This document shows positions 1 to 64,000 of a stretch of 64,000 nt of DNA, one piece after another. Under the pieces are notes generated by a model. That model did not search any database. It was given only the letters and a program-made list of their open reading frames with translations, and was not told the origin of the DNA. A program made the position numbers and the translations under genes. Origin of the DNA: Diadema antillarum (lineage: Eukaryota); contig NW_027271020.1 in NCBI RefSeq assembly GCF_040938485.1, forward strand, positions 2,914,001 through 2,978,000. Direction: 5' to 3'. Every line of letters begins with the position of its first letter. The first letter of the stretch is position 1.

Positions 1-422
1 TCCCTCGGGTACTGGAATGATGCTTTCTGCAAAGTAAGTAGCGGTATGGAGAACAACAACTGCATGTACATTTGATTGAACACTATCTGATTCGAGCTGA
101 CTGACTCTCCTACAAGAACAACCAACATACTACAGATCGACAACATCATTGTTGAAAACAGAGCGTAAATCTTGCCTTTCAGCCGACTCGGACAGCAAAA
201 AGTCCCTAGATATTTGGTCCTATTGTTTGATGTCAGAGAACTGCTCTCTGACGGAGCTGTCTCTTCTTTCAAATTCAAAAATTCTCTGTCCTTGCAGCTC
301 TCTTCTGGGTGGGTCGTCATAATATTAGTCACTGGGTCATTATGGTCGTCGCTGGTGGTGTCATAACCCTTGTTGACGAAAGCATTACTATTATAGCTAC
401 TGCCTTCATCAATGCCTTTCAT
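1..422 (-). CDS. SLC35G1-like: SLC35G-like EamA/DMT transporter, subtype A copy 1 (5' part only; runs off window; ancestral start at 546 is frameshifted)
   Basis: Manual translation from ATG at 422 gives MKGIDEGSSYNSNAFVNKGY...RLKGKIYALFSTMMLSICSMLVVLVGESVSSNQIVFNQMYMQLLFSIPLL, colinear with the intact ORF at 11370-12719. An 11-nt deletion near 485-490 relative to A2 puts ATG 546 out of frame (stop at 460). Confidence 0.8.
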   Translation of the reverse strand, partial: MKGIDEGSSYNSNAFVNKGYDTTSDDHNDPVTNIMTTHPEESCKDREFLNLKEETAPSESSSLTSNNRTKYLGTFCCPSRLKGKIYALFSTMMLSICSMLVVLVGESVSSNQIVFNQMYMQLLFSIPLLTLQKASFQYPR

Positions 423-574
423 TGTGTGTGAATCGGAAAGGCGTGTATTGCCGGAGTCCTCAAGTGTTTGCGAAGATGTCGATCGTGAAAATTCCGCAAT
501 CTCGACTACTTTCTTGATAAAATCTGCTTTCCGGGACTGGATTCATGATTTCGGAATCTGCATAAGCTGTCCAG

Positions 575-756
575 CTATGGATGACAGAGCAAACATAAGC
601 AAAGTAATAAAATAAAACATAAATTCTACCTAAGGGAGTATGAGTCACATAATGAATATAAAGGAAAGTGTAGGTGATTGCGATTAGGAGATGGTATTGG
701 TTCTCACTTTCATACTGAAAGTTGATTTACCGGCACTGAAGGATGTACTATGTTCT

Positions 757-798
<42 letters not shown>

Positions 799-2738
799 AA
801 ATACAAAACCCATGTTCTAATTGGATTTCAGACTATGCCTTCCCCGACATGGTGAAATTGCGGCGCTTAAGAGAATGTATGTACCTTAGCAAATTTTCTG
901 TCATTCACCTTGATGTGTGAAGATATTCTCAACAGGACACTAAGCAACAAGGGCTGTATCAACGGTGTTTCCGTAACAACGGAGGTTACCGTTTGTAATT
1001 GTGTGTCTTATGTCCTATTGGAGAAAGAGTTCGTTTCAACGAAAGTGCAGTACAAAACGATAAAACGTTAACATTCAAACACAAGATATTTTTTTTTCTT
1101 TCCATTTTAGGCAATTGTCTAAACAGAAATAGCGTTTAATCGGCTATCAACCCAGTAGGTTATTACAATCATTATCATTATTGTTACGAATGAGTGAACA
1201 CAGCTGTTTTTGTCTTCCAAAGCAGAAAAACAAAAATTGCAGAAATTAACATTTTTTTTTATTCATTTGCAAATGCCCTTCACGATAGCATTGATAAGAA
1301 AGACTTGTTTAACATAATTAGAGACATGAGCGAAAAGTAAAAATGAGTTTTTGTTCCCTTGTATATCCTGATATTCTCATACAAAAACAAAGTAGGAAAC
1401 TAAAGGGGAAAATGAGAGGTTTTCTTTTTGTAAACTGACACTCAATTGAGATATAGGGAGTAAGCCGCAAAGGTGATAAAATGGAAAGAATTTCTGTATT
1501 TCATTTCTTTTAATTTCATAGGAATTTTAGAATTCATGAGAACCAAATACAATATTCAAGTTTCTTAACTTGAAATAATATTCCAAGTTTCTACAATCTG
1601 TTTTTTTTTTATATTGCTTCTTCTTTGATGTCTTTTGATATTTGTTTATTGCCTTTATTTATCTTTGGGGGCTACAGAGACATTATAGAGATCAGAGGGT
1701 GATTTTTTTGCAAATTGATTTATTTTTCTTATTGTGTTAAATTTGTCTTTTGTTCAGAAAATATGTACGAATGAGAAATTGTCCATTTTTGCAATTTTTA
1801 CTTTTGTGCCTTGGACCAGAAAAACGCTGGTGTGCACTCATCCATAAATTTTCCATTTTAATGATCTACCAGGTTAATAGCCAATAAAATTACCTTTAAA
1901 ATGATGTATAAAACATTAATATCTAGCCAGATTTCTATGAGAAACATGAGCTTGAAAAAGTGTTTGTTTTCTTTCTTTTGCTGAGTGTACGTACGTATAT
2001 TCAAAACACGATGACGTTTTGCAGCAAGGAATAATCAAGATCTCCTAGCCTCATTGTGTAAAATGTTATTCTGTCCCACAAGACATTGAATGACTTCAAA
2101 CCTATCCCAATTGCGTTTCGAACCCTATTCATGTTTCCTCAAGTCATTTCAAATTTTATGGTATCGAAATGACGACCGACATCACATAACCGCAGCTGTA
2201 ACACAGAGAGAAAGCGAGGGGGGAGGGGGAGTGTTCGACTAACAACACATGACAACTGTTATAATACCATGTGTTAATGAAGAATTTAGACAGCTGCTTG
2301 GTCAGTGGTGAACTTATCGAAACCGTCACGACCAGACAGACAGATGCATATTACCAAAACAAACAACTGACAGCTGACTGGAATTTGTAAAAGAATACTT
2401 TTGGCTTGTGTTTAAGTTGACTTAGAAGTATAAGACAACAACCTACAAAAGGATGGCGAAAGTTTCATAACGATGAGACGTAAGATAAAGATAAAGATCT
2501 TATAGTTTTTTTCACAATTTCACCAAACTCTGATTCGATCTACTACCACTCTGCAGCTTACAGGATGTAAAAATTTCATATCACAAATTACTTTTCTTGT
2601 CCTATGTCCGATTTTCATTAATCCTCTTTTCGTACGTTCGATTTGATTTTACTTCCTCACCGCAACTGAACTTTCTAGAGCAATATTGTACTTTCCCACC
2701 AACTAATTGTACTGCATACATGTGCCATAAAATCTTAC
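575..2738 (-). other. Putative 5'UTR intron of gene A1
   Basis: Donor AG|GTAAGA (intron starts 2738) and acceptor ctgtcatccatag| (575). Both signals are conserved in the A2 duplicate. Confidence 0.5.
759..792. repeat. (CA)n microsatellite
   Basis: Direct reading. Confidence 0.95.
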
Positions 2739-3212
2739 CTACAATATCAACGGCGCTGGCAACAAGTTGTCACATCAATGTACGTTTGAATGCGTCTCAA
2801 TTGATGTTTGATAATCGACGTCTAATAGGCTTATCTCGAACACACGAGGACTCTTCGCCATACAGCGAATCGTTCACAAAGGTTGACAAATACGAAAACG
2901 TAACGTCAGGCCCCTTTTGTATAATTTCAGACGTAAGATTGTGAGAGGTCAACCATGATCCCCATCAAGTATTCAAAAGCATTACTCATCGAAACATCAG
3001 CTCTTATCAAGCTTCTGTTTCATCTAATATCTGCATTAATAATTGATCCAATGCGTTCGTTACTGTTTAACCCATCCGGTCGGTACTACAGAACTTTGAA
3101 CATCGCCCAGGGTCCATTTGGACTCATCATGTTGAATCCGCCTCGATCCTTCGCTCTTTATCCCTCTGTTTCTCCCTCTTTTTAACACATACGCACACAC
3201 ACACGCATTACA

Positions 3213-3231
3213 CTATCTATCTATCTATCTA

Positions 3232-3276
<45 letters not shown>
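3213..3276. repeat. Compound (CTAT)n(TA)n microsatellite
   Basis: Direct reading. Confidence 0.95.
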
Positions 3277-3280
<4 letters not shown>

Positions 3281-4466
3281 TGTGTAAGTGTGTGTTTGTG
3301 TGTGTGTAGGCTTAGGCATGGGAAGAGTTTCATTTCAAAACGAGTTGCGCGCCACTTTCAAACATCTTTAAGTAAGTCCATCATCAGATAGAGCAATACA
3401 AACTTTCCAGTGATACCTCACTGATTATGTACCTCACTGATTATGTAACATGTAATATTTTTGACATTACCATTAAAGGTTTATCACATACAGATTCGCA
3501 TTGTCTTCTTATTGTAACAGTTTCAGTCACAAATATCTCAAATTGACATGAAAGGTCTTGTTTAACGATCAAACTGTTCATACATTCATTCATTGATAAT
3601 GATACAAATACTGTAACTCGTTATTTAGGTATATATTAAGGATGATTTCTTTTTCTCAAACAATTTGTGTTAGTAAATTGATTAAGTACTCGTATTCGAG
3701 ATTTTGATAAGAGACACCATTCAAGAAAAATCTGGAAACAAAATAGTGAAATACTTTTTGTTTACCACGTTTTAATACTGTGACGACACAAGCTGCTGTT
3801 TTCCCATCTAAAAAGACTATAGCTAACCAATATAATCAATTCAATTCAATTCAATTCAGTTATTTTCATTTATATTTTCCACCAAAATATAACCCAGATG
3901 ATGATGCGATTTTTCTTTAATGTGGATAAATTGTATGATAGCTCAATACGTTCCATTCAATTTGGAGGTATTTATGTGTCATTGCAATGTATTTACCCTT
4001 TGGGATACGATTTTGAAAGTTTTCACCAAGTAAACCATTCTAATAATAATAATAATAATACCATCACACACACACATACGCACGCACACAAAACAACAAC
4101 AGATCAAAAAAATGTTTAAAACGTGTGTCTTCATTATTCACTATGCATTGTGCCTATAATACATTATGGTATGCACAAACGGAGATAGAACACGACACTG
4201 ATCGAGATTACCAATTCTCGTTGCCAAGTTGTCCGGTCTGCGGATCTACGCAGTTAAGTAAACATAAAACGAAGTGATACTGCATGTTCCAAAACCTTTA
4301 CCTATAGAATTTTTAACTCAGATGTAGTCAACTGCTTACAACGGACATAAGGTTAGAAAATATTGTTGAGACAATTGTATATTGTATTCTCTCAGCTTGA
4401 GAACCCTGACGCCTATAGAATCGGCCTTTTGCAGTCTCTGTTATACGGAAATGATAAGCCTCAGAT

Positions 4467-6913
4467 CAACGGCGTAGCCAGGATTTCATCTTAGGGGGGG
4501 GGGGGGGCGGTTAGTCTGCGAGGGAGCGAAGCGACCGAGCCCGAGCGAGCGGAGCGAGCGAGGGGGGGGGGGGGGGGGGAGGGTGTGGGAGGGGTGTGTC
4601 CCCCTCCCACGGTAGGAACTTTTTGCATTTTGATGTTGTAAATGGTGCAATTTGATGCATGTTTTTGCGCATTTTATCGACGTGAAACAGTCCCACTTGT
4701 TTAAGGTAGCAGTTTATTTTGATGTAGATTATTATTGAACAATTTGCCTATAAAATGGTATAATTTAGATAAACATCTTGTATTAATTCTTTTCACTAAA
4801 TATCAGGAACGCCACTGAACCCGAGCGAACGGAGCGAGCGAGGGAGGAGGGGAGGGTGTGGGAGGGGGTGTCCCCCCTCCCACGGTAGGAACTTTTTGCA
4901 TTTTGATGTTGTAAATGGTGCAAATTGATGCATGTTTTTGCGCGTTTTATCGACGTGAAACAGTCCCACTTGTTAAAGGTAGCAGTTTATTTTGATGTAG
5001 ATTATTATTGAACAATTGCCTATAAAATGGTATAATTTAGATAAACATCTTGTATTAATTCTTTTCACTAAATATCATGAACGCGATTGAACCCGAGCGA
5101 GCGGAGCGAGCGAGGGGGGAGGGGAGGGTGTGGGAGTGGGGTGTCCCCCCTCCCACTGTAGGAACTTTTTGCATTTTGATGTTGCAAATGGTGCAATTTG
5201 ATGCATGTTTTTGCGCGTTTTATCGACGTGAAACAGTCCCACTTGTTTAAGGTAGCAGTTTATTTTGATGTAGATTATTATTGAACAATTTGCCTATAAA
5301 ATGGTATAATTTAGATAAACATCTTGTATTAATCCTTTTCACTGCATATCATGAACGCGATTGAACCCGAGCAAGCGGAGCGAGCGAGGGGGGGGGGGGG
5401 GGGGAGGGGAGGGTGTGGAAGGGGGGTGTCCCCCCTCCCACTGTAAGAACTTTTTGCATTTTGATTTTGCAAATGGTTCAATTTGATGCATGTTTTTGCG
5501 CGTTTTATTGACGTGAAACAGTCCCACTTGTTTAAGGTAGCAGTTTATTTTGATGTAGATTATTATTGAACAATTTGCCTATAAAATAGTATAATTTAGA
5601 TAAACATCTTGTATTAATTCTTTTCACTAAATATCATGAACGCGATTGAACCCGAGCGAGCGGAGCGAGCGAGGGGGGAGGGGAGGGTGTGGGAGGGGGG
5701 TGTCCCCCCTCCCACGGTAAGAACTTTTTGCATTTTGATGTTGCAAATGGTGCAATTTGATGCATGTTTTTGCGCGTTTTATCGACGTGAAACAGTCCCA
5801 CTTGTTTAAGGTAGCAGTATATTTTAGTGTAGATTATTATTGAACAATTTGCCTATAAAATGGTATAATTTAGATAAACATCTTGTATTAATTCTTTTCA
5901 CTGAATATCATGAACGCGATTGAACCCGAGCGAGCTTAGCTAGCGAGGGGAGAGGGGAGGGTGTGCCCCCCTCCCACGGTAAGAACTTTTTGCATTTTGA
6001 TTTTGCAAATGGTGCAATTTGATGCATGTTTTTGCGCGTTTTATCGACGTGAAACAGTCCTACTTGTTTAAGGTAGCAGTATATTTTAGTGTAGATTATT
6101 ATTGAACAATTTGCCTTTAAAATGGCATGATTTAAATACATTTATAGTATTAATTCTTTTCACTGAATATTATGAACGCGACTGAACCCGAGCGAGCGGA
6201 GCGAGCGAAGGGGAGGGGAGGGGAGGGTGTGGGAGGGGGGCGTCCCCCCTCCCATGGTAAGAAATTTTTGCATTTTGATGTTTTAAATGGTGCAATTTGA
6301 TGCATGTTTTTGCGTGTTTCAACGAGTTGAGGGGGGAGGGGCGGGCGAGCAGGGAGAAGGCGTGGGCGAGTGTTATCTCCACCCTTCCCTTCCGATGGAG
6401 CTTTTGCCTTTTTAAGGTTGAAATTGAGATATCTCGTATACGCATGAATCAACATTTGGGAAATCACAAAAAAACTGATGGGGGGGGGGGACTGAGGGAG
6501 GAAAGGGTCGATTTAAAGGGGAAATTCCCCTTATACATGAGGGAACCTTGAGTTTTCGGAATATAAGTGATAAGTCTTGTGCACTCAGAATTATTCATGA
6601 TTTTTTGTAAATCTAAAAAGTGTACTTAGTATAGGGAAAGAGGCACAGAGGGGGAGGGTTTGGGAGGGGATACCCCCTCCCAAGCACGAGAGATTTTGCA
6701 TATTTTGAATTGAAATTCAACGATCTGGTGCACACTTTTAGTGAAATATTCAAAAAAATATCTTATTTCATGAAAGGTTGCAAAGGAGACCCGCTTCATG
6801 TGCATGCATACAGTATACACGCATTTTTTTCCGCCTCCCAAATCCCCGGTCCAAATCTTAGGGGGGCGACCGCCCCCATCGCCCCCCCCCCCGCCCCCCT
6901 GGCTACGCCATTG
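4467..6913. mobile_element. Non-autonomous hAT-like DNA transposon with internal satellite
   Basis: 16-bp TIRs CAACGGCGTAGCCAGG / CCTGGCTACGCCATTG and 8-bp TSD CCTCAGAT (4459-4466, 6914-6921). The paralogous empty site near 18975-18990 has a single CCTCAGAT. No transposase ORF. Confidence 0.9.
4541..6315 (+). repeat. Tandem satellite, about 6.5 copies of a ~265-285 bp unit
   Basis: Unit starts CCGAGCGAGCGGAGCGAGCG at about 4541, 4821, 5092, 5366, 5652, 5924 and 6188. Each unit has a poly-G run and a TGGGAGGGGG-loop-CCCCCTCCCA hairpin. Confidence 0.95.
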
Positions 6914-8052
6914 CCTCAGATACAGATAACTGTAAAGGCGAGAAAACTCTGCCATCCTGTTGTGTATTATTAATAAAAGCATCTTTGACAAGAATTCTTT
7001 CGAATCAGTTGAAACTTGTGTACATCGGTAAATATCTTTTGAAGATAAGATAATCCTCATATCTCAATATCTTTCTGACACCTAAATAAGGTTAAACCAC
7101 AGGTTCCGACTATTCTCCTAAGGCCATTACACGGCATGACATGACATTGCATTACATTACGTTTTCCACATCATAATGACGTACATAATGATTACGTACA
7201 TACGTTACGTACATCATTACAGCTCAACACACACCTCATTTTCTGTACGCCCTCTATCTGCTCATTCAGAGATGTCAGATTTATAATATACGTTTTATTT
7301 CATGTTATGTTGTAACATCACCTGGGGCCATTTTCCCAGTTAATCTCTGCTTATTAAGATGGTTCTTGCATGTCTAAACATCTTCTCGAAATCTTTTGAT
7401 ACTCGAAGTGTATGCTCTGTTATTGTACCTTCAGTATGACATTGCTATATTGCTTTACTTTATACGGTTTTCTTATAATTATGTTACATACATATATTGA
7501 CGGACATGATTCTTGTGATCATGCCGACACTTTGTTAAATTGTTTTTTTTTTTTGTATTGTAAATGAAATGCAGAAATAAAGATGAATTAAAGTGGACGG
7601 AAATTTTGCATGAGGTTTCGTAAAAAGCAGTATCAAAACAATTGATTAAATCAGTTCGAATGTGAACGGATTTTTTGTTTTGTTTTTGTTTGTTTGTTCG
7701 TTTGTTTAAATACATATCATAAAATGACGTGACTATAAAAGTCCGTCAGACGGTTCAACTGCCTTACTGATTTTAACAAATAAAATCGAAAATTTAGTAT
7801 GTTAGTTAGTTTTTGATTGTACAATTTAGTTGTATAATGTGATTTGTCATATGATTATGTAAAATGAATTATCTGTTTCTTAAGCATTATCACTAGAGAT
7901 GTATCACGTTGTAGTATCATTATGCTTATGATGAGCACCTTATGAAGGAAAGGGGGCTGTTTTGACCCATCTCGAGCTTGCACTGTGTGAATATGTTGTA
8001 AAAATAGGTTTTTGGTAAACTTAAGAACTGTTCATTGTTATAGGTTTATTAA

Positions 8053-8247
8053 AGGTTCTCTGACATACAAATGCATGTTGATTTGTGCTGATTTATGGTA
8101 CCCTCAACACCACTTTTGCGGTGAAAAGAATACATAGAAACATTCCATCAATACTTTAACTAATTTTCTTTTATTTTCCTTCAGATTACTTGGATACAAG
8201 TCCTTCCAAACCAATATTCCTTTGTACTTTAGTATGTCAGAGAACCT
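8053..8247. mobile_element. Kolobok-like MITE
   Basis: TIR AGGTTCTCTGACATAC / GTATGTCAGAGAACCT flanked by TTAA and TTAG. Absent from paralogous spacers (about 20130, 32570, 45210). Confidence 0.7.
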
Positions 8248-9331
8248 TTAGCCATGGATGCCATGGATACCATGGAAGAACATACCTATCATGTAAATAG
8301 ATCTGAAATTGGCCATGAGCCATTACAAATTCTATAACTCATTACATGTCAAAGTTCAGTAATGTTTGATGATTTACCTTCGATTTACGATCTAAGTATA
8401 TCATATTCAAAACTGTACATTCTTCGTATATGATTTCACTGTAATTGTGTTGTTTTGTTTGGCCAACTAAATGCTACCTCTAATCATAAAAATCACATCT
8501 GCGGAACAAGATCGAGTAGAACGTTTATCTAAATATCTATTTTCTTTATACTGAATCATATTGTCAATCATTCGCGAGTCTCCCCCCCCCCCCAGCTTAC
8601 TCAGTATCTTCAGTCACTCTGCACGATAACAATCGTCAGATTGTAGCTCTGTACAGGAGGGAAAGAGGAATCCATTTGGAGGTAAGATGTCTTGAATCAT
8701 TGGAATTAACATAAATGATATGACATGAAAGGAAATATCATTATATAAAGTGGTACACAAAATAGTAATATATCAAATATTCATTATAAAACTGTACATC
8801 GAACTGGAAAAAAAAAAACACCAGACAATCACATTCTTTCTCATGCGTAGGAAATATGTACAAGATAAAGGATGCAAGATAGTTACTAAAGACAGTGCTG
8901 TATCTGTTAATATTTCGAAATATCAGCGAAGTGAAGGAATTGCCGAGTTTCACAAATATCTCCAGAACATGTTAAAATTTCCCTTGTAAAGAAAACCATT
9001 ACGAGGGCGAAGATGAATTTCAAACAGTTTCCATTGCGGTATTTTACTTCTTCGCAAACACATTAGGCTGTCTCTGGCAACTCTAGAACCTGTCGTGGCT
9101 CTGATCATTGCTGTAATTAGTGGAAAGGACATGGGTCAATGTCAGAACAGCATCATTAATAAATACTACCAGATTCCTTTTATTTTCCTTCATCTATATT
9201 TGCTCGTGAATGTGAAGCTTCATGACCTCGGCGAAACACATGATTGAACATTTTCTTCGTATAATTACCCCCCTCAAAACAAACAAACAAACAAACAAAC
9301 AAACAAAGAAGGAGAAGCAGCAAGTAAAGAT

Positions 9332-10580
9332 TTAAGATACAACACGCAAGCAGCCTTTAAAATTACCATTCGAACACGAAGGTGATGCAGTACTGGATGG
9401 AATTTCTTTTTTGACGGAAGCCGTCATATGATCTCTTCTCCTATGTAACCCCTCAACGGAATTCTCGCTATCGCCAATGACGTAAAAAGTACCCGGATGT
9501 TGATTTAAGCGTCATTTACGGTGCATTATGGGATAGTCCGGTAGCAAAATCACTTCCGTTCGTACGCGCGTGATACGTGACTAATACGATTTACACACAC
9601 AACCGACTGTATTCTACGTGTACTTCCGGTTTTCTCGACTTGAATTACAGCTTTAATATGATTTGAAATTTCTCCATTCTTAAGAAATTGCTGTTACTAC
9701 AACTATTGGTTGTTGCTGCGAAGCTGCCATGTGTTGTTCGCACGACAATAAATGAAAAAAATCTGCAGAAATAGGACCCTTACTGGCATGCGAGACGTGA
9801 CGTGGCAGCGTGGGTGAAGTTTGCGGGTGACTCCACAGCGCAGTACGTGCACGCGCGACTTACTAGTAGTGGTAGTAGCACTAGGTACTAGTAGTAGACC
9901 TAGTACAGTGCCTACGTACATTGTACGTACGTGTACTTACTTGGAAGAAATTGTTTTGGAGACAGGATAAGTTCGAGATCACTGTTCGTTCCCGATTGTG
10001 TTCGCGACATTTCGACAGAGAACAAATAAAGAAAAAAGATGGGCATTCCATGACGATATACTGTATATCCAGGTGGGTGAATATTTTCCAGCATATTTTC
10101 AGCGTATGCAGAGATGACTGATCTGTGATGTACGCCGTACCGGTATGTGTTAGCTTATGCGCTGCAGCGTGCAGTGAGTGGTGCATGCTAGCAAGAAAGG
10201 CCGGCCGCCGGCGGCGGGGACTACAGTGTACGAGTATGCATGACAGGCCTGGCCACTCGCTGGCTCGGGCAGTACAGCGGCCTACTGTACTAGTATCCGT
10301 GGTCGGCGCTGCGCTATAGGTAAGGTACACGTACGCGCACGCTAGCGTTGTGCAAATTATGCCCCGCGCCGGAAGAGCCCTTGCTACCAAGTGAACTAAA
10401 TCTTGACGAGAAAGCCACATCCGGGTACTTTTTACGTCATTGGCGATAGCGAGAATTAGCAGACGATACTGATGAAGTCACCTTGTCATTGACGTTTGTT
10501 TCTCTGTCCTCATCAAAAAGGATCTCGTAGCCAAAATTGTCCATTCCAAGGCTTTCATCTCGATCAGACGTTTGGGTAGG
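9332..10580 (-). pseudogene. Remnant N-terminus of an additional A-like SLC35G paralog, split by a TIR element and lacking the TM region
   Basis: Removing 9464-10453 plus one AATT gives an 84-codon open frame containing GMDNFGYE, VKKEIPS and SCSNGNFKG, matching A2 FVNQGYE, VKEETAPS and SCSQIRLKG. Confidence 0.55.
9464..10453 (+). mobile_element. 990-bp TIR element carrying a degenerate THAP zinc-finger fragment
   Basis: 41-bp perfect inverted repeats (9460-9500, 10417-10457) including flanking AATT. The internal frame near 9940-10030 reads WKKLFWRQDKFEITVRSRLCSRHF, a THAP-like W...F-x2-T-x2-S-x-L-C-S-x-H-F motif. CpG-rich interior. Confidence 0.8.
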
Positions 10581-11369
10581 TTTTTAATGCCAATTAGCGG
10601 AAGGTTATGGAGCCATTACTTTATCATCGCGAATTGTATCAGTCAAGTTTGTTTTCTTTCACGCTTGGCAGTTCGCTTATAAGTTTCTACACACTCATTC
10701 ACAATTTCCATGTACTCAAACAATACGTACATTGCATGGATATGTCAGCAAGTGTAGGTCTATACATGCCCTCTCGATAGAGTGTTTGAATATAATTTTC
10801 TTTTTGTATACGCAGAATCATTTAGAACACATGTATACGGTCAAATTTGAAAGCAAGATTTCTCATTGGGCCGTGATATTCAAATTTTCTTTAATTTCAT
10901 CTGTTTTTCTGATTGTTTCTGACTATAAGAATGACAAAATCGAGTCAAATTCCTCTTGTTTGAGAAACTAAAATAAGAAAATCAATGTCGATGCTAATCA
11001 GGATGCTTAAAGGACCTTTGTTGTCCAAAATGCACTGTTGACCTGTGTAGATTCAGGGTACCCTCAACATCACTTAATTGGCGAAACGAATATCTTTTTT
11101 TTGTCGTTGTTCTTGCATTGTTTTCCAAATCTTTGTTGAAAATATTTTCGAAATGAAACAAATAATATGCAACATAAGTCATGGCCAGCACATGGGACTG
11201 CCCTATTATAAATCGTAGACCTAAATTCAGTCATTTCATAAGAAGTAATTAGAACTGTTTCACGTTGATGTTGTAAAGGCATTATCGCAATGTGCTGTGA
11301 TTTTTACACATGGTTGTAAGAACATCTCTTTCTTCAGATAAGGAAGGAGTATGGGTTATGAATTTGAAT

Positions 11370-12719
11370 CTACAATTTCTGCGTTGTCTCAACAGACTGT
11401 GCATCGTTCGGAATGCTGCAGCTGTTGTTAGAGTGCTTATCATCTTCTTGATTCCGAAGCCGTCTTTTCTCCGTCCACCATTGCCCTGCTGTCAAGCCAA
11501 CGAGACTGCCGACGATTATGAATGCTCCAGATATAGTAAAACCATTTGGGACCGTACCGAATATGAGAAAGTCGAGTATGAAGGTGAAGAAGACATCGGT
11601 TGTCCTGATCAAGGAAACGGTAGTAGCCGTCTCATACCTCATGGAGATGACGAAGGTAACTTGGAATGCGAAGGAGAATAGGGCATTGCAGATTAGAAAG
11701 ATTCGGCTCCTCCCACAAGGGGGAATTACCCAGTCTCCCAGCCCTGTGGTCATGGATCCACTGACCATCATCCCTACGATGCAGAGGGTGACCAACTGGA
11801 CCAGTGGGTGAACTCGGTAAGCTGCTATCTTCCGAAGAGAAACATAGATCGTCCCTATAAGGACAGCGCTGATGAGACAGAGGGTCGGTCCGAGAAAGGA
11901 GGACGATGACTCTTCGCCGCCGAAGAGGAATGGTGGTTGGATGACGAGGAACACTCCGCCAATCGTCGTTAGGGAGAAGATCACGTCAAAGATAGTGCAC
12001 GCGTCGCTGAGGAGGACACAGCTGAACAACCCCGTGAAGATTGGCGCACTGTAAGTAATGGCCTTGGCGCTGGCCACTGGCATAATCTGGTAAGCAAAGA
12101 ACACTAAGCAATTCACCGTGGATCCTATGACCGACCTTAAAATAATTAGAAACCACGCCTCCCTCGGGTACTTGAATGAGGCTTTCTGCCACGTGAGTAG
12201 CGGTATGGAGAACAGCAACTGCATGTACATTTGATTGAACACTATCTGATTCGAACTGACTGACTCTCCTATAAGAACAACCAACGTACTACAGATCGAC
12301 AACATAATTGTTGAAAACAGAGCGTAAATTTTGCCTTTCAGCCGAATCTGAGAGCAAGAAGTTCCTAAATATTTGCTTCTATTGTTTGATGCCAGAGAAC
12401 TGATCTCTGACGGAGCTGTCTCTTCTTTCACATTCAAAAACTCTCTGTCCTTGCTGCTGAATTCTGGATGGGTCGTCGTAATATTAGTCACTGGGTCATT
12501 ATGGTCGTCGCTGGCGGTTTCATAACCCTGGTTGACGAAAGCATTACTATTAAAGCCACTGCCTTCATCTGTGCCTTTCGCTGTGTGTGAATCGTAATGG
12601 CGTGTATTGCCGGAGTCCTCAAGTGTTTGAGAGGAAGTCGATCGCAAAGATTCGGAACTTGTTCCGCCATCTCGATTTATTTCTTGATGAGATCTGCTTT
12701 CCCGGACTGGATCCATCAT
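11370..12719 (-). CDS. SLC35G1-like: SLC35G-like EamA/DMT transporter, subtype A copy 2 (449 aa, intact, no coding introns)
   Basis: First ATG at 12719 (MMDPVRES; the track's start at 12743 is a TTG). Long acidic N-terminus followed by about 10 hydrophobic segments in two EamA-like repeats (LRSVIGS, MPVASAKAITYSAPIF, VIQPPFLFG, FLIFGTVP). Confidence 0.9.
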   Translation of the reverse strand: MMDPVRESRSHQEINRDGGTSSESLRSTSSQTLEDSGNTRHYDSHTAKGTDEGSGFNSNAFVNQGYETASDDHNDPVTNITTTHPEFSSKDREFLNVKEETAPSEISSLASNNRSKYLGTSCSQIRLKGKIYALFSTIMLSICSTLVVLIGESVSSNQIVFNQMYMQLLFSIPLLTWQKASFKYPREAWFLIILRSVIGSTVNCLVFFAYQIMPVASAKAITYSAPIFTGLFSCVLLSDACTIFDVIFSLTTIGGVFLVIQPPFLFGGEESSSSFLGPTLCLISAVLIGTIYVSLRKIAAYRVHPLVQLVTLCIVGMMVSGSMTTGLGDWVIPPCGRSRIFLICNALFSFAFQVTFVISMRYETATTVSLIRTTDVFFTFILDFLIFGTVPNGFTISGAFIIVGSLVGLTAGQWWTEKRRLRNQEDDKHSNNSCSIPNDAQSVETTQKL

Positions 12720-13781
12720 TTCAGAATCTGCATAGGCTGCCAAGCTAAGAATGACAGAGCAATCACAAGCAAAGTAATGAATAAAACATAATTTCTGCCT
12801 AAGGAAGTATGAATCACAAGAATATAGATGTAAGTGTAGGTGAATGCGATTAGGAGGTGGTATTGATTAGCAAATTTCACATCATTTTTATACTGAAAGT
12901 CAATTTAACGTAACTGCTAGGTGTACCAATAGTACTACATCGTTTGTATGATCAAAGGACACTAAAACCAAACACCGTGTTTTAATTAAATTTCAGCCAT
13001 TGCCTTCTCCGACACGGTGCACGCACGACGCTCAAGATTGTTATAGACAAGTTTTCCGTCATTCACTTTGATGTCCGAGGACATTCTCAACAGGACACTA
13101 AGTAACAAGGGCTGTATCAACGGTGTCTCCGTAACAACAGAGGTTACCCCTTTGTAATTGTACATTTTTTCCCATTGGCGAAAATGTTCGTTTTGATAAA
13201 TAATATACCATACAAAACGAAAAAAAAACGTTGGCATTCAAACACAAGTTATATTTTTCTTTTTAATGTAAGACAAAAATATCTAACTAGAAATGTTTTT
13301 ATTTTCAAAAAGATTTGTGATCATCACAAAATTGATGTTCTAAAGCAAAATTTGACATTCGAAATTCGGAAGACTGTACAAATTGTGTCCTCCGTTTTAT
13401 ATAGGAGTACTTAGACTGTTAAGGATATATCAGAATACATTTTGCAGAAGGTATTTCCATTGGGGGAAGGTTTCGAATCTATTTAATAACGAGTGAACAT
13501 GTAATGTTAGCAAGTTTGTCGTCGAAGATAATTCTTGCCTCAAAGTATGTTGTTAGTGTTCAATAGTTAAATGCTTCAATTGTCTTTATTTTCAAAAGCA
13601 TAAAAGCAGGTATATAATTAATTATACAGGCACCTTCACCTTACGGTCCATTTGCTCTCAGCACTGTTTTGCGCAAACAGATATTTCTTTGGAGCTGTAG
13701 GTGTTAAGTTGTTTTGAAATGTGTATATGAAGGAAATTGTGTTCTAGGCTTATTGTAGATTACAAAATTAACATACAAAAA

Positions 13782-14073
13782 TTTATATCGTCGCTTGGGT
13801 GACAAGACGTTGAATCTCCAATTCTAGCGAAAGTGATTTTTTTTTTTGGATTAATGGTGAGATGATCATTTTAGTGACATTCTGCCCAAATCCTAGCTGT
13901 CTTACCCCCAAAATGAAGCCACCATGCATGTCAAAAGAAAAGGCTATCCCATTTGAAATTGTGCTTTGGCTGCCACTTTTTTTGTTTTTGTTTTTGTTTT
14001 TTTTTGTCTTTGCTCTCCTGAACATTTGACACTTTTGAGTTACGAGGTCTTGTCGCCAAAGCGACGATGTAAA
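13782..14073. mobile_element. MITE-like foldback element
   Basis: About 27-bp imperfect inverted repeats TTTATATCGTCGCTTGGGTGACAAGAC / GTCTTGTCGCCAAAGCGACGATGTAAA, inside a ~1 kb stretch missing from the first duplicate. TSD not resolved. Confidence 0.45.
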
Positions 14074-15330
14074 CATATATATTAGACATTATTAAACACT
14101 TAGCCAAAAAAAAAAAGAAGGTTAACACCTTTGCCATTACATATTTCTCATAGAAGATTTTGGTACAAAAAAAAAAAATCATTTAGTCAAATACCACATT
14201 AAAGGTTATTCAATTGGCTATCAACCCAGTAGGTTATTATAATGATCAGTACTGATAATGATTAACATTATTGTTACGCATGAGTGAACACAGTCGGGTT
14301 TTTTGTCTTTAGAGGTATAAAAGCAAAAATTGCAGAAATTGATATTTTGTCATTCATTTGCGAATGCCCTTCAAGATAGCATTGATAAAAAAAAGGTCAA
14401 TTTAACATAATGACAGACATGAGCGAAAGGCAAAAGTTAGTTTTTGTTCCTTTGTATATCTTGATATTCTCAAACAAAAACAAAGTACGAAACTAAAGGG
14501 GAAAATGAGATTTTTTGGTAACCTCACATTTAATTGACAAAGGGACTAAGCCGCAAAGGTGATAAAATGGAAAGAATTTCTGAATTTCATTCTTTTAATT
14601 TAGGAATTTTCGAATTCATGAGAACTTTATACCATTTTCAATTTCCTTACTTCAAATAACATTCTTCATTTCTAAATTTTTCTAAATATTGCCTCTTCTT
14701 TGATATCATTTGATTTTTTTTTTTTTGCCTTCCTATATCTTTGGAGACTACAAAGATATTATGGGGATCAGAGAGTGATTTTTTCAAATCAATGTATGTT
14801 TGTTATTGTTTTGTTTCTTACTATTAAATGGAAGAGCACATATGCATGAATGAGAACTTGTCCATTTTCGCCATTTTTACTGTTGTGCCTTCGACGCATG
14901 TGTGCACTCATGCATTCAGTTTCTCTTTTTAATGACCCACCAGGTTGATAGCAAATTGAATTACCTTTAACATGGTATATGAAGCATTAATATTTAACCA
15001 AATTTCTACGATAAACAAGAGCTTGAAAAAGTGTTTGCTTTCTCTCTTTTGGTAGTTGTTTCTTTCGTCTTCTTCTTTTTTTTTTTTTGCTGAGTGTATG
15101 TACGTATTACACAGAACACGATTACGTTTTGCAGCAAGGAACAATCGAGATCTCCTAGCCTCATGGTGTAAAATGCTATTCTGTCCCACAAGACGGCATT
15201 AAATGAATTCAAACCCATCCCAATGACATTTCGAACCCTAGGGTCGAACATTATTCATGTTCCCTGAAGTCATATCATTCATGGTATCGAAAGACGACCG
15301 ACATCACACAACCGCAGCTGTAACAGACAT

Positions 15331-15332
<2 letters not shown>

Positions 15333-15367
<35 letters not shown>
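15333..15367. repeat. (GA)n microsatellite followed by poly-G
   Basis: Direct reading. Confidence 0.9.
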
Positions 15368-15369
<2 letters not shown>

Positions 15370-18106
15370 GGGGGGGGGGGGGAGGGGGAGGTGTTCGACT
15401 AACAGCACATGACAACTGTTATAAAATCATGTCTTAATGAAGAATTCTCAGGACGTTTGTATGCGAAATTTATGCAGCTGCTTGGTCAGTTGTGAACGTA
15501 TTTAAACTATCACAACCAGACAGACAGATGCATGTCACCAAAACAAACAACCGACATTTGACAGTAATTTGTTAAAAAGTACTTTTGGCTTGTATTTATA
15601 AGTTGACTGTGTAACGCAAACAAAAAAAGGATGGCGAAAGTTTTATTAGCGATTGAGACATTTAGATTAATATTCAGATTAAGATTTTGAAGTTTTCCAC
15701 AATTTCACGAAACTCTATTACCACTCTGCAGCTTCCAGGATGTCATACTTGTTTTTTATCACAATATGATTTTCTTGTCCTTTGTCCGGTTATCATTAAC
15801 ACTCGAACGTTCGATTTGGTTCTACTTCCTCGCCGCAACTGAACTTTCTAGGGCGATATTGCACTCTCCCACCAACTAACTGCACAGCATACATGTGTCA
15901 TAAAATTCACGACATTGTTATGATTGTGAACTTACCTACAATATCAACTGCACTGGAAACAGGTTGTCACATCAATATACGTTTGAATGTGTCTCTCTTG
16001 ATGTTTGATAATCGACGTCTGATGGGCTTATCTCGAACAAACGAGGACCTTCGCCATACAGCTAATCGTTCATAAAGGTTGACACATAGGAAAACGTAAC
16101 GCCAGGCCCCTTTTGTATAATGCAGACCTAAGATTGTGCATAGTCAATCATCTTCCGTTCAGAAGCATTACTCATGAAAACATCAGCTGTTATCAAGCTT
16201 ATGTTTCATTTAATATCTGCATTAATAACTGGTGCAATGTGTTCGTTACTGTTTAACCCAGCCGGTCGGTAATAACAGAACTTTGAACATCGCTCAGGGT
16301 CGATTTGCATACTTCATGTTGAATCTGCCTCTATCATTCGCTCTTTATCTCTCAGTTCCTCCCTCTTTTTACACAAATACACACACACACACAAATAATA
16401 TATATATATAGCTTGTTTGTGTGCGTGTGTGTGTCTGTGTGTGTATGTTTGCGCGTATGAAGAGTTTGATTTCAAAACGGGTTGCGTGCCACTTTCAAGG
16501 ATCGATCTGAAAGGAAGTCCATATCAGATAGAGTAATACAAACTTTCCAGTAATACCTCACTGGTTATGTAACCAGAAATATTATTCTTGATATTACCAT
16601 TGAAGGTTCATCACATACAGGTTTGCATTGCCTTCTTATTTTAACAGTTTTAATCGCAAATATCTCAAATTAACATGAATGGACTTGTTTTACGATCAAA
16701 CTGTTCATACACTCATTCATTGATAATGATACAAAGACTTTAATTCGTTATGTAGGTATAATGACAGTAATATTAATGATGCTTTCTTTTTCTCAAACAA
16801 TTTGTGTTTAATAGTAAATTAAGCACCCGTATTCGAGATTTTTAGAGGTGACACCGTAAAAAAAAATAATGAAATATCTAGAAACAAAATGTAAAATACT
16901 TTTGGTTCATTGCATTTTAACCAATATATTGCGGCCTCCTGCCTCATTCTGTCCACTAAAAAATCTCCCTCGGAGAAAAGCCATGTTAAACCCCGTGACG
17001 TGCACTGAGGTCGCCTGTCTAAAGCGATCAGCGGCTGCCAATCTTGTATCCGGTGGTCGATTTTCACCTGTATATAGCGGCCACGGACCCAAAGAGAGCC
17101 GAAGTCGAGCCGAAAATGAAAGTGTACCATTACTATGGAAATCAAATTTGTGTAGAGCAAGGATACAAAAAAAAAGCAATAATTCACCTGTAATAGCCCC
17201 TGAAAGTATACATATTATTTCGATAAGTTAGATCATAACTCTGTAACAATTTGGCACTTCCGAGCGTTAAAGTTCTGTTCCGTAAGCGCCGGTACCCCAT
17301 ACTGATGTGGGCGCGTTCTAGCTATATTCGTATGTTTTGAAGATTCCATGGTATATTACTGCTGCATTGGCTGGAAGCAGAAAATTTCAGATGATGAAAT
17401 AGTATTATGAAAAGATGATAAAGCTTTGATAATCTCCAGAAATTGGAAGGGTATTTTCAAGTGGAAGTATATCTTATTAAGTTCAAAATCTTTTAGTATA
17501 CACAAACATTATGCTGAAAAAGTCAGTGAACCATCAATTTAAGATATTGAATCAAAAAATTTCACGCGCTACAATAATTCTATCCCAGTAATCTTTACTT
17601 ACACACACACAAAAACGCACACCATCATGTATCGTCCTTTCCGTGTGTATGCGTCCTTGTGTATTGACATGTGCTAGACTATGGGCATGCGGATGCCAGT
17701 ATGGATACGTGTTTACTGTCTGCATAATTTTTAATTTCAATAATATTGGTTGGAGTAAAGGAATCATGATTTTTTTTTTCTTTTATACTCATTCGTTGGT
17801 ACAGATTGATTAAAACATACTTATACAATGGTGACATACGAGCATTTTTGTCATAATTTGCTTTCTATAGTATCAGTCCAGTAATAGTCCTATTTGTATC
17901 TGATGAGTAAATCTGTGGAATAACAATTTGGCAGGGTTTACTTGTGAAGTATATTATGGAGGATGCTGTGTAATATTCATATTTGTGTATTATTGTATTA
18001 TATGTCGTAATATTTTTGTGCAATATATTAACATTAAATGATGCAATTTCCTATGTGGATTTTTGTATGATAGCTGAATATGTTCTATTCAATTTGGAGG
18101 TATTAA

Positions 18107-18502
18107 AGGGACTGTACAGCGCTGGTTGAGGTGAGGATTCAGGTTTATAACATTTCTAAGTGAGATAATACAGAAACTTCTTAAGAAATATGAAAGAGCA
18201 TGTAATTTCAAGAATGATTCAACGTTTATTTGATGAAAATTGGTATTCAAATGGCTTGGATATCCCCCCCCCCCAAAAAAAAGTGATAGTAATAACAGGC
18301 GACAGGCCGCGAATTTTATTAGGATCTCTTTGTTTCCCCTTGTTTTTGGATATCTCAGCCATTTCAAAACCGATTTTCATCAAATAAACTTTTGATTCCC
18401 ATTAGAATTGCATGCTCTTTGACATCTCATAGAGTGGTTTCTGAATATCTCGCAAAACGTTAAAAGCTAAATCTTCACCTCAACCAGAACGGTACAGTCC
18501 CT
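18107..18502. mobile_element. Kolobok-like MITE
   Basis: TTAA|AGGGACTGTACAGCGCTGGTTGAGGTGA ... TCACCTCAACCAGAACGGTACAGTCCCT. The right TSD is degenerate. Empty sites near 3970, 30760 and 43250. Confidence 0.7.
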
Positions 18503-20875
18503 ATAGATGTCATTGCAATGTATTCTACCCTTCGGGTTACGACTTTGAAAGTTTTCACAAAATAAATCATTCCAATAATAATAACAATAATAACAATTAT
18601 AATAACACCATTTACACGCACACACAACAACAACAACAACAACAACAGATAAAGCATCATTATGTCTTCATTATTCAATGTTATGTATTGTATCTATAAT
18701 ACATCATGGTATCACACAAACGGAGATAGAGCACGACACTAATCGAGATTAGCAATTCTCGTTGCCATGTTGTCCGGTCTGCGGATCTGCGCAGTTAAGT
18801 AAACATAAAACGAAGTGATACTGCATGTTCCAAAACTCAGATGTAGTCAACTGCTTACCACGGACAAGAGGTAAGAAAATATTGTTGACAGAATCCTAAA
18901 TTGTATTCTCTCCGCTTGAGAACCATAACGCCTATAGAATCAGCCTTTTCCAGTCTCTGTCGTCAGGAAATGATAAGCCTCAGATACAGATAACAGTAAA
19001 GGCGAGAAAACTCTGCCATGCTGTTGCGTATTAATCATAAAAGCATCTTCCACAAGAATTCTTTCGCATAATTTGAAACTTGTTGCATGGTTAAATATCT
19101 TTAGAACAAGAAAGAAGAAAAAAAATCCTCATATCTCAATATTTTCCATGCATGTAAAAAAGCTTTAACCACATGTTCCGACTTACTCTCCTTAGGCCAT
19201 TACATAGGCATGACATGACATTACTTTACATTTACATTTTGTTTTCCACATCACAATGACGTACGTAATATGTACTTCTGCAAATCAACATCATTACAGC
19301 ACAACACACACCTCACTTTCTGCACGTCCTCGGCACTGCTGCTCATTCAGATATGTCAAATTTCCTCAAATCAGATGTACGCTTTATTTCATTTAATGTT
19401 GTAACATATTCACCTTGGGCCATTCCCTTGTCAATCACTGATTATCACGATTGTTCCTTGCATGTCTAATAATATCTTCTCGAAATCTTTTAGTACTCGA
19501 ACTGTTTACTCTGTCAATTCCTTCAGTATGACATTATATTATTCCCTCGGTTTTCCCTACAATTGAGCTACATACATGTATATTTACGGATGTGATTCAT
19601 GGTGTGATCATGCCGACATGGACTTTTTTTTTAAATCTTGTTTTTTCTGTATTGTAAATGAAACGCAGAAATAAGAATGGATTAAACTGGACGGAAATAT
19701 GGCATGAGGTCTCGTAAATATAGTATCAAGATGATTGAAAATATCGAACATGAACGGATTTTTTTTTTGGTTTTGTTTGTTTGTTTGTTTTAATACATAA
19801 TTATTATAAAATGAGGTGAACATAGTCTCTTATGGACGGTTCGACTGCCCTACTGATTTTAACAAATAAAATCGATAATTTAATATGTTAGTTTTTTATT
19901 ATACAATTTAGTTGTATAATGTGATTTGTCATATGATTATGTAAAATAAGATTACCTGTTTCTTTAAGCCTAAGCATTGTCACTGTAGATGTATCATGTT
20001 GAAGTATCATTTCATGCTTATGGTGAGCACCCTATGAAGGGAAGGGGGCTGTTTTGAGCCAACTCGAGCGGACACCGTGTGAATATGTTGTAAAAATAGG
20101 TTTTTGTTAAACTGAAGAACTGTTCATAGTTAAAGGTATTAGCCATGGATGCCATGGAATATCATATCTATCATGTAGATAGATCTGAAATTTGTCATTG
20201 AACTTTACAAATTCTATAACTCGTTACATGTCAAACTTCGGTAATGGTTGATTTACCTTTGATTCACGATCTGAAGTATATCATATTCAAAAATGTACAT
20301 TCTTTGTATATATATTTCACTGTAATTGTGTTGTTGTTTGGCCAACTAAATGCTACCTCTAATCTTAAAAATCGCATCTGGAACAATCGAGTAATGGAGA
20401 ACCAATACCTAGATATTATTCTCTCTACAAAATCACATTTTCAATCATTCGCAAGGCTTTCCCCTCATTATCTTTAATAATTCTTCACCCTCATCGTATC
20501 ACGATGATAACCTCGCGATTGTAGCTCTTTACAGAATTCGAAAGAGGAATTAATTTGAAGGTAAGATGTCATCGGAATTGATATTGAAATTGGTATGGCA
20601 TTAGAGAAACCATCTTTATAAAATGATAGACAAATAGTGATATATTAAATATTCATAGTAAGATTGTACATCGAACAGAGAAAGAAACCACATTCTTTCG
20701 CATACATAGATTGAACTCTGACGTATACAACATATGTCAGAGTTACTAGAGACAGTGTTGCATCTGCTAATATTTCTAGATATCTGCGAAGTGAAGAAAT
20801 TGCCGAGTTTCACAAATTCCTCTACAGAAGATTTGACAATTTTCCTTGTGAATATAGAAAAGCATTGCCATTTAA

Positions 20876-21120
20876 AGGTATACTGTTTCCCATTTGGAGC
20901 AGTGATTTTAAAAATGTTCAAGATAACACATTTGATGCATATGTGAAGGTCAGTTGTATCACAAAACATCCTACCATGTAACAATTTTGTAATAAAGCCT
21001 AAAATATAAGGAGATGTCACTATTTTTCTCAATAAACCATAACTGTAGACGGTTTAGTTTAGAAACATTTTATCATAACTATTGTTCACATTTTGTATAT
21101 TCAATATTATTTAACATTAA
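20876..21120 (+). mobile_element. Truncated Kolobok-like MITE (same family as 23528-23902)
   Basis: TTAA|AGGTATACTGTTTCCCATTTGG start. About 230 bp similar to 23530-23770 and absent from paralogous units. Confidence 0.55.
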
Positions 21121-21578
21121 TAAATATCAGCGACGTGAAGGGATTGAAGAGTTTCACAAATATCCACATAACATTTTACAATTTCCCTTGTAAAGATACG
21201 GGGATAAAGATGGATTTCAACAATTTCCATTGTGGTGTTTCGCTTTCACGCAAAGACTTTAGGGTGTCTCAGGCAACTCTAGAACCTGTCGCGCCTCTGG
21301 ACGTTTCTGTGAGTAGTGGAAATGACAGGGGTCAATTTCAGAACAGTGTCATTAATAAAATACTACCGAATTCCTGTTGCTTCGACTACTTTGGTTTGCT
21401 CATGAATGTCAAGCCTTATGACCTCGGCGAAACATATGACTGAAAATTTTCTTCGTATAACAAAATTCCAAAAGAAACGAAGAAGAAAACCAAGAAGAAG
21501 GTAAAGATCTAAAGCCGTGTGCTCAGGACATTACTGGAATTTTACCTACACCTCGAAAGGAATCAAGAAGAACAATGA

Positions 21579-22808
21579 TTAAATACCAGTGTCTTCTGAA
21601 ACGATACTACTACATCCGTCATCATTCTGACAACTCAGTTCTTCGCTGTCATCTTCATCCGTTTTCTTCCTTGTGACAAACCATTGTTTTCCTACAATTC
21701 CTACAAAGCTCGCTATGATAAGCACAGTTCCTAACAGCGATACCCAATTCGGAACGACACCGAAGAACACAAATTCTAGCACAAATGAAAACAGGACGTC
21801 GCTGGAGTGATAGAGGGACACATTGGGGGCCCTCTCGTACTTCAGGGCGAGATAGATGAGTATTTGGGAGAAAAAGTTGATGAGGCCGTTAGCAATTAGT
21901 GCAAAGCGATCCAGCCCACATTTAGGAAGAGTCCACTGGTTTGGGAAGGACGTAAAGAGGGCAGTGAAACCGGTAGCGGTCAGAGAATATATGGTCAGCA
22001 TTCCTAGAGACGAGATACCCATGGAGGCAAGTTTTCGCTGGAGGATGAGAATGATCGCGGAGAGAAAGGCTGAAATCAAGCAAATGATTGCACCAAGGAC
22101 GCTGGAGCTGGATGCTGAAGTCACCGAATCGAGAGCATCGAAAAGGAACGGGGGCTGCGCTACCAGCATGACACCCGTTAGGGTCACCAGTCCGAGGACG
22201 ACATCGAGGAAGGAGCATGCCTCTTTGAGAAGCAACCAGCTGAGGAGGCCAGCGAAGATAGGACAGCTGTACATGATGGCTTTCGCGTTGGCCACCGGCA
22301 TGAGGGTGTATGCGATGAAGACAAGTGAAGTGTTCAGAGACCCGAGGATGGAGCGTAAAAGCAGGAGGGCATACCCTTGTCGAGTATAATTGAAAGATAG
22401 CTGCTTCCAAGCAGCGATTGGAAGACAAACTACAAGCTGCATCATCATCCGGGTGAAGGCAACCTCGTTAGGGCTAATGTAGACTGTCAAATGTCGCACG
22501 GACATCGCTGCAAGCGAAATGATGGCGGCCGAAGTCAGAGTATACCAAACACCTTTCCAACTCAACACCACCTCCCAGCAGTTCGATATTGCCCCTCTGC
22601 TAACTGCCTTTTCTGCCTCCACTTCTTTTTCCGACGTACTTGGCATTTGTTCATTTTCATGAACGCGTATTCCTCTGTCGTTACAACAAAATGCATTCCT
22701 ACTAAAGTCACATGATTCAGCACCGTTTCCAGTTTCGATTTTCTCTCGCAAACTGTCATCATCCTGCTCACTCTGTCGTTTCGCACTTGCACAGTTGTTG
22801 TCAGCCAT
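21579..22808 (-). CDS. SLC35G1-like: SLC35G-like EamA/DMT transporter, subtype B copy 1 (409 aa, intact)
   Basis: ATG-to-TAA ORF with NEVAFTR, LRSILGS, MPVANAKAIMYSCPIFAGLLSWLLLKE, VAQPPFLF and FVFFGVVP motifs and about 10 TM segments. Confidence 0.92.
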   Translation of the reverse strand: MADNNCASAKRQSEQDDDSLREKIETGNGAESCDFSRNAFCCNDRGIRVHENEQMPSTSEKEVEAEKAVSRGAISNCWEVVLSWKGVWYTLTSAAIISLAAMSVRHLTVYISPNEVAFTRMMMQLVVCLPIAAWKQLSFNYTRQGYALLLLRSILGSLNTSLVFIAYTLMPVANAKAIMYSCPIFAGLLSWLLLKEACSFLDVVLGLVTLTGVMLVAQPPFLFDALDSVTSASSSSVLGAIICLISAFLSAIILILQRKLASMGISSLGMLTIYSLTATGFTALFTSFPNQWTLPKCGLDRFALIANGLINFFSQILIYLALKYERAPNVSLYHSSDVLFSFVLEFVFFGVVPNWVSLLGTVLIIASFVGIVGKQWFVTRKKTDEDDSEELSCQNDDGCSSIVSEDTGI

Positions 22809-23527
22809 TTTGAGGATGGTTTCTCAGTCTGAGAAATATATCCTACGATTTGCAGCGCACTCATACCGTTCGACATGAATGTGAATCAGAAGTTTGTAGA
22901 GTCCAGTTTCATTGCCCCGATGACGTAACTCCTTGCCTTTGGTCGAGGTTTTAGATAATGTATTTGTCTTCTTTATTAGTTGCGATTGCCAAAAGATGGG
23001 CAAGACAGGTTCGGTCCAAAGTCCTGCATGATGTCTGAGATGTCCTGTGCAATGTCACGAGACTTGATATGACATAACATTGCCAGTTCTCTCTTCTCTC
23101 TTTCTTCTGCATATTCGTCGTCTTTATCACCATCCTTCTTCCCCCAATTGGAGGTAGCGACGGAAATTTGGAGCGTAAGCACAATTTGCTAGTATACCTT
23201 AACATTGAATTTGTATCCCGTGTTTCGCCAGAAACTGTAAATTAGATTAGATTAGAGCAGTAAAGCATTGTTTACTAATGGAGTGTTATCTGGTGTACTA
23301 CCCTGTCATTACGGAATAGCATCTTGTATAATGACGTATACAAGTGATGTACATTGTATAAGACCATACAAACACAACGTGGGCACTAAAAGTGGTTGCG
23401 GTTGAATTTCATACGAGATACCCAACAGCAAAACTAAATGTTCCCCTTAAATGAGCCTTATCTGGTATATCTTTGGTGGGTGCTTACGAATTTCTCCGTT
23501 ATAGATTTCATTCGAACTCTCTGATAG

Positions 23528-23902
23528 TAAAGTACTGTTTACCATTGGGAGCAGTGATTTCAAAAATGTTAAAGATAACTTATTTGATGCCTATGTGTAG
23601 GTCAGTTGCATCACAAAACATCCTACCATCTGTGACCTTGTAAAAAAATTGCAATAAAGTCTAAAACATAAACAGATATCGTTATTTTTTCTCAAGAAAC
23701 CATAACTGTAGACGGTTTAGTTTAAAAACATATTTATTATAAGTATTGTTCACATTTTGTATATTAAACAATAATCAAAATTAATCATACTGATTCAAAT
23801 TTTTCCATTAGTTGTTTCTATCCCTAATTCATATTTTAGAACTGTTTTAGGCACTTAAGTTGGGTTTCTGTTTCATCTGCAAATGGTAAAGTATGCTCTT
23901 AA
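23528..23902 (+). mobile_element. Kolobok-like MITE
   Basis: Degenerate inverted ends AAAGTACTGTTTACCATTGG / CAAATGGTAAAGTATGCTCT|TAA. Insertion relative to about 35000 and about 47660. Confidence 0.5.
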
Positions 23903-24429
23903 CCTGGCGTACCTTATATTTCAACATCAATAACAAAGAAAAAAACACAGAATGAGTAATTTTCCATTACACTTCAGATGGAGAACCAAGGAATTGGCCT
24001 ACGACAAGCTCTATCTTTGGAAGTCATATATCCTTGTGCTTAAGTCACTATAGTTCCGAAAGATGGAGATAACTTCATAGATTTAGCCACTTTACCTTGC
24101 TATTTAGTATCATCTTGATCGCTGCTGCGACCAGTATTTGTATTAAGAATTCAGGCATGTTTTTTTTTTGCCAAGCTGTTTACCCTTTTACACCGTCAAC
24201 ACAATCTCAAGTCAGACGCACATTAAATATCTCACGCACTGTCCGTTGTGGAAATGGGTTCTTCATGCAGTCAAGTTTTTCTTTTCTTCACTTTTAAATT
24301 GCAAAACATAAAAAAGGACTCGAGCTCAAACTTAAGAGCTTATGATTATCATGATAATATTGTCCGAGGGTGCCCCCTTGTATTACCACTATTTCGCAAG
24401 CACCCTGCCATAATAATTATAGTAATTAC

Positions 24430-49251: not shown

Positions 49252-50445
49252 TTAGCTCACATCACTCTCACTTGCGGCGACGCTGCACCCGTCAGGTTTG
49301 TCGTCAGAAAGCCTCTTTTTAGAGGGAGGCGACTTTTTGCCAGTAATGCCAAGGAACCCTGTCACAATCAAAGCAGTTCCTATAATTGTGATGTAATTGG
49401 GGACGGTCCCAAAAAGAAAGTATTCGAAGATAAAGGCAAACATGATGTCGATCGAATGGATTAATGTCACTTTCGCAGCCGGCTGAGATTTGAGGGCTAT
49501 GAAGAATAAAACCTGCGAGAGGAAATTGCAAATGCCGTTCAATATGATTGAGATGCGATCCAAGCCGCATCCAGGGATTGACCATTGATTGGTGGCGGAA
49601 GTCACTACTGCGGTGAAGCACATGCCGAACGAGGAGTAGAGGGTAAGCATGACCATTGGGGTCATGCCGTACAACCCGAGTTTCCGCAAGATGATGATGA
49701 TTACGGAGTTTAAGAAAGCTGCCAGGACACTGAGCGAGGCGCCCAGGATGCTGGAACTGGACTCAGGATCCCCCTGCTCCGAGAGATCAAAGAGGAAAGA
49801 GGGCTGCGCCACCAGAAACACTCCTGTTAGCATCACCAGGCCTAGGACGGCGTCCAGAATCGAAAACTTCTCCTTCAGGAGCAGCCAACCCAAGAAACCG
49901 GTGAAAACGGGACTGCAGTATTGTATCGCCTTCGCGTTGGCCACAGGCATGATTTGGTACGTGTAGAAAATGACAATTGTGTTAGTGGACCCCAGGATGG
50001 CGCGCAAGAGTAAGAGGAAGTAAGCCGCTCGTGAATATTTGAAGGATGGTCGTTGAAAGACTATGATAGGAACACAAATTATAAGCTGGATGGCAAAGCG
50101 GGTGAAAGCTATCTCATTTGCTGACACTGAACCCCCAAGCTGCTTGACGGTCATGCCAGAAAAGGCTATGACGAGGGCTGACAAGACAGTAAACCAGATG
50201 CCCCTTTGTCTCAACAGCATGTCCTTACGTTGTAGCGATTTGTCATTCTGGTGCATTTCACTGTTGTTGCTCTTTGTGTCTACATGCACATCCTCAGTAG
50301 TTGTGTCGCCTTCAAACGCGTCATTGTCCAAGCCAGCTCCTGCCCCACCACCACAAGATCGCCGATGGAGACCTACTACACTGTTCATGTCGGGATCAGT
50401 CCAATCTCCCATCGTCTCCTGCCCACCATGCACACTTTCAGCCAT
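49252..50445 (-). CDS. SLC35G1-like: SLC35G-like EamA/DMT transporter, subtype C copy 3 (397 aa, intact)
   Basis: Complete ORF, highly similar to C1. Confidence 0.92.
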   Translation of the reverse strand: MAESVHGGQETMGDWTDPDMNSVVGLHRRSCGGGAGAGLDNDAFEGDTTTEDVHVDTKSNNSEMHQNDKSLQRKDMLLRQRGIWFTVLSALVIAFSGMTVKQLGGSVSANEIAFTRFAIQLIICVPIIVFQRPSFKYSRAAYFLLLLRAILGSTNTIVIFYTYQIMPVANAKAIQYCSPVFTGFLGWLLLKEKFSILDAVLGLVMLTGVFLVAQPSFLFDLSEQGDPESSSSILGASLSVLAAFLNSVIIIILRKLGLYGMTPMVMLTLYSSFGMCFTAVVTSATNQWSIPGCGLDRISIILNGICNFLSQVLFFIALKSQPAAKVTLIHSIDIMFAFIFEYFLFGTVPNYITIIGTALIVTGFLGITGKKSPPSKKRLSDDKPDGCSVAASESDVS

Positions 50446-52409
50446 CGTGTCCTTATTTAGCCCTCTATATTTAAGTTTTCTCCTGAACGCTGCGTATCAT
50501 TTTACGTGCACTCCTAAGATCTAACATGTTGCATATCATGACAGACTTCAAGATGATATTCTTTTGCGGCATTATCAACACTGGCTGAATCCGATGACCC
50601 TGAATAATCAGATCGTAATGGACACTTTGAAACCAATCACATACGCTGTTGCCGCATGACACCAGACACTAATTCCTGACCTTTGCTCCCCTGTTTGACG
50701 CTGATAACTTTTGTGACTGCTATAAATAGTCTTCAGAATGGACAATTGACGTATGAAGAGCATTCAAACTATTGAACTGAGAGACAATAACGAGGAGGGT
50801 TAATAGTCTGGATTTGGCCTATTGATTTGCGTTTGTATTCAGGCGTTTCCCTATTTTAGTTATAAGTATAGCTTTTGTCGACATGTAAGTTGTTTTCAAT
50901 GCATCCTCCTAAAAGGACAAAATATTCTATAGCAGCATGCATGCATAGGCTAATTATAAGTGTAAAAGCAGCCCTCAGTATGAAAGGATCAGTTATTGTA
51001 ACTTGAATAACTTTTTGCATGAGTCTTTTGTCAAATCATACTCACGATCATATCAAAGCTAATATTGCAAACAGAAATATATTGCAGACACACGCACACG
51101 ACACACATATACACTAAAAACAAACCAAACTATGGCCAAATTAAAAAGCTTGTACTTCACACCCTCCACATCACAGCACAGCACTTGATACCTCAGGACA
51201 GTGTAATAGTAATAGTTTGTTTATGTTATATTGCATTTGTACATCTGCTTCTTGAACCAAAAAAGAACAAATGGAATGAAAATGATTTCTTCATTTTCCT
51301 CTCTTTTTGCCTAACAATTAGAACGATATTTCAGAGTTGATGAAATATTCTACTTTGTAGAAACGTTCCATATAGTTATGTCATTCAAATCTAATTTCGA
51401 ATTTAAATTTTCGAATTGAAATCCATTATTCCCAAATCAATTTATTCAAGTCCCCTTTTTTCTCCATTTTCTTTCTTCTAAATTGTGGTTATTTTAATGA
51501 CATAGCATACTCTGTATGAATATTCAATTATCACCTAGCTCATTTACAATTTTTATTTTCACGACCTGAATTTCTTTGTGATATTGTAGTATGCTATTTC
51601 TTATATATCGAATAATGTTATACTCATATAAGGTATGTATGTATTTTATTTCAATCTATAAGACAGTATGCCAAGCCTTTTCCATCGTGTAATGTTATTC
51701 CTCAAAATGTATGTATTCTTTATTCAATTAACATTTTCTGGCCGTGATTAATGCCAACTTTCAAAGCATTAGCATTATCTTCTCAAAAGTCTGAAAGTAA
51801 CTAAGAGTTGAAAGTGAAGATTGTGCAAAGAATTGTCAAGAAATAAAAAGGGGCCTCTAGGACATACCTGATCACGCTATTCTAGAAAAAATAAATAAAA
51901 ACAGTTGTAGAAAAATGTTGAAGACACACTTTCGATTCATTTTATGATCCCAAACTTATGAATACTGTAGATGAAGAATAGCTCTTTCAGAAAATATAAA
52001 CAACTCAAGATTGACTTGGTTGACTCTTTTCACCTTTTTTTTTTAAGTCCGTACGTAAAATTAAGGGGTGCGACCTTTTGTTGGTTTTGTGATGCAGGGT
52101 CAGACATGAAACAAGGCATATAAAAGTTTTCTTCCTACGCTGCATACTAATATCTTGCGAAAAAATAGTCTAATTAGTTTAGTTACTTAGGTTAGCTTAG
52201 TTTTAACTTGATATAATTTACATATTTCTTTCAGCAATGCCTGAAATTTTAAGGATTCCACGATCTGCCCGCTAGTCTGGGGCAGGACATTCATATTCAT
52301 AGGTGATTTTCAATTGAAAATGGGACTAACTATATACTAAAAGTGAATCATCTGAGTGAAATACAAAGAAAAACACATTGATTCTGGACAAATTGTCATC
52401 ATAGTTGAA

Positions 52410-52850
52410 GCTATGCGAATTCATCCCGTGTCCTGCGATCATCTCGCTCAATCCATCTCCAACTTAGCCCTGGACCCTTACCACGGACCCGCTATGGAAG
52501 TCGTGCTTTCGCCGTCGCTGCGCCCCAACTATGGAACAAGTTCCCCCTGCACATCAGATCTTCACCCTCGCTAGATACGTTTAAGACCCTCGTGGAGACA
52601 CATTTAATGAAGAAATTACTATGATGTCATGTTCCTGTATGTTATGTTTTCTTCTTTTTGTGTCTATTAAGTATGTTAATTTAAGTATTTGATTATTGCT
52701 GAAGTATATTATGCAAAGTAAATTATTGTATAGTTTTGTAGTTAATATTGAATATAAGATTATGTATTGGTATGATTATAATATAGTAAGGCGCTTAGAA
52801 ACTCTGTATTAAGCGCGATGTAAATGCTAATTATTATCATTATTATTATC
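52410..52850 (+). mobile_element. L2-clade LINE 3' fragment
   Basis: Frame RYGSRAFAVAAPQLWNKFPLHIRSSPSLDTFKTLVETHL*, then a 3'UTR ending AAGGCGCTTAGA...AAGCGCGATGTAAATGC(ATT)n, typical of the L2 ORF2 C-terminus and tail. Confidence 0.85.
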
Positions 52851-53689
52851 ATGAGCAGCTTTAGTCAATGTTTTCATGTTATCAGGGAGGTGTTAGAGAA
52901 GGAGTGAAATCTCTTTGCAATTTCGAAAAATTATGCGTAGGTTCCATGGCATAAGAATTGAATGCTTAGCGTTTCACTGCCTTTGATGTTCCATGCTCCA
53001 AGCCGCTCATCAAGAAAGTTTGAATATGGAGACCAAAGAACAGTTTCGTCAGTATCAACAATTTTAAGCTGTATTTCCGAGAAAATGTTTAAATACGGTA
53101 TGGAACTTTGGTGATAATCTTGTACGAAACAACTACTTTAAGTGTTTCTTCAAATCTCTTTGTTATATATACCCCCGGACTGAAAAGGAGTACAGTGTAT
53201 TGATATTTCATTTAAAAAAAGTATATATTATAGCCATCTTGCGCACATTTGTACATAATATTGTTTGTAAGGTTTAGCATTTGGATGTTGAATCTTTCGA
53301 AGTAAGTAATTGGGTAACGCGTGTTTCTGCCTATTAAGTGGGCCTTTTCAACAATCAAAGGGAAACCATTTTTACTAATTTCTTCGCCTGTTCTTTATTC
53401 TTTGCACACTAAACAATTAATTGCCTCCGAAAATATTGAAGGGAACAGGGAATTGCTGTTGGCATGGTATGTTGTATTTTAGGAAACATGCATACTTAAA
53501 CAGAGATTATGTCTTAGGTCAAAGTAATTTAGTAACACCTGAGGTAGAGAGCATAATTTCTTGGCGGTGTGGGTACAGAGGGAAGGTTCGTGTTTATTAT
53601 CTAACACCTCCCTGATCGTATGTGACGCTTCAGACTTTATTCCTAGTGAAATTCACTATAATTTTGAAATTATTGTACTTGTTGCACAA

Positions 53690-53744
53690 TATGTGACCGT
53701 ACATAGCGCTTCGTATCCAGTGGAAAAGGCGCTCTATAAATGTA

Positions 53745-53780
<36 letters not shown>

Positions 53781-53815
53781 CATTATTATTATTATTATTG
53801 TTGTTGTTATTATCA
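53690..53815 (+). mobile_element. L2-type 3' tail with (ATT)n
   Basis: TAGCGCTTCG...AAGGCGCTCTATAAATG followed by a long ATT repeat. Confidence 0.55.
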
Positions 53816-54103
53816 TTACATCACAAAATCAACAAAAAGTCGCACTCCCTGATTTTACGTGAGGATTCAAAAAAGATGAAACAGGTCAACCACGTTAATT
53901 TGGAGTTTTCCATATTTTCCGAAAGAGCTGTTCTTCTTCTACCTTCTTGAGTTTGAGAGCATAAAATGAATGGGAAAGTGGGTTTTCAGCAGGTTTTCTA
54001 AAAACCCCTTTTTTGGTAGGGTAGTGCGATGAGGTGTGTCTTAGAGGTCCCTTTTTTCATTTTAAATCCTTTGCGCACTCTCCACTTTCAACCCTGATAA
54101 CTT

Positions 54104-54414
54104 CACTCAAAGGACAAAATCAAAGAAATGGACAAAGGACAAGGAGTGTACGTAGTCCCTTGCCGTTCTTGCCAAGCCTCTACACACGATCACAGAGGGC
54201 ATCTGCAAGCCAAACATACAACAAGTCTGCCACAACTGACCATGTTTGGAGGGAAAATCACGTCAACTGGGAGGGTGCGCAGTTAGTAGCGAGGGAGAGC
54301 CAGGACCTGAACAGACGCACCAGAGAGGCCATTTGGATTTAAAGGAACCACCGCAACATGAACCGGGATGCGGGGGGGGGGGGGGGGACATACCAACTGT
54401 CTGACATTTACGAT
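54104..54414 (+). mobile_element. Penelope-like element remnant (GIY-YIG endonuclease C-terminal region)
   Basis: Frameshifted peptides HSKDKIKEMDKGQGVYVVPCRSC, KSATTDHVWRENHVNWEGAQLVARESQDLNRRTREAIWI and NMNRDAG..YQLSDIYD match the PLE endonuclease pattern. Confidence 0.8.
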
Positions 54415-54843
54415 GGCACACCACCGCACAAACACCTTCCCTGCAACCCATGATCGCAGCTCATCCCACCACAGACAACCACAACACAACCAAAGAAACA
54501 CACGCATCTGCCTATATCAGGTAAGTACATTATTGAATTTAGTTATGATATGTTTATTTCTGTTTATTATTTCTCATTGTATAATATGTCTGTATGCAAT
54601 ATATACCCATTGGTATATATTCATATACAGTAATATATTGGTGAATGTTTGGTAATTGCTAAATAGTTGTATGTTCAAGTATGTTCTGAAGTCGCTTACT
54701 CATGCTAAACCTATACTCAGTGTATTATGTTCACTGCTCTGGTGCTATGCTCAAAACCTATATTACATTTTGTATAAACAGACAATAAAGCTGTCGAAGA
54801 ACTGAGGTCGAAAGCTTCCGTAACAACCGGCATCGTGCGACAT

Positions 54844-55056
54844 NNNNNNNNNNNNNNNNNNNNNNNNNNNNNNNNNNNNNNNNNNNNNNNNNNNNNNNNN
54901 NNNNNNNNNNNNNNNNNNNNNNNNNNNNNNNNNNNNNNNNNNNNNNNNNNNNNNNNNNNNNNNNNNNNNNNNNNNNNNNNNNNNNNNNNNNNNNNNNNNN
55001 NNNNNNNNNNNNNNNNNNNNNNNNNNNNNNNNNNNNNNNNNNNNNNNNNNNNNNNN
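54844..55056. other. Assembly gap (213 N)
   Basis: Run of N. Confidence 1.
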
Positions 55057-55500
55057 ATTCAACATAGACTCTCAACCAATAAATTTTCCTCTGGCAGCAG
55101 CGATATATGGAACTCTCACATAGTTGAGTATTTGTTTTTGCAGATAACATTGCGTAATGAACCTGAAAAAATCGTGTTGTACTGTTCAATTCAGCTCAGT
55201 TCAATATTGATAATAATTGATAGGAGGAAAGTAAATGATGTAACTAAAGAGCCAGACAGTCTTCACATGAAGCTAATATGCATTGTTTATTAACGTTTTC
55301 ACAGAGTACACAAACACTTTGTTCCTGTTGAACAAGAGACACGAATGACATAACACATGGTACAAATGCTTTGATGAGATGTTTTTCTCCCTTTCTTTGT
55401 CATGCCTATCTTTAGTTTTATTTTCTGTCTGTTCCGTCCCTGCTTTCGTTCTTGTCCTTGTCATAGTCCTTTTTTTTCTGAATATTCCGCCTGACATCAG

Positions 55501-55638
55501 GGGGGCATTTCATGAAGCGTTTTGGTCGGATATTTTTCTGACAAACTGTTACAAGCTACTGAAATCCTTGCATCTGATTGGTTGAGAGCAAATTTGTCCG
55601 ACAACTTTGTCGGACAAAATGCTTCATGAAATGCCCCC
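55501..55638. mobile_element. PIF/Harbinger-like MITE (138 bp)
   Basis: TIR GGGGGCATTTCATGAAGC / GCTTCATGAAATGCCCCC and 3-bp TSD CAG (55498-55500, 55639-55641). Confidence 0.85.
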
Positions 55639-56912
55639 CAGGATATAAAAATTTTCATACAATGGTGTCCTGACGGATCTTGATATGCCCTCACCTTCTA
55701 AGGTAATTCAAACATTTTACAAGCTATGTTTTTCTTGTGAATTCCTTTTTTCCATGTAGAGTTATAGATTAGGATTGTATTGCTTACTTGTTTATTTATC
55801 CAAACCAAAGTTGATATCATTATAATATTGTATTCATGTTTTGTTGAAACTTACGTGATTTAAAGTTCCTTTTAATATTATGTACTCATGTAAGCGTTAT
55901 GTATATCATTTGTATTACTTTATATGGAAATAGAATAATTTAGAATTGAATTGAATTTAACAGATGGAACTATATCTAATCTAAGGTATAATCTATATTA
56001 TTTCTAAGACTTCCACGTTTACAGCAAATTTCATGTCTCAATCTTTTGTGTGTGTGTGCACTGAATTGTGTTAATTCTTCATAATACAGCCAAAGTAAAT
56101 TGCTTGCAAGTATGTTTTCGAGGAATGATGATTGCATCGTACATAACGCCTTTCTTTTTACAATGCCGATATGCACATTTTATCTTGTTTCAAATATAGA
56201 GCAAGATCGTATCATGTATGTTGCACTGTTAAGCACAAAAATGAGAAAACAAGTACTGGTTTGTCGTACAAGTCATACCATTTGCGTTGATAACACCTCA
56301 GGCAAATTCCCGTCTTTCGATAGTTTTGTTAATGCTTCCCCTTTCCTTTCGATTTTCTAGTGCGTAGCTAGCATAAAGGTGAAGCAATGATTTGTCATCC
56401 AAGATAGTGTACAAATATTGACTGCTCATGAGGCCTAATTCTAGTTCTGACGTAGAACTAAGTAGACCACAGTGATGGCGGGAAAAAAAATCCGGAAAAA
56501 AATCCGGAAAAAATCCTTTTGGACATTCATGAATGCAATGTTATTTATCTTTCACGCTCTTCTGTTGTTCTGAGTACTTATCTGTCGATGGATAACTTGT
56601 ATGTAGGCTATATAGATGTTAACACTCATGTGCTTTTCTTTTAAGGTTAAATGGAATGCTAAAAAATGTTTTATAGAGATTAAGCGTAAAGCATTATAAT
56701 AATTTTTTTTTTGTATTTCCCGTATAACATAAACTTTCAAGCAATCTTTAGTATCGGCTGTATATAGGGCCCTTTTTACAATTACATCTGTCATTACACC
56801 ACGAGATGAAATGCCTAATTTACCAGCAAGTGCCACGGAAAGGCACAAACTTATAAAATTGACAGTGGTATATCAAAGATGGACGGTTACGGCCATGTGC
56901 ATAGTCCAAGGA

Positions 56913-56927
56913 TTAATCACCGAAAAC
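56913..56927 (-). CDS. Putative terminal coding exon of the Ig-like membrane protein (VFGD*)
   Basis: Strong acceptor ttttcttttacag|, and phase 0 matches the preceding donor. Confidence 0.5.
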   Translation of the reverse strand, partial: VFGD

Positions 56928-57411
56928 CTGTAAAAGAAAACTATGTAGCATGAAAGATGAATATGAGAGTAAAGCATGATTTACAATTGATGACAAGATG
57001 ACAAGATTGTTGAAATTACATATTCACCGGAAGAATATTAAAAGCAGTGTGTAAAGTGATGTGTTACGTTTTCCATCATTTTCCTAAAGATCCTGTGAAT
57101 ACGATCGAGTGCCCTTTTCAGGCACATAATGCTTCCAGTGAATATCTTTATAAAGAAATGTATTAAATATGACACGGCAATAAGGAAAATAGATGAAATC
57201 GTTTGCTACAGTGCGCCACTATTGTACGTTCTTTCTCAGTTATTACGCAACATACCTACACTAAAATGCTCTTTTTACTCTTATAAAAGAACTAATATTT
57301 AGAGTGTGATTTCTTAGAATATGATAAATGAAGTAAACATATCTAAATGTAAATGCGTAGTACATATTGTCAATGTACATGTCTTCAGCCCATGCGAACG
57401 TTTTAATATAC

Positions 57412-57545
57412 CTTTTTTATACAAAGAAGTCGCCGTCGTCCTGCATACAAGACGCACACGGTGATGGCGAGGACGAAGAGAACAGCTGTCAGTGCGTAAG
57501 ATGTCGATGGTTGTCGAAGAACTCCTCGATGACGGTCATAATTTC
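57412..57545 (-). CDS. Transmembrane exon of the Ig-like membrane protein
   Basis: cattttag|GA AAT...AAG|gtatat. Encodes NYDRHRGVLRQPSTSYALTAVLFVLAITVCVLYAGRRRLLCIKK: a hydrophobic helix plus basic stop-transfer, with a phase-1 start. Confidence 0.75.
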
Positions 57546-57787
57546 CTAAAATGTCAAAGGATAGGAAATTGACCAACCAATACTACGACGGGTTGTAATT
57601 TCAAGAAAGGATCCATTATTATATGAAACCAGCTATATAAATATCGTTTATCTATGTTTGTGTGTTTTTTTTTATATGTCATGCTATAAATATACTATGT
57701 TAGAAATGGAATAAAGGAAATTAAAGGAAATGAAGTTGACTGTAATTTAAGAGTTATTGACACGATACAGTAATACCTTGTGGCGAA

Positions 57788-57976
57788 ATTCAATTTCAAT
57801 CAATTCAATTCAATCATAATTTATTTCCAATCAACGAAAATCAAAGAAATATAGTACAAATTTCCAATCAACAAAATTCAAAACATAGTACAAAGTATAC
57901 ATGTCGTGAAATGATATTGTTCAAACATTTGCAAAAGATTCATGTAATATCCGAGATAAATTATATAACAACATAT

Positions 57977-58017
<41 letters not shown>

Positions 58018-58810
58018 TATTAGGAGGAACAATACATATATACTTCGTGGACGTGCGGAAAATAGATTCGATTATGGAAAATAGTGATCCACTAAACAGC
58101 AAAGCTTGTGGGACGTGGATCGCTAGATAAATAATGAGTAAATAATATATTATTCGAGGGTTTTTTTATAGTTATCATATTTGATATAGATTATTTCAAT
58201 CATTTGTAAAAAAATATATATATGTAGTTATATTGAGATACGCAGGTCGGGGAAAAAAATATCAATGTTAATGCCCGGACACTGTTCACTGAACCACGTG
58301 TACCGGGAAAATATGACAAGGACAAGACACTCGTACGCACATTACCCACACACATATAAGACGCGAGACAGTACCGAGAGGAGAGAAGACGGTAACAATA
58401 CAAGTCTACAAAGAACAAAAGACAGGAAAGGAAGAGGAGAGAAGAAAGAAGAGAGGTCTGCATACAGACCACGCAAAGTGCTGCGACATCAGGACAGGTG
58501 AAAGCTCAAGCATGAATTAAAACAATTTAAATTATCTAAAATTATAAGTAGAGAATAGATATTTTCTGAATTTGCATTTAAATATGACGAATTTGGGGGA
58601 ATCTTTTAAACTATTATCTAGATTATTCCAAAGTTTGGGTCCGATATAAAGAAATGTACTTTGGGCATATGCGGTTCTCATTAATGGAAGATGAAATTCA
58701 TCGGATCGTCGCGTGGGATAATTATGTACATGACTGTTTCGATGAAATAAGTCATGAAATATTTTAGGTAAAAAATTACTGTTATTACTGTTAGAAATAC
58801 CATTGCACAA
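57788..58810 (-). mobile_element. CR1/Crack-like LINE 3' fragment in an intron
   Basis: LPKIFHDLFHRNSHVHNYPTR...LPLMRTAYAQSTFLYIGPKLWNNL...FKCKFRKYL (58532-58810), then a 3'UTR ending AATAAA and (TTGAA)n at about 57790-57825. Confidence 0.8.
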
Positions 58811-59578
58811 GACATGTCTGTCTTCTTGCTCGTGTATATGCCTACATCAGTAGGTGTGTGTTTATACGTAGGTGGTGGGAATGTTCATATAGGGTTATTG
58901 TCTGATAGTCACATTATGATTATTGCGTGCGAAATCTTTATTTCCAAATGACCCGGATATGAACCGAGCGATCTAGGAATTCAGCAAAGGACTGTACAGA
59001 CAATGATATGTATCATTTTGAATGAAAGCTACTGGTGTGTGCATTTACGTTGTATCTAATTTTCATCTTAAATCCTTACAGAATTTACTTTACAGATTTT
59101 GATTTGCTTTCAAATAAAATGGAGGACTACTGAGGCTATCACTTCTATCACTTCTGTGAACTTGGGGCGGGATGTTGTGATACACGCATTAGGTAAACGC
59201 ACACACACTTATACTCACATGTAATGTATAATGGTCCTGCGGAAAAGAACTTAACGGTGTGAAAAGATTTCACACTGTGTTTCACATTAACTTTCACACT
59301 GTGGGACACTGTATTCTTTCAAGGTGGGTGAACAGACACTATTCATTGGCTCCTCTGAATGCAGACATTTGAAATACCTTATTTTGCATTCGTTCTTTTT
59401 AAACTTTTCTGCTGTACCTGTTATCATAATGCCCATTTAACAGCAATCTGGTACTATGTTTGAATCCTGTATCAGAAACATATCACCTGGGGATAAGTTT
59501 TGTGTTGACTATCATTAAAGTTTAGTCAATCGAGTATGCTAAAAAAAAGTTTAACATAAGGTCTTCAAAATGTGTCAC

Positions 59579-59857
59579 CTCTTGGGCAAAATTCTTCCAC
59601 GGTCGTCGTTGATCCCATGACATTTTCTCCTCGGCAGGTGATATTCGTGCAGCTTGCAGGGCGTGGCGATATCGTAAATGATGGCGAAGAGCTTGCTTTC
59701 GAGAGAAGCACACCCCCAACGATGGTGTCAAAGCTGCGAAGAGGTGGATAGGGTTGGTCGGTTTCATTCACGAGGCATGACACGGTGACAGAGGGTTGAC
59801 CATAGTTGTCCAAATGCTCGTCGAACACGACTTCGATGATGTCATCGGATGGCTTAG
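59579..59857 (-). CDS. Ig-like domain exon (membrane-proximal)
   Basis: 279 bp, phase 1-1, AG/GT bounded. KPSDDIIEVVFDEH...VTVSCLV...SPRPASCTNITCRGENVMGSTTTVEEFCPR. Confidence 0.8.
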
Positions 59858-60500
59858 CTTGGTATGATTAGGAGCGTGTGGATATCAAAAGAACGATTAT
59901 ATACTTGCCATGTGTTAAGGCGTTGGACACCCCTAGGTAAAAATTGGTCAATAATAATAGCAATCACGATAAACTAGAAACAGTGGTTGATGATGCTTGG
60001 TCTTCAACAGTTCGCATTTAAATATACTGCGATAGGATAGTATTGCAGTCGATGTTATCGAGAATAGAGCGACCGATATAGAGAACGGGGTCTTTGCTCT
60101 TGCCTTGTATCATGACTTGCCTGTATGACTTGCCTTTTCTATAAAATAAAATAAAATAAGATTTTAAAAAAATCGGGGATGTACGCAGGAAAAATAACCA
60201 TGTACTTATATGCTACGCTTAAATGTTTACAACTCCTTCTGATTATTCAAGTAAACGATAATAGTGTAACGAAGGTGGGGTTTTTCTTTCTCTTATGAAA
60301 GAAGTGTGAATCCTCAGAATATTTTTTTTGGTGAACTACGTAATCCACGCACAATACATACACATCAAAGAAAAGATCTGTCAAGGACAACAACCTCACA
60401 ATTCCATTTCTATATACAGATGCCATGAAAAGAAAGACCGCTTCAATTTCCTTTTATCTGCCATCTATTATTCTCTCAAGCATCACATTAATATACTTAC

Positions 60501-60923
60501 TTTTTGGGCAGTAGGTTCTCACAGACGTAGTGGTTCCGTAACTGTTCACTCCAATGCACGTTATGTTAGTGCACGATTCAGGTCGGGGTGCCAATGTGAC
60601 GGATGCCGAGCGTGACGAAGAAATCGTTTCATTGTCTGTCTTGATGACGTAAGTGTCGATAGGAGGGAATGGCTGGTGATTAAATGTCACGTGACAGGTT
60701 ATTATCAGGTCAATTTGTTGAAACACTTCTCCGCTACATTCCCGGACTCCATCAGTGTCTTTTATAAACTCTCCATTGCCCTCCGTAATCTCGCCATTGC
60801 CTTCGAAAAGCACACTGCCACTCTTTGTAGTGGCACCTGTATCTTCACTTGCTTCACTATTTTCATCCAAGAGAAATCCTGATTCTACGATTTCGCGGTT
60901 TGCCGTCACATTTTCTCCAGGTT
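60501..60923 (-). CDS. Exon: acidic linker plus C-terminal part of an Ig-like domain
   Basis: 423 bp, phase 1-1, donor GTAAGT. ...IITCHVTFNHQPFPPIDTYVI...APRPESCTNITCIGVNSYGTTTSVRTYCPK. Confidence 0.85.
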
Positions 60924-61216
60924 CTGTCCAGACGTGGGAAAAGGAAACCTTTGCCATTTCCAATATAATCAACAGAACGAACTTACATTTACCGACAACT
61001 TTCGCCCTTAAAATATGTCGGTATTACAAGTAGAGGAAATGTGTAGTTTTAATTTTACAAAATGAAATATTGAGGAATCGTCTTTATTTTTCCAAAATGT
61101 TCTCCACATGCGACGTCACAAACTGCAGTAGTCTTCTCATCCAACTTCGGTGGCACCGAAATTTAAAAAATCGGTAACTTTGGAACGGATTGTCTGATTT
61201 ACATCAAACATCAATT

Positions 61217-61906
61217 GTGACCGTGCACCTCAAAACAAACATAAAGTCGCACACACTGATTTTGCGTGAGGACTGAAAATAAATGAAATGGGTCAACCTA
61301 GCCGAACTTGACTTTTTCATATTTTCTGAAAGAGCGGGTCTTCTTTTACATTATGCTAAAATTTGGTATCATAAAACGGGCAGGAAAGTGTGTTTTTTTA
61401 GCAGTTTATCTCGAACAGTTTTGGTAGAATAGTGTAATTAGGTGTGCCTTTAGAATCCCTTTTTCATTTCTGAAAAACCTTGTCCACACTCTTCACTTTA
61501 AACTCTAATAACTTTTGAAAGGATAGTGCTACTGCTTTGAAAGTTGGCATTGATTATGGACAGAATGTGTTAATGAGGCATGTTTAATTTCAGTTTAATC
61601 TGATAATCCCTTCATTGTTGTTACTCTGGTGGTTTACTTCCTGTTTTTTGTCCCATTCATCGCACAGCCAGCACGGTTTGGTAAAAGATTAAGCGCTTGA
61701 ATAGACACTGTACTTCAGAGCCTCTTTTCTCAGTTCACACTTTTCCCGAGTTTGTGCTTTCTTTCCAATATTTAGATAGGTTAGGAGAGTCCATTTGATT
61801 TGAGTTATACATCATTTTAAAGCTTAAAGTCTGTTCTTTCAGAATATGGTCTAAACTAAAAATTCATGTCTGGCGACTTTTTGTTTGTTTTGAGGTGCAG
61901 GGTCAC
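61217..61906. mobile_element. 690-bp TIR element, AATT-flanked (Sola-like, tentative)
   Basis: About 34-bp TIR GTGACCGTGCACCTCAAAACAAACATAAAGTCGC / GCGACTTTTTGTTTGTTTTGAGGTGCAGGGTCAC, with AATT at 61213-61216 and 61907-61910. Other fragments of the family occur elsewhere in the window. Confidence 0.8.
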
Positions 61907-62446
61907 AATTGATATGTTCTACAGATATTGCTGCATTCACTCAGTCCACACTTGCACTTGTTATATTGATGGTGATTTTACTAACACTTTAGTAGTGAAA
62001 TTACTAACAATTATTAGTGTACATAGAGCTGAGGTTCTTACTGCATAGGCCTAGACATACAATATCTGCGACAGTGGTTTAGACAGTTAGTGTAACCACA
62101 ACACCCCTATCCTGTCCTGGATAAGCTATAGGCCCCTTGACACTAACTTCAATAGTAAATGTGTTTATCATTAATTTCCTTATTAGTTTGTATTTGCACA
62201 TTCACGTTAACAAGGTAAACAGTATCACACAGTAGGGCCTAAGTTGCAATTGCAAATCAAAAATCATCTTGCCCAGGAAAAAATCAATGATCATTCTATT
62301 TATGTTCAATATAGTACCTACATCTAACCCTCTCCATGCGGAATTATATTGCATTCTCATATGTTTGTGTGTACAATTTGTGCACATTTGACTACTTGGG
62401 AAAGAAAGGGTTAAATAATGAACAAAAATATATATATTTTCTTTAC

Positions 62447-62947
62447 CTTTCGTGACTACACCGTTGTCGTATGTAACAGTGCCATTGTCGGAGATGAATG
62501 TACCATAATTTACCGTGTCGTTGCTGTTAGCGACATCGCTATTGCCATACATGTATGTTTCCGTTCCATTGCTGTCGGTCACTGTTCCATTTACGTAGAC
62601 GAATGTACCATTGCCGTAGACGAATGTACCATTACCGTCAGTGACTGAACCATTGCCGTAGATGAATGTACCGTTGCCGTATACTAGAGTATCATTCCTG
62701 TATGTCAGCGGGTCATTGCCTTGGACGACTGTTCCATTGCTGTAGATGCCGGTGCCATTGCCGTATAAGATCATTTCATTGGTGTGGGTTACCATATCAT
62801 TGCCGTAAGTAACCGACCCATTGTCGTCTAAGAAGTCACCACTTCCCTCTACCACATCACCACTTCCCTCCGAAAATTTGTCAAGACATTTTGGTGGATG
62901 CTCAAACTCCAGGAACTGAATGTCTATGATGTCGCTTAAAGGAGGTT
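62447..62947 (-). CDS. Exon: first Ig strand, EGSGD motifs and heptad xNGTxxY repeats
   Basis: 501 bp, phase 1-1 (gatag|AA CCT ... AAA G|gtaaag). PPLSDIIDIQFLEFEHPPKCLDKFSEGSGDVVEGSGDF, followed by about 16 seven-residue repeats. Confidence 0.8.
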
Positions 62948-63842
62948 CTATCCATGGGAACAGAAATGGAATACCAAAATAGATAATAAGTTAATGCTCA
63001 CACATTATTTCTTGCACTAAAATTGAGAAACATAACATTTCAGCCTCACATGTTTATACATTATAAAATTATTGATTCTGACCTACATCCGTTTGGCCTG
63101 CTATTTATCCACGAATGCTTTTCTTTCATATTATGCGTAAAATGGGATGAATTGTAATTTTTACTTTAAGACAGTGCAGATTTCACAACGTGTAACAAAT
63201 CTTATAAATGCCAACCTTATCCCATTGTGACCTGGTGACAATGTACCTATTCGTTAACAGCTGTATTCACTGATATAATATTGACATTGATAATACCAAA
63301 CATATACATTCTGGAGGTCTCCCCTGTCAAACATTGGTAATACAAGTGTAATACTTTCATTCTAATTCATCCATGCATCGTTGTCATTTTTCGATTCATT
63401 GAATAAGATGACTTGCGATTATAGGGTAATTACTACGTAAGCACATGCATAGTGTTAATGAGTGTATGAGTACTTTTGCAAAGTTGAGAAGGGTAAATCG
63501 ATTGGCGAGCAGTATTAATGGATGTATAATAAAATTCTGCCCTCATCGAAGAAAAACAAAACAAGGATTAAAGGCGAACAGACTCAATCAGGATAACGAT
63601 CAGTAGTAACCTGAAGGCATGTTATGTGATGTAAGCAATGAAAGTCATGAGTTATCTTGAAGTGGTTCCATGTAATCATAAAAGTGTAAGGTTCCACATT
63701 GAATCCAACCCTTCGAGTATATATCCCTGTACATAATCGGTTGCATGTGATGAACTATTTCCAGAGATAATATAGATTCTCTAGAATCAAAACATGACAA
63801 TCGAAACGACATAAGGGTACCAGAAGTGTAATTAACAATAAC

Positions 63843-64000
63843 CTTGTGGACAATAAGTTGTGAGGCTCGATGTCTCCCCAAGTCCGTTGCTTCCCGTACA
63901 TGACACTTCGACGCAAAATCGAGGCCGTGGGGAAAGGCGACCGCGTGGAGTCGACGATGTAACGATTGTGACGTTATCAACTTTAATCTCGTATAACTCA
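63843..64000 (-). CDS. Ig-like domain exon (3' part; continues beyond the window)
   Basis: Manual translation ELYEIKVDNVTIVTSSTPRGRLSPRPRFCVEVSCTGSNGLGETSSLTTYCPQ, homologous to the other two modules. Phase-1 donor G|gttatt. Confidence 0.75.

What the first reader, a model, noticed from the sequence alone, without database searches (positions are those of the whole stretch)
60700..62947. A ~220-residue glycan brush inserted into one loop of an Ig-like domain
Seen: in the proximal module the first strand (DDIIEVVFDEH) and the Cys strand (SVTVSC) are 7 residues apart. In the preceding module the equivalent SDIIDIQFLEFEH and IDLIITC are about 220 residues apart across two exons. The insert has two EGSGD motifs, about 16 heptads (xNGTxxY, a 21-bp repeat) with 12 N-x-S/T sequons in register, an acidic segment, and one Cys near each end (PPKC, VREC). 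Established: acidic-flanked Ser-Gly is a glycosaminoglycan attachment signal. Inference: a disulfide-pinned beta-rich repeat displaying aligned N-glycans, evolved from a coding minisatellite, would be an unusual proteoglycan-like architecture.
Basis: partly seen in the sequence, partly recalled or inferred. Interest (0 to 1): 0.7.

Follow-up and report, generated by a model that had tools for sequence, protein, structure and literature searches.

The report
Sugar-site repeat splitting an Ig-like domain
In a sea-urchin (Diadema antillarum) cell-surface protein built from Ig-like modules, one module is split by about 220 residues of 7-residue repeats full of sugar-attachment sites; the exon is real and conserved, but the animal's other chromosome copy has lost it, so it is an unusual and probably dispensable variant of known designs.

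Summary
On the minus strand, exon A (62447-62947) starts with a canonical first strand of the gene's 4-Cys Ig-like module. It then runs into 20 heptads (21-bp unit): 2 EGSGD and 18 of the x-N-G-T type, with 12 N-x-S/T sequons, 11 in one register. Exon B (60501-60923) supplies an acidic stretch and strands B-G.

A family profile splits the same way: nodes 2-16 fall in exon A and nodes 18-91 in exon B. AlphaFold2 docks the exon-A strand onto the exon-B body (pLDDT about 90), and the whole matches Ig-C2/FN3 domains (Z about 9). The docked position partly follows my alignment.

Exon A looks like a real coding exon:
- It is 95% identical between species, against 87% for the introns.
- dN/dS is 0.35.
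- A paralog keeps the same two-exon layout.

Two things are new. Exon B carries a relic first strand of its own, so the "insert" is a truncated module exon joined to an expanded ESGD loop. The second haplotype (C25) has deleted all N-type heptads plus the splice donor, and the window haplotype has an upstream frameshift.

Glycosylation, GAG attachment and the Cys-Cys pin remain untested. This is a new variant of known kinds, of moderate interest.

The parts
63835..64000 (-). 3' part of the preceding, ordinary 4-Cys Ig-like module exon (runs off the window)
   Evidence: Open frame and module motifs. The full module is read in L001:2345-2605:-.
62447..62947 (-). Exon A (501 nt, phase 1-1): first strand of the split module, then PPKC and 20 heptads
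   Evidence: Splice sites read from the sequence. Included in D. setosum XP_072176371.1 at residues 352-505. DNA is 95.0% identical to D. setosum against 87% for the introns, and dN/dS is 0.35.
62898..62945 (-). Codons of the canonical first strand (A strand) of the split module
   Evidence: Profile nodes 2-16 match here. MAFFT aligns the first strands of all ordinary modules here. pLDDT is about 90 and the strand is docked in the AF2 model. The IIDIQF core is identical in the ortholog and in the paralog.
62448..62870 (-). 21-bp coding repeat: 2 EGSGD heptads and 18 N-type heptads; 12 sequons, 7 of them with Tyr at -2
   Evidence: Register and lag analysis. TRF period 21.
62416..62829 (.). Stretch missing from the second haplotype (C25): all N-type heptads, the GT donor and 31 bp of intron
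   Evidence: blastn of the two haplotypes and the junction read-out. D. setosum has the stretch, so the loss is derived.
60924..62446 (-). Phase-1 intron between exon A and exon B (1523 bp here, 842 bp in D. setosum)
61218..61905 (.). 688-bp MITE-like insertion in the intron, present only on this haplotype
   Evidence: Absent from C25 and from D. setosum. Has terminal inverted repeats and a duplicated CAATTG at the insertion site.
60501..60923 (-). Exon B (423 nt, phase 1-1)
   Evidence: Splice sites conserved in D. setosum. Corresponds to XP_072176371.1 residues 506-647.
60736..60921 (-). Exon B N-terminal 62 residues: relic first strand plus ESG, acidic stretch, 2 EGNGE heptads, VREC
   Evidence: Anchored gapless match to the N-termini of ordinary type-b modules, p about 0.001. 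pLDDT below 50. dN/dS about 1.1, not significant.
60502..60735 (-). Strands B-G of the split Ig-like module (4 Cys)
   Evidence: Profile nodes 18-91, 99 bits. pLDDT 88-97. dN/dS 0.12.
59579..59857 (-). Last (membrane-proximal) ordinary module exon
57410..57545 (-). Transmembrane exon (approximate ends); a short basic tail follows
   Evidence: Hydrophobic stretch followed by RRR. Matches the C-terminus of XP_072176371.1.

Best explanation
The gene encodes a single-pass cell-surface protein of Diadema antillarum. It belongs to a large family, found so far only in Diadema, built from about 90-residue 4-Cys Ig-like modules, one per phase-1 exon.

The penultimate module is a split domain. Its first strand is encoded at the start of exon A and strands B-G at the end of exon B. 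The roughly 220 residues in between hang out at the A-B corner, next to the junction with the last module and close to the membrane.

The insert grew from the native ESGD loop of this module type by expansion of a 21-bp unit. It was assembled from two module exons:
- an upstream exon that kept only its first strand plus the repeat;
- a downstream exon whose own first strand decayed.
This explains why an ordinary inter-module intron lies in the middle of a 'loop'.

The insert most likely acts as a flexible, heavily N-glycosylated and possibly GAG-bearing side arm. Most heptads read Tyr-x-Asn-Gly-Thr, an 'enhanced aromatic sequon' that favours glycosylated reverse turns. Two EGSGD units fit the acidic Ser-Gly xylosylation signal.

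Shown: the anatomy, the conservation, the split homology, the predicted docking and the haplotype loss.
Inferred: glycan and GAG occupancy, the Cys-Cys pin, and any role as a shield, spacer or ligand.
For: Anatomy and repeat register.

Split homology:
- Profile nodes 2-16 fall in exon A and nodes 18-91 in exon B.
- MAFFT places the first strands of all ordinary modules on the start of exon A, across a 220-column gap.
- AF2 of XP_072176371.1 residues 352-647 gives the exon-A strand pLDDT about 90 and the body 88-97.
- VIA-align matches whole Ig-C2/FN3 domains over model residues 5..296 (Z 9.0-9.1, rmsd 2.4-2.5, 78-79 aligned).
- In the exon-B-only control the substitute strand reaches only pLDDT about 42.

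Coding exon:
- The RefSeq model of D. setosum includes it.
- Splice sites are conserved.
- Exon A is 95% identical between species against 87% for the introns, with one 39-bp in-frame indel.
- dN/dS is 0.35, Fisher p 0.018.
- A paralog on C557/C166 keeps exon A', exon B' and both extra Cys.

Origin:
- Ordinary type-b modules carry ESGD in the same loop, and exon B's N-terminus aligns to their N-termini with p about 0.001.

Glycan logic:
- Definition of the enhanced aromatic sequon (PMC7390894).
- Acidic SG preference of xylosyltransferase, and CS sites lying in disordered regions (PMC10424144).
Against: - No RNA or protein data for this species were available here.
- The second haplotype lacks the N-type heptads and the donor. 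The window haplotype carries a +1 frameshift in an upstream module exon and a Cys-to-Tyr change in another module. One paralog allele has a nonsense codon. The brush, or the whole gene, may therefore be dispensable or decaying.
- The AF2 docking geometry is partly guided by my alignment. In the control, AF2 also put the alignment-guided segment in the first-strand place, though at low confidence.
- The insert itself is mostly below pLDDT 50.
- The N-terminal part of exon B shows no constraint (dN/dS about 1.1).
- In exon B of this gene the Ser-Gly of the heptads has become Asn-Gly, so only two GAG-type motifs remain.
Confidence: 0.55

Rival explanations
1. There are two separate units rather than a split domain. 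Exon A encodes only a flexible glyco-spacer whose leading strand is a free relic. The exon-B module is self-sufficient: it uses its own relic first strand or the SVLFE stretch, or it lacks a first strand.
For: - Exon B's N-terminus is homologous to module N-termini. In the paralog this stretch keeps a hydrophobic strand pattern.
- AF2 of exon B alone still folds the body (pLDDT 83-92) and places an internal stretch in the first-strand position.
- The C25 haplotype would have to work this way if it is functional.
Against: - The exon-A strand core is identical in ortholog and paralog, while the rest of exon A is only 48% identical.
- The exon-A strand gets pLDDT about 90. The internal substitute gets about 42 and exon B's relic strand about 30.
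- The family profile finds no first strand in exon B.
- In this gene two of the three inward-facing hydrophobic positions of the relic strand are Ala and Arg.
Confidence: 0.15
2. The brush is a neutral by-product. A slippage-prone minisatellite is tolerated in a loop of a fast-evolving, partly decaying gene, the repeat itself has no function, and this individual may carry two null alleles.
For: - The array and donor are deleted on C25.
- The window haplotype has a frameshift and a lost Cys.
- A paralog allele has a nonsense codon.
- The paralog's array is degenerate and 48% identical.
- Exon B's N-terminus has dN/dS about 1.1.
- Unrelated proteins carry similar heptad arrays.
Against: - The repeat part has dN/dS 0.31 (p 0.019). 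It is 8 points more conserved than the flanking introns between two species, and its only indel is in frame.
- The open frame, both splice sites and both extra Cys persist in the ortholog and in both paralog alleles.
Confidence: 0.2
3. The heptads fold into a compact beta-roll or single-layer beta-meander, as in the grass ice-binding protein (7-residue x-x-N-x-V-x-G units) or the TCP10/CPAP G-box. The Asn residues would be structural rather than glycosylated.
For: - Other proteins that match the array carry Pfam LbR_Ice_bind, Tcp10_C and DUF6799.
- Exon A gives a sub-threshold DUF6799 match (22.3 bits, cut-off 26.8).
- AF2 draws short hairpins with N-G turns.
Against: - pLDDT is 27-65 across the array.
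- No Pfam repeat family reaches threshold.
- The protein is extracellular, so sequons meet the oligosaccharyltransferase before folding (established knowledge).
- Thr or Ser at +2 is kept in 12 heptads, which a purely structural Asn would not require.
Confidence: 0.07

Closest known systems
Insert domain of the insulin / IGF-1 receptor FnIII-2 domain (recalled from established knowledge, not tested here)
   Same: A long (over 100 residues), largely disordered, glycosylated segment, pinned by disulfides, is inserted in one loop of an Ig-like beta-sandwich of a single-pass receptor.
   Different: That insert sits in the C-C' loop, is not a tandem repeat, carries a furin site and ligand-binding elements, and is ancient and conserved. 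Here the insert sits at the A-B corner, is a 21-bp minisatellite, is lineage-specific and is polymorphic.
Part-time proteoglycan stems such as CD44 variant exons and syndecan ectodomains (acidic Ser-Gly sites)
   Same: A membrane-proximal, low-complexity, exon-encoded segment with acidic Ser-Gly motifs and N-glycan sites. The exon is symmetric, so skipping it keeps the reading frame.
   Different: Those segments lie between domains or in a stalk, not inside a folded domain. GAG attachment is proven there and is only a motif match here (2 EGSGD units).
Engineered 'enhanced aromatic sequon' (Aro-x-Asn-Gly-Thr in a reverse turn; PMC7390894)
   Same: The heptad consensus Tyr-Gly-Asn-Gly-Thr is the five-residue form. 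Seven of the 12 sequons have Tyr at -2, and AF2 puts Asn-Gly at the hairpin turns.
   Different: The known cases are single engineered or natural turns in small domains. Here it would be a natural tandem array. Neither occupancy nor stabilisation was tested.
Other N-G-T / D-G-T heptad arrays found, e.g. P0005 (about 30 PPNGTFV units in a REJ/GPS membrane protein) and Pfam DUF6799 proteins
   Same: A 7-residue unit with Asn/Asp-Gly-Thr followed by hydrophobic residues, in an extracellular setting.
   Different: These are unrelated proteins with 25-50% identity confined to the repeat. Their arrays lie between domains, not within an Ig-like domain. This is most likely convergence.
Ordinary members of the same Diadema family (P0100-P0105, XP_ records of D. 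setosum and D. antillarum)
   Same: The same 4-Cys module, phase-1 exons, an N-terminal C2-set-like Ig domain, a transmembrane segment and a short tail. Type-b modules already have ESGD in the A-B loop.
   Different: All of their modules are contiguous, covering profile nodes 1-91 with no insert.

Membership tests
Immunoglobulin-like beta-sandwich (Ig C2 / FN3-like fold) | Seven-strand two-sheet sandwich of about 90 residues | tested here: met
   AF2 body pLDDT 88-97. VIA-align Z 9.0-9.1, rmsd 2.4-2.5, 78-79 residues aligned to whole Fc-gamma-receptor D2 domains and to FN3 domains. Z about 9 is only modestly above the tool's stated background.
Immunoglobulin superfamily (sequence family) | Significant match to an Ig profile (Pfam Ig, I-set, C2-set, Ig_2) | tested here: not met
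   Best result is Ig_2 at E 0.056-0.087, 13.5-14.1 bits against a cut-off of 27. Nothing for the split module or for P0001. PDB profile search gives only E 0.07-0.3 to DIP-alpha and CD22 Ig domains.
Immunoglobulin superfamily (sequence family) | Cys in strand B paired with Cys in strand F, and Trp in strand C | tested here: inconclusive
   Cys is invariant in the B strand and in the C-x4-C of the F region. Tyr replaces the strand-C Trp. The model coordinates cannot be read with these tools, so the pairing was not checked.
Proteoglycan core protein | Ser-Gly flanked by acidic residues in a disordered region | tested here: met
   Two EGSGD units in exon A, lying in a region of pLDDT below 50. 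Motif rule from PMC10424144. The paralog has five or more such units.
Proteoglycan core protein | A glycosaminoglycan chain actually attached | not testable with these tools
   Needs chondroitinase/heparinase sensitivity or glycoproteomics.
Mucin-like (PTS) domain | Tandem repeats rich in Pro, Thr and Ser for dense O-glycosylation | tested here: not met
   Composition of the 141-residue array: G 25, T 20, N 19, V 17, D 13, Y 12, S 9, P 1. It is N-sequon-rich, not PTS-rich.
Coding minisatellite | Tandem unit of 10-100 bp that is a multiple of 3, with length variation between alleles or species | tested here: met
   21-bp unit. A 39-bp in-frame difference from D. setosum. The C25 loss of about 414 bp has one breakpoint outside the array, so it is a deletion rather than simple slippage.
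Enhanced aromatic sequon | Aromatic residue 2-3 positions before Asn-x-Thr/Ser in a reverse turn | tested here: inconclusive
   The sequence rule is met in 7 of 12 sequons (rule from PMC7390894). The turn context is predicted only at pLDDT about 60.
Pfam DUF6799 / LbR_Ice_bind / Tcp10_C heptad-repeat folds | Profile match above the gathering score | tested here: not met
   DUF6799 scores 22.3 bits against a cut-off of 26.8. The other two are not reported at E up to 1.

The most novel reading that the evidence does not exclude
The array is a natural tandem stack of enhanced aromatic sequons. Each heptad would form a glycan-stapled N-G hairpin, so the sugars themselves hold together a beta-meander that sprouts from the corner of an Ig-like domain. 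This glycan-dependent fold would be kept as a presence/absence polymorphism in a Diadema-specific receptor family, perhaps under balancing selection in immunity or gamete recognition.
Probability: 0.1. Interest if true: 0.75.

Novelty: new variant of a known kind. Interest (0 to 1): 0.42.

Why it matters
- It is a clean natural example of how a folded domain can be split by exon-level events (truncation of one module exon plus decay of the next exon's first strand) and still, apparently, be completed in trans along the chain.
- The insert shows a 21-bp repeat turning a native ESGD loop into a dense array of optimal N-glycan sites.
- Within one animal, one haplotype has the array and the other lacks it, which makes its function directly testable.
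- The host family is large, unannotated in Pfam and so far found only in Diadema. Mass die-offs in this genus have made its cell-surface and immune repertoire a practical question.

Tried and rejected
- Pfam on every exon found nothing above threshold.
- A word-based protein search with exon B alone found nothing in its length range.
- A PDB sequence search with the module profile gave no significant match.
- Foldseek on the whole model gave only E above 0.002, because of the disordered insert. VIA-align was needed.
- I first thought exon B might be a complete, self-sufficient module. Its N-terminus does prove homologous to module N-termini. However, the family profile does not see a first strand there, AF2 does not dock it, and the exon-A strand is the conserved one. 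I therefore kept this only as a rival.
- Dispersed repeat or transposon origin of the array is rejected. At protein level the array occurs only at this gene and its paralog, on two haplotypes each.
- Assembly collapse as the cause of the C25 loss is considered unlikely. One breakpoint lies in the intron and the assembly is HiFi-based (PMC13511894), but reads were not available to check.
It was redone with references only.
Full report
**Source and setting**

The window is G000:C132:2914001-2978000. G000 has 1,754,659,819 bases. This is exactly the size that PMC13511894 gives for the Diadema antillarum assembly GCA_040938485.1. That assembly is HiFi-based, comes from one individual, and retains both haplotypes.

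Contig C25 is colinear with C132 at 96-99% identity across the whole gene. I take C132 and C25 to be the animal's two haplotypes.

The gene lies on the minus strand and runs off the high end of the window. Upstream modules were read in L009 and L010. No contig here looks human.

**The gene and its family**

The product is a chain of modules of about 90 residues, each on one phase-1 exon. Each module has:
- a first strand of the type D-I-I-x-I-x-F;
- a Cys-bearing B strand;
- a Q-P-x-P-x-I-x-x-Y stretch;
- a P-R-P-x-x-C-x4-C-x-G-x-N-x-x-G-x-T segment;
- a final C-P.

The last module is followed by a transmembrane exon and a short basic tail.

The module is very abundant in this diploid assembly: 1719 first-look candidates, of which 150 were scored, all at E of 1e-17 or better. 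Pfam sees nothing above threshold. The best result is Ig_2 at E 0.056-0.087. A module profile finds no significant PDB sequence.

A word-based search with the D. setosum ortholog found only six other proteins, all "uncharacterized protein" of D. setosum or D. antillarum. That search is limited by length and by shared words, so "Diadema only" is provisional. In those relatives every module is contiguous.

**Checking the observation**

- Exon A is 62447-62947: 501 nt, AG acceptor, AAG|GTAAAG donor, phase 1 at both ends.
- Exon B is 60501-60923: 423 nt, phase 1 at both ends.
- The first-strand motif and the Cys strand are 7 residues apart in the last module and 220 residues apart in the split one.
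- Exon A holds 20 heptads in register: 2 EGSGD and 18 N-type.
- There are 12 sequons. Eleven share the same position modulo 7; the twelfth is displaced by a 2-residue indel.
- Residue identity at lags 7, 14 and 21 is 0.40, 0.33 and 0.38, against 0.01-0.18 at all other lags.

**Is exon A a real exon?**

No RNA data could be searched here, so the evidence is indirect, but it agrees.
1. An exhaustive profile-free search with exon A returned one strong hit, P0001 (E 5e-79, 86% identity). This is XP_072176371.1 of D. setosum. Its gene model joins the preceding module to exon A and exon A to exon B at exactly the predicted junctions, and it ends in the same transmembrane segment.
2. In the D. setosum locus (L027) both acceptors and both donors are conserved.
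3. Exon A is 95.0% identical in DNA between the two species and exon B 94.3%. The three flanking intron stretches are 87.1-87.4% identical. The only gap in exon A is one 39-bp in-frame block.
4. dN/dS is 0.35 for exon A (Fisher p 0.018), 0.31 for the repeat part alone (p 0.019) and 0.12 for the exon-B body (p 4e-4). The N-terminal 60 codons of exon B show no constraint (about 1.1, not significant).
5. A paralogous gene on C557 and C166 has the same exon A' and exon B', the same donor, both extra Cys, a more degenerate array, and more EGSGE units in exon B'.

**Is the domain really split?**

- A profile built from 22 ordinary modules (91 nodes) matches exon B only with nodes 18-91 (99 bits). 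It matches exon A only with nodes 2-16. That second match is short and weak by itself, at 1-2 bits.
- MAFFT, left to itself, places the first strands of all ordinary modules on the start of exon A across a 220-column gap.
I folded the natural joined sequence P0001:352-647 with alignment A2 instead. The exon-A strand (residues 8-16) has pLDDT about 90 and the body 88-97. Nearly all of residues 28-205 are below 50.
- VIA-align superposes the model on complete Ig-C2 domains of Fc receptors and on FN3 domains over model residues 5..296. Values are Z 9.0-9.1, rmsd 2.4-2.5 and 78-79 residues aligned. The exon-A strand therefore occupies the first-strand position.
- Control: exon B alone, folded with alignment A3. 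The body still folds, at pLDDT 83-92. AF2 again puts the stretch that my alignment paired with the family's first strands into that position, but only at pLDDT about 42.

The geometry is thus partly guided by the alignment, and the difference lies in the confidence. Independent support comes from conservation. The I-I-D-I-Q-F core of the exon-A strand is identical in D. antillarum, D. setosum and both paralog alleles, while the rest of exon A is 48% identical between the paralogs.

**Origin**

- Ordinary "type-b" modules are the closest relatives of the exon-B body (about 60% identity). They carry E-S-G-D in the same A-B loop.
- The first 21 residues of exon B, anchored at the splice site and aligned without gaps, match the N-termini of type-b modules (first strand plus ESG) far better than shuffles do. 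For D. antillarum and D. setosum this is 6-7 identities and p about 0.001. For the paralog it is 5-6 identities and p 0.002.
- Both exons begin with the same five bases after similar acceptors.

The simplest reading has four steps:
1. Two adjacent module exons existed.
2. The upstream exon kept its first strand and lost its body.
3. The downstream exon's first strand decayed. In this gene Ala and Arg sit at two of its three inward-facing positions.
4. The ESGD-type 21-bp unit expanded in both exons and drifted from E-G-S-G-D/E to x-G-N-G-T.

The intron inside the "loop" is then the ordinary inter-module phase-1 intron.

**What the insert is likely to do**

- AF2 treats it as mostly disordered. 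In the most regular heptads it draws short hairpins (pLDDT about 60) whose two-residue turns are Asn-Gly.
- The consensus Tyr-Gly-Asn-Gly-Thr is the five-residue "enhanced aromatic sequon", an aromatic residue two positions before Asn-x-Thr in a reverse turn (PMC7390894). Seven of the 12 sequons have Tyr at -2.
- From general knowledge, Asn-Gly is also the most deamidation-prone dipeptide. This makes an unglycosylated array of about 15 such sites unattractive for an extracellular protein.
- The two EGSGD units fit the acidic Ser-Gly preference of xylosyltransferase. They also lie in a disordered region, as known chondroitin sulfate sites do (PMC10424144).
- In an Ig-like fold the A-B corner lies at the C-terminal end of the domain. 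The side arm would therefore emerge next to the last module, close to the membrane.
- The two extra Cys lie 4 residues after the first strand and 8 residues before the B strand, and they are conserved in three genes. A disulfide at the base of the insert is plausible. It could not be measured, because the model coordinates are not readable here.

**Polymorphism and decay**

- Haplotype C25 lacks window 62416-62829. That stretch holds all N-type heptads, the donor and 31 bp of intron. C25 keeps the acceptor, the first strand, PPKC and both EGSGD units, and its frame then closes after 9 more codons.
- D. setosum has the array, so the loss is derived.
- C25 also lacks a 688-bp MITE-like element that sits in the intron of the window haplotype. 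D. setosum lacks it too.
- The window haplotype carries a +T frameshift in an upstream module exon, relative to both C25 and D. setosum. It also has Tyr in place of the final Cys of another module.
- The C166 allele of the paralog has a TGA inside exon B'.

All module exons are symmetric, so skipping any of them keeps the frame. Whether that happens is unknown. These lesions sit beside clear between-species constraint. I read them as recent variation in a fast-turnover family, but a gene on its way out cannot be excluded.

**Comparison with what is known**

At fold level the module is an Ig-like sandwich. By sequence it is not a demonstrable member of any Pfam Ig family.
- A long glycosylated insert inside a beta-sandwich recalls the insert domain of the insulin-receptor FnIII-2 domain.
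- An exon-encoded, membrane-proximal Ser-Gly segment recalls CD44 variant exons and the syndecans.
- N-G-T and D-G-T heptad arrays recur in unrelated proteins. Examples are P0005, with about 30 PPNGTFV units; DUF6799 proteins; and a Haliotis "mucin-12-like" protein that hits the grass ice-binding beta-roll.

None of these combines a split domain, a truncated-exon origin, and an array of aromatic sequons. I file it as a new variant of known kinds.

**Limits**

- No transcript, read-level or glycan data were available.
- The AF2 alignments are shallow (25-26 rows, all from Diadema).
- The joined D. antillarum product was not built, and the D. setosum protein stood in for it.
- The RefSeq annotation of this very locus could not be reached.

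Noticed in passing
window 61218-61905: A 688-bp MITE-like element with roughly 20-bp terminal inverted repeats and a duplicated CAATTG at the insertion site. It is present on this haplotype only. The empty site is seen on C25 and in D. setosum. Diverged copies lie at C25:2134929-2135380 and L027:11231-11942.
   Followed up: partly
L009 about 5716 (C132:2983716), minus strand: A +T insertion (CAG-T-GTGACG) in an upstream module exon of the window haplotype shifts the frame to an early TGA. C25 and D. setosum lack the extra base. It is either a real null allele or a rare assembly error.
   Followed up: partly
L009 2906-3250 versus L006 1508-1768: The final conserved Cys of one module is Tyr on the window haplotype (YYPK) and Cys on C25. 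On C25 the same module has Gly in place of the first Pro of the P-R-P motif.
   Followed up: no
L015 787-1122 (C166) versus L016 2302-2721 (C557): The paralog's C166 allele has a TGA where C557 has Arg in the P-R-P motif of exon B', so one allele of the paralog is truncated.
   Followed up: no
whole genome: The 4-Cys module gives 1719 first-look candidates, many in regular tandem arrays (for example on C95, C1184, C506, C605, C778 and C750). Pfam does not recognise it. This looks like a very large Diadema-specific expansion that deserves a study of its own.
   Followed up: partly
L010 7847-8203 and 8769-9080 (minus strand): Two open frames with classical Ig features lie 10-11 kb upstream of the modules; one reaches the Pfam C2-set_2 cut-off (21.1 bits against 21). 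Family members P0100-P0104 have the same pair at their N-terminus, so these probably belong to the 5' part of this gene.
   Followed up: partly
window 11370-12743, 21579-22808, 24966-26171, 39153-40421, 49252-50445 (minus strand): A tandem cluster of intronless genes for multi-pass membrane proteins of about 400 residues, with fragmentary copies between them. One copy is interrupted by a repeat-rich insertion at about 36400-39650, already noted by the scan.
   Followed up: no
window 58532-58810 (minus strand): A 92-residue open frame resembling the C-terminal end of a retroelement protein lies in the intron between the last module exon and the transmembrane exon.
   Followed up: no
window 62205-62446 (minus strand): The exon-A reading frame stays open for 80 more codons into the intron on this haplotype. 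The stretch has no similarity to the repeat, and the frame is shifted on C25. This is probably chance.
   Followed up: partly
L027 about 9000-9030 versus L012 7648-7923: In D. setosum the module that carries the frameshift here diverges abruptly near its C-x4-C region. The RefSeq model there reads a few extra residues, and its first module is cut short. The model XP_072176371.1 is therefore probably imperfect and 5'-incomplete.
   Followed up: no
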